Made by a program: the position numbers and the translations under genes
The notes under the pieces: model-generated
What the model saw: only the letters and a program-made list of their open reading frames with translations
The model's database searches: none
What the model was told of the DNA's origin: nothing
Part shown: piece by piece, positions 1 through 64,000 of the stretch
How the letters are laid out: every line of letters begins with the position of its first letter
How positions within the stretch are numbered: the first letter of the stretch is position 1
NCBI GenBank assembly: GCA_035423825.1
Contig: DAOMMM010000001.1
Location: forward strand, 359,516 to 423,515
DNA length: 64,000 nt
Source of the DNA: Methylophilus sp.
Lineage (GTDB): Bacteria > Pseudomonadota > Gammaproteobacteria > Burkholderiales > Methylophilaceae
Direction of reading: 5' to 3'

Positions 1-2
1 AG

Positions 3-794
3 CCTATTCAAGGCAAGACCATATTAGTAACGAGTGAACAGGGCTTCGGAGACTTCCTCCAATTCTGCAGGTACATTCCTATCCTCGAGGCTATGGGTGC
101 AATAGTGTTTCTGGAAGTGCCAAAGCCATTACAAACCGTGATATCAAGCATGCATGCTGGGTTTACGATGGTTGAGGCTGGCAATGCCATGCCAGAGACA
201 GATTACTACTGCCCAATGATGAGTTTGCCTGCTGCGCTAAAAACAGAGCTTTCAACTATTCCAAACAATGTTCCATATTTGTTCGTAGATAATGAAAAGA
301 AAAAACGCTGGTTAGACAAGTTGGGTGTCAAGGCCAGGCCGAGAATTGGCTTGGTGTTTTCTGGCTCAACAAAGCATCAGAATGACCATAACCGCAGCAT
401 TGCATTTGAACGATTATCACCTATGGTTGAGTTTCCAGCTGAATTCCACTTGTTGCAAAAGGAATTCCGCGAAAACGATATGCCGGTAATTAGAAGATTC
501 GACAATGTCAGATTACATCAGAACGACTTAACGGATTTTTCAGATACAGCGGCTTTGATTGCGTTGATGGATCTGGTGATATCTGTAGATACTTCGGTTG
601 CTCATTTGGCGGCAGCAATGGGTAAAGATTGCTGGGTCATGCTGCCTTATGCTCCGGATTTTCGGTGGATGTTGGATAGAGAAGATAGCCCCTGGTATCC
701 AAGTGTAAGGTTGTTCAGGCAGCCAGATTTTAATGATTGGGAAAGTGTGGTTGGCCAAGTCAAGCGTAAGCTGGAAGAAATTTTTGTTCAGTAG
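3..794 (+). CDS. 5'-truncated TPR-associated glycosyltransferase (GT9-like C-terminal part)
   Basis: Frame is open from base 3 (upstream of the listed Met at 93): GKTILVTSEQGFGDFLQFCRY, then DFSDTAALIALMDLVISVDTSVAHLAAAMGK and WYPSVRLFRQ. These are typical of the TPR + glycosyltransferase family. Confidence 0.8.
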   Translation, partial: PIQGKTILVTSEQGFGDFLQFCRYIPILEAMGAIVFLEVPKPLQTVISSMHAGFTMVEAGNAMPETDYYCPMMSLPAALKTELSTIPNNVPYLFVDNEKKKRWLDKLGVKARPRIGLVFSGSTKHQNDHNRSIAFERLSPMVEFPAEFHLLQKEFRENDMPVIRRFDNVRLHQNDLTDFSDTAALIALMDLVISVDTSVAHLAAAMGKDCWVMLPYAPDFRWMLDREDSPWYPSVRLFRQPDFNDWESVVGQVKRKLEEIFVQ

Positions 795-861
795 ATGTTA
801 TGTAACAGCATGAATGTAAATGATTTTTGTAATTTTTTTGTATGATTTTCATGGAAGGTGC

Positions 862-888
862 TAAAGATTAAGAAAATTCGTCCGACAT
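862..888 (+). promoter_or_regulatory. sigma28 (FliA)-type promoter, distal copy
   Basis: TAAA(862-865)-N15-TCCGACAT(881-888); imperfect -10. Confidence 0.5.
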
Positions 889-944
889 CATTTTCATGAG
901 GCGCGAGTGCGGTAGCCTGAAAAAATAAAATTTAAAACTAACCC

Positions 945-971
945 TAAATTTTATAAAAAGCCTACCGATAA
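945..971 (+). promoter_or_regulatory. sigma28 (FliA) promoter of flagellin
   Basis: TAAA(945-948)-N15-ACCGATAA(964-971); 7/8 match to GCCGATAA; 89 nt upstream of the fliC ATG. Confidence 0.85.
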
Positions 972-1059
972 CACTTACAAAGGCGATGCAAATCTGATGT
1001 GAGGCAAAGCCAGTTCTTAAATGATGTACTGAATTTTTTTAATTGAATGGAGAATCAAA

Positions 1060-1776
1060 ATGGCAGCAGTATTAAACACAAACGTAGCATCTATGTTCAA
1101 CGTTAACGCTTTGAATAAATCTAAACATGATTTGGATGTGTCCTTGGCACGCCTTTCTTCCGGCAGCCGTATCAACACCGCTCGTGACGATGCAACTGGT
1201 CTGGTAACAGCAATCGGTTTGGATTCTAAAGTGCGTGGTTCTTTGCAAGCACAACGTAACGCAAACGAGGGTGTGGCAAAAGCACAAACCAACGACAGCT
1301 ACCTGAACCAAATTACAGAAAACTTCCAACGTCTGCGTGAAATCGCTGTACAGCAAGGCGGCACTGCATCAGGCGCTGAAGCCGATGCGTTGAATGCGGA
1401 AAACACACGTATCTCCGGTTTGATTACAGCAACAGGCGCTGTGGTGGTGAACGCGGATGGCGGAACAGTGACAGGTAAAGGGGTTGCATTTACTGCAGCA
1501 TCCGGTACGACAGTAGCAAGCATTGATACCGCTTTGACTGCAGTGTCAACAGCACGTGCTAACTTTGGTGCGGACATGGTGACTTACCAATCTGCAGCTA
1601 ACAACCTGGGTAACTCTGCTGTAATGTTGGCACAACAATTAAGTGCGATTCGTGACACAGACTACGCAGTTGAGACTGCATCCATGACTAAGAACAACAT
1701 CCTGCAACAAGCTGGTACTGCGGCTCTGGCACAAGCTAACCAAGCACCACAAAACATTACAAGCTTGTTGCGTTAA
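1060..1776 (+). CDS. fliC: flagellin, unusually short (238 aa)
   Basis: N-term LNTNVAS...RLSSGSRINTARDDATGL; QRLREIAVQ; C-term IRDTDYAVE...ILQQAGTAALAQANQAPQNITSLLR; sigma28 promoter; GGAG RBS. Confidence 0.95.
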   Translation: MAAVLNTNVASMFNVNALNKSKHDLDVSLARLSSGSRINTARDDATGLVTAIGLDSKVRGSLQAQRNANEGVAKAQTNDSYLNQITENFQRLREIAVQQGGTASGAEADALNAENTRISGLITATGAVVVNADGGTVTGKGVAFTAASGTTVASIDTALTAVSTARANFGADMVTYQSAANNLGNSAVMLAQQLSAIRDTDYAVETASMTKNNILQQAGTAALAQANQAPQNITSLLR

Positions 1777-1808
1777 TTGGCGATTAGGCTGTAGGCGTAG
1801 TAAGCAAC

Positions 1809-1838
1809 AAACCAGCCAGATACCCCTGGCTGGTTTTT
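1809..1838 (+). terminator. Rho-independent terminator after fliC
   Basis: AAACCAGCCAG-atacccc-loop-CTGGCTGGTTT stem (1809-1819/1826-1836) running into a T tract. Confidence 0.75.
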
Positions 1839-1860
1839 GAAGTTGAAGAAGGGACACAAA

Positions 1861-2271
1861 ATGTCTATACAGAGTATGAATACACTAACCGGTGGAGTCG
1901 TCCAGCCAGGAGGGTATGTTCCGGCTCCGTCAACAACTTCTCGTAAGGCGCTTCCTGTAGAAGTAAAGGCAGTGGAAGTAAAAGAGGTTGCAACATCAGA
2001 TCAACTGCAAAAGGCAGTAGAGGACGCCAACGAAGTATTCAGGCAAATAAACTCGGATGTGCAATTTGTCGTGGATAAAGAATCCAATAAGGTTGTCATC
2101 AAGCTAGTCGAGCATGGCTCAGGTGAAGTAATAAATCAGTATCCGACAGAACAAGCGTTGGCTATCAGCAAAGCGATTGCGCAGATGCAATCTGAAATTG
2201 TCGAGCGCCATGCTGCATTCAAAGCTGCCGACTCAGGTCTGGCAGGTTTGATGTTGAAGCAAAAAACTTAA
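1861..2271 (+). CDS. flaG: FlaG family protein
   Basis: LQKAVEDANEVF...VQFVVDKESNKVVIKLVEHGSGEVINQYPTEQAL; lies between fliC and fliD. ATG 1861 is preferred over the listed TTG 1837, which lies in the terminator. Confidence 0.85.
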   Translation: MSIQSMNTLTGGVVQPGGYVPAPSTTSRKALPVEVKAVEVKEVATSDQLQKAVEDANEVFRQINSDVQFVVDKESNKVVIKLVEHGSGEVINQYPTEQALAISKAIAQMQSEIVERHAAFKAADSGLAGLMLKQKT

Positions 2272-2282
2272 GAGGAATAAAA

Positions 2283-3704
2283 ATGGCTGGTGTTTCAGGC
2301 ATTAATGCGAGTACTCTGGATGTCACATCCATCGTGTCACAACTGATGGCGGTTGAGCGTCAACCGATAGACAAGCTGAATAAAAGAACAGCGAGTTATG
2401 AAACTCAGCTTTCCGTATTCGGCTCTGTCAGAAGCAGCGTTGCCAATTTTCAGGCGGCAGTGCAAAAACTTAAAGGTAGTGGCGGGTTCCAGGCATTTAA
2501 AGTGAACGTTGGAGATACCTCGGTATTCAATGCTAGCACCGGTACTAATGCAGTTCCAGGAAACTACAGTCTTGAGGTTTCAAGTCTTGCTCAGTCTCAG
2601 CAACTTGTCGCTGCAGGACAGTCTAGCTCAACTGCAGCGATAGGCAGCGGGTCAGCTACGACAATCAGTTTTGATTTTGGTACGATCAGTGGCGGTAGTT
2701 TCAACTCAGCTAGCGGAACATATTCCGGTGCAAGTTTTACCAGTAACGGTGGCGGTACCAAAACCGTGATGATAGATAGCAGTAACAATACACTGGAAGG
2801 AATCCGGGATGCAATCAACAAGGCAAATATCGGTGTGAATGCCACTATCGTCAATGATGGTAGTGGTACACCTTATCGCTTGGCTTTATCTTCGGCGTCC
2901 TCCGGTGTAAGCAATAGCATGAGCATCTCGGTTGCTGGCGATGCTGCCATTGGCGGTTTGTTGAATCATGATCCAGCGGGGACACAAAACCTGTCGCAGA
3001 CGGTAGCAGCACAAAACGCTAATCTCAAGGTGAATGGTGTTTCCATCACTAAAACCTCGAATACCGTATCAGATGCAATTCAGGGGGTGACTTTGAGCCT
3101 GAGTAAGGTTACAACTTCTCCGGTTAGTATGAGCGTCAGCAAGGATACGTCTGCGATCAGTTCTGCTGCAAATTCGTTTGTATCGGCTTATAACGATCTG
3201 ATGAACGGCCTAAAGAGCATGTCTGCCTACAAGACAAGTACCAGTAGTGCAGGGTCTTTGGCAGGCGATCCTGCTGTCAGGCAAATGATAGATGAACTCA
3301 GAGGCATCATGAGCGGCACCGTTGCCGGTGGCGCTTACACCATGCTGTCTGATGTTGGATTCAATAGCAAGCCAGGTACCGGATTAGTGCTTGATACCAC
3401 CAAGTTCGACGCGGCTGTTTCAAATAATCTAGCTGATCTATCCAATTTGTTCATCTCGGACAGCGGGTTTGCTACCAAATTGGATGCTTGGGCCAAGTCT
3501 ACGCTGAATGTCACCATTACTTCACGAACCGCGAACATCAATACTGCAATCAGTAACATAGCAAAAGAAGTGGATAGGCTAGAGGTGCGCATGGATAGCA
3601 TCAAGAAACGCTATACCGCGCAGTTCACGAATCTGAACGTGATTTTGGCAAGAATGAGTTCAGAACAGTCATACGTAAGCAAAATCGCTACACAGCAACA
3701 ATAG
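2283..3704 (+). CDS. fliD: flagellar filament cap
   Basis: LDVTSIVSQLMAVERQP, SSLAQSQQL, AQNANLKVNGVSI..SNTVSDAIQGVTL, RYTAQFTNL. Confidence 0.95.
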   Translation: MAGVSGINASTLDVTSIVSQLMAVERQPIDKLNKRTASYETQLSVFGSVRSSVANFQAAVQKLKGSGGFQAFKVNVGDTSVFNASTGTNAVPGNYSLEVSSLAQSQQLVAAGQSSSTAAIGSGSATTISFDFGTISGGSFNSASGTYSGASFTSNGGGTKTVMIDSSNNTLEGIRDAINKANIGVNATIVNDGSGTPYRLALSSASSGVSNSMSISVAGDAAIGGLLNHDPAGTQNLSQTVAAQNANLKVNGVSITKTSNTVSDAIQGVTLSLSKVTTSPVSMSVSKDTSAISSAANSFVSAYNDLMNGLKSMSAYKTSTSSAGSLAGDPAVRQMIDELRGIMSGTVAGGAYTMLSDVGFNSKPGTGLVLDTTKFDAAVSNNLADLSNLFISDSGFATKLDAWAKSTLNVTITSRTANINTAISNIAKEVDRLEVRMDSIKKRYTAQFTNLNVILARMSSEQSYVSKIATQQQ

Positions 3705-3723
3705 TCATTGAAGGGAAACAACA

Positions 3724-4185
3724 ATGTTCGGCACGACAAATAAAAGTGTGAATCAGTACAAGACAATGAGTATTGAAACAGGAGTGGCTGCAGCAAATCC
3801 TGTCCAATTGATCGTAATGCTTTACGAGGGTGCGATAGTGGCGTGTCGTTCTGCGATTCCTCATATCAAAAATAATGACTACGCAAAGAAAAGCGAGATG
3901 ATTTTCAAGGCAATCAAGATCATTCAAAGCGGCTTGCGCATGAGTTTGGATAAGCAGCAGGGTGGCCAGATCGCTGAGAATCTGGACGCTTTGTATATCT
4001 ATATGACCAATCTGTTGATCAAGGCCAATATTGAGAACAGAACAGAACTGGTAGAGGAAGTGATTAAGCTGCTTACCGAACTTTGCAGCGCTTGGGAGGA
4101 AATATCCAAAAGGGAACTGGCGAATCAGGTAAGAGTCGCTAATTTGGATAATGTGAATAATGTTGCATATTTAGAAAAGGCTTGA
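3724..4185 (+). CDS. fliS: flagellin chaperone
   Basis: ANPVQLIVMLYEGAI, GLRMSLDKQQGGQIAENLDALYIYM. Confidence 0.95.
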   Translation: MFGTTNKSVNQYKTMSIETGVAAANPVQLIVMLYEGAIVACRSAIPHIKNNDYAKKSEMIFKAIKIIQSGLRMSLDKQQGGQIAENLDALYIYMTNLLIKANIENRTELVEEVIKLLTELCSAWEEISKRELANQVRVANLDNVNNVAYLEKA

Positions 4186-4505
4186 TGATGAGTTATCTTA
4201 ATGTATTGTCATTATACGAATCGGTCGCAGAAATCACGAGCCATATGTTGCTGGCAGCCCAAGAGCAGGATTGGGACAAGCTAAGTGAACTGGAGGGATA
4301 TTGTGCGGAATATGTGGAGAAGCTCAAGCTACACGAGCAATTAGAACCGCTGACAGGAGATGCGCAAGCCAAAAAATTGGCATGTATCAAACGCATACTG
4401 GCAGATGATCGCGAAATCAGGAATCTGATGGCCCCTTGGATGGTTAAGCTTAATTCGATGCTCAACAACAACCGGGCTGAGGCCAGGGGCAGCACACGCG
4501 CCTAA
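4182..4505 (+). CDS. fliT: FliD chaperone
   Basis: YESVAEITSHMLLAAQEQDWDKLSELE, ILADDREIRNLMAPW; follows fliS. Confidence 0.85.
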   Translation: MMMSYLNVLSLYESVAEITSHMLLAAQEQDWDKLSELEGYCAEYVEKLKLHEQLEPLTGDAQAKKLACIKRILADDREIRNLMAPWMVKLNSMLNNNRAEARGSTRA

Positions 4506-4517
4506 AGGCAAATACTG

Positions 4518-5477
4518 GTGATGGCCATTACGCTGACATCTGCTGAGAACACCGCCATCCATCCAGTCGCAAGAGTGGCACCGGTAATGTCTGTTTCGCA
4601 TATTGGTGACGCGCTTCAGGAGCTGAATGCGCGGGCTGTTCTGTTTACTAAGGGTACACATTATCCGGCACTGGTCACTTCCAAGTTTGATGATGGAACT
4701 TTTATGGTCAGGATTGGCCAGTCATCATACAAGATGAACCTTGGGGTATCTGTAACCATAGGCCAACACTTATTGCTTCAATATTTGAATGACTCACCTG
4801 TTCCCACGTTTGCATTGTTGGGGAATGGGACTGCTCACGCTGAGAAAAACAATGCTGTTAGCTCCACCGTGAGTGCTGCAGCACACTTTATCGATGAGTC
4901 GCTTAAGCTCGCGGATGTTGCTGGGTCTTCAGCAAGGTATGAAGCAAAGCAAGTCGTGACCCATTTTCCGTCCATTCCGCAGTTAGTCGCGCAAAATCTT
5001 AAAGCTGCTATAGAACAAAGCGGCTTATTCTACGAATCCCATCTCAGACAATACCATGAAGGGCATCGGGCATTATCCGAGTTGCGTGCAGAGCCGCAGA
5101 ATCAGTCCAACACAAACAACACACTTTTGCCGCAACAGCTTGCAATACTTGAAACCCAGCGTCTTTCTTGGCACGGTGAGATATGGCCGGGTCAAAAAAT
5201 GGATTGGGATGTTTATTTGAAAGATGATAAGCAGGAAAGTGGTGAAAAAACTGCAGCCAGTCCAGGGTCGGTATTTACCGATTTGACCTTGGATCTGCCG
5301 CATCTGGGGAAAGTCACTGCTAAGCTCAGCCTGGTCGATGGCCGCATGCATATTGGCTTATTTGCCGAGAAAACAGAAGCGTGCTCGCAGATGAGGGCTC
5401 AAAGTGTTGGCTTGATTGATGCCATTAAGCGCAATGGACAAAAGCTCGATGGGTTAACGGTGGCCTCTTATGTATGA
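4518..5477 (+). CDS. FliK-like protein (hook-length-control C-terminal fold)
   Basis: LKAAIEQSGLFYESHL, QRLSWHGEIWPGQKMDW, LTLDLPHLGKVTAKLSL; directly upstream of an FlhB-C-like gene. Confidence 0.7.
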   Translation: MMAITLTSAENTAIHPVARVAPVMSVSHIGDALQELNARAVLFTKGTHYPALVTSKFDDGTFMVRIGQSSYKMNLGVSVTIGQHLLLQYLNDSPVPTFALLGNGTAHAEKNNAVSSTVSAAAHFIDESLKLADVAGSSARYEAKQVVTHFPSIPQLVAQNLKAAIEQSGLFYESHLRQYHEGHRALSELRAEPQNQSNTNNTLLPQQLAILETQRLSWHGEIWPGQKMDWDVYLKDDKQESGEKTAASPGSVFTDLTLDLPHLGKVTAKLSLVDGRMHIGLFAEKTEACSQMRAQSVGLIDAIKRNGQKLDGLTVASYV

Positions 5478-5769
5478 TGCTTTGACTACAAGACAGGAAG
5501 CTATCGCGTTAGCTTACGAGTCAGGTGATTTTGCGCCTAGAGTAGTTGCTAAGGGTCGAGGGGCCATTGCCGAGCAAATCATCGCCAGAGCAGAGGAGCA
5601 TGGTGTATTTGTGCATCAATCTAAAGAATTGATTGCATTGTTGATGCAGGTGGATCTGGATGATTACATTCCCCCTGAGCTTTATCTAGCAATTGCGGAA
5701 ATATTAGCTTGGCTGTATCGATTGGAGTCGGGGCAGCTTCCGCCAGCCATTGAGAATCTAAGCAAATAG
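5470..5769 (+). CDS. FlhB C-terminal-domain-like small protein (EscU/YscU/HrcU family; FlhX/YlqH-like)
   Basis: AIALAYE..DFAPRVVAKGRGAIAEQII..AEEHGV..IPPELYLAIAEILAWLY, homologous to the end of FlhB in this window. Confidence 0.85.
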   Translation: MYDALTTRQEAIALAYESGDFAPRVVAKGRGAIAEQIIARAEEHGVFVHQSKELIALLMQVDLDDYIPPELYLAIAEILAWLYRLESGQLPPAIENLSK

Positions 5770-8532
5770 TTTTTCAAATTCTTCGACGGCAATAGGGCGC
5801 GAGAAGTAATAGCCTTGGCCATAGTCACAGCCGATGGCTTTGAGCAGATTGCATTGCTGTTCAGTTTCCACTCCTTCCGCAATCACCATCATGCCTAATT
5901 TGTGCGCCATAACGATAATCGCTTCACAAACCGCCATGTCATCAGTCTGGGATTCGAGGTTTCTTACAAACGACTGATCAATCTTGATGTAATCAATATC
6001 AAATTTTTTAATGTAAGACAGCGATGAATAGCCGGTACCAAAGTCATCCAAGGATACCTGAACACCGTTGTCACGGAGCTCGAGCAATTGATCTCGGATA
6101 GCATTGCTACTGTCCAATAACAGTCTTTCCGTGATTTCAACCGAGATGCTTTGCCCTGGCAGACCAAGTTTTTTGAGATGATTGGTCCAGTTCAAATGTG
6201 ACTTTTTGTTCGTGTTGTTAAAGAACTGTACCGGTGATTTGTTGATGCTGATCTGGAAGTCCGGGTGGATTGACTGGCGCCACAATGCGACTTGTTCAGT
6301 AGCCTGTGTGAACACCCAATCCCCGATTTCCATAATTAGCCCGGTGTCTTCTGCAATCGGGATGAATTCAGCCGGGCTGATGTTGCCGTTGATGGGGTGA
6401 CGCCAGCGAATCAGCGCCTCGGCTTTGTTGATTTGGCCGGTAGATAAATCAACAATAGGCTGATAAAGCAGATATAGCTGGTTTTTACCAAGCGCGTCAC
6501 GCAGGTCGTTCGTCAGGCGCATTCTGTTTTGAACGGTCACCTGCATAGACTCCGTAAAGAAACTGAATCGGTTCCTGCCAAGCCTTTTTGCGGCATACAT
6601 CGCCTGGTCCGCATTTTTCAATAATGTGTCGGCATTCATTGAGTCCATTGGATATAAAGTAATGCCGATGCTTGCCGAGATGTAGACTTTTTCAGACCCA
6701 AGCTGATACGGCTCAGATAATTTGTCCAGAATTCTTTGTGCAATCAGTTCCACGCAGTTGATGTCACGTAACTCACCAAGCACGATAGTGAATTCGTCCC
6801 CCCCTAGCCGGGATACCGCGTGGTCGCTGAGTCCAACAGTGTCTGTGTCGCGCACGCATCCAACCAGGCGCTTGGCGGCCTCAATTAGCAGTACATCGCC
6901 CATAGCATGCCCAAGCGTGTCGTTGATCTCTTTAAAGTGGTCTAAGTCAATAAACATCAGAGCAAGCGGTAAATCCGCGCGATGTGTTTTTTTGATTTCC
7001 TGATTGAGCCTGTCGTTGAACATGCGACGATTAGGCAGATTGGTCAGCGGGTCGAAGTTGGCCTGCCGCCAAATGATGTCCTCTGATTCTTTTTTCTTGG
7101 TAATGTCGGTCGCCAGGCTGACATAGTTAAGTACTGCACCATTTGCGTCAAAGATAGTGTTGATCCTGAGCCACTCTAGGTAAAGTTCGCCATTCTTATT
7201 GCGGTTCCACACTTCTCCCTGCCATTTTCCTGTGGTGGTCAGTTGATGCCAGAGCTCTTGATAAAAAGCTTTATCCTGCCGGCCTGAGCTGAGCATGCTT
7301 GGATTTTTGCCAATGACTTCTTCCGCAGAATATCCGGTTATACTTGTAAAAGCGGGGTTTACAGCGATGATCCTGTTTTTCGCATCGCATATCATCATGC
7401 ACTCATTGGTATTCTGATAAAACATCGATGCGAGTGTCTGTTCTTTATTGTAATCCGCACGTTCAATCGCAATCCCGGCCAGGTATGCATTATGCGTGAT
7501 GACTTCTAAGTCGTCATCGCTGGGGCTGGCGGGAGCCCGTCGATAGACAGCCAGTGAACCCAGTACCTTACCTGTAGAGCTCTTGATTGGCTCAGACCAG
7601 CAGGCAGCCAACTCGGCTTTCGCTGTCAGCTCTTTATATGGAGCCCAGTTAGGGTGGGATTGAATATCCTCTACTATTACACGCATACCGGTGTATGCAG
7701 ACGCGCCGCAACTGCCTACGTTTGGTCCGATTTCCAGACCTGTGATTGCCTTGATATAAAACTCAGGCAGGCTGGGTCCGACAGTATGGAGTAGATGTTT
7801 ACCCTGCTTGTCCAACCCGATAATGCTGCAAATGAAGTCAGGGTTTTGTGTCTCCATGCTAGTGACGATAAATTCCAGAGTCTCATTCAATGGCGCGTTG
7901 TTGGCAATCATTCCCATGATGCGGGCATAGGATTTTTCGCGTTTTTCTCTGGCGGCTGAAGTGGTCGTCAGTTCTATGTTCTGTAATATGGTCTGGTTTG
8001 ACTTTTTGGCCACAGAGGCAATGAAAACCATAAATAATAATGTCATCAGGGCCATGGTGTTGGCGGAAGTTGTCTCTTCGACATAAAGACGAATCAGTAA
8101 AGACAGTAGGATGGGTGCCGCAAATCCAAACAGGGATATCAAATCAACGGAGTAAGCGATGGCTGCTGATGCGCAAATCCCCAAGATTGCCAAAATCACG
8201 ATTAACTGGTTGATTGGATTATCTGCCGGAAACAACAGGAAGCATCCTGTACCCCATAGAATCCCGGTAAGGATAATGCCTGCTCTAAATCGGGTTAGCC
8301 ATGAAATATCCGGCAGGTTGTTGCGGTGAAAAGCGAGAGACAGATAGAAACGGGCGATATATGCCGTGTCGATTAAAGCTAACCAAAGATACGTAAGTGA
8401 AGATGCTTCGCCATGCTGATAAGCGTTCAATACCAGCATTGCAGCAAGAACGACCCCGATAGCATATGGCAAGACGCTTGCTTGATATAAACGTCTGCTA
8501 ATAGCCGCATCTATTTCAGAAAATTGTTTCAC
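5758..8532 (-). CDS. membrane-anchored GAF-PAS-GGDEF-EAL c-di-GMP enzyme
   Basis: About 5 hydrophobic N-terminal segments; GAF (GPNVGSCGASAYTG..CWSEPI); PAS (VNPAFTSITGY..NPSMLSSG); RLGGDEF; AEALIRW, LDDFGTGYSSLSY, EGVET. Confidence 0.9.
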   Translation of the reverse strand: MKQFSEIDAAISRRLYQASVLPYAIGVVLAAMLVLNAYQHGEASSLTYLWLALIDTAYIARFYLSLAFHRNNLPDISWLTRFRAGIILTGILWGTGCFLLFPADNPINQLIVILAILGICASAAIAYSVDLISLFGFAAPILLSLLIRLYVEETTSANTMALMTLLFMVFIASVAKKSNQTILQNIELTTTSAAREKREKSYARIMGMIANNAPLNETLEFIVTSMETQNPDFICSIIGLDKQGKHLLHTVGPSLPEFYIKAITGLEIGPNVGSCGASAYTGMRVIVEDIQSHPNWAPYKELTAKAELAACWSEPIKSSTGKVLGSLAVYRRAPASPSDDDLEVITHNAYLAGIAIERADYNKEQTLASMFYQNTNECMMICDAKNRIIAVNPAFTSITGYSAEEVIGKNPSMLSSGRQDKAFYQELWHQLTTTGKWQGEVWNRNKNGELYLEWLRINTIFDANGAVLNYVSLATDITKKKESEDIIWRQANFDPLTNLPNRRMFNDRLNQEIKKTHRADLPLALMFIDLDHFKEINDTLGHAMGDVLLIEAAKRLVGCVRDTDTVGLSDHAVSRLGGDEFTIVLGELRDINCVELIAQRILDKLSEPYQLGSEKVYISASIGITLYPMDSMNADTLLKNADQAMYAAKRLGRNRFSFFTESMQVTVQNRMRLTNDLRDALGKNQLYLLYQPIVDLSTGQINKAEALIRWRHPINGNISPAEFIPIAEDTGLIMEIGDWVFTQATEQVALWRQSIHPDFQISINKSPVQFFNNTNKKSHLNWTNHLKKLGLPGQSISVEITERLLLDSSNAIRDQLLELRDNGVQVSLDDFGTGYSSLSYIKKFDIDYIKIDQSFVRNLESQTDDMAVCEAIIVMAHKLGMMVIAEGVETEQQCNLLKAIGCDYGQGYYFSRPIAVEEFEKLFA

Positions 8533-8645
8533 TTAGCTAAAGGCTCTCTTGTTTTAAGCATCGTTCAAGACACTTAAATGTTATTGTTGATAACTGCATT
8601 TAATCACTCGTCCAGAGCATTAGCAAGCTGTATGAATTCACTCTA

Positions 8646-9008
8646 TTAAACCTGCATGTTCATGATGTCGTGATAAGCGGAGACAAGCTTGTTGCGCACC
8701 TGCACCGTGGCCTGAAAAGAGATGTTTGCTTTTTGACCGGCGATCATCACATCTGACAGGCTGACGCTGTCATCCCCCATCGCAAAGTTCTTACCCAGTT
8801 GCTCAGCATGCAATTGAACTTGATTCACCTGATCCAGCGAAGCCTTCAATGCATCCGAAAAATTGACTTTGGCAGCCTGTGGGGGTTTTTGTGTCCCAAC
8901 TGCGGAGGATAATCCATCCACCGGACTTGCCTGAGGTTTTTGTGCCGCCGCCTTGAGTTGGGCAAGCATGGCTTCGATTCTGCCTGAATCTATTCCTCCT
9001 GCTTTCAT
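8646..9008 (-). CDS. fliE: hook-basal body protein
   Basis: FSDALKASLDQVN..LSDVMIAGQKANISFQATVQVRNKLVSAYHDIMNMQV. ATG 9008 has an AGGAG RBS (listed start 9026). Confidence 0.95.
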   Translation of the reverse strand: MKAGGIDSGRIEAMLAQLKAAAQKPQASPVDGLSSAVGTQKPPQAAKVNFSDALKASLDQVNQVQLHAEQLGKNFAMGDDSVSLSDVMIAGQKANISFQATVQVRNKLVSAYHDIMNMQV

Positions 9009-9079
9009 CGGTCGACTCCTTAACATTTCACTAAAAATGACATGCTGCTAATTTATCACTTGCAGTATTTGTTAAGCCC

Positions 9080-9111
9080 AGAAATAGGCTGGGTAAACAG
9101 GCTTTATTCCT
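9080..9111. promoter_or_regulatory. candidate FlhDC box in the fliE/fliF divergent spacer
   Basis: AGAAATAGGC...GCTTTATTCC; contains TTATTCC. Related motifs lie upstream of fliL, flgB, flhB and motA. Confidence 0.5.
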
Positions 9112-9225
9112 AGATTTAAAAATTAAAGTAATCCGCATAATGGTATCCAATAAGTGAATTGTGCAATTGCTTCCCTGAGACATGACATGGAATAGTGATT
9201 GCAACAGCGAATCGGAGATATACGT

Positions 9226-10875
9226 ATGGCAGCAACAGATACACTCAATAATGTAAATGCTGGAAACATAGGGCTGGCACCGCAGTTGGGAGGCAAGCTG
9301 CTGTTGCTGGCTGGAGCGGCTGCAGTGATTGCTGTGATGGCAGTTTTCTGGATGTGGAGTCAACAGCCGGACTACCGTGTGCTATTTTCTAATTATTCTG
9401 ACAAGGACGGTGGAGCAATTGTCGCGTCACTGGAAAAGATGAATGTGCCTTATAAATTCTCAGACAGTGGCGCTGCGATACTGGTGCCCGCTGCACAAGT
9501 ACATCAGGCGCGTCTGAAGCTTGCCTCGGAAGGTCTACCTAAAGGTGGCAATATTGGCTTTGAGCTTCTTGAGAACCAGAAATTCGGCGTTTCCCAGTTT
9601 GTTGAGCAGGTTAACTTCCAGCGCGCTCTAGAAGGCGAGTTGGAGCGCAGTATCCAGTCAATCGGCGCGGTAGATGTCGCAAGAATCCATTTGGCCATTC
9701 CTAAGCCTACCGTTTTTGTGCGTGATCAACTTAAACCGACGGCATCCGTATTGCTGAATCTACGGGCTGGGCGCACTTTAGATCAGCAGCAAGTCAGTGC
9801 CATCGTGCATTTGGTGGCGAGCAGCGTACCAGATTTGCCGACATCAAATGTTACTGTGGTTGACCAGAACGGCAACTTACTGTCAGACCTTTCTAAAAAG
9901 CCAGGGGTGAACAATCTGGACCCAGACCAGCTTAAATATGTTGAGGAGCTGCAACAAAATATCGCGAAGCGCGTCGAGGCGATTATCGCCCCTATCGTTG
10001 GCGCTAAAAATGTGCATGCCGAAGCCAGTGCGGAAGTCGATTTCTCGACTCAGGAACAAGCCGCTGAAACATATAAGCCAAATCAAAAAACCGAAGAAGC
10101 GGCAATACGTAGCATGCAGGTCAATGAATCCAATAGCAATAATGGTGATGCCGGTGCGACAGGAGTGCCTGGCGCATTAAGCAATCAGCCACCTGCTCCG
10201 GCTACTGCACCTGTGGCGACAACATCCAACGCCACTCCAGATGCAAATACTACGGCGTCCAGCAACATATCGCCGTTCAATACGCAAAAGAATATGACGA
10301 CCAATTTCGAAGTGGATAAAACGGTGCGTTATGTCCAGCAGCCTATGGGTGGCATCAAGCGCCTCACTGTGGCTGTCGTCGTCAATAACATCGAAGTGAC
10401 TGACAAGACGGGCAAGGTCAGCAATCGTCCTCTGACAGAAGCCGAGAAAAAGCAGATCAACGATCTGGCGATGCAGGCAATGGGGTTCAACAAAGAGCGA
10501 GGGGACTCGTTGACTGTCGTCAATAGTTCTTTCGCCGGCGAAAAACCCGAGGTGCTCAAAGAGATTCCTGTCTGGAAGCAGCCAGAAACGATTGAGTATG
10601 GCAAAGATGCTTTGCGCTTCATTGTTGGCATGGTCGTCTTGATGATGTTGTACAAAAAGGTGCTTAAGCCAATGCTAAGCAAATTGGGTCAACCTTTGAC
10701 CTTGCGTGGACCTTCACCATCGCCTGAGCTTGGAAACTCACAACAGCAAGTGATTGAAGCTACACCGTTAAACGGCTATGAACAAAATCTGGGAGCTGCA
10801 AGGCAGATTGCCATGACTAATCCAAAAATGGTAGCGAACGTAGTCGCAGGTTGGACGAATGGGACAGACAAATGA
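9226..10875 (+). CDS. fliF: MS-ring protein
   Basis: YRVLFSNYSDKDGGAIVASL, GFELLENQKFGVSQFVEQVNFQRALEGELERSI. ATG 9226 has a GGAG RBS. Confidence 0.97.
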   Translation: MAATDTLNNVNAGNIGLAPQLGGKLLLLAGAAAVIAVMAVFWMWSQQPDYRVLFSNYSDKDGGAIVASLEKMNVPYKFSDSGAAILVPAAQVHQARLKLASEGLPKGGNIGFELLENQKFGVSQFVEQVNFQRALEGELERSIQSIGAVDVARIHLAIPKPTVFVRDQLKPTASVLLNLRAGRTLDQQQVSAIVHLVASSVPDLPTSNVTVVDQNGNLLSDLSKKPGVNNLDPDQLKYVEELQQNIAKRVEAIIAPIVGAKNVHAEASAEVDFSTQEQAAETYKPNQKTEEAAIRSMQVNESNSNNGDAGATGVPGALSNQPPAPATAPVATTSNATPDANTTASSNISPFNTQKNMTTNFEVDKTVRYVQQPMGGIKRLTVAVVVNNIEVTDKTGKVSNRPLTEAEKKQINDLAMQAMGFNKERGDSLTVVNSSFAGEKPEVLKEIPVWKQPETIEYGKDALRFIVGMVVLMMLYKKVLKPMLSKLGQPLTLRGPSPSPELGNSQQQVIEATPLNGYEQNLGAARQIAMTNPKMVANVVAGWTNGTDK

Positions 10876-11870
10876 GTGATGACGGCATTATGAAAAGTGC
10901 AGTGCTGATGTTGGCACTGGGCGAGAATGAAGCGGCCGAGGTGATGAAATACCTGGGCCCCAAAGAAGTGCAGAAGCTCGGCGCTGCGATGGCGACGCTG
11001 AAATCGGTTGAGCGCGAGCAGGTAGAATCCGTGATTGGGGATTTTCTGGCAGTGACAGAAAAAAACAGCGAGTTTGGCCTGGATTCAGATGAGTACATCC
11101 GGTCTGTGCTGACCAAGGCGCTTGGCAATGACAAGGCATCCAGCGTCTTGGATCGCATTCTGCAGAATCGCGATTCCAGCGGTATCGAAAGTTTGAAATG
11201 GATGGATGCCCAAACAGTGGCAGAGTTGATCATGAACGAACATCCACAGATCATTGCGACTATTCTCGTGCATCTGGATGCAGACCATGCTTCATCGATT
11301 CTTGGCAGTTTCACTGAGAGGTTGCGTCAAGACGTGATGCTGCGGATTGCGACATTGGATGGCGTGCAGCCTTCCGCACTTAAAGAGCTAAACGATGTGT
11401 TAGCCAAGTTATTGTCTGGTAATGAGAATCTGAAAAAACAGTCCATGGGTGGCATCAAGGTGGCTGCCGAGATCATGAATTATATGAGCGGCGATACTGA
11501 GGCTGCTGTGATGGAGGGATTGAAAAGCTACGACGAAGATTTGGCACAGAAGATCATGGATACGATGTTCGTGTTCGATGACATCATCGAAATCGATGAT
11601 AAAGGCATACAGACCATGCTGCGTGAAGTACAGTCTGAGACACTCATCATTGCACTTAAAGGTGCAACAGCAGAAATGCGCGAGAAGATATTCAAGAACA
11701 TGTCTTCACGTGCCGCGGAAACGATGCGTGAAGACCTGGAGAGTAGGGGTCCAGTCAAGCTGTCAGAAGTCGAAGCGCAACAGAAACAAATGCTGCAAGT
11801 GGTGCGTAGACTTGCCGACGAAGGTCAGATCATGATTGGCGGCAAGGGCGGAGACGATCAATATGTCTAA
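10872..11870 (+). CDS. fliG: motor switch protein
   Basis: EHPQIIATIL, MFVFDDI, MSSRAAE; ATG overlaps the fliF stop. Confidence 0.97.
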   Translation: MSDDGIMKSAVLMLALGENEAAEVMKYLGPKEVQKLGAAMATLKSVEREQVESVIGDFLAVTEKNSEFGLDSDEYIRSVLTKALGNDKASSVLDRILQNRDSSGIESLKWMDAQTVAELIMNEHPQIIATILVHLDADHASSILGSFTERLRQDVMLRIATLDGVQPSALKELNDVLAKLLSGNENLKKQSMGGIKVAAEIMNYMSGDTEAAVMEGLKSYDEDLAQKIMDTMFVFDDIIEIDDKGIQTMLREVQSETLIIALKGATAEMREKIFKNMSSRAAETMREDLESRGPVKLSEVEAQQKQMLQVVRRLADEGQIMIGGKGGDDQYV

Positions 11871-12519
11871 TATGTCTGTGCCAAAAGAGCAGCAAACCGC
11901 TTACCAGCGTTGGGAGATGTCTGCGTTTTCCCAACCTGATACGGCAGTGCACAGCAATTCAGCCAAAAAAAAGACACCTGATGCATCTGCTGCAAAAATT
12001 TCTGAAGTGTTTGAAAGCATCCGCAAGGAAGCTTATTCCAAAGGGATGCAAGAAGGCTTTGCGGTAGGTCTGGCCAAAGCTAAAGACTATGCTGAAGATG
12101 ATAGGCAGCGCTTCACAACATTGGCAAATGCCTTTGAAGAAGCGTTGAAACTGAATGATGAAAAAATAGAAGAGAATATATTGGCGCTCGCGTTGGATAT
12201 TGCCAAAGCGATGCTGAAAACCAAATTACAAGTGGATCGTGAGGCGATATTGCCCGTCGTCAAAGAAGCGATGCACTACTTGCCCTATGTGCAAAAGCCA
12301 GCACGGATATTTGTACATCATGAGGATGCGCGCATTTTGCGAGAGCAGCTAGGGGACGAGCTTTCCGAGCAGGTTTGGCTGATTCAAGAGGATAACAACA
12401 TCGAACGTGGCGGATGCGTGGTGGAAACTGGTGCCAACCAGATCGATGCCACCAATGCAACGCGCTGGAAAAGAATCAGCGAAGCCCTGGCGCAGTCTAA
12501 CGACTGGATGCTGCCATGA
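11863..12519 (+). CDS. fliH: export ATPase regulator
   Basis: [39 protein letters not shown]. Confidence 0.92.
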
Positions 12520-13922
12520 GTGCGACAGGTGTACATCAGCAGCGTTGGCAAAGTCATATGCGTGATTGCCAGGAGATTCTACGCATCGTCGAACCATTGG
12601 AGATTGCCGGGCGTATCACAAAATTAACAGGATTGGTGATGGAGGCTGCTGGCATCAAATTGCCTGTCGGTTCAGCATGTTACGTACCTCTTGAGGATGG
12701 TCGGCGAGTCGAAGCCGAAGTGGTTGGATTCGATGGTGAAAAACTGTTGCTGATGCCGCAAAGTAGCGTAGATGGTATCGTGCCCGGAGCAAAAGTGTTC
12801 GCAATGAATGTGGCAGATGCCTTGCCAAAGCCTCATCACGACAACCCACCACGACGAAGAGCCTCCGACCGCGCTCGGCATTTGCCAGTAGGGGATGAAC
12901 TGCTGGGTCGTGTTCTCGATGGCGCAGGCAACCCATTGGATGAGCTGGGAAAAATAGTCACCAGCCATAGCGCGCCATTGAGTGCCAGGACCATTAATCC
13001 ATTGATGCGCGCACCCATTGAAGAAGTCCTGGATGTAGGCGTGCGCGCAATTAATGCGATGCTTACCGTAGGTCGTGGTCAACGCATGGGTTTGTTTGCC
13101 GGGTCAGGCGTGGGTAAGAGTGTCCTGCTGGGCATGATGGCACGTTACACAACGGCAGATGTGATTGTCGTAGGCTTGATTGGCGAACGTGGCCGTGAGG
13201 TGCAGGAATTCATCGAACACATTCTCGGCGCAGAAGGCTTGGCACGATCAGTTGTCGTTGCTGCGCCGGCGGATGCGCCTGCATTGCTAAGATTGCAAGG
13301 AGCTAACTACGCAACCACTATTGCAGAATATTTCCGCAGCCAGGGTAAGAATGTGTTGTTGATCATGGATTCGTTGACGCGGTACGCGATGGCACAGCGC
13401 GAGATTGCCTTGGCGATAGGCGAGCCACCGGCCACCAAGGGCTATCCGCCATCAGTGTTCGCCAAACTGCCTGCACTAGTAGAGCGTACGGGTAATGGCA
13501 AACGGGGTGAAGGTTCAATCACAGCATTCTATACCGTGCTTACCGAAGGCGACGACCAGCAGGACCCGATCGCTGATGCCGCGCGTGCGATTTTGGATGG
13601 CCATATCGTATTAAGCCGTAGCTTGGCAGAGAGCGGGCACTATCCAGCTATCGATATCGAGCAGTCTATCAGCAGAGCGATGCACAACATTACCAGCCCG
13701 GAACACCTGAAACTGGCGCTCAAACTTAAGCAGTTGAATGCTAAATATTCCAAGAGTATCGATTTGATCAACGTGGGAGCATATGAGCCAGGCAGTGACC
13801 TGGTATTGGATGAGGCGATCGCGAAGCATGATCAGGTTGCAGCTTTCCTGCAGCAGGATATCAATGAGCGGTCAGATGTGATGCAAAGCATACAACAGCT
13901 TGCAGGCGTACTTTATAGCTGA
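12516..13922 (+). CDS. fliI: flagellar export ATPase
   Basis: Walker A GSGVGKS; GERGREV; [22 protein letters not shown]. Confidence 0.97.
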
Positions 13923-13936
13923 TTCGTGAGCAGTGG

Positions 13937-14380
13937 ATGGCGTCATATTCAGTTTTGCACACATTGATCGAGCTTGTCGAAAAGGAGCTTGAACAGGCAG
14001 GCCAGAATTTGGCGCTGGCAAACCGGGCACTCAAGGATGCAGAAGAAAAAGGAAATATGCTGCAAGATTACCGACAGGATTATGTGGGCAATTTGTCTAG
14101 GCTAATGGAAAAAGGGCTGACCATAGAAGCGCATCAGAACTACCAGAACTTTCTGAACAAACTGGAGCAGGCGATTCAAGGCCAAAAAGAAATTATCGTC
14201 TCAACGCGTTATCAGGTAGAGAAGGAACGAGCGATTTGGCAGGAAGCGCAACGCAAGAAGCTTTCATATGAGGTTTTAATGAAGCAAAAACAGAAAAAAG
14301 AGCATTTGCTAGCCTTAAAAAAGGATCAAAAGCTGATGGATGAATATGCGATGCGTGCAAAACGCAATAAACAACATTGA
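13937..14380 (+). CDS. fliJ: export chaperone/stalk
   Basis: LQDYRQDY, YQNFLNKLEQAI, WQEAQRKKLSYEVL, DQKLMDEYA; follows fliI. Confidence 0.92.
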   Translation: MASYSVLHTLIELVEKELEQAGQNLALANRALKDAEEKGNMLQDYRQDYVGNLSRLMEKGLTIEAHQNYQNFLNKLEQAIQGQKEIIVSTRYQVEKERAIWQEAQRKKLSYEVLMKQKQKKEHLLALKKDQKLMDEYAMRAKRNKQH

Positions 14381-15662
14381 ACCAATATATAAACCGGGAC
14401 TAAATATTGTGCAAAACTTACCATTCTTAGTGAATCAAAACTCATCACCCAAGCAAGCAAGCCCTTTGGCGGTTGACCAAAAAGCAGTTGAGCCGAGCGG
14501 TACGTCTTTTAAACAGGTGTTGTCACAGCAGGTTCAGGCTAATGGCAAAGACAAGCCGCATTCTCAAATAAAAACACAAAAACTTCAGGCGCAGACACAT
14601 CAGCCTCAAACCAAGAGTCTCAATTCTGCCAACCAAGATATTCGCAAGGTTGGTTCAGGTAAAGCCGATATTGCCGAGAAGGCAAATCTGGTGATTGATG
14701 CAGAACAGATGCTGATGGAGTCGGAAAAATATAAAAACCTGGTGGAAGAAGCGCAAGCGGAAAACGTCACCATCGATCCAGCGCCGTCTCTATCTGCAAT
14801 GATGATCCAGCAGATGGTCAATGCAGGTTCTATGGTGAAGGAGCCCTCTGCAAAGGGTGATTTTGCTCAGACTTCTTTGGAAGGTTCGATTCAAGGTCTC
14901 GGGTTAGAAAGGTCCGGACAGGTGGACTCGAGCGTTCCCATGACGCTAAAGTCGTTGCCATCGCAGCAGCCTAATGAGACTGATTCTTTTCAGAAGCAGC
15001 TAACTGCTACCAGCGCAGCTTCTGTTGAAGCGGATGGGCAGCAGGTTGCGAATGATGAACGGCTGACGCCTTCCAAATCACCGGAAGGCGCGATGCAGTT
15101 GAGCGAAAAACTGCAAGGCAAACAGGAACAAATGGTTATCAATGCGTCGACAGAACTAGCCATGACTTCATTTATACAAGCATCGCAGAGTGCCCAGCAA
15201 ACAGCTGCAGCTCAGATACAGACGGCCAGCTCGAATGTCATCGATATCTATCCAGGCAAAACGGGATGGGACCAGGCAATCAGCCAGAGAATCGTATGGA
15301 TGGTGGGCGCTGCAGAACAATCTGCGACATTAACGCTCAATCCACCTGACCTTGGGCCATTGCAGGTCGTTATCAATGTCAATAATGAAAAAGCGGATAC
15401 GACATTCATTTCCGAGAATCCTGAAGTCAGGAAAGCATTAGAGGATGGGATTCCAGCATTGCGCGATTTGATGGGTCAGGCCGGTGTACAGTTAGGGCAG
15501 ACGAATGTAAGTTCAGGCAAGGAGCAAGACTTTCAGCAAACTTCTGGGAGCCCCAAAAACCTGCACCCGACAGCAAAAGAGTCCTCAGCAGAGGATGGAA
15601 ATAACCCGGCAGTTTCTAAAGTGATGCGTGCCAAAAATGGCCTGGTAGATACTTTCGCCTGA
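14340..15662 (+). CDS. fliK: hook-length control protein
   Basis: GWDQAISQRIVWM, ATLTLNPPDLGPLQV, VRKALEDGIPALRDLM, GLVDTFA. True start is possibly GTG 14409. Confidence 0.92.
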   Translation: MNMRCVQNAINNIEPIYKPGLNIVQNLPFLVNQNSSPKQASPLAVDQKAVEPSGTSFKQVLSQQVQANGKDKPHSQIKTQKLQAQTHQPQTKSLNSANQDIRKVGSGKADIAEKANLVIDAEQMLMESEKYKNLVEEAQAENVTIDPAPSLSAMMIQQMVNAGSMVKEPSAKGDFAQTSLEGSIQGLGLERSGQVDSSVPMTLKSLPSQQPNETDSFQKQLTATSAASVEADGQQVANDERLTPSKSPEGAMQLSEKLQGKQEQMVINASTELAMTSFIQASQSAQQTAAAQIQTASSNVIDIYPGKTGWDQAISQRIVWMVGAAEQSATLTLNPPDLGPLQVVINVNNEKADTTFISENPEVRKALEDGIPALRDLMGQAGVQLGQTNVSSGKEQDFQQTSGSPKNLHPTAKESSAEDGNNPAVSKVMRAKNGLVDTFA

Positions 15663-15707
15663 TTACGTTCTGACCAATCTGGCCTTGGATTTACGATGTA
15701 TGGCGAT

Positions 15708-15728
15708 TTGTAGGACTGACTCCTACAA
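15708..15728. promoter_or_regulatory. palindromic candidate operator TTGTAGGA-N5-TCCTACAA
   Basis: Perfect 8-bp inverted repeat with no U tract; the same core occurs upstream of flhD (60262-60280). Confidence 0.55.
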
Positions 15729-15863
15729 GATGCTGAAATTGAATGTTTTCTACCCTCCTGTTTCAGGATTTCCATTAGAAATTTTCATGTAAATTAGCTA
15801 CATACGGCTATTAGTTAAAGCTGATAGTTACTTAATTTACCTGAAAGATTATGGGAGAGCATC

Positions 15864-16247
15864 ATGATTGAAAATATCAATATGGATGAGATCATCAATA
15901 GTGAGATGGTGGCAAAAGAGCTGAAAGTCATTTCAACCAACCTGAATAAGATGACGAAAGAATTCAATGAGGCAGAATTCAGATGCCACAAGCTGCGTCA
16001 GTTCCGTCAGGAATATATCGACCGATATAACAGCGAGATGAAACAGTATGTTGATGAAGATGGTCATCGTGGATTCAAAAGTTTTTTTGCAAGGCTGGAT
16101 GTCGTTATCTACGAACAGCAAGAGATTGTGGAAAGCCTGCGACGCCAAATCAAAATCCAGCGTCAGCTATGGCAAGAGTGCAAACAAAAAGAGCTTTCAG
16201 TGCAATGGTTATCTGAGCAGCCTGAAAATTTTGCATTAGTCAGCTAA
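15864..16247 (+). CDS. second, C-terminally shortened FliJ-like protein
   Basis: LRQFRQEY / FKSFFARLDVVIYEQQEIV / WQECKQKELSVQWL align with the fliJ product of this window; GGGAG RBS. Confidence 0.7.
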   Translation: MIENINMDEIINSEMVAKELKVISTNLNKMTKEFNEAEFRCHKLRQFRQEYIDRYNSEMKQYVDEDGHRGFKSFFARLDVVIYEQQEIVESLRRQIKIQRQLWQECKQKELSVQWLSEQPENFALVS

Positions 16248-16271
16248 AGATTTTTACTTTTAAGTCGATAC
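16245..16271 (+). promoter_or_regulatory. sigma28 promoter of the first che operon
   Basis: TAAA-N15-GTCGATAC. Confidence 0.7.
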
Positions 16272-16392
16272 ATCATCGGATATTGCTAAATATAAGAGGT
16301 TTTTCCCTTGCTGTTTAAGTCATTGGCTGCAAGGAGTTTATCTGATAATGGCTCTATTCGTTGATGAACTTTGAGCATAGAAGGGTTAGAAA

Positions 16393-16941
16393 TTGGCTTC
16401 CAAAACAGTCCCAGTCGCAGAGCTCAGAAGCCTATTGGCAGCGGTTTCCGACCATGGGAAGCAGCATCTTATCGAAGTTGAGGCAGACCTGGTACAAACG
16501 GCGTTCTTATTGTCTGAAGCAATTGAAAAACTAGGTGAAAGCTTTATGAAGATCCATGAGGCCGTCACGACACAACAGGCAGAGATCGAATCGTTGCTGT
16601 GCGAAGCAAACCTTCCAGAAAACTATTTTCAGAAAATCACTCAATATCGGGAAAAAATTGCCGATAACGTGAATGCGGCCATTACGGGCCTGCAGTTTCA
16701 AGATATGACAAGTCAGCTTATCACCCGAACAATCAATCGCGTCAATGGATTACAGGATTCATTGGCGGCTTTGGCTTTGCATGGCGAGGAGATGGATCCC
16801 GAGCATGAACATGAAGAGATTGCCCGGCTCCTGGATGCGATGAGCGCAAAGTTGAGTGCGCACAATGATGTCATCAAAGGCAAATTACGCAAATCAGTGA
16901 CACAGCAGGACATGACTTCCGGTGAAGTGGAGTTGTTTTAG
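16393..16941 (+). CDS. helical chemotaxis-associated protein with CheZ-like FQDxTxQ motif
   Basis: GLQFQDMTSQLI resembles CheZ AQDFQDLTGQVI; ends GEVELF; first gene before cheY-cheA. Start codon uncertain. Confidence 0.6.
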   Translation: MASKTVPVAELRSLLAAVSDHGKQHLIEVEADLVQTAFLLSEAIEKLGESFMKIHEAVTTQQAEIESLLCEANLPENYFQKITQYREKIADNVNAAITGLQFQDMTSQLITRTINRVNGLQDSLAALALHGEEMDPEHEHEEIARLLDAMSAKLSAHNDVIKGKLRKSVTQQDMTSGEVELF

Positions 16942-16981
16942 TTGAGACAAAGACTATTTTATTCAAAAGAGAGATAGAAAA

Positions 16982-17347
16982 ATGGCAAAAACAATTTTGG
17001 CGGTGGATGATTCAGGATCTTTAAGACAGATGGTCGCGTTCAGTCTTAAGGCGGCCGGATACGACGTTGTCTCGGCGGTAGATGGTCAAGATGGCTTAAA
17101 CAAAGCCAAAGAGAAAACTGTGGATCTGGTGCTGACCGATCAGAACATGCCCATCATGGACGGGCTCACGCTAATTAAACATCTGCGCGAGCTGGGCAGC
17201 TATCAAAAAGTGCCCATCCTGATGCTGACTACAGAATCAAGCGACGAGATGAAAGCCAAAGGCCGTGCAGCAGGTGCCAACGGCTGGCTGGTAAAACCGT
17301 TCGACCCGAAAAGATTGATTGAAGTTGTACAGAAAGTCATTGGTTAA
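16982..17347 (+). CDS. cheY: CheY-type response regulator (copy 1)
   Basis: ILAVDDS, VLTDQNMP, ILMLTTE, WLVKPF. Confidence 0.9.
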   Translation: MAKTILAVDDSGSLRQMVAFSLKAAGYDVVSAVDGQDGLNKAKEKTVDLVLTDQNMPIMDGLTLIKHLRELGSYQKVPILMLTTESSDEMKAKGRAAGANGWLVKPFDPKRLIEVVQKVIG

Positions 17348-17404
17348 AGCTTCAAGTAGCATTCTTATAAACACATAGAGCATGAACAGGTACGGAGTAC
17401 AACA

Positions 17405-19732
17405 ATGTCTGTCGATATGAGTCAATTTTACGAGGTCTTCTTCGATGAGTCAGAAGAACTCCTGGCAGAAGCCGAGCGCTTATTGCTGCAGCTCGACATC
17501 GAGAACCCTGATGCGGAAGATTTGAATGCGATATTCCGGGCAGCCCATTCCATTAAAGGTGGCGCAGCCACCTTTGGCTTTATGGATATGGCAGAAATCA
17601 CCCACGTGCTGGAGAATCTGCTGGACAAGATCCGCAAGCATGAAATGGTGCTCACCTCAGATCATGTCGATGCGTTCCTTGCTGCCAAGGACGTGCTGAA
17701 AATGGAACTTGACGGTCATCGCCTGGCAACGGATGTAGACCAGGATCAGGTAGCCAATGTGAAAATGACACTTAAATCTCTGGCTGATGCGGGAGGCTTG
17801 GAAATTAAGGCTGTACCGGCAATCGAGGCGCCAGTTCCAGCATCAGAGCCTGCGGTAAATTCATCCCATGCACCACAGACGGATGCTGAAGCAGCACATT
17901 CCTCTGGCTCAACAGTATTTAACATAGCCTTGCCAGAAGTGTCCGAAAAAGACCTGAATAATCTTAAAGAAGAGATTGGCCTGCTTGGGAATGTGGTTGC
18001 AAGCAAGCAGGAAAATGGGCGTTACCTGCTCACACTTACAACAGAAGATTCGACGCAGTCAGATATTGTCTCGATCTGTTCATTTGTTCTGAACCCTAAT
18101 GATTTGGTCATTACAACATCTGCAGCCGCTGCAGTAAAAACAGAGACTGCTGAAGCAGTCCCAGTTCCTGCTAAAGAGATAGCTGAGGCGGATCCAGGAT
18201 ATGGATTTTTTGATGATGCTCCGATTGCAGGCCAGCATACAGATGCAAATGAAAAGGTCAAGGTGGCAGAAGAGGTCGGTTATGGCTTGTTCGCTGCAAA
18301 CGGCAAAGATAAAGAAGAAGAGGGTTATGGCCTGTTCGCCCCATTCACACCACATAAAGATGCGGTCAAAACCGAGCTCATCGGCGATGATACGCCGGTC
18401 AGTGCGGAAGCTAAAGCAGCCTCTGTTTCTGAAGTCAAAGCGTCGCCTGCAGTAACTACTGAAACCAAAGATGCAAATACCGCACCTGCGACAGAGAAGA
18501 AAAATCTCGGCCGCCGCGAAACAGACAAGGCGCCTGCCAGCGCAGAGACAAGCTCCATTCGCGTGGGCGTGGAGAAGGTGGATCAACTCATCAACCTGGT
18601 GGGCGAACTGGTGATTACGCAGGCAATGATCGAGCAACGCGTCAGCAAGCTCGACCCGATTGAAAACGAAGCGTTGATCAACAGCATCAGTCAACTGACA
18701 CGCAACACCCGTGACCTGCAGGAATCGGTCATGTCCATCCGCATGATGCCGATGGATTTCGTGTTCTCACGCTTCCCGCGCATGGTGCGCGATTTAGCTG
18801 CAAAACTAGGTAAGAAGGTGGAACTGGTGACCGTCGGTGCTACCACAGAACTGGATAAAGGCTTGATAGAGCGTATCGTTGATCCGCTGACGCATTTGGT
18901 TCGCAACAGTGTCGACCATGGCATTGAAGTGCCGGAAAAACGCAGGGCTGTGAATAAGTCCGAAACAGGTCGCCTAACACTCACAGCAGCCCATAAAGGC
19001 GGCAGTATCGTCATCGAAGTCACGGACGACGGCGCTGGTTTGAACCGTGACAAGCTTCTTGCCAAGGCGCAAGCCAATGGATTATCTGTCAGCGAAAACA
19101 TGACTGACAGTGAGGTGTTCAACCTGATCTTTGCGCCAGGTTTTTCCACTGCAGAGGTAGTGACCGATGTCTCCGGCCGTGGGGTCGGTATGGATGTCGT
19201 TAAACGTAATATCACAGCGATGGGCGGCTCGGTAGAGATCCGTTCCGCGTTGGGTTTTGGTACCACGATCTCCATCGCATTGCCGTTAACGCTGGCTATC
19301 CTGGATGGCATGTCCGTATCTCTGGGCCAGAACATCTATGTGATCCCGCTCAACCTGATAGTCGAAACCATGCAGCCGAGGATGGAAGATATCAAGACTG
19401 TGACCAACGAAGGTTTGATGGTACATGTGCGCGGCGAATACCTGCCGATCATCCCGCTCTATGCCTTGTTCAAGCAGGATACCGAAATCATGCACCCTAC
19501 CGAAGGCGTATTGCTGATCATTGAGGCAGAGGGTAAAAAGGCAGCCCTTTTCGTGGATGCGCTGGTTGGCCAGCAGCAAGTGGTCATCAAGAGCCTGGAA
19601 ACCAATTTCAGGAAAATCCAAGGTGTTTCGGGGGCGACCATCATGGGCGATGGCTCGGTCGCATTGATCCTCGACGTGCCGACCGTCATCAAAATGGGAC
19701 AAAACAATCTTAAAGAAGGAGTTTACCAATGA
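17405..19732 (+). CDS. cheA: chemotaxis histidine kinase
   Basis: P1 [11 protein letters not shown]; [21 protein letters not shown]; [16 protein letters not shown]; [10 protein letters not shown]; P5. Confidence 0.97.
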
Positions 19733-20235
19733 GTATCAACACTGAAGTGAGCGCAGAAAAAAGTGGCGCAGGCGTCTCGATGAACGCACAGGAATTTCTT
19801 ACTTTCGTCTTGGGTGATGAGTCATATGGTATAGATATCCTGAAAGTGCAGGAGATTCGCGGCTACGATGCAGTCACTAAAATCGCCAATACGCCGGATT
19901 TCATCAAAGGCGTCGTCAATCTGCGAGGGCTGATTGTGCCTATCGTTGATTTGCGCATCAAATTCGGCTTGGGCAAGGTAGTGTATGACGAATTTACTGT
20001 CGTCATTATCCTGAATCTAGGCGGCAGAGTGGTAGGCATCGTGGTGGATGGTGTGTCCGATGTCATGAACCTAAATGATAGCCAAATTCGCACCGTACCG
20101 GATATCGTGGCCAGCATCGATACGAAGTACATCACCGGTCTGGCTACTGTGGACAACAAGATGTTCATCCTGGTCGATATCGAGCAACTGATGAACAGCC
20201 AGGAAATGGAACTACTGGACAGCACCATTCATTAA
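19729..20235 (+). CDS. cheW: coupling protein
   Basis: [30 protein letters not shown]. Confidence 0.96.
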
Positions 20236-20263
20236 TTCTATAAAAAATATCAAGGATATCAAC

Positions 20264-22861
20264 ATGTTTGCCAACATCATCAATTACCTTTCCAGCAAAA
20301 CTGCCCTTACTCGCCAGATGGTGGACGAGATCACTGAGTTCCGTACTTTGAAGAAAGAGATCAACAAGGCGCGTTGTGTATTGGAATTCAATGCAAATGG
20401 TTCAATCACATTCGTGAATGAGAACGCGCTGAAGTCTCTCGGTTACGCAGAATCGGAATTGCTGAACGAGCATCACCGTGTGTTGATTGATCGCGAAGAG
20501 AGCGGTTCTTCCAAGTATGAGATTTTCTGGGAGAACCTCGCCGCAGGCATCACCCAAACCGGTCAGTTCAAGCTCAAAGACAAGAAGGGGTCGGTAGTTT
20601 GGTTCCAGGGCTATTACGCCCCTGTCATCAATGCGGCACACAAACTGGTCAAGGTGGTCTGTTATCTGACAGATATCACGGCTGACAAGGCCAGGGCGCT
20701 TGTGCTGCAAGGTGAAGATGAGGCGCTTAATCAAACCTTCGGCGTCATGGAATGCGACATGAACGCCAACATCATCGACTGTAACGAGCTTTTTATAAAA
20801 CCGTTGGGCTATGTCAAAGAAGAGATTATTGGCAAGAACGTCAGCTTTATCCTGCCGCCCGGTGTAGCAGACAGCGCAGAATACAGAGCTATGTGGCAAA
20901 AGCTCAATGCAGGCCAGTCAGTGACAAGGGAAATCAAACGTATCAGTAAGGACCGCAAGGAATACTGGTTCCAGTCGTCTTACGTGCCGGTCCATGATGA
21001 ACATGGTAAGCCATATAAGGTAGTGGTGTATTCTTATTGCATCACGGAACAGAAACTCAAGAATGCAGACTATGAGGGCCAGTTAAAAGCTATTCACAAG
21101 ACTCAAGGGGTCATTGAGTTTGACCTGACAGGGAAGATCATTGCGGTGAATGAGAACTTTGCTGCGGTAACCGGTTACAGCGAGAAAGAGATCGTCGGTA
21201 ACCACCACAGCATGTTTGTGGAATCTTCCTATAAGAACAGTAATGAATATAAGGCGTTTTGGGATAAGCTTGCACGGGGTGAAGCAGAAAGTGGCCAAAT
21301 TCATCGTATAGGCAAGGGCGGTAAGCAGATTTGGCTGCAGGCTACTTACAACCCAATATTTGATATGAACGGCAAGCCTTACAAAGTAGTGAAATACGCT
21401 ACTGACATCACAGCGGAGAAACTCAGGAACGCCTTTTTCGAAGGGCAGCTGGCGGCTATCAACAAAACTCAGGGGGTGATAGAGTTCGACATGACAGGGA
21501 AGATCATTGCGGTGAATGAGAACTTTGCTGCGGTGACTGGCTACAGCGAAAAAGAGATCGTCGGTAACCACCACAGCATGTTTGTAGAACCAGCCTATAA
21601 GAACAGCCATGAATACAAAGCCTTCTGGGATAAACTGAACCGTGGCGAAGCAGATATTGGCCAATATAAACGTATCTGCAAAAGTGGTAAAGAGGTTTGG
21701 CTGCAAGCTATCTATAACCCGATTATTGATATGAATGGCAAACCGTTCAAGGTCGTGAAGTATGCAACGGATATCACCGAACAACATAACAGTGCAGTCG
21801 CGTTGGAAAATGCTGTAAATGAATCACAAGCAGTGATTCAGCAAGCCAAAGAAGGCGATTTGACTGAGCGTGTTTCCTTGCAAGGCAAAACAGGTGCGAT
21901 TGCGCAGCTTTGCGAAGGCATCAATGCATTGATGGATAAGTTCGCCGAAGTCGTGATTCAGGTAAAAGAAGCAGGTGAAACTATTAATACAGCAGCGGGC
22001 GAGATATCTAGTGGCAATAATGATTTGTCCGGTCGAACCGAGCAACAAGCTTCGAATCTGGAAAAAACCGCCTCCAGCATGGAAGAGCTCGCTTCTACCG
22101 TGAAGCAGAACGCCGACAACGCCAAACAGGCCAACCAGCTGGCGGCTGCGGCCTCCGGTGTGGCGGTGAAAGGTGGTGAAGTGGTGGCCAATGTGGTAAC
22201 CACCATGAGCGAGATCAATGAAAGCTCCCGCAAGATTGAGGATATCATCAGCGTCATCGATGGCATCGCCTTCCAGACCAACATTCTCGCCCTTAACGCC
22301 GCGGTGGAAGCCGCCCGTGCGGGTGAACAAGGCCGCGGCTTTGCCGTCGTAGCCGGTGAGGTGCGCAACCTGGCGCAACGCTCAGCCTCTGCTGCCAAGG
22401 AGATTAAAGAATTGATCACTGATTCCGTCAACAAGACCGCCGAAGGTACCAAGCTGGTAGAAGATGCGGGCAAGACCATGGAGGAGATCGTTTCTTCTGT
22501 ACAGCGCGTCACCGACATCATGGGCGAGATCTCTGCTGCATCTAGCGAGCAGAGTGCTGGTATCAACCAGGTAAATGATGCAATCACCAGCATGGATGAA
22601 GTGACCCAGCAAAACGCCGCACTGGTGGAAGAAGCGGCTGCTGCGGCAGAGTCTTTGGTGGAACAGGCCGCCAGCCTGATGGACACTGTGAATGGATTCA
22701 CTGTGCGTGGCGGTGCAACAGAACGACGCGCTGCAAATAGTCCGATGCGCAGGCCAGCTAGCCATGCGCCTGTTGCGTCAAGACAGCAGCAAACACCTAA
22801 ACCTGCCAAACCGGCTTCTTTGAAGACAGGCACAGACGATGGCGAATGGGAAGAGTTTTAA
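20264..22861 (+). CDS. soluble chemoreceptor, 4 PAS + HAMP + MCP signalling domain, EWEEF tail
   Basis: No TM segments; four PAS/PAC repeats; [30 protein letters not shown]; C-term GEWEEF. Confidence 0.92.
21098..21780 (+). repeat. intragenic tandem duplication of PAS3/PAS4 (366-nt period)
   Basis: Units start at 21098 and 21464 and share long identical nt runs such as ACAGGGAAGATCATTGCGGTGAATGAGAACTTTGCTGCGGT. Confidence 0.85.
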
Positions 22862-22901
22862 GCGGTAAGCTGTCTCAATAAAGCATCAACTGATATCCAA
22901 T

Positions 22902-22929
22902 GGGCACTATTTTTAGTGCCCTTTTTTTT
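22902..22929 (+). terminator. Rho-independent terminator
   Basis: GGGCACTA-TTTT-TAGTGCCC followed by T8. Confidence 0.9.
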
Positions 22930-22942
22930 GTGTTTTGGTTAT

Positions 22943-22956
22943 TTGATTTAAATCAA
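22943..22956. promoter_or_regulatory. FNR/CRP-family (FNR-type) box
   Basis: TTGAT-TTAA-ATCAA, a perfect TTGAT-N4-ATCAA; TATAAA at 22976-22981. Confidence 0.7.
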
Positions 22957-23105
22957 AAAAGATATTTTGCTGAGGTATAAAACAATAAATAACAGGGCAA
23001 GTACATAGATATTGTAAAACACGTTGCTGATATATCCTGGGTTTATAAAGCACAGTGAGGGATGCGGTCATACCAATAGCATGATCCGCATGCGGAGATT
23101 AGAAA

Positions 23106-24413
23106 ATGGCTGATATAAATGATTGCTTGACGCTGTTCACCAAAGCTTTTGATAGTGTTGGCGGAGCCGTGGATGTCCTGGTACTGAAGGATGGCCAAGG
23201 CCGATGGATGGCGGTCAATGAAAAGACCAAGCAACTATTCGCCTTGCAAGCAGTTGATTGGTATGGAAAAACGGATACAGAGCTAGCGAAGTTGCATCCT
23301 ATGATGGCGGACATGCTGGAAAGCTGTACGAAGAATGATGAATACACCTGGAGTAGCAGGCAATTGCATGTGTTTGAAAAAACCTTCAGACATGAAGAAG
23401 ATGTATTCGAGTTCGAGATGCGTAAATCGCCGGTATTCGACAGTGAAGGCAAGCGCAAGGTGCTGATCACTATTGGCAACGATATCACCGAGCGTAAACG
23501 GGCAGAGCGTGATATGCGTGTCGCGGAAAAAGCCTTTGATTCTCTGGATGCGATTATCGTGACAGACGCAGACAAACGCATCATCCGCGTCAACAATACG
23601 TTTAGCCGGCTCACGGGCTACATGGAAGATGAGGTGCTAGGCAAGACCCCGGCGGTCCTGAAATCCGGACGACATGATGCCGCTTTTTATCAGAAAATGT
23701 GGGAGACACTCCACGAAAAAGGGGTGTGGCGGGGCGAGATCTGGGATAAGCGCAAGAATGGTGAGATTTATCCAAAATGGCTGTCCATCAGTGCAGTGAC
23801 TGGAGAGGATGGAACTATCCAGAACTATGTTGGAACGTTCAATGATTTGAGCGGACAGGTCGATGCCAAAGAGGCGATTCATCGCATGGCTTTCTATGAT
23901 TCACTGACGAATGTGGCTAATCGCAGGCTATTGAACGACCGCTTGAACGATGCCTTAGCTAATAGTGTTTGCAACCAGCATTTTGGGGCGGTGTTGATGC
24001 TGGATGTCGATAATTTCAAGCTAATTAACGACACCTACGGCCACGAGGCCGGCGATTATTTTCTGATAGAGGTGGCGCGCCGCTTGCGCTACTGCACTCG
24101 TGAAGAGGATACCGTGGCCAGGTTGGGTGGGGATGAGTTCGTGATATTGCTGGAGTTTCTCAGTCAGGACGCCGAGGAAGCAGAAAGGCAAGTCAGAGTA
24201 GTGGCCGAAAAAGTGCTGAACGAGATTCGCAAATCTTTCCTGATCAATGGCATTGAGATTCGCACATCGGTCAGTTTGGGAATCAGCATGTTCACGTCCC
24301 CTCATCTGCCGAGTGATGAGATGCTGCGCAGGGCAGATGCAGCGATGTATCGTGCAAAATCTTCCGGACGAGACCGGTTCTGTTTTTTTGCCATAGAGAG
24401 GCAAATGCAGTAA
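23106..24413 (+). CDS. PAS-PAS-GGDEF diguanylate cyclase
   Basis: Two PAS domains; LDVDNFKLINDTYGHEAGD; REED I-site 5 aa before GGDEF; AADAAMY-type end (RADAAMYRAK). Confidence 0.92.
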   Translation: MADINDCLTLFTKAFDSVGGAVDVLVLKDGQGRWMAVNEKTKQLFALQAVDWYGKTDTELAKLHPMMADMLESCTKNDEYTWSSRQLHVFEKTFRHEEDVFEFEMRKSPVFDSEGKRKVLITIGNDITERKRAERDMRVAEKAFDSLDAIIVTDADKRIIRVNNTFSRLTGYMEDEVLGKTPAVLKSGRHDAAFYQKMWETLHEKGVWRGEIWDKRKNGEIYPKWLSISAVTGEDGTIQNYVGTFNDLSGQVDAKEAIHRMAFYDSLTNVANRRLLNDRLNDALANSVCNQHFGAVLMLDVDNFKLINDTYGHEAGDYFLIEVARRLRYCTREEDTVARLGGDEFVILLEFLSQDAEEAERQVRVVAEKVLNEIRKSFLINGIEIRTSVSLGISMFTSPHLPSDEMLRRADAAMYRAKSSGRDRFCFFAIERQMQ

Positions 24414-24447
24414 TTTTTTACTGACATCATAAAAACATACTTTCATG

Positions 24448-24480
24448 AGTGGCTGCCAATACGGCAGCCACTATTCTTTT
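24448..24480 (+). terminator. Rho-independent terminator
   Basis: AGTGGCTGCC-AATAC-GGCAGCCACT then ATTCTTTT. Confidence 0.75.
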
Positions 24481-24546
24481 CAGCATTGTTACTAAAAGCA
24501 GGATTTAGCGATGAATCCCCGCTTTCTTTCACCAATCGAAATCCCT

Positions 24547-24573
24547 TCAAGTAGTACAAAATTGTGCCGTAAT
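24547..24573 (+). promoter_or_regulatory. sigma28-like promoter of receptor 2
   Basis: TCAA-N15-GCCGTAAT; similar -10 variant to the flgK promoter. Confidence 0.45.
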
Positions 24574-24656
24574 ACCTAAGCAGGCTAAAGAAATCCTGCA
24601 GGTACCTTTGCGATTGCAAAGGCTAGCGAAATCAATGTTTGAAGGAATAACTTGCC

Positions 24657-27600
24657 ATGAAAATCAACATGCCGGTGACTGACCACGAAGTGGAATTAAA
24701 AGAAGGTCAAATGATCGTTTCAAAGACCGATCTGAAAGGCCGGATCAGCTTCGTGAACCAGGATTTCATAGAAATCAGCGGTTTCTCCGAAGAAGAGCTG
24801 ATCGGCCAAAGCCACAACATCGTACGTCATCCGGATATGCCTCCCGAGGCCTTTGAGGATTTGTGGACGACCGTGAAATCCGGCAAGCCCTGGATCGGTA
24901 TCGTCAAGAATCGCTGCAAGAACGGCGATTTCTATTGGGTGGAAGCGATTGTTTCCCCTACCCGTGATAGCGGCCAGGTAAACGGATACATCTCGGTACG
25001 CAGAAAAGCCAGCCGTGAGCAGATTCGCGGTGCGATGGCATTCCACCGCAAAATCAAAGAAGGGCAATCAGGATGGGTTGCCGTGATGGGCAAGCTTAAG
25101 AGAGCCAAAAGTCACATCAAAATCAAACATCGCCTGATAAGTATAGCCTTAGCTATGGTAGTGACGACAGTATTTGTTGGTTGGGTTGGCCTGTCAGGCA
25201 TGAATGATACCAATAAGTCACTTTCGACTGTTTATAACGACCGTGTTGTGCCATTGCAGCAACTAAAAATAGTGGCAGATATGTATGCAGTCAATATCGT
25301 CGATACATCCCACAAGGTGCGCAACGGTACCATAAGCTGGGAGCAAGGCGAGCAGAATGTGGAAGCCGCACTGCTTGAAGTGAATAAACAATGGAAGGCC
25401 TACACATCGTCCTACCTGGTGCCTGAGGAGCAGAAGCTCATCAAGGAGATCGAGCCCCTATTTGTCGACGCCAAGCGTGTCACTGCCGATTTGCAAAGCA
25501 TCATGCGTACTCACGATGCAAAACGCATGGTCAGTTTTACTACGAGTGAGCTCTATCCTGCAATTGATCCAATCTCATCCAAACTCAACGAGTTAATCGA
25601 TATTCAGCTAAAAGTCGCTAAACAAGGGTATCTTGAAGCATACGATGATTATAGTTTCCACCGCAATTTGGTAATAGGATTAACGACCTTGGGTTTCATT
25701 GTTGTAGGTTTGTTGAGCTGGTTCTTATATCAAACTATTATTCCGCGTATCCGGTTGGCTGTAGATTATCTAACGGCCAGTGCACAAGGTGATTTACATG
25801 AGCCTGTCATTCGCACCGGACATCGCGATGAGATGACCGACGTGTTGGATGCCTATCGTGCGTTGAGGTCGCGCCTGGATTTCGATCATACCGAGACAGT
25901 AGCTGGCATCGAACGCATCAAGTCTGCACTGGACAACGCGACTATTCCTGTGACTGTCAGCAACGAGCATAACAACTTGATTTACATGAATAAATCCTGC
26001 GTAGATCTATGGAAGCGCATGAGTGGCGATGTGGCTAAATACCATACCGGATTCGCGGTCGATGCGATGATAGGTACCAAGGTTGGCCAATATCTGCAGA
26101 ATGAGCAGGATCGCGTAGCATTCGCCAAGCCATTGGAAAGCGCGCGCTTTATGGATACGCAGATAGGAAGCCGTCATCTGAGTCTGGTACTGAACCCTGT
26201 CTATGATAAAGCAGGCAAATACCTTGGCCGCATGACACAATGGAACGACCGTACTGCAGAGGTGATTGCAGAGCAAGAAGTCGCGCGTCTGGTGCAAGAG
26301 GCGGTGGAAGGCAATCTGGCAGAGCGTGTGGATACAGCCATCTTGCCCGAAGGCTTTATCCGTGACACAGGCGATGGCATCAATCACATGCTGGATGCCG
26401 TGATTGGCCCGTTGAACGTAGCTGCCCGATATGTGGATGACATCTCCAAGGGCAACATCCCGGCGAAGATCACCGATGAATACAAAGGCGACTTCAACAC
26501 CATCAAGCAGAACCTCAACACTTGTATCGATGCGGTGAACGCACTTGTGGCCGATGCCAATATGCTGTCACAGGCCGCAGTGGAAGGGCGTCTGGAGACC
26601 CGTGCCGATGCCAGCAAGCACCAGGGCGACTTCCGCAAGATCGTCCAAGGGGTGAACGAGACACTGGATGCCGTGATCGGCCCGTTGAACGTAGCAGCGC
26701 AGTATGTGGATGACATCTCCAAGGGCAACATCCCGGCGAAGATCACCGATGACTACAAAGGCGACTTCAACACCATCAAACACAACCTCAACACCTGTAT
26801 CGATGCGGTGAACCGCCTGGTGAACGATTCTGCGATGCTGGCGGATGCTGCGCATGAAGGCAAGGTCTCTACCCGTGCCGATGCCACCCAGCATCAAGGA
26901 GACTTCCGCAAGATTGTGGAGGCGATGAATGAGACCCTAGAAATGATTGTCGGTCCGATTGGGGCGGTGAAGGTGGCAGTCGAGACCATCAACACGGCAT
27001 CCAAGGAGATTGCCCAGGGCAACGCCGACCTGAGCCGCCGTACCGAAGAGCAGGCTGCTTCTCTCGAGAAGACGGCTGCCAGCATGGAAGAACTGGCCTC
27101 AACGGTGAAACAGAACGCCGACAACGCCAAACAGGCCAACCAGCTTGCAGCGGCAGCCTCCGGTGTTGCCATCAAGGGTGGTGAGGTCGTCTCCGACGTC
27201 GTCACTACCATGAGCGCCATCAACGACAGCGCCAAGAAGATCGAAGACATCATCAGCGTCATCGACGGCATCGCCTTCCAGACCAACATCCTCGCCCTTA
27301 ACGCCGCGGTGGAAGCCGCCCGTGCGGGTGAACAGGGCCGCGGCTTTGCTGTGGTGGCCGGCGAGGTGCGCAACCTGGCCCAACGCTCCGCATCAGCTGC
27401 CAAAGAGATCAAGGAACTCATCTCCGACTCAGTCAGCAAGACTGCCGAAGGCACCAAACAAGTCGAGAATGCCGGTGAGACCATGCAAGAGATCGTCACC
27501 TCTGTCCGACGCGTCACCGACATCATTGCCGAGATTGCAGCCGCTTCACAAGAGCAGACTGCGGGCATTGACCAGGTGAATGAAGCCGTGATGAAGATGG

Positions 27601-27863
27601 ACGACATGACGCAGCAGAACACTGCCCTGGTGGAAGAAGCGGCAGCGGCTGCGGAAAGCCTGATGGAACAGGCCGACGAACTGATGAACGCGGTGAGCGT
27701 GTTCCAGCTGGAAGGTGAGTCCACTCGCGTGGAACGTCGTGCCCACAACAGCCCGATGCGTAACAGCACACCGGCAAGAACGATTGAGCAAGCTTCAACC
27801 ACTCCTTCTGCCAAGACTACCGTCAAGACCGGTACTAATGACGAAGAATGGGAAGAGTTTTAA
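24657..27863 (+). CDS. multi-input chemoreceptor: Aer-type PAS, TM-4HB-TM, HAMP, Aer2-type PAS, poly-HAMP, MCP signalling, EWEEF
   Basis: [38 protein letters not shown]; two TM helices; IKSALDNA...QWNDRT; signalling hairpin; EEWEEF. Confidence 0.9.
26391..26936 (+). repeat. intragenic 273-nt (91-aa) tandem repeat of di-HAMP units
   Basis: CTGGATGCCGTGAT... at 26391 and 26664; [29 protein letters not shown] occurs twice. Confidence 0.85.
26904..27861 (+). repeat. 958-bp direct repeat, copy 1 (receptor signalling domain and tail)
   Basis: No mismatch seen against 29627-30584 (offset 2723); alternative-frame ORFs in the two copies are also identical. Confidence 0.92.
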
Positions 27864-27946
27864 ATGGGTAAGTTTTATAAAGTTTGGCTGACAACAATAA
27901 AAATCAGAAGTTGGTTGGATTAGGAACGTAACTTGAAAGTAGGTAA

Positions 27947-30586
27947 ATGATGAAAATGACAGTCGCGAAAAAAATGTTGATGTTGACCTTGGTGTCAGTG
28001 GTAGGGCTGGTTTGCTTGCTGACGTTAAGCCAGCACCAGATGGAAAAGGTTTTTAATGAAACCAATTATGCCAATAGCAATATAGCGCCAAGTATCGTAT
28101 TGATTGACAAGATACGTTATGACTTTAACACCTTACGCATCCGCTTATCCAACCACACGATGAATACGGATGCCGCAAAGATGGCAGAAGTCGAGGTAGC
28201 GATCAGGAAGCTTCAGGAACAACTTTCAAGTTCGTTGAAAGAGTACGAGAAATACACCAGTGATGAGCAGGACAGGCAGATGCTGGAGGCCGACAAGGCT
28301 GGCTTGAATGTGTATTACGAGCGTATGCAGCCGATATTGAATGCCTCGCGCCAGAATAAAAAAGACTTGGCCAAAGAACTCTTTATTGCGATACGCATGC
28401 CTGCCGAACAAGCGAACAAGGATATGGCGGCACATATGGATTACAAGGTGAAGTTGGGCCAGACAATTGCTCAGGATGCCGTTGAAGTCAAGGAAAGTGC
28501 TACCAAGTTCTCGATGGTTATCGGGGTCATTATTTTGCTGGCGACTGCGGTAATCGGGTTCATGATTACTCGTAACTTGAAGAAACAACTTGGCGGTGAG
28601 CCTAGTGAAGCTGCGGAAGTGGCAAACAGCATCGCTCAAGGTGAATTGAACACTGTCATTAAGCTTGAAAAAGATGACAAAACGAGCCTGATGGCGGCGA
28701 TGCATAGCATGCAGCAGACACTCAAGGCGGTGATAGAAGAACAGACTGTCATGTCTGCAGAAAACAAGGCAGGCAATATCAGCGCAGCGATCGATGCGAA
28801 TAAGTTCCGCGGCAGCTATAAAACCATGGCGCAGAACGTCAATGAAATGGCGTCTAACCAGGCGGATGTGATGCGCAAGGTCACTGCTTGTATCTCGGAA
28901 TTCTCCAAAGGCAACTTTGATGCGCCATTGGAGAAGTTCCCGGGTCAGCGTGCATTCATTAATGAAGGTGTTGAGGGGCTACGCAGCAATGTGAAAACCT
29001 TCATCACGGATATGCAGCATATGTCTCAAGAACATGATGCTGGTGATGTTGATGTACGGATTGACGAAACCAAGTATCAGGGTGCGTATGCAGAGATGGT
29101 GCACGGTGTGAATAGCATGGTGGGTGCACACGTGCAGGAAAAAGCCGAGATGATTCAAGTGATGAGATCATTAGGTGATGGTGATTTTGCAGTTCAAATC
29201 CAGCAATACCAAGGCAAGAAAGCTGAGATCAATCAAAATCTGGACAGGCTCAAAGGCAAACTCAAAGGCATTCTGGATTCTGTGAAATGGGTGACTAACG
29301 AACATGCGCAAGGCAATATCGATATGACATTGCATGCGCATATGTTCAAAGGCGGCTTCAGTGAATTGGCTAGCGCTGTGAATACTATTGTGGCCGGCCA
29401 GATTGAATTGACAGAAAAGGCCTTGGCCTGCGTCAAGGAATTTGGCGAAGGTAATTTTGATGCGCCGCTGGAAAAATTCCCAGGCAAGAAAGCGTTTGTG
29501 AACGAGGCGATCGAACAGGTGCGCAGCAATCTCAAGACGTTGAATGAAGATGTCCAGATGCTCTCGGAGGCTGCGAACAATGGCCGTGTCTCAGTACGTG
29601 CCGATGCCAGCCGCCACAACGGCGATTTCCGCAAGATTGTGGAGGCGATGAATGAGACCCTAGAAATGATTGTCGGTCCGATTGGGGCGGTGAAGGTGGC
29701 AGTCGAGACCATCAACACGGCATCCAAGGAGATTGCCCAGGGCAACGCCGACCTGAGCCGCCGTACCGAAGAGCAGGCTGCTTCTCTCGAGAAGACGGCT
29801 GCCAGCATGGAAGAACTGGCCTCAACGGTGAAACAGAACGCCGACAACGCCAAACAGGCCAACCAGCTTGCAGCGGCAGCCTCCGGTGTTGCCATCAAGG
29901 GTGGTGAGGTCGTCTCCGACGTCGTCACTACCATGAGCGCCATCAACGACAGCGCCAAGAAGATCGAAGACATCATCAGCGTCATCGACGGCATCGCCTT
30001 CCAGACCAACATCCTCGCCCTTAACGCCGCGGTGGAAGCCGCCCGTGCGGGTGAACAGGGCCGCGGCTTTGCTGTGGTGGCCGGCGAGGTGCGCAACCTG
30101 GCCCAACGCTCCGCATCAGCTGCCAAAGAGATCAAGGAACTCATCTCCGACTCAGTCAGCAAGACTGCCGAAGGCACCAAACAAGTCGAGAATGCCGGTG
30201 AGACCATGCAAGAGATCGTCACCTCTGTCCGACGCGTCACCGACATCATTGCCGAGATTGCAGCCGCTTCACAAGAGCAGACTGCGGGCATTGACCAGGT
30301 GAATGAAGCCGTGATGAAGATGGACGACATGACGCAGCAGAACACTGCCCTGGTGGAAGAAGCGGCAGCGGCTGCGGAAAGCCTGATGGAACAGGCCGAC
30401 GAACTGATGAACGCGGTGAGCGTGTTCCAGCTGGAAGGTGAGTCCACTCGCGTGGAACGTCGTGCCCACAACAGCCCGATGCGTAACAGCACACCGGCAA
30501 GAACGATTGAGCAAGCTTCAACCACTCCTTCTGCCAAGACTACCGTCAAGACCGGTACTAATGACGAAGAATGGGAAGAGTTTTGA
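27947..30586 (+). CDS. transmembrane chemoreceptor: TM-4HB-TM, HAMP, poly-HAMP, MCP signalling, EWEEF
   Basis: Two TM helices flanking a helical periplasmic domain; [12 protein letters not shown] repeated; signalling domain identical to the previous gene. Confidence 0.92.
29627..30584 (+). repeat. 958-bp direct repeat, copy 2
   Basis: Matches 26904-27861; diverges at the stop codon (TGA vs TAA). Confidence 0.92.
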
Positions 30587-30647
30587 TTTCTGTATCAAAT
30601 GCCGGAACAAGCAGGCTTTTCCGTGCATTGATGCTGAATTGAATTGC

Positions 30648-30674
30648 TCAAGGAGCGTTATTTTTAACCGATAG
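30648..30674 (+). promoter_or_regulatory. sigma28 promoter upstream of the fae paralogue and cheRDB
   Basis: TCAA(30648-51)-N15-ACCGATAG(30667-74). Confidence 0.7.
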
Positions 30675-30933
30675 ATGATATGTAGATTCGACTACTTTGA
30701 AGGCTGATAGGAACCGATTGTGGATTACTTTTTGAAAACGATATATGCAATTTTCACGACTTGTTCTTTGCACGCTGTTTTGGTCATGCTGGCACTGAAG
30801 GTTTTCGCCAGTTTATAAGTGAATTCAAAAAAAAGAGTTGTCGTGTTTTGGGAATTTAACTGAAAGTTTTGACCCGGATGGGTTTGCAGTTAAAACGAAT
30901 CGTGAGTAGTAATTTTGATACCAGGAGAACAAA

Positions 30934-31569
30934 ATGGCAGTGATTGATAGAGTATTGATTGGTGAAGGACTTGTGATTGAAGACCGTCCAGACGGCACAG
31001 GCCCTGATTTGAAGAACGTAGCGCATATTGATTTGATTATGGGTCCACGTGGCAGTGCGGCGGAAGATGCTTTCTGCCGCACATTGACCGACCAGAAGCA
31101 AGGCGTGAATGGTTTGCTGGCGATTGCGGCACCTAACATGATGGTGAAACCCAACACCGTGATGTTCAATAAAGTGACGATTAAAGACGGACGTCAAGCC
31201 GTTCAGATGTTTGGCCCTGCGCAACGTGGCGTCGCCATGGCGGTAATGGATTGTGTCGCGGACGGCACGATTCCGGTTGAAGAAGCCGATGATGTTTTTA
31301 TCTGCGTTGGCGTATTCATCGACCATAAAGCGGATATTGACGAGCGCATTCAGGATTGGAATTACAGAGCAACCAAAATGGCGATCAAGAGTGCGGTGAA
31401 GCGTGAACCTAAAGCAGCTGAAGTATTGAAGCATTATAAAGAGGCATCTCACCCATTTGCGGCAAAAACAGCCGAGACCAAGAACCGCCGTGCCGAGGAT
31501 AAAGCCGTTGAATTGGCGATTGAGCAGATGAAGGAACGCAGCAAGCACATGCAACGTGAGACTGTGTAA
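30934..31569 (+). CDS. fae: formaldehyde-activating enzyme (Fae) paralogue with loop insertion and C-terminal extension
   Basis: [58 protein letters not shown]...EP, SHPF; AGGAG RBS. Confidence 0.92.
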
Positions 31570-31622
31570 GAGTTCAGCTTAAAAGCTGTGTGTTTTAGGT
31601 TTTGTAGTAACGAAAGCGTTTG

Positions 31623-32519
31623 ATGTTAAAAGAAAAAAATCAGGAAGAACGGGAGTTTGAATTTACGCCTCTGGATTTTTCCAGAGTGCGTAAATTGATT
31701 TACCAGCGTGCCGGCATTTCGCTTTCAGAGGCCAAAACCGACATGGTCTACAGCCGTATCGGCAGAAGACTGCGCACGATAGGGCTGGATTCGTTCAAGG
31801 AGTATCTGGACTATCTGGAAGGAGAGGGACATCCTGAGGAGTGGGAAGCGTTCACTAATTCGCTGACTACGAATCTGACTTCTTTCTTTCGTGAGGAGCA
31901 TCACTTTCCTATTTTGGCAGAGCATCTGCTTCAGCTAAAAAAACCTATTCGGATATGGTGTTCTGCCGCATCGACTGGCGAGGAACCTTACACTATTGCC
32001 ATGACGGCTTGTGAGGCTTTTAATTCGCTGAAGCCGCCTGTCGAGATCATCGCGACAGATATCGATACCAATGTGTTGGCGACGGCTGCAAGAGGGGTTT
32101 ACCCACTTGATCGTATCGCCAAGCTGCCTCTCGAACGCAAAAAACAGTTTTTCCTGAAAGGGTCAGGCAAGAGTGAGGGATCAGTTAAAGTCCGCAAAGA
32201 GCTGCAGCAGCTTATCCAGTTTCAACAATTGAATCTGCTGGATGACAAGTATCCATTGAACGAACCGTTTGATGCGATATTTTGCCGGAATGTCATGATC
32301 TATTTCGATAAACCTACGCAAACAAAGATTTTGGAGAAGTTCGTGCCTTTAATGAAGCCACATGCACTATTGTTTGCAGGGCATTCCGAAAACTTTCTCT
32401 ATGTTTCGGATGCGTTAAGACTGCGTGGGAAAACCGTGTATGAACTGGCAGATGCTGCGGGCAGTTCTTCACTGCCGAGAATGGCTGCGAGTAAGTTCAA
32501 GAAAGTAGGCTATGGCTAA
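31623..32519 (+). CDS. cheR: chemotaxis methyltransferase
   Basis: NSLTTNLTSFFREEHHF, IWCSAASTGEEPY, FCRNVMIYFD. Confidence 0.96.
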   Translation: MLKEKNQEEREFEFTPLDFSRVRKLIYQRAGISLSEAKTDMVYSRIGRRLRTIGLDSFKEYLDYLEGEGHPEEWEAFTNSLTTNLTSFFREEHHFPILAEHLLQLKKPIRIWCSAASTGEEPYTIAMTACEAFNSLKPPVEIIATDIDTNVLATAARGVYPLDRIAKLPLERKKQFFLKGSGKSEGSVKVRKELQQLIQFQQLNLLDDKYPLNEPFDAIFCRNVMIYFDKPTQTKILEKFVPLMKPHALLFAGHSENFLYVSDALRLRGKTVYELADAAGSSSLPRMAASKFKKVGYG

Positions 32520-33123
32520 TTTTGTTCATGAAGAGATTTCAACCACGCTCTACTACGACAGAACGTTTGATTGTGATGCGGCCAAGATATCGCCCGGGGA
32601 ATATTACTATACCGACAAGGACATGGTGATTGTTACCGTGCTGGGTTCATGTGTTTCAGCCTGCATACGCGACAAGGTTTCTGGTGTTGGCGGTATGAAT
32701 CATTTCATGTTGCCTGATGGCGGCAAGGCGGACAAGGATACTCCTGTATCTGAATCCATGCGCTATGGCACTTATGCGATGGAGGTGCTGATTAACCAAC
32801 TGCTCAAGAACGGCGCCAGGCGGGAAAACCTTGAAGCCAAGATATTTGGTGGCGGTAATGTCTTGAGAAGTTTTACCACCATGAACGTGGGTGACCGTAA
32901 TGCTGATTTCGTGAGGAATTATCTGAAAGAGGAGCGCATCAAGGTGACTGGTGAAGACTTGAACGATATATATCCTCGCAAAGTGTATTTCTTTCCTAAG
33001 TCAGGGCGTGTATTGGTGAAGAAGCTCAAACAGCTCAACAACTATACATTGATGAAACGTGAAGACGCTTACGCCAATAAGCTCAAAACGAACGATGTTG
33101 GCGGCGAAGTGGATCTGTTTTGA
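32512..33123 (+). CDS. cheD: receptor deamidase
   Basis: TVLGSCVSAC, GGMNHFMLP, RYGTYAMEVLIN, AKIFGGG. Confidence 0.95.
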   Translation: MANFVHEEISTTLYYDRTFDCDAAKISPGEYYYTDKDMVIVTVLGSCVSACIRDKVSGVGGMNHFMLPDGGKADKDTPVSESMRYGTYAMEVLINQLLKNGARRENLEAKIFGGGNVLRSFTTMNVGDRNADFVRNYLKEERIKVTGEDLNDIYPRKVYFFPKSGRVLVKKLKQLNNYTLMKREDAYANKLKTNDVGGEVDLF

Positions 33124-33141
33124 TAGGGGCATACAATAAAA

Positions 33142-34212
33142 ATGAAGATTAAAGTATTGGTGGTGGATGATTCAGCCTTGATTAGAAGTCTGTTGACGGA
33201 AATCATCAACAGCCAATCGGATATGCAGGTTGTCGGTGTAGCACCAGACCCTATTGTGGCACGTGAGATGATTAAGCAACTAAATCCCGATGTGCTGACG
33301 CTAGATGTAGAAATGCCAAAAATGGACGGGCTGGACTTTCTGGAGCGGTTGATGCGCTTGCGGCCGATGCCGGTGGTGATGGTGTCAACGCTGACAGAAC
33401 GTGGGTCAGAGATTACTTTGCGCGCGTTGGAATTGGGTGCAACAGATTTCGTCACCAAACCAAAAATGGCTATCAGCGATGGTATGCGGGAGTACACAGA
33501 CCTGATTGCGGATAAGATTCGTGCCGCTTCACAGGCAAGAATCAGCACATTGCATCGTTCGCTCAAGGCCAATGAAGATAAGTCGAATCCTGTTGCACTA
33601 AGGAATCCCATGGTGAGCAGTGAGAAACTGATTATCATCGGTGCATCTACCGGAGGCACAGAGGCCATCAAAGCTTTCCTGACCAAGATGCCTTCTGACT
33701 GCCCTGGCATTTTGATCACACAGCATATGCCTGCTGGTTTTACGAAATCATTTGCGAATCGATTGAACTCACTGTGCCAGATTTCAGTAAAAGAAGCCGT
33801 AAACGGCGAACGTATTTTGCCTGGACATGCATATATCGCCCCCGGGGACCAGCATTTGTTACTTGCCAGAAGTGGCGCCAACTACGTTACCCAGCTTAGC
33901 GATGCTGCACCAGTCAGCCGCCACAAGCCTTCCGTGGATGTCCTGTTCGAGTCTGCAGCTGTTGCCGCAGGCAAAAACGCCATTGGGGTAATCATGACGG
34001 GTATGGGCAAGGATGGTGCAGAAGGCATGGCCAAGATGAAAACTGCCGGTGCCTACAATTTTGCGCAGGATGAAGCGAGCTGTGTCGTGTTTGGCATGCC
34101 GAAAGAGGCAATTGCGCATGGCGGAGTTGATGAGACGCTACCTTTGGAAGAACTGCCGAAACAAGTGTTGAGCCACTTGGTAGAGAGTGGGACACGCGCT
34201 TTGCGTGTTTAA
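33142..34212 (+). CDS. cheB: methylesterase (REC + CheB)
   Basis: [33 protein letters not shown]. Confidence 0.96.
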
Positions 34213-34239
34213 TTGTTGACATTATTCAGCGCACTCAGG

Positions 34240-34266
34240 TCAAGTTTTTTCAGATTTGACCGATAT
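34240..34266 (+). promoter_or_regulatory. sigma28 promoter of cheY-cheZ
   Basis: TCAA-N15-ACCGATAT. Confidence 0.7.
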
Positions 34267-34349
34267 GTTAGGTAAAGCAGCATTGCGATGATTCGCAAGC
34301 TGCCAGAGTAAATGTGAGTAGATTTAATGATTTTTTTATGGAGTAAGGT

Positions 34350-34739
34350 ATGGCTGACCCAAATACCAAATTTTTAGTCGTCGATGATTTTTCAACCATG
34401 CGCAGGATTGTGCGCAACTTGTTGAAGGAACTCGGCTATACCAACGTGGAAGAAGCGGAAGACGGTGTGGATGGCCTAAATAAGCTTAAACAGGGAGGCT
34501 ACGATTTTGTGGTTTCTGACTGGAACATGCCGAATATGGATGGCTTGACCATGCTGCAGAACATTCGCGCTGACTCAGCGCTGGCTTCAATCCCGGTATT
34601 GATGGTGACAGCAGAGGCGAAAAAGGAAAACATCATTGCAGCGGCTCAGGCAGGTGCGAGTGGTTATGTCGTGAAACCATTTACTGCGGCAACTCTCGAT
34701 GAAAAGCTTTCAAAGATTTTTGAAAAGCTTGGAAAGTAA
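34350..34739 (+). CDS. cheY: CheY (enteric-type, copy 2)
   Basis: [37 protein letters not shown]. Confidence 0.96.
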
Positions 34740-35417
34740 GTGATCAATATGAAGAACGTAGTGCCAGATAACTCAGAGAACAGTGCTGCGCATTTTATGG
34801 GTATTCCCTCCGATGATGGGGAGATGCTAAGCCGCATAGGCCATATGACCAGGGGCTTGCATGAGAGTTTGCGAGCCCTGGGACTGGACAAGATGATTGA
34901 AAAGGCGGCGCAAGATATCCCGGATGCCCGCGATAGATTGAGTTATGTTGCCAGGATGACCGAACAAGCAGCCGACCGAGTGTTGAATGCGACCGATATC
35001 GCAAATCCATTGCAAGATGAGCTTGCCAAACAAGCTGCAGCATTGGAGGCGAAATGGAAGGAAGTGCTGAAGGTTCCGTCCTTGAAATCCGAATATAACG
35101 AGGCAGCAGAAGAAACGCTCGCATTTATCAGGCAAACTGTTGAAACCAGCACGGCGACCAAGGCGCAATTACTGGAAATCATGATGGCACAGGATTTTCA
35201 GGATTTGACAGGTCAGGTAATCAAAAAAATCACCCGATTGGCGCAAGACCTGGAGCAACAGTTGGTACAGCTGTTGGTGGACTTCTCTCCGGCGCCTAAC
35301 AAGAAAGAGGCTGATTCCTCTTTATTGAATGGGCCTCAAATCAATCCGGAAGAGAATGTGAATGTGGTGGCCAATCAAAGTCAGGTAGATGACCTTCTTG
35401 AGAGTTTAGGTTTCTAG
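34740..35417 (+). CDS. cheZ: CheY-P phosphatase
   Basis: IPDARDRLSYV, AQDFQDLTGQVIKK, QSQVDDLLESLGF. Confidence 0.95.
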   Translation: MINMKNVVPDNSENSAAHFMGIPSDDGEMLSRIGHMTRGLHESLRALGLDKMIEKAAQDIPDARDRLSYVARMTEQAADRVLNATDIANPLQDELAKQAAALEAKWKEVLKVPSLKSEYNEAAEETLAFIRQTVETSTATKAQLLEIMMAQDFQDLTGQVIKKITRLAQDLEQQLVQLLVDFSPAPNKKEADSSLLNGPQINPEENVNVVANQSQVDDLLESLGF

Positions 35418-35487
35418 CCTACACCACGCAATTTCAGTTTGAACATTATCGAAATGCGCTTTTGGTTAGCTGCGTAAGGCTAACCAT

Positions 35488-35516
35488 GATAAAGCGCATT
35501 TTTCCCTTTCTATTCT
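35488..35516 (+). promoter_or_regulatory. candidate FlhDC box upstream of fliL
   Basis: GATAAAGC-N15-TATTCT. Confidence 0.5.
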
Positions 35517-35589
35517 ACGCATCTATTACTCTAAAGTTTCTTGATAATAAGCTCATTCGCAACATGGATGATGAAAGAAAGGTAACAAG

Positions 35590-36099
35590 ATGGCACAAGA
35601 ACCAGCAGTGGAAGTAGCGGCAGAGGCTCCTAAAAATTCCAAAAAGAAACTGATCATTATTCTTGCAGCAGTTCTCTTGCTTGCCGGTGGTGGCGGTGGT
35701 GCGGCATGGTATTTCATGCATCAGGGTAATAGCCACGGGAAAGATGCCAAGAAAGAAGCAGAAAAAGAAGAAGCTGTGCATGTCGAGCCAGCTTTCGTGA
35801 AGCTCGAGACGTTTACCGTGAACCTGAATCCCGAAGATGGCGAAAAATACCTGCAAGTAGATATCACATTGAGTGCATCCAGCAAGGAAGAAGCAGCATC
35901 TTTGGAAGAGCATATGCCTCTGGTGCGTAACCGTGTACTGATGGTGCTGACCAGTAAGATGGCCAGTGAGATTTCTTCTATGGATGGCAAGAAGGCGCTC
36001 AGCAAGGAAATCGCAGCACAAATCAATCAGCCTTTTGCTGTAGGTGCCAAACCGCAAAAGGTTTCAGACGTATTTTTTACTTCGTTTGTTATTCAATAA
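35590..36099 (+). CDS. fliL: basal-body-associated protein
   Basis: KKKLIII + TM; FTVNL; YLQVDITL; VFFTSFVIQ. Confidence 0.95.
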   Translation: MAQEPAVEVAAEAPKNSKKKLIIILAAVLLLAGGGGGAAWYFMHQGNSHGKDAKKEAEKEEAVHVEPAFVKLETFTVNLNPEDGEKYLQVDITLSASSKEEAASLEEHMPLVRNRVLMVLTSKMASEISSMDGKKALSKEIAAQINQPFAVGAKPQKVSDVFFTSFVIQ

Positions 36100-36127
36100 G
36101 TAACACTGTCACAGAGCCTATCGAATC

Positions 36128-37135
36128 ATGGCAGATAGCTTTTTATCCCAAGACGAAGTTGATGCCCTGCTAAGGGGTGTCAATGGAGAGCAGGAAGAAT
36201 CGAAACCAGAGGCGGCTGATGCCTCGGCAGTGCGTGACTATGACCTGGCAACCCAGGAACGTATCGTACGTGGCCGCATGCCGACGCTGGAGATCATAAA
36301 TGAACGGTTTGCCCGTTTGTTGCGCATAGGTTTGTTCAATTTTCTGCGACGCACCATCGAAGTCTCTGTTGGTCCGGTGCGCGTTTCCAAGTACAGCGAT
36401 TTTATCCGTAACCTAGTCGTGCCTACCAATCTGAATCTGGTACAGATGAAGCCTTTGCGGGGTACAGGGCTGATTGTGTTCGATCCTGCGCTGGCTTTTT
36501 TGATGGTAGACAACATGTTCGGTGGCGATGGGCGTTTCCATACCCGTGTCGAAGGACGCGAGTTCACCCAAACGGAGCTACGCATCATTCGCAAGGCATT
36601 GGATATCGTTTTTGAGAATTACGCCAAGTCCTGGGGGCCAGTGTACCCAGTCGAGTTTGAATACATTCGTTCCGAAATGAACACCCAGTTCGCGAACATC
36701 GCGACACCAAATGAGGTCGTGGTAGCGATTACGTTTACGATCGAGCTGGGCACGGAGTCTGGCGAGATGCATTTCTGTTTCCCTTACTCGATGCTCGAGC
36801 CTATCAAAGACATGCTGACTTCCAGTTTGCAAGGTGAAGTGCTAGGGGTGGATAAGCGCTGGGTGCGCTTGATGACACAGCAAATCCAGGCGGCTGAAGT
36901 AGAGGTGGTGGCCGATCTGACCAAGACCAGCATGCGCTTGAGTGAGGTGCTGAACATGAAAGTCGGGGATGTCATCCCGCTTAATATCTCAGAAGAGATT
37001 GAAGCAAAAATCGACAATATTCCCGTGATGCTGTGCAAATACGGGGTCTTTAATGGCCAGTATGCTTTGCGCGTGCAAAAACTGTTGAGATCCAATTCAA
37101 CCGAATATATCAAAGGAGAGCCATATGGCGACTAA
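36128..37135 (+). CDS. fliM: motor switch protein
   Basis: LSQDEVDALL, QERIVRGRMPTLEIINERFAR. Confidence 0.97.
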   Translation: MADSFLSQDEVDALLRGVNGEQEESKPEAADASAVRDYDLATQERIVRGRMPTLEIINERFARLLRIGLFNFLRRTIEVSVGPVRVSKYSDFIRNLVVPTNLNLVQMKPLRGTGLIVFDPALAFLMVDNMFGGDGRFHTRVEGREFTQTELRIIRKALDIVFENYAKSWGPVYPVEFEYIRSEMNTQFANIATPNEVVVAITFTIELGTESGEMHFCFPYSMLEPIKDMLTSSLQGEVLGVDKRWVRLMTQQIQAAEVEVVADLTKTSMRLSEVLNMKVGDVIPLNISEEIEAKIDNIPVMLCKYGVFNGQYALRVQKLLRSNSTEYIKGEPYGD

Positions 37136-37610
37136 ACCAGAACAAGCTGAGGAAACATCGGCAGAAGCCGATTGGGGCGCAGCGATGGCTGAACAGCAGG
37201 CTGCAACAGAACCAGATTCTGCAGAGGCCGATTGGGGCGCAGCGATGGCTGAACAGCAATCAGGCGATGCCGCGGCATTGCAGACAAAAACTGCACAGAC
37301 TCAAGTGTTTGCTGAATTCTCGAGCCAGAACAAACTGCACGAAAGCCAGAACGATATCGATTTCATTCTTGATATACCGGTACAACTGACAGTGGAGCTT
37401 GGGCGTACCAAGATTGCGATCAAGAATCTGCTGCAGCTTGCACAAGGCTCTGTCGTAGAACTTGATGGGTTGGCTGGTGAGCCGATGGATGTGCTGGTGA
37501 ACGGCTGTCTGATCGCTCAAGGTGAAGTAGTAGTGGTGAACGACAAATTCGGTATCCGTCTGACAGATATCATCACTCCAGCTGAACGTATCCGCAAAAT
37601 CAACAAGTAA
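37125..37610 (+). CDS. fliN: motor switch protein
   Basis: DFILDIPVQLTVELGRTKI, GEVVVVNDKFGIR. Confidence 0.96.
   Translation: MATKPEQAEETSAEADWGAAMAEQQAATEPDSAEADWGAAMAEQQSGDAAALQTKTAQTQVFAEFSSQNKLHESQNDIDFILDIPVQLTVELGRTKIAIKNLLQLAQGSVVELDGLAGEPMDVLVNGCLIAQGEVVVVNDKFGIRLTDIITPAERIRKINK
37161..37258 (+). repeat. two 38-nt copies (60-nt period) encoding AEADWGAAMAEQQ in the FliN N-terminus
   Basis: GCAGA(A/G)GCCGATTGGGGCGCAGCGATGGCTGAACAGCA at 37161 and 37221. Confidence 0.9.
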
Positions 37611-37620
37611 AGAACAATCC

Positions 37621-38130
37621 ATGCGTAAACCTACACCTGTATTGCTATTGGGGCTTGCACTTCCGATACAAGCGTTGGCGGCGAGTACGGCGACCGGGAT
37701 TTCTCCCACAGGCAGCATGCTGAAAATGGTACTTGGCCTCGCAGTAGTCTTGGCCGTGATGGCGCTTGTCAGCTGGGCTGTGAAACGGATGCTGCCTGGC
37801 GCCATGGGACAGCAATCAGCGATACGTATCGTGGGTGGTGTCAGCGTAGGTTCACGTGAACGTGTAGTGGTGTTGGAAGTCGCCGATCGCTGGATAGTTG
37901 TTGGTGTGGCGCCTGGGCAAGTGAATGGGATTGCGAATCTGGAAGTTGGTGAAACCATGTTGTCGGAACAGCTTGCCAGCCATGTGCCATCCAATCCAAG
38001 CCAGTCAACGCATCAACCGATGGTGCATCCAATGATGCAACCGTTGGTGAAGCCATTCTCTGAGTGGTTGAAAAAGTCCGCAGAAGCAGCGTCAACAAAA
38101 CTAGGTGGAAAACCTGATGTTAAAGAATAA
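37621..38130 (+). CDS. fliO: export gate scaffold
   Basis: TM segment, [23 protein letters not shown]; lies between fliN and fliP. Confidence 0.88.
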
Positions 38131-38872
38131 TATGAAAAACATTTTGTTGTGTGTAACGCTTGGTTTTATGCTGGGAACGCCGCTGGCATCTCTAGCCGAA
38201 GGAATGCCATTGATCAATGCAACGCCAGCGGCAGGTGGCGGGCAAAACTACACGCTCAGCTTGCAAACGTTGATTCTGCTGACGTCACTGACATTCCTGC
38301 CGGCGGCATTGCTGATGATGACTGGGTTTACGCGCATCATCATCGTACTTTCATTGTTGAGACAGGCGCTTGGCACACAGTCGGCCCCGCCTAATCAGGT
38401 GATGATAGGTCTGGCACTGTTCCTGACTTTCTTCGTCATGAGTCCGGTCTTGGACAAAGTGTATGTGGATGCTTATCAGCCCTTATCGGAGAACCGCATT
38501 ACCATGCAAGAGGCGCTTGATAAGGGTAGCGCACCGCTCAAAGAATTCATGCTGAAACAGACGCGAGAGAGTGATCTGGCCTTGTTCATCAAAATGGCGC
38601 AAGTGGAAAAGATTGATACTCCGGAACAAGTGCCTTTACGCGTGCTGGTGCCAGCTTTTATGACCAGTGAACTGAAAACGGCTTTCCAGATTGGTTTTGC
38701 GATATTTATTCCATTCTTGATCATTGATATGGTGGTTGCCAGCGTATTGATGGCCATGGGGATGATGATGGTTTCACCTTCGATTGTCTCTCTGCCATTC
38801 AAGCTAATGCTGTTTGTGTTAGTGGACGGCTGGCAGTTAATGATGGGATCTTTGGTGCAAAGTTTTTATTAA
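38105..38872 (+). CDS. fliP: export gate protein
   Basis: [40 protein letters not shown]. Start uncertain. Confidence 0.96.
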
Positions 38873-38888
38873 GTGTTTAGAGAATGAC

Positions 38889-39158
38889 ATGACTCCTGAA
38901 AGCGTAATGAATCTGGGCCGAGATGCAATGGAAATCACCTTGTTGGTGGCGGGGCCAATGCTGTTAGTGGTATTGATTATCGGCTTGCTGGTGAGTATTT
39001 TCCAAGCTGCGACGCAAATCAACGAAGCGACATTATCGTTCATCCCCAAACTGGTAGGAGTCTTTGCCACCTTGGTGATCGCCGGTCCGTGGATGTTAAC
39101 GACGATGGTGGATTATATGCGGCTGGTATTGACCAGCATTCCCGCTATGGCAAATTAA
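38889..39158 (+). CDS. fliQ: export gate protein
   Basis: FQAATQINEATLSFIPK. Confidence 0.96.
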   Translation: MTPESVMNLGRDAMEITLLVAGPMLLVVLIIGLLVSIFQAATQINEATLSFIPKLVGVFATLVIAGPWMLTTMVDYMRLVLTSIPAMAN

Positions 39159-39170
39159 CAAATCATTGTC

Positions 39171-39950
39171 ATGGTTTCTTTCAGCAGTGATCTGCTTCAA
39201 ACTTGGGTCATCAGCTTACTCTGGCCACTGACCAGGGTGCTAGGTGTGATAGCTACAGCTCCCATCTTTAGTGATCGAGCCATTCCGAACCAAATCAAAT
39301 TAGGCTTTGGTCTGGTGCTCACCCTGATTATTGTTCCGACTATACCTCCGTTGCCGCAGATTGAGATATTTTCATTGCAGGGACTGTTGACGCTGGTACA
39401 GCAGCTAGTGATCGGGCTTGCCATCGGGTTTAGCATGCGTTTGGTGTTTGCTGCGGTAGAAATGGCAGGTCTGCTGATCAGCATGGGGATGGGCCTGGGC
39501 TTTGCCACATTTTATGACCCGCACTCACAAGGGCAAAGTACAGCGATTAGTCAGCTTTTGATGCTGTTGACGATGCTGATTTTTTTGAGCCTAGATGGCC
39601 ATTTGATGGTTGTCAGTGCCTTGGCACAAAGTTTCGTGACGATGCCAATCACTTTGCAAGGTGCCGGTATCAGTCCCATGAAGATTGTGATGTGGGGTGA
39701 GGTCATTTTTAGCATGGGCTTGCTGCTAGCCTTGCCTGCAGTGACGGCTTTGCTTATTACGAACATGGCATTGGGCATCCTCACCAGAACTGCCCCACAG
39801 CTGAATTTGTTCGGGATAGGATTCCCAGTGACGCTCTCGATCGGGTTGGTTGTCCTGGCTGTGGCGCTGCAAGGTATGTTGCAGCCAATACAACACCTGA
39901 TTCAAGAAGGCGTTACCCACATGCAGCAGATCGCGGCAATCCCAAGATGA
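39171..39950 (+). CDS. fliR: export gate protein
   Basis: RVLGVIATAPIF, RTAPQLNLFGIGFP. Confidence 0.95.
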   Translation: MVSFSSDLLQTWVISLLWPLTRVLGVIATAPIFSDRAIPNQIKLGFGLVLTLIIVPTIPPLPQIEIFSLQGLLTLVQQLVIGLAIGFSMRLVFAAVEMAGLLISMGMGLGFATFYDPHSQGQSTAISQLLMLLTMLIFLSLDGHLMVVSALAQSFVTMPITLQGAGISPMKIVMWGEVIFSMGLLLALPAVTALLITNMALGILTRTAPQLNLFGIGFPVTLSIGLVVLAVALQGMLQPIQHLIQEGVTHMQQIAAIPR

Positions 39951-40017
39951 ATTGTCAATGTTACTGAATCGTATCGTCTCACTGGCTAGATGATGCGAAC
40001 TAGCCGGCTTTTACTGT

Positions 40018-40923
40018 CTATTTGATATAGTCAAATAGGGAAAGGCCGGTGGTCGTGACAAAGGATTTTTGAGCTGCGGCCAAAATGGTTTGTTTCTGGG
40101 TTACAGCAGATAGCGCCTCGGCATAATCTACATCTTGTAAGACAGACATCGCCTGCGCGTATTGAAGTTCACGGCTTGAGCCAACGTCATTCAGGGAATC
40201 CAGTTCATTAAGTCTTGAACCCACTGTCGAACGCGTAACGGCAACAGTACTGATAGCACTGTCGATGCTGCTGAGTGCACTTGCCACGCCAGTAGTCACT
40301 GTGCTTGCTGAAGCGGCCGGATTGTTCAAAAGAGTTATCAGCGTGCTGAATGTGTTGAAGACATCGTTACCACTCGCCTGGAATACGCTATCACCTGTTG
40401 CATTGACAGCCATCTGACGATGCGCATCTACCTGCAAAAGTTGTTGGTTGTTGTCGCCATTATAAGTGGCGCCAGTAGCTGTAGCCGTGAATGGAACGGT
40501 TTTGTTGTTGAACCCTGCATATAGGTAATTACCAGCTGCATCGCGCGTATTGGCAAATCCTAGTAAAGTATCGAAAGCACTACTAAGCTGCGTTGCCAGT
40601 GCGCTTCTTTCTCCCATAGATAACGTGCCGGCAGAACCAACCAAATTGGTGCGCACAGACGTCAGCAGTTCTGTGATGCTCGATAGCGAAATATCCAAGT
40701 CACCCAGACGTGTCTCGGCGACCTTGCGATTTTCGCCATAACTGGCGTTGATGTTTTGCGATTGTGACAGCTCGAGCACGCGGGATGCAGCTACAGGATC
40801 GTCTGAAGGCGCTTGTATGCGTTTTCCAGTAGCGATCTGTTGCTGAAGCTTGGATTGTTCTGCCTGCAGGCTATTGATTTTCGAGACTGCGGTTTGGTAT
40901 ATGGTGTTGGTGCTGATACGCAT
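40018..40923 (-). CDS. flgL: hook-filament junction protein
   Basis: MRIST..Q, TGKRIQAPSDDPVAA, SLFDYI. Confidence 0.95.
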   Translation of the reverse strand: MRISTNTIYQTAVSKINSLQAEQSKLQQQIATGKRIQAPSDDPVAASRVLELSQSQNINASYGENRKVAETRLGDLDISLSSITELLTSVRTNLVGSAGTLSMGERSALATQLSSAFDTLLGFANTRDAAGNYLYAGFNNKTVPFTATATGATYNGDNNQQLLQVDAHRQMAVNATGDSVFQASGNDVFNTFSTLITLLNNPAASASTVTTGVASALSSIDSAISTVAVTRSTVGSRLNELDSLNDVGSSRELQYAQAMSVLQDVDYAEALSAVTQKQTILAAAQKSFVTTTGLSLFDYIK

Positions 40924-40930
40924 ACTTATC

Positions 40931-42556
40931 CTAGTGACCTATTGTCAGCAGTAAGTCGAACAGGGAGCTGGCAACTTGCATGAGTTTACCGGCAGCCTGG
41001 TAAGCTTGCTGATAACGTAAAAGATTAGTGGCTTCCTCATCCAGGTTGACCCCGGACTCGGACTGTTGTGCCGCAGTAGCTTGGGCTAGTAAGGTTTGCT
41101 CAGCTGCGCTATTCACTTTGAGTTCGTTGGTTTTGTTGCCAACAAAACTGACCAGCTGACCAAAGGCATTCTCGTAAGTGGCGCTGCCATTATTCAATGT
41201 GCCCATGGTTTGCAGCCCGGCTAGTAATAATGCGTTGCGGTTGTTGCCGTTCCCGCCAGAGATATCCGCTGCAGCTATTTTGTTGATGTCTGAAATCGCT
41301 ACAGAAAGTTTGGTGGCTGCATTGCGCGTCGGCTCAACCAGGAAGGAATCCCCAGCCGACATGCTGCCGTTAAAGGTGAGTCCATCGAGTGTTTGAGGCA
41401 AGCTGCCAAAGCTTTGAGAGCTGTTGTCGCTCAAACGAGTGATTGTGTAGTTTGTGCCATCATATTTCAGTTGATAGTCGCTGCTTGTCAGCACGCTGGT
41501 GCTGCTGATGTTCACGCTTAAAGTGGCGCTGCCGCTGTTAGCCGCATCCCCAAATACATCCGGTGTTGGCACGTTGAAAAGGTTGCCGCCGATATTTCCG
41601 TTGGCGTCGTAACCCAAACTATGCTGCGCGTTAAAGGTTTGTGTCAGCACGGTAGCGATTTGGCCCAGCTGATTTTGGATATTGTCGAGCGAACCTGTCC
41701 TGAACTGAAGTAAGCCGCCGATCGCACCGCCCGAAAGCATGCTGTCACCCAATGGTTTGACCATGTTGCTGACATAAGCCACTTCGACACGGCCAGTATC
41801 TTTGGTCGATCTGACGGTAGTCAGTCCATAGGATTTGCTGCCAACCACCAGTGGGAGACCATTCCCTATGAAGAGGTTATAACTGCCGTCATCTTGGGCG
41901 TTTACGGTGGTTTTTACCAGCTTGCTCATCTCAGCCACAAGTTGGTCGCGCTGATCCATCAGGTCATTGGGGAGATTGTCTTTGTTCGCGCCTACAGCCT
42001 TGCTGATCACATCATTCAGTTGTGCTATCTTGGCAGCGTAACCGGTCACCTGTTGTGTGTTGGTGGCAAGTTCATTGTTGAATGCGTCGCGAATCTCATT
42101 CAATCTATCTCCCAGGCTCTGGAAACGGCCAACCAAAGAGTTGGCAGATGACAGCATGGCTTGGCGTGTCGCAGCATCACCCGGATTGGAAGATAGAGCC
42201 TGTATGCTTGAAAAGAATTTTTGTATCGAAGGGGAAAGTCCAGCAGCCGGATCAGCCAGCATATTGTCTATCTGGGCCATGTGCGCAGCATAAGTGCTGG
42301 TGGCACTGCTGGTAGATTGTGCCGTGTTCAGTTGTTGTGCCAGCAGGTCACTGTATATGCGTCTGATGTTGGATACGACTGTACCTTGACCAATATAACC
42401 ATAACCGAAATCTTGAGCCAGTGCGGCGGATTGAATTACTTCCTGACGAGAATAGCCCGGTGTGGCTGCGTTGGCAATGTTATGCCCGGTGACGCTGATG
42501 CCTACCTGCGCTGCAGCAAGTGCACTTTGTCCGATAGTAAGAATATTGGTTGCCAT
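40931..42556 (-). CDS. flgK: hook-filament junction protein
   Basis: GHNIANAATPGYSRQ, SGVNLDEEATNL..YQQAYQA. Confidence 0.96.
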   Translation of the reverse strand: MATNILTIGQSALAAAQVGISVTGHNIANAATPGYSRQEVIQSAALAQDFGYGYIGQGTVVSNIRRIYSDLLAQQLNTAQSTSSATSTYAAHMAQIDNMLADPAAGLSPSIQKFFSSIQALSSNPGDAATRQAMLSSANSLVGRFQSLGDRLNEIRDAFNNELATNTQQVTGYAAKIAQLNDVISKAVGANKDNLPNDLMDQRDQLVAEMSKLVKTTVNAQDDGSYNLFIGNGLPLVVGSKSYGLTTVRSTKDTGRVEVAYVSNMVKPLGDSMLSGGAIGGLLQFRTGSLDNIQNQLGQIATVLTQTFNAQHSLGYDANGNIGGNLFNVPTPDVFGDAANSGSATLSVNISSTSVLTSSDYQLKYDGTNYTITRLSDNSSQSFGSLPQTLDGLTFNGSMSAGDSFLVEPTRNAATKLSVAISDINKIAAADISGGNGNNRNALLLAGLQTMGTLNNGSATYENAFGQLVSFVGNKTNELKVNSAAEQTLLAQATAAQQSESGVNLDEEATNLLRYQQAYQAAGKLMQVASSLFDLLLTIGH

Positions 42557-42585
42557 GTTAGGTGTTTCTCATCCTCATAGGTAGC

Positions 42586-42612
42586 ATGACGGCAGATAAA
42601 TACAAAACTTTA
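42586..42612 (-). promoter_or_regulatory. sigma28 promoter of flgKL
   Basis: Minus strand TAAA-N15-GCCGTCAT, 30 nt upstream of the flgK ATG. Confidence 0.65.
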
Positions 42613-42619
42613 GCCATGC

Positions 42620-43543
42620 TTACCCAGTTACTACTTTTTGTATCGTTCCAGCCAGCTTGGATGCATAGTGCGGGTCTGTCGCGTAACCGGATTTTTGCAT
42701 CGCATGCGCATATCCATGGATATCATGCAGATTAGCCATGACTTGCTGGTAGCGAGGGCTGTTAGTGATCATGTTCGCAAAGTCCTTGAATGAGTCGGCA
42801 TAGCTGTCGTATGCACGGAACTTTTCGATGCGTCTTTGCTTGATGCCATGCACGTATTCTGTCGTTGTGGCCTCGACTACTTTACCTTTCCAGTCGGCAG
42901 TCGCCTTGATACCAAACAGGTTTCTGCTGGATGTGCCATCTGCCGAAGTGATTTCATGTTTCCCCCAGCCGCTTTCCAGTGCGGCCTGACCAAGCATTAG
43001 ATGTGCGGGGATTCCGGTTGCACGGCTGGCTTGAGCCGCGTGTTCGGACATGCGTGCATGGAAATCGCGGCTGTTATGATGTGAAGTTTGGGATAGTGAC
43101 GATTTGCCTGATGCAGCTTGAAGGTTTTGGCTGCTAGTTTTCTGGAAATTTTTAGATGTAATGCTTTCCAATAGCGAGCCATTGCTCACCTTTGCAGCGC
43201 TTTCAGAAACCGCTTGCTCCATGGTGTTGGTGATTGCGTGGCTTACCTTGCTGAGCTGTTTGGTGAGTATGTCCGCTAAACCCAGTCCTTTTGCACTCAG
43301 GCTGGTGCTTAGTTGCTGGTCCAGCATGGAAGTGAATGTACGGCTTTGTTCGTTGTCAAAAGGGCTGTCTTGAGTAGTTGCCTCACGCATGCTTTTTAGC
43401 ATCATGTTCATGAATATGGCTTCAAATTGCTTAGCAACATCCCGAATAGCTTCAGGAGAGTTTTCTTTGGCTGCCTGTTTCAGGTTGTTCAAGCCATTGG
43501 CGTCAATTGCCAGCCTTCCATTCATTTCTGCAGTATTGACCAT
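42620..43543 (-). CDS. flgJ: rod cap/muramidase
   Basis: VAKQFEAIF, QAALESGWG, NLFGIKA, GYATDP. ATG 43543 has a GGAG RBS. Confidence 0.95.
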   Translation of the reverse strand: MVNTAEMNGRLAIDANGLNNLKQAAKENSPEAIRDVAKQFEAIFMNMMLKSMREATTQDSPFDNEQSRTFTSMLDQQLSTSLSAKGLGLADILTKQLSKVSHAITNTMEQAVSESAAKVSNGSLLESITSKNFQKTSSQNLQAASGKSSLSQTSHHNSRDFHARMSEHAAQASRATGIPAHLMLGQAALESGWGKHEITSADGTSSRNLFGIKATADWKGKVVEATTTEYVHGIKQRRIEKFRAYDSYADSFKDFANMITNSPRYQQVMANLHDIHGYAHAMQKSGYATDPHYASKLAGTIQKVVTG

Positions 43544-43544
43544 G

Positions 43545-44693
43545 TTAGATAATCTCCAGGTCTGCATGCAACGCGCCTGATGCCTTCATGGCCTGAAGGA
43601 TAGCCAATAGATCTTGTGGAGTGGTCCCAATCGCGTTAAGTGCCTTCACTACATCTGATAAAGATGCGCCTGCAGGCAGGGGCACGACTTTGCCTGGCTC
43701 CTTGTTGATCTCGATCTGCGAGACTTGTGTTGCGACAGTCTGACCATTCGATAATGGACCAGGCTGGCTGATGACCGGAGCAGAGTTGATGACCACAGAA
43801 AGATTGCCATGCGATATAGCACAGGTATCCAGCGTTACCGCTTGATTCATCACTACGGAGCCAGTACGGGCGTTAAGAATGACTTTGGCAGTGGTTTGTG
43901 CAGGTGTTACGTTGATTGTCTCCAAAGATGCAAGAAAACCTACGCGACTATTATTGGCTGGTGGTTTGATATGAATTACACGGCCGTCTTGCGCCATGGC
44001 AGTGTTTGGACCAAAACGGCGATTGATTGCATCTACGACGAGCGAGGCGGTAGAGAAGTCGGATTCTTTGAGTTCCAGAGTGACTGTATCTGAAATGCTG
44101 AGGTTATTAGGCACCGCACGTTCTACTGTAGCGCCAGCAGAGATACGGCCTACACTCAGATGATTTATCTGGGCTTGACTGCCATTGGCCGCTGCACCTA
44201 CACCACCTACCACCAGATTGCCTTGCGCTATTGCATAGATTTGGCCATCTGCACCTTTGAGCGGAGTCATCAGCAGGGTGCCGCCACGCAGGCTTTTGGC
44301 ATTGCCCATGGAAGATACTGTAATATCCAGCATTTGTCCTGGCTGAGCGAACGATGGCAGCGTGCTGGTAACCATCACCGCAGCGACATTCTTCAGCTGC
44401 AAATTGGTGCCTGGCGGCAGGCTTACCCCCATCTGTTGCATCATGCTGATGATGCTCTGAATGGTAAACGGGGTTTGTGTGGTCTGATCGCCAGTGCCAT
44501 CCAAGCCAACTACCAGGCCATAACCTATCAGTTGATTGCTGCGTACGCCTTGGATAGTAGCTAAATCCTTCAGGCGTTCTGCGTAAGCAGGCGAAATGCC
44601 TGCTATGGTGAAAAGCAGCATCAGGCCGGCTAGAACCCGTTGCTGCTTGATGATGAATGTCAGGCAATGTGAGCAAAAATGTTTCATTGTCAT
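43545..44693 (-). CDS. flgI: P-ring protein
   Basis: RLKDL..GVRSNQLIGYGLVVGL.GTGD, SLRGGTLLMTPL. Start uncertain. Confidence 0.96.
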   Translation of the reverse strand: MTMKHFCSHCLTFIIKQQRVLAGLMLLFTIAGISPAYAERLKDLATIQGVRSNQLIGYGLVVGLDGTGDQTTQTPFTIQSIISMMQQMGVSLPPGTNLQLKNVAAVMVTSTLPSFAQPGQMLDITVSSMGNAKSLRGGTLLMTPLKGADGQIYAIAQGNLVVGGVGAAANGSQAQINHLSVGRISAGATVERAVPNNLSISDTVTLELKESDFSTASLVVDAINRRFGPNTAMAQDGRVIHIKPPANNSRVGFLASLETINVTPAQTTAKVILNARTGSVVMNQAVTLDTCAISHGNLSVVINSAPVISQPGPLSNGQTVATQVSQIEINKEPGKVVPLPAGASLSDVVKALNAIGTTPQDLLAILQAMKASGALHADLEII

Positions 44694-44698
44694 ATTTC

Positions 44699-45418
44699 TT
44701 ATAGCGGTGCAAAACTCAGGAAGAAGCGAGTCAGGATAGACGCGATCTGTGCGGCGTCGATCTTGCTGTTGGTACGATATTCGATACGCGCATCTGCCAC
44801 TTTGGTAGAGGCTACGTTATTACCAACGGTGACAGTGTCTGGATTGACGACACCGGAGAAGCGCACATACTCGTTACCTTTGTCCAGCGAGATTTGTTTT
44901 TCACCGCTCACTACTAGATTACCATTGGAGAGCACTTCCACCACGGTGACCGTAATCGACCCGTTAAATACGTTGTTATTGTTAGCAGCAGCTTTGTCTT
45001 CATTTTTGATCGATGAATCTGCGCCAATGCTGATGTCTTCTTTGATTAGTTTGACAGGTAATCCAATTGGCATTTTTACCGAGGTGTCTACAGAACCTGT
45101 CTTGCTTGAAGAGCTGCCGCCGGCTTTGGTGACGTTGGTGTTTTCAGTGATGTTGATGGTCAGGATGTCACCGACCAGTCTTGCACGTCTATCCTCGAAC
45201 AATGGACGATATGCAGATGCATTGAAAATCGCGCCGCTATTGGCTGCATTGGGTTTGATAGCGGATGGTTTCGCAGTCGTAGGCGTCCGGACTATCGTAT
45301 CCGGTGTGATAGAACAGGCGCTCAAAATGGCTAGTACGCCTAATGCAAGCATTGGACTGAAGACTTTATTTATAAACTTGTTCAATAAGATCAACATTAT
45401 CTTTACCTGATTCGTCAT
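44699..45418 (-). CDS. flgH: L-ring lipoprotein
   Basis: Lipobox LSAC; LFEDRRARLVGDILTI; ADARIEY. Confidence 0.95.
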   Translation of the reverse strand: MTNQVKIMLILLNKFINKVFSPMLALGVLAILSACSITPDTIVRTPTTAKPSAIKPNAANSGAIFNASAYRPLFEDRRARLVGDILTINITENTNVTKAGGSSSSKTGSVDTSVKMPIGLPVKLIKEDISIGADSSIKNEDKAAANNNNVFNGSITVTVVEVLSNGNLVVSGEKQISLDKGNEYVRFSGVVNPDTVTVGNNVASTKVADARIEYRTNSKIDAAQIASILTRFFLSFAPL

Positions 45419-45426
45419 AAAGCTAA

Positions 45427-46209
45427 TTACAACTGGGCCAGTTTTTGCAGCATCTGGTCAGAGGTGGTAATGGCTTTGCTGTTGATTTCGTAAGCACGTT
45501 GTGTCTGGATCATGTTCACTAATTCTTCCACCACGTTGACGTTAGATGTTTCCACATAGCCTTGTGAAAGCAAGCCTGCCCCGTTCGTGCCTGGCGTGTT
45601 GGTGTTCGGGTTTCCGGATGCGGTTGTTTCTACATACAGATTCTCGCCTTTGGCCATCAAACCAGCTGGGTTGATGAAAGTTGCCAGTTGCAGGCTACCT
45701 ACCTGCGTGGTGCTAGCACTGCCTGCCTGTGTGATTGAGACGGTACCATCACGACCAATGGTCAAGCTGGTGGCATTGGCTGGAATAGTGATGGCAGGCT
45801 GTACTGCAAAACCACTCGCAGTCACGAGCTGGCCTTGGCTGTCCACCTGGAAAGAACCATCGCGTGTGTAAGCGGTAGTGCCATCAGGTAACAGTACCTG
45901 AAAGAAGCCGGCACCTTGGATGGCGACATCTTTATCGTTGCTGGTTTGCTGCAGGTTACCCTGACTGAAGTTACGCTCTGTCGCTACCGGTCTTACCCCG
46001 GTACCAAGTTGCAAGCCTGAAGGCAGCTGTGTTTGCTGAGACGATTGTGCTCCTGGTTGGCGGATGTTCTGGTACAACAAGTCCTCAAATACGGCGCGTG
46101 AACGTTTGAATCCGTTGGTGCTGACGTTGGCTAAGTTGTTGGCAATCACGTCCATCTGGGTTTGCTGTGCATCCAGGCCGGTTTTTGAAATCCATAGTGA
46201 GCGAATCAT
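45427..46209 (-). CDS. flgG: distal rod protein
   Basis: [32 protein letters not shown]. Confidence 0.97.
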
Positions 46210-46280
46210 TTTGGGTACCTCTCAAGTTTGGCTAGCGATAGCCGATATAGTCGTTAGGGTTCATCCTAACCTAATGCCAA

Positions 46281-47021
46281 TCAACTTAAATTGAAGATCT
46301 GACTGGCTTTATTGGCGTTATTCTCGGCGCTTTGCAGCAACTTCATCTGCGTTTCGAACTGCCGCGCCAGGCTAATCATGTTGACCATGGCTTCCACTAC
46401 GTTGACGTTGCTGCCTTCCAGCGCGCCACTGGCGACACTGACATTCGTATCTACTTCAGCGGTGCTGCCATCTTTAGTGCCAAACAGGCCGTCCGATTTG
46501 CGAGTCAGGTTTTCCTCGGCAGGGTTGACTAGCTTTAATCGTCCTAGAATGTTGGAGGGGCCTGGTGTTGCGCCATTGCTCACCGATGAGACCGTGCCGT
46601 CCTTGGCAATGCTGATCTTGACATCGGGCGGAATGCTGATGGGACCGCCATCCCCCATGATGTTCATGCCGCTGGCAGTTTGCAGGATGCCGTTTTCATT
46701 GATCTTTAGTGCGCCGTTACGGGTATAGCCTTCTGACCCATCATCCCTTTGTACGACCAGCCAGCCTTTATTCAGTACAGCAACATCGAGATCCCGTCCC
46801 GTCGTTTGAATCGGACCTGGCCTGAAATCTGCGCCAGCCGTTGCGTCGACGACAAAAGCCCGCGTCGGTAATCCTTCGCTGATGACAGGAACAGCCCTGA
46901 AGGCATCTACCTGCGCCTTGAATCCGGTAGAAGTGGCATTGGCCAGGTTGTGCGAGTTGGTCGCCTGCTGCTCCAGGATATGTTTCGCACCAGTCATGGC
47001 GGTATAAATCATGCGATCCAT
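46281..47021 (-). CDS. flgF: proximal rod protein
   Basis: MDRMIYTAMTG, LEGSNVNVVEAMV. Confidence 0.95.
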   Translation of the reverse strand: MDRMIYTAMTGAKHILEQQATNSHNLANATSTGFKAQVDAFRAVPVISEGLPTRAFVVDATAGADFRPGPIQTTGRDLDVAVLNKGWLVVQRDDGSEGYTRNGALKINENGILQTASGMNIMGDGGPISIPPDVKISIAKDGTVSSVSNGATPGPSNILGRLKLVNPAEENLTRKSDGLFGTKDGSTAEVDTNVSVASGALEGSNVNVVEAMVNMISLARQFETQMKLLQSAENNANKASQIFNLS

Positions 47022-47071
47022 TTGGGACTCCCTATCAAGCTATATGTTCGGGTGGGCATATTAGTTATCAA

Positions 47072-48298
47072 TTAGCGCAAATTCACTAGTGTTTGCAATA
47101 CTTGGTCCTGCGTTTTAATGGTTTGTGCATTGGCTTGGTATACGCGTTGTGCCGTAATCATGTTGACCAGTTCCGCAGTCAGGTCTACGTTCGAGTCTTC
47201 AACGGCAGAAGACTGCAGTACACCGAGATTCCCGCTATTTGGAACCGAGACCAACGGCGTTCCTGAAGTAGAGCTCTCGCTCCATGAGTTATTGCCAAGC
47301 TGTTGCAGACCGTTCGGATTGGAGAAATTCGCCAATACAACTTGCGCCAGTGTCGCTGATTGACCATTGGTGTAGCGTCCTACGATTCTGCCGTCTTTGC
47401 CAATATTGAACCCGGCTAGGTGGCCTGAGGTGTAACCATCCTGACTGAGGCTGTTCACGCTGAATGCAGAGCCGAACTGGGTCGTGCCGGAAAAGTCTAG
47501 GGTGACAGATTGCGGGCTCGTTGCTCCGGTGGTAGGAGAGAACGTGACAGACGGGGTGGCTGGCACAACCGTAGGGTTAAGCCCAGTTCCAGTAAATGTC
47601 ATTGTTGCGGTTGATCCTGGCAACGCCGGTGTTGAAACACCATCCACTGTAGCAAATACATTCCATGTGCCTGGTGCGGTTTTCACAAAGAAGCTTTGTA
47701 GAGTGTGGGCGTTGCCTAGGCTGTCATATACAGTAACTGCTGTCGAGTTGTGGTAAGTGGTTGGGTCGGTCGGATCAAATGACGCTGCTGGCAATGTGGA
47801 TTTCGTCGAATCCAGATTGAACAACCCTGTGATTTCGGTGCTGGCGAGTGGTGTCAGATCTGCGGTATTAATCATGATCTCGGTAGGTGCGCCAGTTGAT
47901 AACACGCCGCTTGCATTAGCGACATAGCCTGTTAACCGTTTGCCTTCCGCATCAACGATATATCCAAGTTTGTCCATTTGGAACTGGCCATTGCGCGAAT
48001 AGGTAACAGAACCATTATTGCTCATCCGGAAGAAGCCGCCGCCGTTGATGGCAATGTCCAGAGAGTTGTTGGTGCTGGTGATATTCCCCTGCGTAAACTG
48101 CTGGGCTACGGTAGAGATTTTCGTGCCGATACCGATTTGAGAAGCGCCGGTGCCTGTCAAAGAGTTGGCGTAGACGTCTGCAAACTCTGCACGGGACTGT
48201 TTAAAGCCTACCGTAGAAGCATTAGATACGTTATTGCCGATCACCTCCAGGTTCTTGGAAGCTGCGTTAAGACCACTTAATCCTTGTTGAAAACTCAT
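47072..48298 (-). CDS. flgE: hook protein
   Basis: MSFQQGLSGLNAA, YSRNGQF, SNVDLTAELV. Confidence 0.97.
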   Translation of the reverse strand: MSFQQGLSGLNAASKNLEVIGNNVSNASTVGFKQSRAEFADVYANSLTGTGASQIGIGTKISTVAQQFTQGNITSTNNSLDIAINGGGFFRMSNNGSVTYSRNGQFQMDKLGYIVDAEGKRLTGYVANASGVLSTGAPTEIMINTADLTPLASTEITGLFNLDSTKSTLPAASFDPTDPTTYHNSTAVTVYDSLGNAHTLQSFFVKTAPGTWNVFATVDGVSTPALPGSTATMTFTGTGLNPTVVPATPSVTFSPTTGATSPQSVTLDFSGTTQFGSAFSVNSLSQDGYTSGHLAGFNIGKDGRIVGRYTNGQSATLAQVVLANFSNPNGLQQLGNNSWSESSTSGTPLVSVPNSGNLGVLQSSAVEDSNVDLTAELVNMITAQRVYQANAQTIKTQDQVLQTLVNLR

Positions 48299-48355
48299 GA
48301 TGTTCTCCTGACTGATATTCGTTAAATATTTGGTTCAATGTTGGTTTGCTAGAAG

Positions 48356-49030
48356 TTAAAAAATTTGTTTTAGATCGGCGGTAGTCACGCTGTTGGCATT
48401 GCTCAGGTTAAGTTTGACGCCGCTGGCGCTGGTGGTGATGCTGTTGATCTGCTCCAGACTCAATGTGTTAGCAGTAGCGGCACTGCCGCCGGATTTGGCA
48501 CTCACGCTGATTTTGTAGCTGCCAGCAGGAGCAAGCGTGCCATTGTCACCATAACCGTCCCAGCTTAGCGGGATGATCCCTTCGTTTTGCTTGCCTAATG
48601 CCAACTGGCGAATCGGATTGCCTGCTGTATCACTGATGGTGATTTGCAAACTATCAACGCTCTCAGGCAGTTCAATGCCAAAGTTGCCTGCCGTTCCATC
48701 AAACTGGACGTTTGAGCCAGCGACAAGTACAGAGTGCCCGATCAGGCTGGAGGCTTGCATGGATTGGCTGTTTTGGGCATTGCTCATCATGGTTTCCAAT
48801 GTGGCATTCAGCCTGTCGATGCCAGTCACGGTAGAAAGTTGAGCCATTTGACTGGTTACTTGCGCATTGTCCATGGGATTCAGCGGGTCCTGGTTCTTCA
48901 TCTGGGTTACCAATAGTGTCATGAAACGGTCTTGCACTTCCGATACGGAATTCTTTTTATTGGACTTGCTGCCGTTCACGCTATCGAGCAGGCTTTGAGA
49001 AACCTCGTTGCTGGTTGCTTGCAGTGTCAT
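48356..49030 (-). CDS. flgD: hook cap
   Basis: FMTLLVTQMKNQDPLNPMDN. Confidence 0.96.
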   Translation of the reverse strand: MTLQATSNEVSQSLLDSVNGSKSNKKNSVSEVQDRFMTLLVTQMKNQDPLNPMDNAQVTSQMAQLSTVTGIDRLNATLETMMSNAQNSQSMQASSLIGHSVLVAGSNVQFDGTAGNFGIELPESVDSLQITISDTAGNPIRQLALGKQNEGIIPLSWDGYGDNGTLAPAGSYKISVSAKSGGSAATANTLSLEQINSITTSASGVKLNLSNANSVTTADLKQIF

Positions 49031-49058
49031 ATTGCTTCCTTAAAATAAGATGGCTGGA

Positions 49059-49466
49059 TTAGTTTTGCCCGATGGTGAGTGTTTTTAGAAGCATGCTCTT
49101 GGCTGCATTCATCGTCTCGACGTTATTCTGATATGCGCGCGAAGCTGAGATCATGTTAACCATTTCTTCTGTCACGTTGACGTTGGGTAAGGTCACGTAC
49201 CCTTTGTTGTCTGCCAAAGGATGTTTTGGGTCATACACAACGCGGGGCGGGGATGTGTCTTCGACCACCTTTTGAACCTTCACGCCGCTGGCATCTGGCG
49301 AGCTGCTGGGTACCGCACTGAATACCACTTGTTTGGCCTTGTATGGTTTTCCATTTGCGCTTGTTGCGCTATCAGCGTTGGCCAGGTTGCTTGCTACCGT
49401 GTTAAGGCGCTGTGATTGCGCACTCATTGCTGAACCGGAAATATTGAATACGTTAAATAAGGACAT
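49059..49466 (-). CDS. flgC: proximal rod protein
   Basis: RLNTVASNLANA, YDPKHPLAD..GYV..PNVN. Confidence 0.97.
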   Translation of the reverse strand: MSLFNVFNISGSAMSAQSQRLNTVASNLANADSATSANGKPYKAKQVVFSAVPSSSPDASGVKVQKVVEDTSPPRVVYDPKHPLADNKGYVTLPNVNVTEEMVNMISASRAYQNNVETMNAAKSMLLKTLTIGQN

Positions 49467-49479
49467 GATGCTCTCCTAG

Positions 49480-49896
49480 TTATTGACCTTGAATGGCGCT
49501 CAGCATTTTCTTTATCTGGCCATTGATCATGGTGAGGCTTGCCTCGTAGCGGATGGCGTTGTCTGTGAACTGGTTGCGCTCCACATCCATGTCTACGGTG
49601 TTGCCGTCTACGCTGCCTTGGATGATGGGCCGAAAGAGCGGTTCGCCAGGTTTGCCGGTCAGGTTGTTCGACGGCGTACCGTTAATATGCTTTTCGTTCG
49701 TGACAGCCGTGTTGAATGCCCCGGATGAATTGCCCGCCAAAGCACTCTTCATCGCAGCTTTAAAGTCAATGTCGCGCGCCTTGTAGTTCGGTGTATCGGC
49801 ATTGGCGATATTCGCAGCAATCAGTTCCTGACGCTGGCTGCGAACTCGCAGGGCCTCCTGGTGAAAGCTCAAGGTTGAATCCAGTTTGTTCAGCAC
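49480..49896 (-). CDS. flgB: proximal rod protein
   Basis: RQELIAANIANADTPNYKARD, DGNTVDMD. GTG 49896 with an AAGGA RBS is preferred over the listed 49965. Confidence 0.96.
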   Translation of the reverse strand: MLNKLDSTLSFHQEALRVRSQRQELIAANIANADTPNYKARDIDFKAAMKSALAGNSSGAFNTAVTNEKHINGTPSNNLTGKPGEPLFRPIIQGSVDGNTVDMDVERNQFTDNAIRYEASLTMINGQIKKMLSAIQGQ

Positions 49897-49997
49897 GGTG
49901 ATTCCTTTCATGTCTCTTTGGCCTAAAGAAAAAAAATCTTTTGCCGTTAATCCCATTGAACGCAATTCTAGAACTAACGAACAAAGCTCAATTGCTC

Positions 49998-50027
49998 AAG
50001 AAGAGAGGTAAAAAACCGTCTTTTTCT
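49998..50027. promoter_or_regulatory. candidate FlhDC box in the flgB/flgA spacer
   Basis: Minus strand AGAAAAAGAC-N-TCTTCT, related to the other class-2 motifs; the weakest copy. Confidence 0.4.
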
Positions 50028-50077
50028 GGATTCGCTATATCGCACATTCCGTAGAATGCATCATGAACGATTAACTC

Positions 50078-50848
50078 TTGGATTGGATGGGGTTAGGCAT
50101 GCATAACACGAGAATGATGAGCCTTATTGCTGCGACATGGACAAAGGCTTTACTGAAGGGATGTCTATCCATGGTGCTTTTCGGCGCTGGATATACATTT
50201 GCTAATACTGACAACCTGCCGGCCAGACAAAATATGGCGGTAGTGAAAGAAAAGATCGAAGCGTTTTTACTGGTGCAAACGGCTGGATACCCCGGAAAAG
50301 TCTCCGTAACGCCAGGCGTAATTGATCCTAATCTGAAGCTGGCACAATGCACGGATCCTGAGGTGTTTCTGCCACCGGGCAGTCGCGCATGGGGGAAAAC
50401 TACGGTTGGCGTACGATGCAATACGCCCAGTATATGGACGATTTATGTGCAGGCTAAGGTGAATGTGCGGGCACAATATCTAGTGGCTGCCTTGCCACTG
50501 GCACAAGGCCATGTCATGACAACTCAGGATGTGACTGTAGAAGAGGGTGATCTGACACAGTTACCTGCAGGCGTATTTACGGATGCTAACCAGCTTACCG
50601 GCAGATTGGTCAGCATCTCGATGACTGCGGGTACCATTTTGCGTCAGGATATGCTGAAACTCGCTCCCGTGGTGCAACAAGGGCAAACCATTTTGTTAAC
50701 TTCAAATGGAAAAGGATTTAGTGTGACCAATGAAGGCAAGGCGTTGAACAATGCCGGTGAGGGCCAGATCGTGCAAGTGAAGGTTGCTAGTGGTCAGGTG
50801 GTGAGCGGTATAGCGCGCGCAGGCGGCAGGGTTGAAGTCAGCTTTTAA
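50078..50848 (+). CDS. flgA: P-ring chaperone
   Basis: WGKTTVGVRC, SAF domain, EGKALNNAGEGQIVQVK. Start uncertain. Confidence 0.93.
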   Translation: MDWMGLGMHNTRMMSLIAATWTKALLKGCLSMVLFGAGYTFANTDNLPARQNMAVVKEKIEAFLLVQTAGYPGKVSVTPGVIDPNLKLAQCTDPEVFLPPGSRAWGKTTVGVRCNTPSIWTIYVQAKVNVRAQYLVAALPLAQGHVMTTQDVTVEEGDLTQLPAGVFTDANQLTGRLVSISMTAGTILRQDMLKLAPVVQQGQTILLTSNGKGFSVTNEGKALNNAGEGQIVQVKVASGQVVSGIARAGGRVEVSF

Positions 50849-50890
50849 TGGGCTTGATGATTCAGTAGTAAATTATTACGTGCAAAGTAT

Positions 50891-50917
50891 TAAAGTTCGC
50901 TTAAACTATGTCGTTAT
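50891..50917 (+). promoter_or_regulatory. sigma28 promoter of flgMN
   Basis: TAAA-N15-GTCGTTAT. Confidence 0.65.
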
Positions 50918-50974
50918 AGACTCATACATGTGCGGATAAATGCACGGAAATATTGATGCGAAAAGGAAATAACC

Positions 50975-51283
50975 ATGAAGATTAATGACCCGATTAAAAA
51001 ATCGATGGGGTTGGAAACAGAGAGGCTTGGGTCTAATGCAAGTAAAAAGGCCGAGAAATCTGTTGCAACGACCAAATCGAGCGAAAGTGTCACGCTTTCT
51101 CCTTTGTCTGCGCAATTACAATCTTTGGAGGCCAATGTCGCTGCCGCTGAAGTGTTTGATGCGGGAAAAGTGGAAGCTATCAAATCAGCGATTGCAAACG
51201 GTCAGTTCAAAGTAGATTCTGGCAAGGTCGCAGACGGTTTGATATCTACAGTTAAAGATCTCTTAAGCACTCAAAAAACCTGA
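50975..51283 (+). CDS. flgM: anti-sigma28 factor
   Basis: SVTLS, FDAGKVEAIKSAIANGQFKVDSGKVAD. Confidence 0.94.
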   Translation: MKINDPIKKSMGLETERLGSNASKKAEKSVATTKSSESVTLSPLSAQLQSLEANVAAAEVFDAGKVEAIKSAIANGQFKVDSGKVADGLISTVKDLLSTQKT

Positions 51284-51296
51284 TAAAGGGCTTGGT

Positions 51297-51755
51297 ATGA
51301 ACATATTCGCGCAATTCGAGCATGACGCAAAACTTGTGGAACAACTCTTGTGGCTGCTCATGCGCGAGCAAACAAGCTTGATCGATGCCGATATCGATGC
51401 GGTAGAATATCTGCTGGATGAAAAAAGCAGGCTTCTACAAAGCATCAGTGCTTCGATACAGGCGCGTTATGATGCTTTGGCCAAGCTAGGTTTCGAAGCA
51501 AGTGAAAATGGCATGTCCTCTTGGGTTGAGAAGCGCGGTACGCCAGAGCAGGTGCAGTATTGGAAAGATTTTCAGCAGACACTGAGCCGAGCTAAAGAGA
51601 TGAATCGTCTGAACGGCCAGCTCATCAACAAACATTTCAACGTTAATCAACAGGCCTTGAATCTATTGCAGGGCGGGCAGGCGTCAGGTGTCTATGGCGC
51701 AAACGGCCAAGCGGCAATCGCAAAAAACATCTCACGCGCAAGCGTTTTAGTTTAG
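51297..51755 (+). CDS. flgN: FlgK/L chaperone
   Basis: AKEMNRLNGQLI, YGANG; follows flgM. Confidence 0.88.
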   Translation: MNIFAQFEHDAKLVEQLLWLLMREQTSLIDADIDAVEYLLDEKSRLLQSISASIQARYDALAKLGFEASENGMSSWVEKRGTPEQVQYWKDFQQTLSRAKEMNRLNGQLINKHFNVNQQALNLLQGGQASGVYGANGQAAIAKNISRASVLV

Positions 51756-52169
51756 GCTAACCCCTCGCCATATCTTAAACCCAATTTAAATCAGCATCGC
51801 CAAAAGGCGCATGCATATCGGTGCGCAGTGCATTCGTTTTGGCCTCGAATATTCATTGCTGAAGCCATCCGCCTGGAAAGCGTATGCAGATTGCCTTTCG
51901 GAGCATCGTTTTCCATAATGAACGCGCGCATGTGCGAAAATTGAATCTATGGCAGATGAGCGTAGCGTTATCCGCCGAAGACAGTTATTAGAAGAATTGT
52001 CGGAAAACGGTCTACTTACGCAAGGCACAAGATTTTTCTTGGTTTCGCCTTGAGCATGCTAGAAGTGATTACATCCACACTGGCCAATTTTCTGTCGCCA
52101 AGGATATTCTCGTGTTTGATTGGCTGTGTAGCCATGGTTATTTTGCACAGGTTTTTTCTAGAACATCAT

Positions 52170-52970
52170 TTATTTTTTTAGAACGCTTGGTACTAGTTCC
52201 GTACCGCCATCATTGCCTGCGCTCAAGTTGTCATAAAGGATCATGATGGATACGCGGCGGTTCTTTGCGCGGTCTTCTTCCGCGTCATTAGTGCTGACAG
52301 GCTGCGTTGCCCCGAATCCAAGCGCACTCAAGCGATTCTCTTCTACGCCAAAACTGCTTAACATTCTGACTACACTGCTTGCGCGGACTGCGGAAAGCTC
52401 CCAGTTGGAATAAAACTGAGCGCTATGTATCGGCGTATCATCGGTATGCCCTTCTACCTGAATGGCATGGTCGTCCTGCAGCAATAAGGCTGAAATTTGC
52501 TGCATTACATTGTTGGCGTCTTGGTTGATCTCTGCTGAGCCAGAGGCGAACAGAAGGCTATCTTTGATGTCGATGCGTATCCCTTTGTTGTTCTGCACTA
52601 CACGAATCTTCTCCTCTTTCACCAAGCTAGAAAGGCTATTGGATAAATTTATACCCAGTTTTGTCATCGATTCACGCTCGGCTTGCAGTCTTTGCTGATG
52701 CAATTGAGTCATCGGCAGAGGTTTCAGTACAGATTTATCGTTCTTGGTGGAGTTCTCCTGGATATGCAGCGGCTTGCTGGGTACCGGCGGTGTGTTGGTA
52801 AAGGCGCTATTGATCGACTCGGATAGCTTTTTGTATTTTTTCTGATTCACAGAGGAAATTGCATACATCACCACAAAGAAAGCAAACAGCAGCGTAATGA
52901 AATCTGCGTAGGATACAAGCCAACGTTCAGGGTTGTCGTGTTCCTCGAGTTCGCGTTTACGTCTGATCAT
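52170..52970 (-). CDS. motD: second stator, MotB/MotD-type
   Basis: ERWLVSYADFITLLFAFFVVMY; OmpA-like VEGHTD..NWELSAVRA..NRRVSI. Confidence 0.9.
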   Translation of the reverse strand: MIRRKRELEEHDNPERWLVSYADFITLLFAFFVVMYAISSVNQKKYKKLSESINSAFTNTPPVPSKPLHIQENSTKNDKSVLKPLPMTQLHQQRLQAERESMTKLGINLSNSLSSLVKEEKIRVVQNNKGIRIDIKDSLLFASGSAEINQDANNVMQQISALLLQDDHAIQVEGHTDDTPIHSAQFYSNWELSAVRASSVVRMLSSFGVEENRLSALGFGATQPVSTNDAEEDRAKNRRVSIMILYDNLSAGNDGGTELVPSVLKK

Positions 52971-52989
52971 TGTGATTTGTTTTAATCGG

Positions 52990-53730
52990 TTATCTTAAAT
53001 AAGAACGCAAGCGTTCCTCGATGATTTTTGGGTGATCGCCCCTGGCCATCGATACCCAGGCGTTCAGCAACATCTCACGCCGCATCAGTTCGTGCTGGAT
53101 ATGCGATTTAAGCTTGTTTGCGATCGGCAGAAAAACAAGGTTTGCCAAACCTACGCCATAGATGGTGGCGACAAATGCAACGGCGATTCCGCTACCCAAT
53201 AGTTCTGGGTCAGACAAGTTCTCCATGACGTGAATCAATCCTAACACTGCACCGAGAATGCCTATCGTAGGCGCATAGCCGCCGGCAGCATCCCAAATCT
53301 TTGCTGCATTGCGCTGTTCCATTTCGTAGAAGTGCATATCGATAGCACAGACTTCACGGATCTTTTCAGGAGGTGTCGCATCTGCAATCAATTGCAGGCC
53401 TTTGATCACATAGGGATCAGTCTCTCTAGTGATGAAGTTTTCCAGCGCCAACATACCTTCTTTGCGTACGACGGCCGCCCAGTAGCTAGCCCGCTTTGCC
53501 AATTCCTCACGGTCATCCACCGGGGGGTGCAGTATCAACTTTGACATGGTGACCCCTTGCAAAAAACTTTTAGGTTTTGTTTGCAACAGCACTGCACCAA
53601 GCGTGCCAAAGAACACAATAAAAAATGCGGCTGGCTGCAGGATAGAACCAATCCGGCCACCTTCTATTGCTTGCCCTAACAGGATACCTATCAGGGCAAG
53701 CAATATACCGCTTACACTACCCCAGTCCAT
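52990..53730 (-). CDS. motC: second stator, MotA/MotC-type (246 aa)
   Basis: EGMLALE, GGYAPTIGILGAVLGLI, FVATIYGV; start overlaps the fliA end by 19 nt. Confidence 0.9.
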   Translation of the reverse strand: MDWGSVSGILLALIGILLGQAIEGGRIGSILQPAAFFIVFFGTLGAVLLQTKPKSFLQGVTMSKLILHPPVDDREELAKRASYWAAVVRKEGMLALENFITRETDPYVIKGLQLIADATPPEKIREVCAIDMHFYEMEQRNAAKIWDAAGGYAPTIGILGAVLGLIHVMENLSDPELLGSGIAVAFVATIYGVGLANLVFLPIANKLKSHIQHELMRREMLLNAWVSMARGDHPKIIEERLRSYLR

Positions 53731-54449
53731 GATTGTTCCTTAAGTGCGGCACGTAATCTGGCAACCGCCTGGCTGTGTAGCTGGCATACTCTTGATTCCG
53801 ACACGTTCATGACTGCCCCGATTTCCTTGAGATTGAGCTCTTGCTCGTAGTACAAACCCATCAATATTTTTTCTCGCTCCGGAAGAGAATCAATGGCATC
53901 TACGAGAGCCTCTCTGAAATCACCTTCCAATAGGCCACGTATCGGGTCGCCCGAATCATCCTTCACGAATCGATCCAGGAAATGCTCGTTGCTGTTTTCC
54001 CCATCATGAAAGTCTTCGTAATAGACAAGCTGATGTCCACCACAGTCCTCTAGCATTTCATAATAATCTTCCAGCGACAAACCCAAGTGTTTTGCCACTT
54101 CGCTTTCGCTGGGCTGCCTTCCAAGTTTTTGTTCAAGCGCCGCTATCGCAGCCTCTACGTCGCGCATGTTCTTTCTCGCGCTTCGCGGCAACCAGTCGGC
54201 ACTGCGAAGTTCATCCAGCATTGCGCCGCGGATTCGCTGTGCAGCGTAGGTTTCGAACTGCGCGCCATGCGTATCTTCATATTTGTTGACTGCATCCAGC
54301 AAGCCCATCATGCCAGCCTGGACCAGGTCATCGATTTCGACACTGGGAGGAAGTTTGGCTTTTAGCTGGTAAGCCAGCCGCTTGACCAAGCCTGCATGTT
54401 GGCGCAATTGCACGTCTTTCTGGTCCATTTTTCCGTTTATCGTATACAT
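53712..54449 (-). CDS. fliA: sigma28
   Basis: DDLVQAGMMGLL, RIRGAMLDELR, SESRVCQLHSQA. Confidence 0.97.
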   Translation of the reverse strand: MYTINGKMDQKDVQLRQHAGLVKRLAYQLKAKLPPSVEIDDLVQAGMMGLLDAVNKYEDTHGAQFETYAAQRIRGAMLDELRSADWLPRSARKNMRDVEAAIAALEQKLGRQPSESEVAKHLGLSLEDYYEMLEDCGGHQLVYYEDFHDGENSNEHFLDRFVKDDSGDPIRGLLEGDFREALVDAIDSLPEREKILMGLYYEQELNLKEIGAVMNVSESRVCQLHSQAVARLRAALKEQSWTGVV

Positions 54450-54459
54450 GGTATGTTTC

Positions 54460-55290
54460 CTATATCAAGGATGCCAGTTCTGTTTCAGCATGATGGTTTT
54501 GTTGGTAGTCGATACGCTGGGCAAGCAAGTTGATAGCAATGGATGCTTTTGCCATAGGGAAGGCATCCGTTACTGCACGGCCCAGCTTCATCGCACGATG
54601 CAGATGTTCATCGGCTGGGATCGCGCCATAGAACTCCAGGTCAACCAGCAGGAAACGTCGTGCCGCCTGAGCGATGTTACGAAATACTGTGGCAGCTTGT
54701 GCGTCGCTGCAGGCATCTACGACGATGCCGAAGTTTCTTCTTCCATGCTGACTGCAGATCTGTTTGATCAGCATATATGCGTGTTTGATCGATTCGACAT
54801 CCTTAGTGAGCCTAATTAATATCTCACCCTCATTAAAGGCATGAAGTGGTAAAACATATTGTTTTGTCAACATTGTGTCGACCAGAACAACCTCATAATG
54901 AGCGGCTAGTTTATTGAATATTGTGTTTAATGAGTTCTCGAGCTGATTATTCAGTGCCGTTAATGTGCTGTTCTTAGGCAGTAACCGCGCTGTATAAAAT
55001 CCCAGTGCAGTATGCTTGACGGCCTGAGCTAGGGCAGATTTCTTGTTCGCAACGTCTGCCAGGGCCGGCAATGCGGCAGTGCCGTAACTTCTTGTTGCTT
55101 CGGGTGAGTCTTCTGCAGCCTGCAAAATCAGCACATCACGTCCGCGGCTGCTCATCTGGGCGGCAAGATTCGTCAAAAGACATGGCTGATTCTCAGACAT
55201 GGAAACTGACAGAACAGATACCACCCTTGTCTTGCTTTCGGCCATGATCCGCCTCAAGCCAGCAGCCTGATCGTTATGAAAATTAAGCAT
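54460..55290 (-). CDS. flhG: FlhG/FleN-like MinD-family protein with degenerate P-loop
   Basis: N-terminal DQAAGLR helix; ESIKHAYMLIK; GAIPAD; between flhF and fliA; no KGGxGK. Confidence 0.8.
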   Translation of the reverse strand: MLNFHNDQAAGLRRIMAESKTRVVSVLSVSMSENQPCLLTNLAAQMSSRGRDVLILQAAEDSPEATRSYGTAALPALADVANKKSALAQAVKHTALGFYTARLLPKNSTLTALNNQLENSLNTIFNKLAAHYEVVLVDTMLTKQYVLPLHAFNEGEILIRLTKDVESIKHAYMLIKQICSQHGRRNFGIVVDACSDAQAATVFRNIAQAARRFLLVDLEFYGAIPADEHLHRAMKLGRAVTDAFPMAKASIAINLLAQRIDYQQNHHAETELASLI

Positions 55291-56623
55291 GTTCTAGCTC
55301 CAGCTGTGTAGGCTTGCTAGATGTGCCAGAGGTTTGGCCCATGACAAACGGCAAATCCTCGTTACTGAACTGGAAGGGGCTATTCTTCGCAGCGCCAAGC
55401 GAGAATGCGCGGCTGATGATGTCCTGCTTGTTGGCAACGTTGATATCTTCTGGAACGCGTTGACCATCGGCGACATAATAAAGTTTGAGTTTCTCACGGA
55501 TAATCACATCTAGGACGTTTCCGATGGTGATGGCTTCATCGGTTTTGGTCATGATGCAGCCGTCCAGATTGCGGCCTTTGTATGCTTGAACTACATCAAT
55601 CAGTGTATCGCCTGTGTTGGTTGCATTCAGGCATAACAGTTTTTTGATATTGGCACTTGCCCCAGACAGCATCGCAATCTGCTCAGAGACCATGCGATCG
55701 CGCTGGCTGACGCCCACCGTGTCGATAAGAATCGTGTGCTTGTTCTTAAGCTCTTTGAGCGCAATTTGCAGGTCGGCTTCATCTTTTACCGTATGCACCA
55801 TGACGCCTAAAATCTTGCCATAGATTCTCAATTGTTCATGACCGCCGATACGATATGCATCTGTTGTGATCAGGCCCAGTTTTTCAGTACCATGTTTCAT
55901 CACATATCGAGCGGCAAGTTTTGCCGTGGTGGTGGTTTTGCCAACCCCTGTCGGGCCAATCAGGGCGAACACACCGCCCTGGTCGAGTAGCTCGTCTTCT
56001 TTTTCAATAGTGTTCAGGTTGTTGGTCAACACAGTTTGTGCCCATTTCAAAGCCGCATTTTCTTCCGTTTTTTCCGGCAGGTTTTCTGCTAGGTATTTAG
56101 ACAATGCTGCACTGAATCCGGCTGACAGAAGCTTTCCAAGCACTTTTGACCTGATGGGGTTGCGATGCTGGTTTGCAGCCCAGGAGATTTCGGTTAGTTG
56201 TGATTCAATGACTGCACGCATGTTGCGGATTTCTTGCATCATGTTCGCGATTTGCGCGCTAGCATCAGCTGATACTGATGTGCTTTGTTTTTGCGCAGCA
56301 ATGTTGATTGGATAGTCGTCCTCAAGCTGGCTGGCAGGGTATGCTTCAGCGATGTTGATTGGAGCCTGCTCGGATTGTTTGCGCTTTCTGAACAATGCTT
56401 CCAAGGATGTGGATCGTGCGTCTTCGATGGCATCTTCACCCACGTCGCTATCGGGTATATTGTAACGAGGAATCGTGTCGATGTCGTCTTCACGGAATGC
56501 CATGATTTCATTTCCACCCTCTACGGCGCGGTTGGACAAAATCACTGCGTCATCCCCCAAAGCTTCGCGTACTTGAGCTAAAGCAGCTTTGGAATTTTTT
56601 CCGAAGAATCGTTTGATGTTCAT
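55283..56623 (-). CDS. flhF: SRP-family GTPase
   Basis: MNIKRF, GPTGVGKTTT, DTVG, TKTDE. Confidence 0.95.
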   Translation of the reverse strand: MNIKRFFGKNSKAALAQVREALGDDAVILSNRAVEGGNEIMAFREDDIDTIPRYNIPDSDVGEDAIEDARSTSLEALFRKRKQSEQAPINIAEAYPASQLEDDYPINIAAQKQSTSVSADASAQIANMMQEIRNMRAVIESQLTEISWAANQHRNPIRSKVLGKLLSAGFSAALSKYLAENLPEKTEENAALKWAQTVLTNNLNTIEKEDELLDQGGVFALIGPTGVGKTTTTAKLAARYVMKHGTEKLGLITTDAYRIGGHEQLRIYGKILGVMVHTVKDEADLQIALKELKNKHTILIDTVGVSQRDRMVSEQIAMLSGASANIKKLLCLNATNTGDTLIDVVQAYKGRNLDGCIMTKTDEAITIGNVLDVIIREKLKLYYVADGQRVPEDINVANKQDIISRAFSLGAAKNSPFQFSNEDLPFVMGQTSGTSSKPTQLELEHA

Positions 56624-58701
56624 ACTTGACCTCCAATTAGGTTAGTTACTCGTATTGTTTTTGAATCAGGTAGTTCGTCGTGTGATAGCACGCGTAGGCG
56701 TGGTACAGCACGGCGCAGGAATTTCGATAGTGCGGCTCGGATGGGGGCCGGAACGAGCAATACGGGGGACATCCCCATTTGTTCTTGTTGGTGTGCGATC
56801 ATTTCGGCCTGTCTGGACAGTGTTTCTGCAAGGCTAGGTTCTATCGCGGTGCCGTTTGCATTGTTTGATTGCGTGGCTTGCAGCAGGATACGCTCAAGGT
56901 TATTGTCCAGAGCAATCACGGAAATCTCGTTGCCCACCGGGAACAATTGCTGCACGATCGCACGGCCTAGCTGGATGCGTACAAGTGCAGTCAACTCGCT
57001 GGGGTTTTGTGTATTGACAGCATGTTCCGACAAAGTCTCTACGATAGTGCGCATATCTCGGATGTGCACGCCTTCACTCAGCAGATTTTGCAAGACCTTC
57101 TGAACTACTGATAGTGACAATAGTTTGGGAACCAAATCCTCAGCCAGTTTGGGTGATTCCTTAGTTATATGATCTAACAGGGATTGCACTTCCTCACGAC
57201 CCAGCAAATCTGCTGCATGCATGGAGATCACATGGTTCAAGTGTGTGGCGATGACTGTGCCAGCATCGACAACAGTGTAACCAGCCATTTGCGCATGGTC
57301 GCGCGAGGCCGCATCAATCCATACAGCTGGCAAGCCAAACGCTGGGTCAGTGGTTTGTTGCCCAGGTAGCGCTTCAGTCACCATCCCTGGGTTGATGGCA
57401 AGGAATTGACCGAAGTTGGATTCGCCGCTGGCGATCTCGACACCTTTCAGCGTGATGCGATATCCGGAAGGTCTTAATTCCAGATTGTCGCGGATATGCA
57501 CGGTGGGAGCAAGGAAGCCCACTTCTTGTGCAAATTTCTTGCGTAAGCCTTTGATGCGCTTGAGCAAATCACCCCCCTGTGATTTATCGACCAACGGGAT
57601 TAGGCGGTAGCCAACTTCAAGACCAATAATATCCACTGGAACAACATCTTCCCAACTGGCCTCTTCTGCCTCAGCCACGATAGCAGGAGGCTCTTCGACC
57701 TCAGGCTCTTCGCCAGATTTCTTCTGCTCACTAATGATATATGCAGCACCTGCCAAGATGGCGGCAAGCATCAGGAACGCAAAGTGTGGCATGCCCGGAA
57801 TAGCCCCCATGCTGCCAATAATCCCGGCTGTGACATAGATTACTTTGGGGTTAGAGAATAACTGGGTAATCAACTGGCCGCCGATGTCTTCGCTGTTGGC
57901 GACGCGTGATACCACCACACCGGCCGCGATAGAGATAATCAAGGATGGTATTTGGGCGACAAGGCCGTCACCAATCGCCAGTAAAGTATAATTCTTCACG
58001 GCATCCGTGAAGGCCAGGTCGTGCTGCAATATACCTACGATAAGGCCGCCAATCACGTTGATTACAATAACCAAGATGCCGGCAATCGCATCGCCGCGTA
58101 CATATTTGCTTGCGCCATCCATTGCACCATAGAATTCCGATTCCTGGCTCACTTCAGCGCGGCGGCGGCGTGCTTCGTCCTCACCGATCAGGCCTGCGTT
58201 CAGGTCAGCATCGATAGCCATTTGTTTTCCTGGCATTGCATCTAAAGTGAAACGCGCACCGACTTCTGCGATACGACCAGCGCCCTTGGTCACCACTGTA
58301 AAGTTGATAATGGTGAGGATAATAAATACCACTAGGCCGACAGTGTAGTTGCCGCCAATCAAGAAGTGGCCGAATGCTTCGATTACTTTACCTGCGGCAT
58401 CGGGACCAGTGTGTCCTTCAGTCAATACCACTCGCGTAGATGCCACGTTAAGCGATAGACGCAGCATCGTAGTAACCAGCAACACCGTGGGAAAGGCGAT
58501 GAAATCCAAGGCCTTTTTGGTCTGTAGCCCAACAAGCAACACCAGGATTGATAGGGCGATATTAAAACTAAACAAGACATCCAGCGCGACCGCCGGCAAA
58601 GGCAATATCATCATGGACAGCAGCATGATGATGATGAGTGGCGCGGCGATTGCGCTGCCGTTCATACCGTTTAACCACGTTGGGAGCTTAAGTGTATTCA
58701 T
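56620..58701 (-). CDS. flhA: export gate protein
   Basis: RIAEVGARFTLDAMPGKQMAIDADL, FYGAMDGASKYVRGDA. Confidence 0.98.
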   Translation of the reverse strand: MNTLKLPTWLNGMNGSAIAAPLIIIMLLSMMILPLPAVALDVLFSFNIALSILVLLVGLQTKKALDFIAFPTVLLVTTMLRLSLNVASTRVVLTEGHTGPDAAGKVIEAFGHFLIGGNYTVGLVVFIILTIINFTVVTKGAGRIAEVGARFTLDAMPGKQMAIDADLNAGLIGEDEARRRRAEVSQESEFYGAMDGASKYVRGDAIAGILVIVINVIGGLIVGILQHDLAFTDAVKNYTLLAIGDGLVAQIPSLIISIAAGVVVSRVANSEDIGGQLITQLFSNPKVIYVTAGIIGSMGAIPGMPHFAFLMLAAILAGAAYIISEQKKSGEEPEVEEPPAIVAEAEEASWEDVVPVDIIGLEVGYRLIPLVDKSQGGDLLKRIKGLRKKFAQEVGFLAPTVHIRDNLELRPSGYRITLKGVEIASGESNFGQFLAINPGMVTEALPGQQTTDPAFGLPAVWIDAASRDHAQMAGYTVVDAGTVIATHLNHVISMHAADLLGREEVQSLLDHITKESPKLAEDLVPKLLSLSVVQKVLQNLLSEGVHIRDMRTIVETLSEHAVNTQNPSELTALVRIQLGRAIVQQLFPVGNEISVIALDNNLERILLQATQSNNANGTAIEPSLAETLSRQAEMIAHQQEQMGMSPVLLVPAPIRAALSKFLRRAVPRLRVLSHDELPDSKTIRVTNLIGGQV

Positions 58702-59876
58702 CAGGCAAATACCTCAGGCTCAGCCGCGCTGGCGGCAGGCAAAAGACTATGTGGGTCAAGTGCCTCCGGCACCGGTAGCACGGTAGGCATTTCTGGGCGG
58801 AAGCCGCCTTCACGTTTAAATACACGCATCTGGAATACATAGGCCAAGACTTCGGCGACGGCAGCATATAATGCCTCTGGAATCTCGTCACCCAGCTCTG
58901 TATGTGCGAACAGCGCACGAGCCAGCTTTGGGGCTTCCATCGTTAACACATGATGTTCTGCGGCAATCTCACGAATCTTTAATGCAACGGCATCTGCGCC
59001 TTTGGCGACCACTACAGGCGCACGCATGCTGTCATCCTTGTATTTAATTGCTACGGCGTAGTGGGTAGGGTTGGTGATCACCACATCCGCATTAGGAATC
59101 TCAGCCATCATCCGGCGTCTGGCGATTTCGCGTTGCTGCTGGCGGATGCGCGCCTTGATTTGTGGATTACCTTCCAGTTCCTTAGCTTCCTGACGGACTT
59201 CTTCTTTTGTCATTTTCAGTTTGTTCGCATACTGATATAGCTGGTAAGGCACATCAATGGCAGCGATCAGTACTAGTGCTCCAACGATAGATAAAAAGCC
59301 CATCAGCATCAAATCGCTAACATGTGAAATGGCCTGATGGACGGACTGGGTGGACAAAGAGAGAATCGGATCCAAATCATGAGCGATGACAATGTAAGCC
59401 ACAAAACCAACAACAAACGCTTTAATGATCGATTTGATTAATTCGACGGCTGTGTTCTTGGATACTAGGTTGCCTATTCCTTTAATAGGGTTGAGCCTGC
59501 CAAACTTTGGCATCAAGGCTTTACCACTAAATATCCAGCCACCGATAAGTGCAGGAGAGGCTATCGCTACAACAATTAGGAGTAATGCGAGAGGGGCAAA
59601 AGCAATCAATAGCTCAGAGATAGAGTCGGATATTCTTGTGAGCAAATAGGCAGAATCGAAGGCTGCTGTACGATTAAAACTGAGACCAGTGCTTAACGAT
59701 GTTTTCAAGGAGTCGTTCAAATAGCTACCCATTGCCAATAGTCCCATGCCTGATGCAAGCAGCATGGTTACTGTAGCAAGCTCTCTCGAGCGTGGAACAT
59801 CACCTTCCTCGCGCGCCTTCTCCAGGCGCTTGGGCGAGGCCGGTTCAGTTCTTTCTAAATCGCTTTCTTCAGCCAT
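58701..59876 (-). CDS. flhB: export switch protein
   Basis: ERTEPASPKRL, NPTH autocleavage site, APVVVAKG. Confidence 0.97.
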   Translation of the reverse strand: MAEESDLERTEPASPKRLEKAREEGDVPRSRELATVTMLLASGMGLLAMGSYLNDSLKTSLSTGLSFNRTAAFDSAYLLTRISDSISELLIAFAPLALLLIVVAIASPALIGGWIFSGKALMPKFGRLNPIKGIGNLVSKNTAVELIKSIIKAFVVGFVAYIVIAHDLDPILSLSTQSVHQAISHVSDLMLMGFLSIVGALVLIAAIDVPYQLYQYANKLKMTKEEVRQEAKELEGNPQIKARIRQQQREIARRRMMAEIPNADVVITNPTHYAVAIKYKDDSMRAPVVVAKGADAVALKIREIAAEHHVLTMEAPKLARALFAHTELGDEIPEALYAAVAEVLAYVFQMRVFKREGGFRPEMPTVLPVPEALDPHSLLPAASAAEPEVFA

Positions 59877-59959
59877 ATTGATTCCGGGTTAGTCGATAAA
59901 AAATCTGGTACTTGTTTCTGATGGTGTGATTATTCAGGGTGGCAAGTGAAAATCATCTC

Positions 59960-59990
59960 AAGAATAAAAGGGTGAAAACCTTGCTTTCTT
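59960..59990. promoter_or_regulatory. candidate FlhDC box upstream of flhB
   Basis: Minus strand AGAAAGC-N16-TATTCT. Confidence 0.5.
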
Positions 59991-60105
59991 TATATAGCTA
60001 GCTGTAGAAACGTTAAAAAAACAGGATTTTTAAAAATATTTATATTAATTTCTTATTAATAAACAATCTATTACAGATAAATTTCTAATTTTTTTAGAAA
60101 AATCC

Positions 60106-60132
60106 TAAAGTTTTTTTAAACAGTGACGTTAG
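60106..60132 (+). promoter_or_regulatory. weak sigma28-like promoter upstream of flhD
   Basis: TAAA-N15-GACGTTAG. Confidence 0.35.
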
Positions 60133-60245
60133 CGGTATATCGATTACTGTTTATACAAAGGTAAACATGATTTAAAGGAAGTACAACGCAGCGCCGAAAG
60201 GCATGCAAAACGGCTAATAAACAAGCTTTTATATCTTATATTCTG

Positions 60246-60286
60246 GGCTCATGTAGGTGTTTGTAGGACAAACACCTACATGAGCC
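60246..60286. repeat. perfect 19-bp inverted repeat containing TGTAGG/CCTACA boxes
   Basis: GGCTCATGTAGGTGTTTGT-AGG-ACAAACACCTACATGAGCC. Confidence 0.9.
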
Positions 60287-60413
60287 TGTCCGCTCGTCCT
60301 ACACAAAAAACCGACAAATCCCAATATTTTGTTTTGCTTAAAAAGCTCAAAGTACGACTCACACGAGTAGCGCATTATTAACGAGTTTTTTAGCAGATAT
60401 TTAGGGGTGAAAA

Positions 60414-60719
60414 ATGAATGAAAACGAAATGATGTCGGAAATCAGAGATGCCAATCTGAATTATTTGATGCTCGCACAACAAATGATTCGCGCAGACAAA
60501 GCTACTGCTATCTTCCGCTTGGGCATCAGCAAAGATATTGCTGACCTGCTTGAAGGCCTGAGCAATCTTCAGATTCTCAAACTGGCTAGCAACAACATGA
60601 TGTTGGCTCGTTTCCGTTTTGAAGATGGTGCGATTCTGAGCATGTTGACTGACTACACCAAAGATCGCGCATTGGCGAACTCACATACTGCAATCTTGTT
60701 GTCTGGGCAGGAAGCTTAA
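60414..60719 (+). CDS. flhD: flagellar master regulator subunit
   Basis: EIRDANLNYLMLAQQMIRADKATAIFRLGI, LARFRF. Confidence 0.95.
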   Translation: MNENEMMSEIRDANLNYLMLAQQMIRADKATAIFRLGISKDIADLLEGLSNLQILKLASNNMMLARFRFEDGAILSMLTDYTKDRALANSHTAILLSGQEA

Positions 60720-60755
60720 TAACAGCTGGATTTTGGATATAAAAAGGGAAAAATC

Positions 60756-61325
60756 ATGGAAAAGGCAAACGTTAAGAAAAGTGTTGTAGCTGAGGCAGAA
60801 CAGATTCAGCTGGCGATTCAAATGATTAAATTGGGTGCAAGATTACAGTTGCTGGAAGCACAAACGAGTTTGTCACGCGAGCGCTTGATCAAACTATACA
60901 AAGAGCTAAAAGGCGTGTCGCCACCTAAAGGTATGCTGCCATTCTCTACTGACTGGTTCCTGACTTGGCAACCTAATATTCATTCTTCTATTTTTATGAA
61001 TATATACAATTACCTGGTTGAGCATGCGGATGTAAAGGACATCACTGCAATCATCAAAGCCTACAGCTTATACTTGCAGCAAATCGGCCATGATTCTGAT
61101 GACGAACCAGTTCTATCCATGACGCGCGCCTGGACGTTGGTACGCTTCATCGAGAGCAAAATGTTGAAACTGCATACCTGCAGCTGCTGTGGCGGCAAAT
61201 TCGTGGTCAATGCGTATGACTTGAACCAGAATTACTATTGCAACTTATGCCATATTCCATCTCGCGCTGGTAAAACCAAAAAAGCTAAAGAGATGACTTA
61301 TAAGATGGTAACGGTAGCAGCTTAA
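60756..61325 (+). CDS. flhC: flagellar master regulator subunit
   Basis: LGARLQLLE, PPKGMLPFSTDWF, zinc finger CSCC...CNLC. Confidence 0.96.
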   Translation: MEKANVKKSVVAEAEQIQLAIQMIKLGARLQLLEAQTSLSRERLIKLYKELKGVSPPKGMLPFSTDWFLTWQPNIHSSIFMNIYNYLVEHADVKDITAIIKAYSLYLQQIGHDSDDEPVLSMTRAWTLVRFIESKMLKLHTCSCCGGKFVVNAYDLNQNYYCNLCHIPSRAGKTKKAKEMTYKMVTVAA

Positions 61326-61335
61326 ACTATGTATC

Positions 61336-62217
61336 ATGGACAAAAGACACGAAAACATCCCCTTGTCAGTGCGCCACGCGGGTTATCCTGCAGGTCAGAT
61401 ATTTGTACGACAAGGGGTAATGCTTTCAAGCGCCAAACATCTTTTTAGAGACCATATTTCCGGAGTATGTAAGGTACCCTCCGCCCAGGCATTCCTGCTA
61501 CAAGGAATTGCTCTAATTGCTGTAGTCTTGAGTGTTCAGGCTATCACTTATTTTGTTCCGCTACGCTTTAATCTATTTCTGCTGGTACTGATGCAGGCAC
61601 TGTTCGCTTCTGGCATGTGTGCGATTATCCGTATGGCAATTTGGTGGCGCTGGATTCATTTTGTATTCCCTATTGCGTTATGGTGCATGTCTCAATGGCA
61701 GTTGCCTAACGAGATATATCTAATCGGTTTTCTGGTCAGTCTTGGCTTGTTCTGGACGACTTTTCGTAGCCAAGTTCCCTTTTATCCATCCCGTCCAATT
61801 GTCTGGCGTCAGGTGGCTGAGCTTCTCCCCAAAGATAAACCTATCCGCATGATTGATATCGGCAGCGGCTTGGGGGATTTGGTGATGCATATCGCAGATG
61901 CAAGGCCTAGTAGCCGTGTTTCGGGAATCGAGATTGCACCTTTGCCATTTTTATTAAGCAAGTGGCGGGCCTGGTTTAGGAAATCAACGGCTGTTTTTAT
62001 CCGTGGCAATTACCAGTTGCTTGATTTTTCAGAGTATGACGTCGTATTTGCCTATTTATCTCCCGCCGCCATGCCAGCACTATGGGAAAAGGTACATCAA
62101 GAAATGAAGCAAGGCAGCATGCTAATCAGTTATGAATTTGAGATTCCGGGAGTGAGGCCAAGTCTGGATATACCAGGTAAAGGACATTCTCCCAATATCT
62201 ACGTGTGGAAAATATAG
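61336..62217 (+). CDS. membrane-anchored class I SAM-dependent methyltransferase (FAM173/ATPSCKMT-like)
   Basis: N-terminal hydrophobic segments; QVPFYPS; DIGSGLG; GIEIAP; YDVVFAYLSP; LISYEF. More likely start is ATG 61420. Confidence 0.8.
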   Translation: MDKRHENIPLSVRHAGYPAGQIFVRQGVMLSSAKHLFRDHISGVCKVPSAQAFLLQGIALIAVVLSVQAITYFVPLRFNLFLLVLMQALFASGMCAIIRMAIWWRWIHFVFPIALWCMSQWQLPNEIYLIGFLVSLGLFWTTFRSQVPFYPSRPIVWRQVAELLPKDKPIRMIDIGSGLGDLVMHIADARPSSRVSGIEIAPLPFLLSKWRAWFRKSTAVFIRGNYQLLDFSEYDVVFAYLSPAAMPALWEKVHQEMKQGSMLISYEFEIPGVRPSLDIPGKGHSPNIYVWKI

Positions 62218-62276
62218 GGACGGTGCGCTTTTTAAGGGTGGCGCTCAATCCAACCTAGTAAAATGTTTTCCCCATT

Positions 62277-62302
62277 CAGCCGGATATTCCGGCTGTTTTT
62301 TT
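62277..62302 (+). terminator. Rho-independent terminator closing flhDC-methyltransferase
   Basis: CAGCCGGA-TAT-TCCGGCTG followed by T7. Confidence 0.85.
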
Positions 62303-62318
62303 GCCTATGGCGAATCAC

Positions 62319-62348
62319 GATAAAGCGCAGGAAACATGCTTTTATTCG
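62319..62348 (+). promoter_or_regulatory. candidate FlhDC box upstream of motA
   Basis: GATAAAGCGCA (11/11 identical to the fliL copy)-N13-TATTC. Confidence 0.5.
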
Positions 62349-62436
62349 CAAGATTGATTTTCCATAGCCCCTGCTATCCTGATGAAAATTTTAGAAGAAA
62401 AGGGAACATGGTTTCCTGTTTTTGGAGCGTTTCATT

Positions 62437-63297
62437 ATGTTTGTCATCATTGGATATGTCGTTGTTTGTGGCGCTGTGTTTGGGGGCTATGCGTTGGCTG
62501 GAGGGCATCTGGGAGCTTTATGGCAACCGCTGGAAGTCCTGATGATTTTTGGCGGGGCATTGGGTGCGTTTATCGTCGGCAATGACTCCAAAGCGATCAA
62601 AGCTACGATGAAAGCCTTGCCTACCGTGTTCAAGGGTTCCAAATATAACAAGGCGCTGTACATGGATCTTCTCGCGCTACTCTTCGAAATTTTAAGCAAG
62701 ATACGTAAAGACGGCATGATGTCGATTGAGAATGATGTAGAAAATCCGGAAGCCAGTCCGCTATTCAGCAAATATCCGAAGATCCTGCATGACCATCATT
62801 TGACAGAGTTCATCTGTGACTATCTGCGATTGATGGTCTCTGGGAATATGGATGCCTTTCAGGTAGAGAATCTGATGGACAATGAACTGGAGACGCATCA
62901 CATGGAAGGCCACGTGCCAGCACATTGCATCAATAGGCTGGGGGATGGTTTGCCGGCATTTGGTATCGTCGCCGCGGTGATGGGTGTGGTGCATACGATG
63001 GAGAATGTGGCACTGCCGCCAGCTGAACTGGGTATCTTGATTGCACATGCGCTGGTGGGTACTTTTCTGGGTATTCTACTGGCTTATGGGTTTGTAGGCC
63101 CACTAGGTGGCTTGCTGGAACAAAAGCTGGAAGAAAGCAGCAAGATGTTCCAGACTGTTAAAGTCACGCTGCTTGCCAGCCTCAACGGATATGCGCCAAC
63201 TATTGCAGTCGAGTTTGGCCGAAAAGTGCTTTATTCGACCGAGCGTCCGAAATTTGCCGAGCTTGAATCACACGTGAAACAAGCCAAGGGCAAATAA
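62437..63297 (+). CDS. motA: stator A subunit (enteric type)
   Basis: LWQPLEVLMIFGGA, GDGLPAFGIVAAVMGVV, ALVGTFLG, AVEFGRK. ATG 62437 has a GGAG RBS. Confidence 0.96.
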   Translation: MFVIIGYVVVCGAVFGGYALAGGHLGALWQPLEVLMIFGGALGAFIVGNDSKAIKATMKALPTVFKGSKYNKALYMDLLALLFEILSKIRKDGMMSIENDVENPEASPLFSKYPKILHDHHLTEFICDYLRLMVSGNMDAFQVENLMDNELETHHMEGHVPAHCINRLGDGLPAFGIVAAVMGVVHTMENVALPPAELGILIAHALVGTFLGILLAYGFVGPLGGLLEQKLEESSKMFQTVKVTLLASLNGYAPTIAVEFGRKVLYSTERPKFAELESHVKQAKGK

Positions 63298-63330
63298 TCG
63301 CTTTTTAAACCCACACACAGAGTCTGAGTT

Positions 63331-64000
63331 ATGGCAGAGCAACCAAATAAACCGATTATCGTTAAAAAGATTAAAAAAGGCGGTGGGGGTCATCACGGTG
63401 GCGCCTGGAAAATTGCCTATGCCGATTTTGTTACTGCGATGATGGCGTTCTTCCTGCTGATGTGGTTGCTAGGGTCAGCCTCAAAAGGGCAGCTGGTGGG
63501 TATCGCCGAATATTTCAAGATGCCTTTGAAAGTCGCGGTCATGGGCGGGCCTAGTGTTGGCGCAAGCGATTCATTGCTCAAAGGTGGCGGTAAAGACCTG
63601 ACTAAAGACCAGCTGCAGGTCAAACCGCAAGATGGTACAAAAGAGAAGAACAAGACAGCCGACTTGAAAGATAAGGTCGTTGATGCCGATGAATTGAAGA
63701 AGGCTCTAGCTCAGGCTGAAAAGGCGAAATTGGAAGAACTTAAATCGAAGATAGAAAGTGCAGTTGCATCCAGTGAAACATTAAGAAACTTTAAAAACCA
63801 GCTTCTGCTCGACATCACTTCAGAAGGTTTGCGCATTATCATCGTGGATGAACAGAATCGTCCCATGTTCAACTCAGCAAAAGCCGAACTGCAGCCTTAC
63901 GCCAAACAGATTCTTCAGGAAATTGGCCAGATGCTGAACGGTGTTCCAAACAAGATCAGCCTGTCGGGTCATACGGATGCAACACCATATGCGAGTGGCG
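63331..64000 (+). CDS. motB: stator B subunit, 3'-truncated by the window edge
   Basis: Read manually: MAEQPNKPIIVKKIKKGGGGHHGGAWKIAYADFVTAMMAFFLLMWLL...SLSGHTDA; open to the end of the window. Confidence 0.93.
   Translation, partial: MAEQPNKPIIVKKIKKGGGGHHGGAWKIAYADFVTAMMAFFLLMWLLGSASKGQLVGIAEYFKMPLKVAVMGGPSVGASDSLLKGGGKDLTKDQLQVKPQDGTKEKNKTADLKDKVVDADELKKALAQAEKAKLEELKSKIESAVASSETLRNFKNQLLLDITSEGLRIIIVDEQNRPMFNSAKAELQPYAKQILQEIGQMLNGVPNKISLSGHTDATPYASG

Follow-up and report, generated by a model that had tools for sequence, protein, structure and literature searches.

A canonical-type formaldehyde-activating enzyme gene in a chemotaxis operon of Methylophilus and its conserved C-terminal extension

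Members of the Methylophilaceae are major consumers of methanol and methylamine in lakes and sediments. In the genome of one of them, a Methylophilus sp. (assembly GCA_035423825.1; 2.15 Mb in 18 contigs, with three Fae homologues), a gene for formaldehyde-activating enzyme (Fae) is located among genes for chemotaxis. This raises the question of whether the enzyme has a part in the taxis machinery or is a metabolic protein whose gene stands in an unusual place. Since 2011, this gene order has been cited as an indication that Fae is involved in sensing or signalling. The consulted sections of two papers from the Chistoserdova group already contain both the adjacency and the proposal (PMC3728764; PMC4109929). 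There, fae is placed in the sensing/chemotaxis cluster of Methylotenera and of new Methylophilaceae isolates (Lapidus 2011 as cited in PMC3728764; PMC4109929), and a sensing or signalling role for Fae is credited in general terms to Kalyuzhnaya 2008 (as cited in PMC3728764). A first-pass annotation of the locus had suspected that the adjacency might not be new, and indeed it is not. A C-terminal extension of Fae is not mentioned in those sections, and it is this conserved, clade-specific extension that is the new element here.

The stretch of DNA that was analysed, 64,000 nucleotides of contig DAOMMM010000001.1, is referred to below as the window. From its letters, the first-pass annotation had read the gene as a paralogue with an altered core that was co-opted as a sensor or adaptor. 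Our own reading, which we hold with moderate confidence, is that fae encodes an active canonical Fae, moved into the motility regulon and bearing a tail that would contact some partner.

The chemotaxis neighbourhood of fae

The gene lies between the receptor genes and cheR-cheD-cheB (Table 1), as had been annotated, and is preceded by an AGGAG ribosome-binding site 8 nt 5' of its start. The wider window also encodes FliF, FliI, a second CheY, CheA, CheW, FliL, FliM, FlgK and FlhC. Among the window ORFs that were scanned, fae was the sole metabolic gene, in a motility region spanning 60 kb or more. The others are flagellar or chemotaxis genes, and the annotation had rightly remarked that no H4MPT-pathway genes are present, these being located on another contig. 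Two smaller observations concern the same region. The two receptors encoded closest to fae are identical in protein sequence over at least their last 89 residues, with their tail and the EWEEF pentapeptide included, and a 182-aa ORF (16393-16941) 5' of cheY1-cheA matches CheZ with 26.2 bits, below the cut-off of 30.7.

Table 1. Position of fae, its parts and its neighbours in the window
Feature	Coordinates	Strand	Remarks
cheA and cheW	17405..20235	+	
Chemoreceptor (PAS)	20264-22861		
PAS-GGDEF protein (cyclase)	23106-24413		among receptor genes
Chemoreceptor (PAS-4HB-HAMP-MCPsignal)	24657..27863	+	
Chemoreceptor (4HB-HAMP-MCPsignal)	27947..30586	+	EWEEF pentapeptide at end; directly 5' of fae
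Sigma-28-like promoter motif, TCAAGGAG-N11-ACCGATA	30648..30673	+	286 nt 5' of fae start; consensus match
fae (formaldehyde-activating enzyme)	30934..31569	+	211 aa plus stop; matches to PF08714, TIGR03126 and 1Y5Y
Fae core, residues 1-178, ending HPFAAK	30934..31467	+	canonical sequence; 94 invariant columns; inside canonical clade
C-terminal extension, residues 179-211 (33 aa)	31468..31566	+	after HPFAAK
NRRAEDK motif, residues 184-190	31483..31503	+	only tail element common to all tail lengths
Weak hairpin (5 bp, 3 G-C pairs), then T-rich run	31575..31588	+	between fae and cheR
cheR methyltransferase	31620..32519	+	probable ATG 31623; 50 nt past fae stop
cheD deamidase	32512..33123	+	
cheB methylesterase	33142..34212	+	
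cheY and cheZ	34350..35417	+	

Conservation of the linkage, which the first-pass annotation had put forward as a check, was surveyed at 80 loci with one genome per species. The order mcp-fae-cheR-cheD-cheB-cheY-cheZ is found at 26 of 26 che-linked loci, from Methylophilus, Methylotenera and related Methylophilaceae MAGs. One more locus with the same tailed type of Fae (L013, the 27th) is on a contig that stops before cheR. At 51 of the surveyed loci, fae resides within the H4MPT cluster (Methylobacillus, Methylovorus, Ca. Methylopumilus, Methylophaga and others). The linkage is thus conserved, yet it could be so for neutral reasons: a rearrangement may have put fae in the che operon, where it would stay since it is hard to remove and the gene is needed, with the tail serving Fae itself in pentamer stability, cofactor-tail binding or turnover, unrelated to chemotaxis. 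We regard this alternative as somewhat unlikely. The apparently single origin of the linkage, discussed below, is in its favour, but it does not readily account for a lone metabolic gene within so long a run of motility genes, for a gene order kept while CheR fell to 67-80% identity, or for the tight packing in Methylophilus. In Methylophilus proper, 52-60 nt separate mcp from fae and 36-54 nt separate fae from cheR, the latter distance being 90-260 nt in Methylotenera.

Signals for transcription are informative in part. A regex scan for the sigma-28-like pattern gave three hits in the window, all preceding motility genes, and 50 in the genome on both strands. Besides the motif 5' of fae, the window hits (TCAAG-N16-[AG]CCGATA) are at 34240, just 5' of cheY, and at 46222. 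The motif at 30648 is kept in the three closest relatives only, which counts against assigning fae to a motility regulon. As to the hairpin between fae and cheR, such sites are no commoner than in shuffled sequence, so transcription is likely, if unproven, to run on from fae into cheR. Published expression data point in two directions. According to the consulted sections of PMC3728764, fae of M. versatilis 301 (m301_0896) is up about tenfold in sediment together with the sensing/chemotaxis cluster (m301_0896-0902), a co-induction that speaks against a neutral passenger. The same sections have the che-linked fae of M. mobilis transcribed far below the other fae, which counts against an active Fae in the motility regulon (PMC3728764).

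Family membership and phylogenetic position

The window protein matches Pfam PF08714 with 209.2 bits (cut-off 27 bits), in an alignment that covers positions 1-158 of the 159 in the profile, and TIGR03126 (one_C_fae) with 199.9 bits (cut-off 118 bits). Its alignment with the Fae of M. extorquens (1Y5Y) is gapless over residues 25-178 (E = 6e-58). In this alignment, H31, K80 and Q97 pair with chain positions 21, 70 and 87, which are His22, Lys71 and Gln88 once the initiator Met is counted, the residues named as catalytic in the first-pass annotation. All three are invariant in 35 of 35 aligned Fae sequences and are among the 94 invariant columns of that alignment. The annotation was therefore correct both in calling this a real Fae gene and in stating that the catalytic equivalents are kept. 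An AlphaFold2 monomer model had a mean pLDDT of 71.5. The Fae of Methylorubrum extorquens AM1 (PDB 1Y5Y/1Y60; 5,6,7,8-tetrahydromethanopterin hydro-lyase) thus shares with the window Fae its family, fold and catalytic equivalents, as well as an H4MPT pathway in the genome. In contrast, the window Fae has an N-terminal hairpin that is 9-10 residues longer, a trait common to all Methylophilaceae Fae, and a 33-aa C-terminal tail, and its gene is found in a che operon rather than in an H4MPT cluster.

To which kind of Fae the protein belongs is evident from a maximum-likelihood tree (IQ-TREE, core columns only). The che-linked Faes are nested inside the canonical Fae of Methylophilaceae H4MPT clusters, with all 28 che-linked rows on one side of one branch (support 62). 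The clade has a stem of 0.035 substitutions per site and short end branches, and its rates are not accelerated. Given the branch support, the tree is compatible with one origin of the che-linked clade, and it looks like one. Fae2-like and HPLAAHDY-type sequences fall outside the canonical clade. The window Fae is a member of that canonical ("true") clade, as opposed to Fae2, Fae3 and the 60-64% subtype, and shows 83-85% identity to Fae from the H4MPT clusters of Methylobacillus, Methylovorus and Ca. Methylopumilus. Tree and identity together rule out a divergent paralogue. Judged by its sequence, the window gene is a canonical Fae and not a remodelled paralogue, and the term "paralogue" in the first-pass annotation has to be given up.

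The same holds for the segments that had been singled out as peculiar to the che-linked copy. The 9-aa loop that was said to be added (RPDGTGPDL; RPDGxGxDL) is also found where Fae is encoded in an H4MPT cluster, in Methylobacillus, Methylovorus and Ca. Methylopumilus, and in the second fae copy of the genome studied here. QKQGVNG, described as altered, is invariant in all 35 Fae sequences, Methylophaga included, with the exception of Q56. FIDHK, likewise described as altered, is present in H4MPT-linked Methylophilaceae Fae. Because the H4MPT-linked Methylophilaceae Fae share all three, these are features of the lineage, and they were discarded as che-specific marks. What survives of the original observation is therefore the gene, its neighbours, the catalytic residues and the tail, and what falls is the special status of the loop, QKQGVNG and FIDHK and the classification as a paralogue.

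A co-opted enzyme with an altered core is also difficult to reconcile with the short stem, with a core dN/dS of about 0.05 (approximate), with the 94 invariant columns and with the fact that the protein is often the sole canonical Fae. On the same grounds, the window protein most likely still works as a metabolic Fae. The codon bias of fae is ordinary (Nc 49.9, 35th percentile), which fits a moderately expressed enzyme; it resembles that of the che neighbours and of mch/mtdB and is unlike that of hps, transaldolase and the Fae2-like gene. With the core unaltered, and with no other canonical Fae in many of the genomes, any additional role must come on top of catalysis. This canonical core, frequently the only one in a genome, would also suit a neutral passenger.

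A pathway that uses the product of Fae is present in the genome, with mch, mtdB and cofactor genes on contig C5. There mch (438 bits) lies near mtdB, three ATP-grasp genes, a CitG-like gene, a GHMP-kinase-like gene and pabB. The C5 cluster has no fae between hpi (SIS) and orf1, the position between the hps/hpi genes and orf1 at which 51 other loci carry it. As a separate observation, H4MPT clusters of Methylobacillus and Methylovorus contain tandem second fae copies (L033:6720, L036:6707, L051:394 and L053:6720), whose products are extended at the N-terminus by some 30 residues that begin with MSILDK(I/L)FGLFG.

The remaining two homologues differ in their closeness to the window Fae. One is a second canonical-type fae (C1:516549-517097, minus strand), flanked by an ammonium transporter gene and ispD/ispF. 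Its product of 182 aa, which sits on a long end branch (0.37), is 74% identical to the window Fae and retains 88 of the 94 invariant columns. It could be the metabolic copy in this genome, which counts against the reading of the window gene as an active Fae. In the other tailed-Fae genomes listed, no second Fae above about 64% identity was found except a 147-aa fragment in one genome (G112). The tailed Fae is the only match above the Fae2/Fae3 level in 7 of 10 other Methylophilus genomes, in agreement with the statement, in the consulted sections of PMC4109929, that M. methylotrophus ecotypes have one Fae and that its gene is inside the conserved chemotaxis cluster. The fae genes of the chemotaxis clusters of Methylotenera and Lake Washington Methylophilaceae (mmol_1253, m301_0896) are described in the consulted literature with the same placement and as the canonical ("conserved") subtype; the window fae is their orthologue, and its genome differs from those strains in the extra canonical-type copy on C1. 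The other homologue is a Fae2-like gene on contig C2 (C2:232626-233177), a member of the same Pfam family, as Fae2 and Fae3 are. It has Met at the His31 position and keeps 38 of the 94 columns, and the window Fae is not of that type. The codon bias of this Fae2-like gene is very strong (Nc 40.4, 2nd percentile), which suggests that it is highly expressed.

The C-terminal extension

What does distinguish the che-linked Faes is the sequence that follows HPFAAK. A tail is present on all of them (26 loci and L013) and absent from 50 of 52 H4MPT-linked Faes. All 27 tailed Faes continue past HPFAAK with [NK]RR[ASTV]x[DN] and then with zero to two charged helices, giving tails of 9 to 58 residues. 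In short Methylotenera Faes (187-190 aa), the tail ends after the motif (KRRATDK), with about 10 tail residues. The window Fae and its relatives (208-213 aa) have the motif and one charged helix, while Methylophilus proper and some Methylotenera (227-235 aa) have a second copy of the helix. In the 20 long tails, N6, R7, R8 and D11 (tail-alignment numbering) are invariant, as are an A, an I, a Q and an R. For the first tail unit, pN was 0.13 against a saturated pS of 0.67 in moderately diverged pairs, which indicates purifying selection that is weaker than in the core. AlphaFold2 predicted a helix at residues 187-209 with modest confidence. The helical tail of about 33 residues carrying RRAEDK in the first-pass annotation is thus borne out, and it is specific to the che-linked clade apart from two short forms.

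Those two forms belong to H4MPT-cluster Faes (L025:1183-1755 and L099:4028-4600), which end in KRRAGDK and SRRAEDN, so that the motif is not strictly tied to a che context. Moreover, with a che-linked clade that looks like a single origin, the association of tail and che context amounts to one evolutionary event and not to 27. The two H4MPT-cluster cases and the wide range in tail length would be expected of a tail that serves Fae itself, as the neutral alternative has it, although 50 of 52 H4MPT-linked Faes function without one. One Methylotenera genome (G079) has no F7 che cluster and a tail-less Fae, and was considered as a natural experiment. Its Fae is of a second, non-che subtype (SVHPFAAK, like L038 and L045), hence it provides no example of tail loss after che loss and was set aside.

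Several explanations of the tail could be dismissed. A tail profile run against 1.84 billion representative proteins returned five fragments of Fae and, by chance, a single eukaryotic repeat, but nothing else, and therefore the tail is not a docking module common to other proteins; in this genome, too, the helix motif is unique. No Pfam or NCBIfam domain matched the tail and the aromatic pentapeptide is absent from it, nor was any other recognisable Che-binding module (receptor-like tail, CheW-like domain) found there. An amphipathic helix for membrane targeting is ruled out as well, since 15 of the 33 tail residues carry a charge and the mean hydrophobicity is -0.6; a tail so strongly hydrophilic is not a membrane anchor. 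The three window receptors have ERRA[AH]NSPMR right after the signalling domain, and it was considered whether the Fae tail imitates, or is left over from, the C-terminal segment of a receptor. The Smith-Waterman comparison of the tail with the receptor tails in the RRA region was not significant against 2000 shuffles. Nor do the two vary together, as the fae-adjoining receptors of Methylophilus proper are without the ERRA motif while their Faes keep the tail motif. This candidate, too, was rejected.

The motif itself might be a site for a small ligand or a modification that is common to other motility proteins, either an RxxD-type contact for c-di-GMP or a basophilic phosphorylation-like site. 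A PAS-GGDEF cyclase is encoded among the receptor genes, which would suit the c-di-GMP version, and three of the nine RR..D[KR] sites in the proteome are RRAEDK in Fae, RRETDK in the P2-P3 linker of CheA and RRRASDR in FliI, the latter two being conserved in relatives. We nevertheless consider this very improbable. The motif is short, the pattern was picked after the data had been seen, and the count is that of chance (9 against 8.9 expected), an agreement that also sits well with a neutral passenger. About 10 residues separate the CheA site (GRRETDK, window 18512-18529, residues 370-375) from the P3 dimerisation domain that follows it. The site is kept as RRE[STAG]DK in Methylophilus, in Methylotenera and in certain further genera, three tail-less genomes included, and the homologous patch reads KKEAEK or KREVPK in the remaining ones; it is thus a K/R variant of a family-wide patch. 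The FliI site (PRRRxxDRxRH, window 12855-12872, residues 114-119), between the N-terminal and ATPase domains, occurs in 27 of 27 Methylophilaceae genomes, whatever the Fae tail. With a universal FliI site and a variable CheA patch, there is no clean co-variation with the Fae tail, and a micro-motif RRxxD[KR] linking FliI, CheA and Fae was rejected as a finding.

Metabolic enzyme, contact and sensing

Our preferred reading, that of an active Fae in the motility regulon, would unfold as follows. The protein would be a catalytically competent canonical Fae that converts formaldehyde and H4MPT to methylene-H4MPT. Its gene would have left the slot in the H4MPT cluster in an ancestor common to the Methylophilus/Methylotenera group and lodged between a chemoreceptor gene and cheR, by which its expression would be tied to the motility/chemotaxis regulon, possibly through sigma-28. 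In the same lineage, Fae carries its C-terminal extension, an invariant basic-acidic RR-x-x-D/N motif with zero, one or two charged helices, which is maintained by selection. From the Fae pentamer, five of these tails would protrude and, we infer, make protein contact with some partner; the conserved tail, in other words, may mediate contact.

Whether that partner could be part of the chemotaxis machinery is a further step. In this alternative, the receptor array, or else CheR, CheD, CheB or CheA, would be bound by the tailed pentamer, whose formaldehyde, H4MPT or methylene-H4MPT state would alter their activity and thereby lead to metabolism-linked taxis to C1 compounds. We hold it to be unlikely. 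More doubtful still is the specific claim that it is the five charged tails which dock on the array or on an adaptation enzyme, with Fae reporting C1 flux directly to chemotaxis. For a sensor or adaptor, one can point to the placement in an adaptation operon, conserved in at least two genera, and to a tail that is clade-specific, under selection and on no other protein family found. Metabolic enzymes are also known to modulate chemotaxis elsewhere, as PTS enzyme I acts on CheA and fumarate reductase acts on FliG. Against it, none of the leads examined pointed to a partner, the tail is not significantly similar to the receptor tails and does not vary with the receptors, two H4MPT-linked Faes also carry the short motif, and Methylotenera retains only about 10 tail residues. 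In addition, the core bears no sign of a new function and the linkage is apparently of single origin. In the literature searched, no experiment was found on contact of Fae with a receptor or Che protein, or on a taxis phenotype.

Formaldehyde taxis with a cytoplasmic sensor does exist in another methylotroph. Methylobacterium aquaticum 22A performs this "formtaxis" through MtpA, a soluble cytoplasmic chemoreceptor, and not through a Fae-type protein; fae1, fae2 and hgd are dispensable, with taxis persisting in their absence (PMC10613068). It follows that such taxis occurs in methylotrophs, but that this system provides no support for a Fae-based sensor. The question of sensing is narrowed to the only feature that is specific to the che-linked clade, the short selected extension of RRxxD and charged helices. 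If docking by the tail were true, the first enzyme to encounter formaldehyde in the cytoplasm would be a sensor for formaldehyde or methylotrophic taxis in the Methylophilaceae. If, on the other hand, the tail were irrelevant to taxis, the arrangement would be no more than a case of a housekeeping gene that has ended up among motility genes in one operon.

A minor observation concerns the structure database, where PDB 8UB7 chain B, named Avd and 290 residues long, contains a full Fae sequence at residues 136-289 and is presumably an engineered fusion.

What the first reader, a model, noticed from the sequence alone, without database searches (positions are those of the whole stretch)
61336..62217. 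Membrane-anchored FAM173-like methyltransferase in the flhDC transcription unit
Seen: it follows flhC with no terminator and is closed by a strong terminator just before motA. It has N-terminal TM segments and the motifs VPFYPS, DIGSGLG, GIEIAP, YDVVFAYL and LISYEF. Known (recalled): this motif order matches the FAM173A/B (ANTKMT/ATPSCKMT) and archaeal protein-lysine methyltransferases, whose eukaryotic members methylate membrane energy-transducing proteins such as ATP synthase subunit c. Inference: a motility-dedicated protein methyltransferase, possibly acting on a stator, the export gate or FlhDC, distinct from CheR and FliB.
Basis: partly seen in the sequence, partly recalled or inferred. 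Interest (0 to 1): 0.7.

Follow-up and report, generated by a model that had tools for sequence, protein, structure and literature searches.

The report
Stator-linked membrane lysine-methyltransferase-like enzyme
The gene between flhC and motA encodes a real, uncharacterised membrane-anchored methyltransferase, related to the archaeal enzyme aKMT, that occurs almost only in bacteria with flagellar stator genes and usually sits beside them, so it may modify the flagellar motor in a way not yet described.

Summary
ORF 61336-62217 (+) encodes a 293-aa protein, which may instead start at M29 (ATG 61420). It has four predicted TM helices and a compact class I SAM methyltransferase domain. All five quoted motifs are present. 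The gene starts 10 nt after flhC and is followed by a hairpin (-13.8 kcal/mol) plus T7.

By sequence and by fold, the catalytic domain is closest to the archaeal protein-lysine methyltransferase aKMT and its Salinibacter homologue 5bxy. The literature places aKMT with mitochondrial FAM173A/B.

The conserved partner is motAB, not flhDC.
- In 251 genomes of the GTDB order, 132 of 134 genomes with the gene have MotA, and at most 2 of 93 MotA-less genomes have it.
- In 92 of 121 cases it is adjacent to motAB and co-oriented. Most often it lies directly after motB, with gaps of -38 to +64 nt.
- Outside the order, 17 of 17 carriers have MotA and 0 of 17 have FlhC.

The four-TM form was found only in this GTDB class. 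More distant relatives are soluble and not linked to motAB.

No Pfam or NCBIfam family reached its cut-off, and I found no paper on it.

My best reading is a stator-associated, membrane-tethered protein-lysine methyltransferase. The substrate is unproven. The comparison of stator lysines found no position that tracks the gene.

The parts
61336..62217 (+). ORF of the membrane-anchored methyltransferase (293 aa; alternative start ATG 61420 = M29)
61477..61767 (+). Four-helix transmembrane domain (aa 48-144). It carries the family-invariant W103-W104 at the predicted cytoplasmic end of TM3 (nt 61642-61647), plus F111/P112.
   Evidence: AF2 helices. Conservation across 132 homologues. Topology from K/R counts, (inference).
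61768..62214 (+). Compact aKMT-like class I SAM methyltransferase domain (aa 145-293). VPFYPS lies at 61774-61791, motif I DIGSGLG at 61855-61875, post-I GIEIAP at 61924-61941, invariant L-S-P at 62056-62064 and LISYEF at 62122-62139.
62277..62302 (+). Intrinsic-terminator-like hairpin plus T7 after the methyltransferase gene
   Evidence: Seen in only 12 of 86 related loci.
60414..60719 (+). flhD
   Evidence: PF05247, E 2.4e-42
60756..61325 (+). flhC. Its stop lies 10 nt before the ORF's first ATG.
   Evidence: PF05280, E 1.4e-89
62437..63297 (+). motA (stator A subunit), the conserved genomic partner of the methyltransferase
63331..64000 (+). motB (stator B subunit; runs off the window)

Best explanation
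The gene encodes a membrane-tethered, SAM-dependent methyltransferase of the aKMT/FAM173 kind (seven-beta-strand protein-lysine methyltransferases). It acts as a lineage-specific accessory of the flagellar stator.

Proposed mechanism:
- A conserved four-helix membrane domain holds a minimal catalytic domain of about 150 aa against the cytoplasmic face of the inner membrane.
- The family's VP[FY]xP[ST] segment starts only 2-3 residues after TM4.
- I infer that the active site can therefore reach only residues at the membrane-cytoplasm interface.
- The enzyme is made together with the stator. In most lineages its gene follows motB and is probably translationally coupled to it. In this organism it sits at the end of the flhDC operon.
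- It would methylate one or more juxtamembrane lysines of MotA/MotB, or of another membrane protein of the motor, and so tune stator assembly or function.

This parallels the mitochondrial relatives, which trimethylate a membrane-proximal lysine of the ATP synthase c-ring and of the ADP/ATP carrier.

Shown here: the fold and motifs, the membrane architecture (predicted), the synteny and the phyletic coupling.
Inferred: lysine specificity, the stator as substrate, and any effect on the motor.

My odds for the sub-claims:
- aKMT-clade methyltransferase: about 0.9.
- Function tied to the stator or motility: about 0.8.
- Protein-lysine substrate: about 0.6.
- MotA/MotB as the substrate: about 0.35-0.4.
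For: Family and fold:
- phmmer against PDB puts aKMT (5fa8, E 6e-8) and 5bxy (E 2e-7) first.
- A profile of 44 homologues gives aKMT E 1.1e-11 over the whole catalytic domain. The next family scores 5e-5.
- The AF2 model has pLDDT 86.6.
- Foldseek gives 5bxy TM 0.86 (rmsd 1.6 A) and aKMT TM 0.84-0.85. The rest score 1e-8 to 1e-7.
- 5bxy is 49% identical to aKMT.

Catalytic competence:
- G176, G178, G180, E199, P148, L241-S242-P243, M246 and F268 are 96-100% conserved in 132 homologues.

Link to the stator:
- 80 of 80 best genome loci lie beside flhDC and/or motAB. In Polynucleobacter flhDC is inverted, but MT-motAB stays together.
- In 251 genomes of the order: MT+MotA+ 132, MT+MotA- 2, MT-MotA+ 26, neither 91.
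- 92 of 121 are adjacent and co-oriented. Of these, 76 lie directly after motB and 16 directly before motA.
- The motB-to-MT gap is -38 to +64 nt, with several 4-nt overlaps.
- One displaced copy follows motC-motD, and two follow a second motB.
- Joint absence and joint presence both occur within the same families or genera: f1, f28/g32, f38/g42, f43, f48.
- Displaced copies sit among housekeeping genes, yet those genomes still have MotA.
- Outside the order, 9 of 15 full-length homologues lie after motAB, and carriers show MotA in 17 of 17.
- Soluble, domain-only relatives in other classes are not beside motAB.

Literature: FAM173B and FAM173A are aKMT homologues with an N-terminal TMD. They methylate Lys43 of ATP synthase subunit c and Lys52 of ANT, on matrix-facing membrane-proximal loops (PMC9006661, PMC5828452).
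Against: - No biochemical or genetic data exist for any member.
- No lysine of MotA or MotB strictly follows the gene's presence. MotB K27 is invariant with or without the gene. Only a mild, phylogenetically uncorrected loss of K appears at cytoplasmic MotA positions 55, 112, 230, 281, 284 and 286 in 20 MT-less genomes.
- 26 of 158 MotA-bearing genomes, including whole families, lack the gene, so it is dispensable for a working motor.
- About a fifth of copies are not beside any motility gene.
- The co-occurrence statistic (Fisher p 2e-41) is not corrected for phylogeny.
- The protein evolves much faster than its neighbours: 43-64% identity against 86-97% for MotA within the genus.
- The second-best PDB profile hits are phosphoethanolamine N-methyltransferases, so a non-protein amine substrate is not excluded.
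- Direct similarity to FAM173A/B was not tested.
Confidence: 0.45

Rival explanations
1. It is a motility-linked protein methyltransferase, but its substrate is another membrane or membrane-proximal flagellar or chemotaxis protein rather than MotA/MotB. Candidates are FliL, FliF/FliG, the FlhA/FlhB export gate or a chemoreceptor.
For: The same fold, synteny and phyletic data apply. In this window and many relatives flhBA lie next to flhDC-MT-motAB. No MotA or MotB lysine tracks the gene.
Against: The tightest and most widespread linkage is specifically to motB (gaps of -38 to +64 nt) or to motA, and in three displaced cases to another stator gene (motD once, a second motB twice). When flhDC or flhBA move away, the gene stays with motAB (Polynucleobacter).
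Confidence: 0.2
2. It methylates a membrane lipid head group or another small hydrophobic amine rather than a protein. The conserved four-helix domain would be the substrate-binding site, and any effect on the motor would be indirect, through the local membrane.
For: After aKMT, the next PDB profile hits are phosphoethanolamine N-methyltransferases (E 5e-5 to 1e-4). The membrane domain carries invariant residues (W103, W104, F111) rather than being a plain anchor. The active site is predicted to sit at the membrane surface.
Against: The gap to aKMT-type enzymes is 5-6 orders of magnitude in both sequence and fold searches. A lipid-modifying enzyme would not be expected to be lost together with motAB in several families.
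Confidence: 0.1
3. It is a broad-specificity membrane-protein lysine methyltransferase, like the promiscuous aKMT, with no dedicated role in motility. Its place beside motAB would be an inherited gene order.
For: aKMT itself is broad in specificity (PMC9006661). About 20% of copies lie among unrelated housekeeping genes. The protein evolves fast. Many motile lineages do without it.
Against: At most 2 of 93 MotA-less genomes keep it, one at a contig edge and one a weak partial hit. It disappears with MotA within single genera (g32, g42) and families. Copies that have moved away from motAB are still found only in MotA-bearing genomes. Adjacency survives across different orders and two different gene orders.
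Confidence: 0.12
4. It modifies or regulates the master regulator FlhDC, as its position in the flhDC operon here might suggest.
For: In this window it starts 10 nt after flhC, and a terminator separates it from motA. The order flhDC-MT holds in 80 related loci.
Against: 76 of 92 adjacent cases in the order lie after motB, not after flhC. All 17 carriers outside the order lack FlhC. FlhDC is a soluble DNA-binding complex, whereas the enzyme's active site is held at the membrane.
Confidence: 0.03

Closest known systems
aKMT of Sulfolobus islandicus (PDB 5FA8/5FAD/5JWJ) and its bacterial homologue from Salinibacter ruber (PDB 5BXY)
   Same: Both have a compact seven-beta-strand SAM methyltransferase domain of about 150 aa. 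They share the VP[FY]xP[ST] segment before motif I, motif I DxGxGxG, the post-I acidic residue and the C-terminal K..E..G..S-x-EF block. Scores: profile E 1e-11, Foldseek TM 0.84-0.86, rmsd 1.6-2.2 A.
   Different: aKMT and 5BXY are soluble proteins of about 160 aa with no membrane domain. aKMT methylates many soluble proteins. Identity is only 24-27%. This family has an invariant L-S-P after strand 4 where aKMT has L-L-T. It scores 24 bits against the NCBIfam aKMT equivalog model, whose cut-off is 200.
Mitochondrial ATPSc-KMT (FAM173B) and ANT-KMT (FAM173A)
   Same: The literature describes both as aKMT homologues in which an N-terminal transmembrane segment precedes the methyltransferase domain. 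They methylate a membrane-proximal lysine of an integral, energy-transducing membrane protein, in one case the rotor ring of a rotary ion-driven machine (PMC9006661, PMC5828452). The architecture and the proposed logic are parallel.
   Different: They are eukaryotic and mitochondrial. They have one putative TMD plus a 'pre-MTase' domain, rather than a conserved four-helix bundle. Their substrates are known, while none is known here. Direct sequence or structure comparison could not be run, because no FAM173 entry is in the libraries I could reach.
CheR and FliB, the known methyltransferases of bacterial motility
   Same: All are SAM-dependent enzymes encoded among motility genes.
   Different: CheR is a soluble glutamate O-methyltransferase acting on chemoreceptors. 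FliB is a soluble flagellin lysine methylase. Neither family matched this protein at E <= 1 in Pfam or NCBIfam.

Membership tests
aKMT-type seven-beta-strand protein-lysine methyltransferases | Compact Rossmann-like 7BS catalytic domain of about 150 aa that superposes on aKMT | tested here: met
   AF2 pLDDT 86.6. Foldseek gives 5bxy TM 0.86 and 5fad/5fa8 TM 0.84-0.85 at E 1e-11 to 1e-13. The next hits score 5e-8 or worse.
aKMT-type seven-beta-strand protein-lysine methyltransferases | Significant sequence similarity over the whole catalytic domain, clearly above other methyltransferase families | tested here: met
   phmmer E 6e-8. Profile E 1.1e-11, covering aKMT residues 3-155 of 161. The next family scores 4.7e-5.
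aKMT-type seven-beta-strand protein-lysine methyltransferases | VP[FY]xP[ST] segment ahead of motif I, motif I DxGxGxG, and an acidic post-I residue | tested here: met
   VPFYPS 147-152, DIGSGLG 174-180 and E199 align with aKMT VPYVPT, DLGCGDG and E. They are 93-100% conserved in 132 homologues.
aKMT-type seven-beta-strand protein-lysine methyltransferases | Passes the curated NCBIfam equivalog model for archaeal protein-lysine N-methyltransferase (NF041081) | tested here: not met
   24.1 bits against a cut-off of 200, and only residues 219-276 matched. It is a relative, not an equivalog.
aKMT-type seven-beta-strand protein-lysine methyltransferases | Lysine-specific protein methylation activity | not testable with these tools
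   Needs an enzyme assay or methyl-proteomics.
FAM173A/B (ANT-KMT / ATPSc-KMT) | N-terminal membrane anchor directly preceding the aKMT-like domain | tested here: inconclusive
   A membrane domain does precede the catalytic domain, but it has four conserved helices, not the single putative TMD plus pre-MTase domain described in PMC9006661. Homology of the membrane parts is unknown.
FAM173A/B (ANT-KMT / ATPSc-KMT) | Direct sequence or structure similarity to FAM173 proteins | not tested
   No FAM173 chain appeared in either PDB search, and no FAM173 sequence was available to the tools. The relation is inferred through aKMT (PMC5828452).
CheR / FliB motility methyltransferases | Match to the CheR or FliB family models | tested here: not met
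   Neither family is among the Pfam or NCBIfam matches at E <= 1.
RNA methyltransferases (label of PDB 5BXY) | The closest relatives are demonstrated RNA methyltransferases | tested here: not met
   5BXY is 49% identical to aKMT (E 2e-47), so its deposited name does not set it apart from the lysine methyltransferase. True RNA methyltransferases (TrmI, RlmC, TrmB) score only E 3e-4 or worse.

The most novel reading that the evidence does not exclude
The flagellar stator MotA5B2 carries a dedicated, previously unknown lysine methylation. It would be installed by a membrane-tethered enzyme homologous to the one that trimethylates the mitochondrial ATP synthase c-ring. Two unrelated ion-driven rotary machines would then be tuned by the same enzyme lineage. 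The bacterial TM-anchored form could also be close to the ancestor of FAM173A/B.
Probability: 0.3. Interest if true: 0.85.

Novelty: new variant of a known kind. Interest (0 to 1): 0.68.

Why it matters
No post-translational methylation of the stator or rotor of the bacterial flagellar motor is known to me, and I found none in the paper library.

This is a single-copy gene of unknown function. It is embedded in the master-regulator or stator operons of most motile Betaproteobacteria (132 of 158 sampled MotA-bearing genomes) and of several other gammaproteobacterial lineages. No Pfam or NCBIfam family reached its cut-off for it.

The gene gives a concrete, cheap test: deletion, a motif-I point mutant and methyl-lysine mass spectrometry in Herbaspirillum or Methylobacillus. 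That test asks whether stator assembly or torque generation is tuned by lysine methylation.

It also offers a bacterial counterpart for how the mitochondrial FAM173 enzymes act on membrane-embedded substrates.

Tried and rejected
1. Looking for the target lysine by comparison. I aligned MotA (119 MT+ against 20 MT-) and MotB (111 against 20), both as plain column frequencies and as nearest-neighbour pairs. No cytoplasmic lysine is present only when the gene is present. The differences at MotB K63 and K155 are periplasmic. The MotA K230, K281 and K286 differences are weak and confounded by phylogeny. I keep them as a lead only.

2. Transcript evidence. The window comes from an activated-sludge organism. 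The only metatranscriptome holding any words (X14) showed just conserved flhC and motA fragments from relatives.

3. Terminator conservation. The hairpin after the gene is not general (12 of 86 loci). It therefore cannot be used to argue that the gene belongs to flhDC rather than motAB across the family.

4. Neighbours of displaced copies. These are argG, DUF520, DJ-1/PfpI, a citrate transporter, a periplasmic binding protein, Usp, an AI-2E transporter and CysG. There is no common theme.

5. FlhDC as substrate. Rejected, because carriers outside the order have no FlhC.

6. Direct comparison with human FAM173A/B. This was not possible. There is no such chain in PDB, and I did not type a sequence from memory.

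7. Literature searches for a motAB-linked methyltransferase or for methyl-lysine on MotA or MotB found nothing relevant. The library is incomplete, so this is not proof of absence.

8. I could not read model coordinates. Whether W103/W104 touch the active site was therefore not measured.

Full report
**What is in the window**

- The ORF at 61336-62217 (+) is real.
- It is flanked by flhD (60414-60719), flhC (60756-61325), motA (62437-63297) and motB (63331 onward), all confirmed by Pfam.
- The ORF's first ATG lies 10 nt after the flhC stop, and no terminator-like site lies between them.
- A hairpin at 62277-62295 (8 bp, 6 G-C pairs, dG -13.8 kcal/mol) is followed by T7. It stands 60 nt after the stop codon and about 140 nt before motA.
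- The start codon is uncertain. ATG 61336 has no Shine-Dalgarno sequence, whereas ATG 61420 (M29) follows AAGGGG. Residues 1-28 are disordered in the model and unconserved. Several relatives can only start at the equivalent of M29. This does not affect the functional parts.

**What the protein is**

- Pfam and NCBIfam give only sub-threshold, generic class I methyltransferase hits. The best NCBIfam hit is the archaeal protein-lysine N-methyltransferase model, at 24 bits against a cut-off of 200.
- Against PDB sequences, the best matches are Sulfolobus aKMT (5fa8/5jwj, E 6e-8) and Salinibacter 5bxy (E 2e-7), over the whole catalytic domain.
- A profile of 44 homologues raises aKMT to E 1.1e-11, while the next family stays at 5e-5.
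- AlphaFold2 with that alignment gives a confident model (pLDDT 86.6): a short helix at 31-44, four TM helices at 48-73, 80-97, 102-121 and 125-144, then a Rossmann-type domain at 154-292.
- Foldseek against PDB puts 5bxy (TM 0.86, rmsd 1.6 A) and aKMT (TM 0.84-0.85) four to five orders of magnitude ahead of everything else.
- 5bxy is deposited as an 'RNA methyltransferase', but it is 49% identical to aKMT.
- aKMT is the archaeal homologue of the mitochondrial FAM173B (ATPSc-KMT) and FAM173A (ANT-KMT). Both have an N-terminal TMD, and both trimethylate a membrane-proximal lysine of an integral membrane protein (PMC5828452, PMC9006661).
- I could not compare the protein with FAM173 directly.

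**The family**

- The protein collection holds 2411 relatives at E <= 1e-3 among the word-sharing candidates.
- An exhaustive search of 50%-identity cluster representatives found 145 at E <= 1e-30 and 904 at E <= 1e-10. The 150 best listed are mostly 230-300 aa long, the size of the full membrane-plus-catalytic architecture.
- Source names are only 'class I SAM-dependent methyltransferase' or 'hypothetical protein'.
- Across 132 non-identical members, these residues are 96-100% conserved: W103-W104 (start of TM3), V147-P148, G176/G178/G180, E199, L241-S242-P243, M246, K252, E256 and F268.
- The SAM-binding motifs are therefore under selection, and the membrane domain is more than a greasy anchor.
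- From the K/R distribution, the N-terminus and the catalytic domain are cytoplasmic. By the same topology, W103/W104 lie at the cytoplasmic end of TM3, and VPFYPS begins 2-3 residues after TM4.
- I infer from this that the active site is held at the inner face of the membrane.

**Genomic context, the main result**

Within the genus:
- The order flhD-flhC-MT-motA-motB is found in every locus examined.
- The methyltransferase diverges much faster (43-64% identity) than FlhC (74-90%) or MotA (86-97%).

Named genomes:
- All 80 best loci are flanked by flhDC and/or motAB. They come from Methylotenera, Methylophilus, Methylobacillus, Methylovorus, Herbaspirillum, Massilia, Janthinobacterium, Noviherbaspirillum, Herminiimonas, Polynucleobacter, Sulfuriferula and Acidovorax.
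- In two Polynucleobacter genomes flhDC is inverted, while MT-motA-motB stays together.

An even sample of 251 genomes of the GTDB order (to my knowledge, the former Betaproteobacteria):
- The gene is in 134 genomes, about 123 of them with strong full-length matches. MotA is in 158.
- 132 genomes have both and 91 have neither.
- 2 have the methyltransferase without MotA. One copy lies at a contig edge, and the other is a weak partial hit.
- 26 have MotA without the methyltransferase.
- Both states occur within single families and genera (f1, f28/g32, f38/g42, f43, f48), so the two genes were lost or gained together several times.
- Of 121 genomes where both positions were listed, 92 have the genes adjacent and co-oriented. 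In 16 the gene lies just upstream of motA, and in 76 just downstream of motB.
- In 35 motAB-MT loci, the distance from the motB stop to the likely start is -38 to +64 nt, with several 4-nt overlaps (one locus with an intervening gene, L107, aside). In flhDC-MT-motA loci the gene abuts flhC and is separated from motA by a median of 196 nt.

Displaced copies:
- Two are still beside flhC.
- One follows motC-motD, and two follow a second motB.
- The rest lie among unrelated housekeeping genes, yet in genomes that all keep MotA.

Beyond the order:
- In other orders of the class, 9 of 15 full-length homologues again lie directly after motAB.
- One lineage has motA-motB-rsgA(opposite strand)-MT-orn.
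- All 17 carriers tested have MotA, and none has FlhC.
- Elsewhere in the phylum, only soluble, domain-only relatives were found, and none is beside motAB.

**Interpretation**

- The conserved partner is the stator, not FlhDC. Placement at the 3' end of flhDC, and the terminator that closes it here, are lineage-specific or even local features (12 of 86 loci).
- The most economical reading is a membrane-tethered protein-lysine methyltransferase that acts on a juxtamembrane lysine of the stator or of a neighbouring motor component.
- By analogy with FAM173B and FAM173A, its role would be to optimise rather than to be essential. Whole motile families lack it.
- I tried to find the target by comparing MotA and MotB from genomes with and without the gene. 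No lysine tracks it.
  - MotB K27, in WKIAYAD32, is invariant in both groups.
  - Only a weak loss of lysine appears at cytoplasmic MotA positions 55, 112, 230, 281, 284 and 286 in genomes lacking the gene.
- The substrate therefore remains open. Rival substrates are another motor protein or a lipid amine. A merely inherited gene order with broad specificity also cannot be excluded, although the repeated joint loss argues against it.

**Novelty**

- I found no paper on a motAB- or flhDC-linked methyltransferase of this kind, or on methyl-lysine in MotA or MotB. The library is incomplete.
- Another first-stage reader flagged the same kind of gene in a different genome. That is not independent evidence, but it is consistent with the synteny measured here.
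- I class the finding as a new variant of a known kind: an aKMT/FAM173-type catalytic domain fused to a conserved four-helix membrane domain and coupled to flagellar stator genes.

Noticed in passing
window 52170-53730 (-), after fliA 53712-54449 (-): The window encodes a second stator pair: a MotA/ExbB-family protein (52990-53730) and a MotB_plug+OmpA protein (52170-52970), in the Pseudomonas-like order flhA-flhF-flhG-fliA-motC-motD. In one other genome (L181) the methyltransferase sits directly after this motCD pair.
   Followed up: partly
L021 5654-8090 and L022 5633-8110 (same genus as the window): In two relatives, about 2.4 kb of extra DNA lies between the methyltransferase gene and motA. 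Its content was not examined.
   Followed up: no
G039:C3:416463-435939 and several places in G030: Six weak methyltransferase-domain matches (E 1e-4 to 3e-7) lie within about 20 kb in one betaproteobacterial genome, and about ten are scattered in another. These may be a tandem array of other small methyltransferases.
   Followed up: no
L055 (Methylovorus mays) and L182 (G153): In Methylovorus, flhDC is followed by the methyltransferase and a second, more distant methyltransferase-like match. motA lies about 12 kb away instead of adjacent.
   Followed up: no
window 60246-60303: A long perfect palindrome (catgtaggtgtttgtaggacaaacacctacatg) lies upstream of flhD. Another first-stage reader also flagged it (e1-5232623).
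   Followed up: no
window 62401-62417: A second, weaker hairpin plus T-run (7 bp, 3 G-C pairs) lies about 20 nt before the motA start codon and overlaps its likely ribosome-binding region.
   Followed up: no
L107 5383-9837 (G472): A gammaproteobacterial lineage has the order motA-motB-rsgA(opposite strand)-methyltransferase-orn. The gene order around it resembles what I recall of the Pseudomonas motAB-rsgA-orn region.
   Followed up: partly
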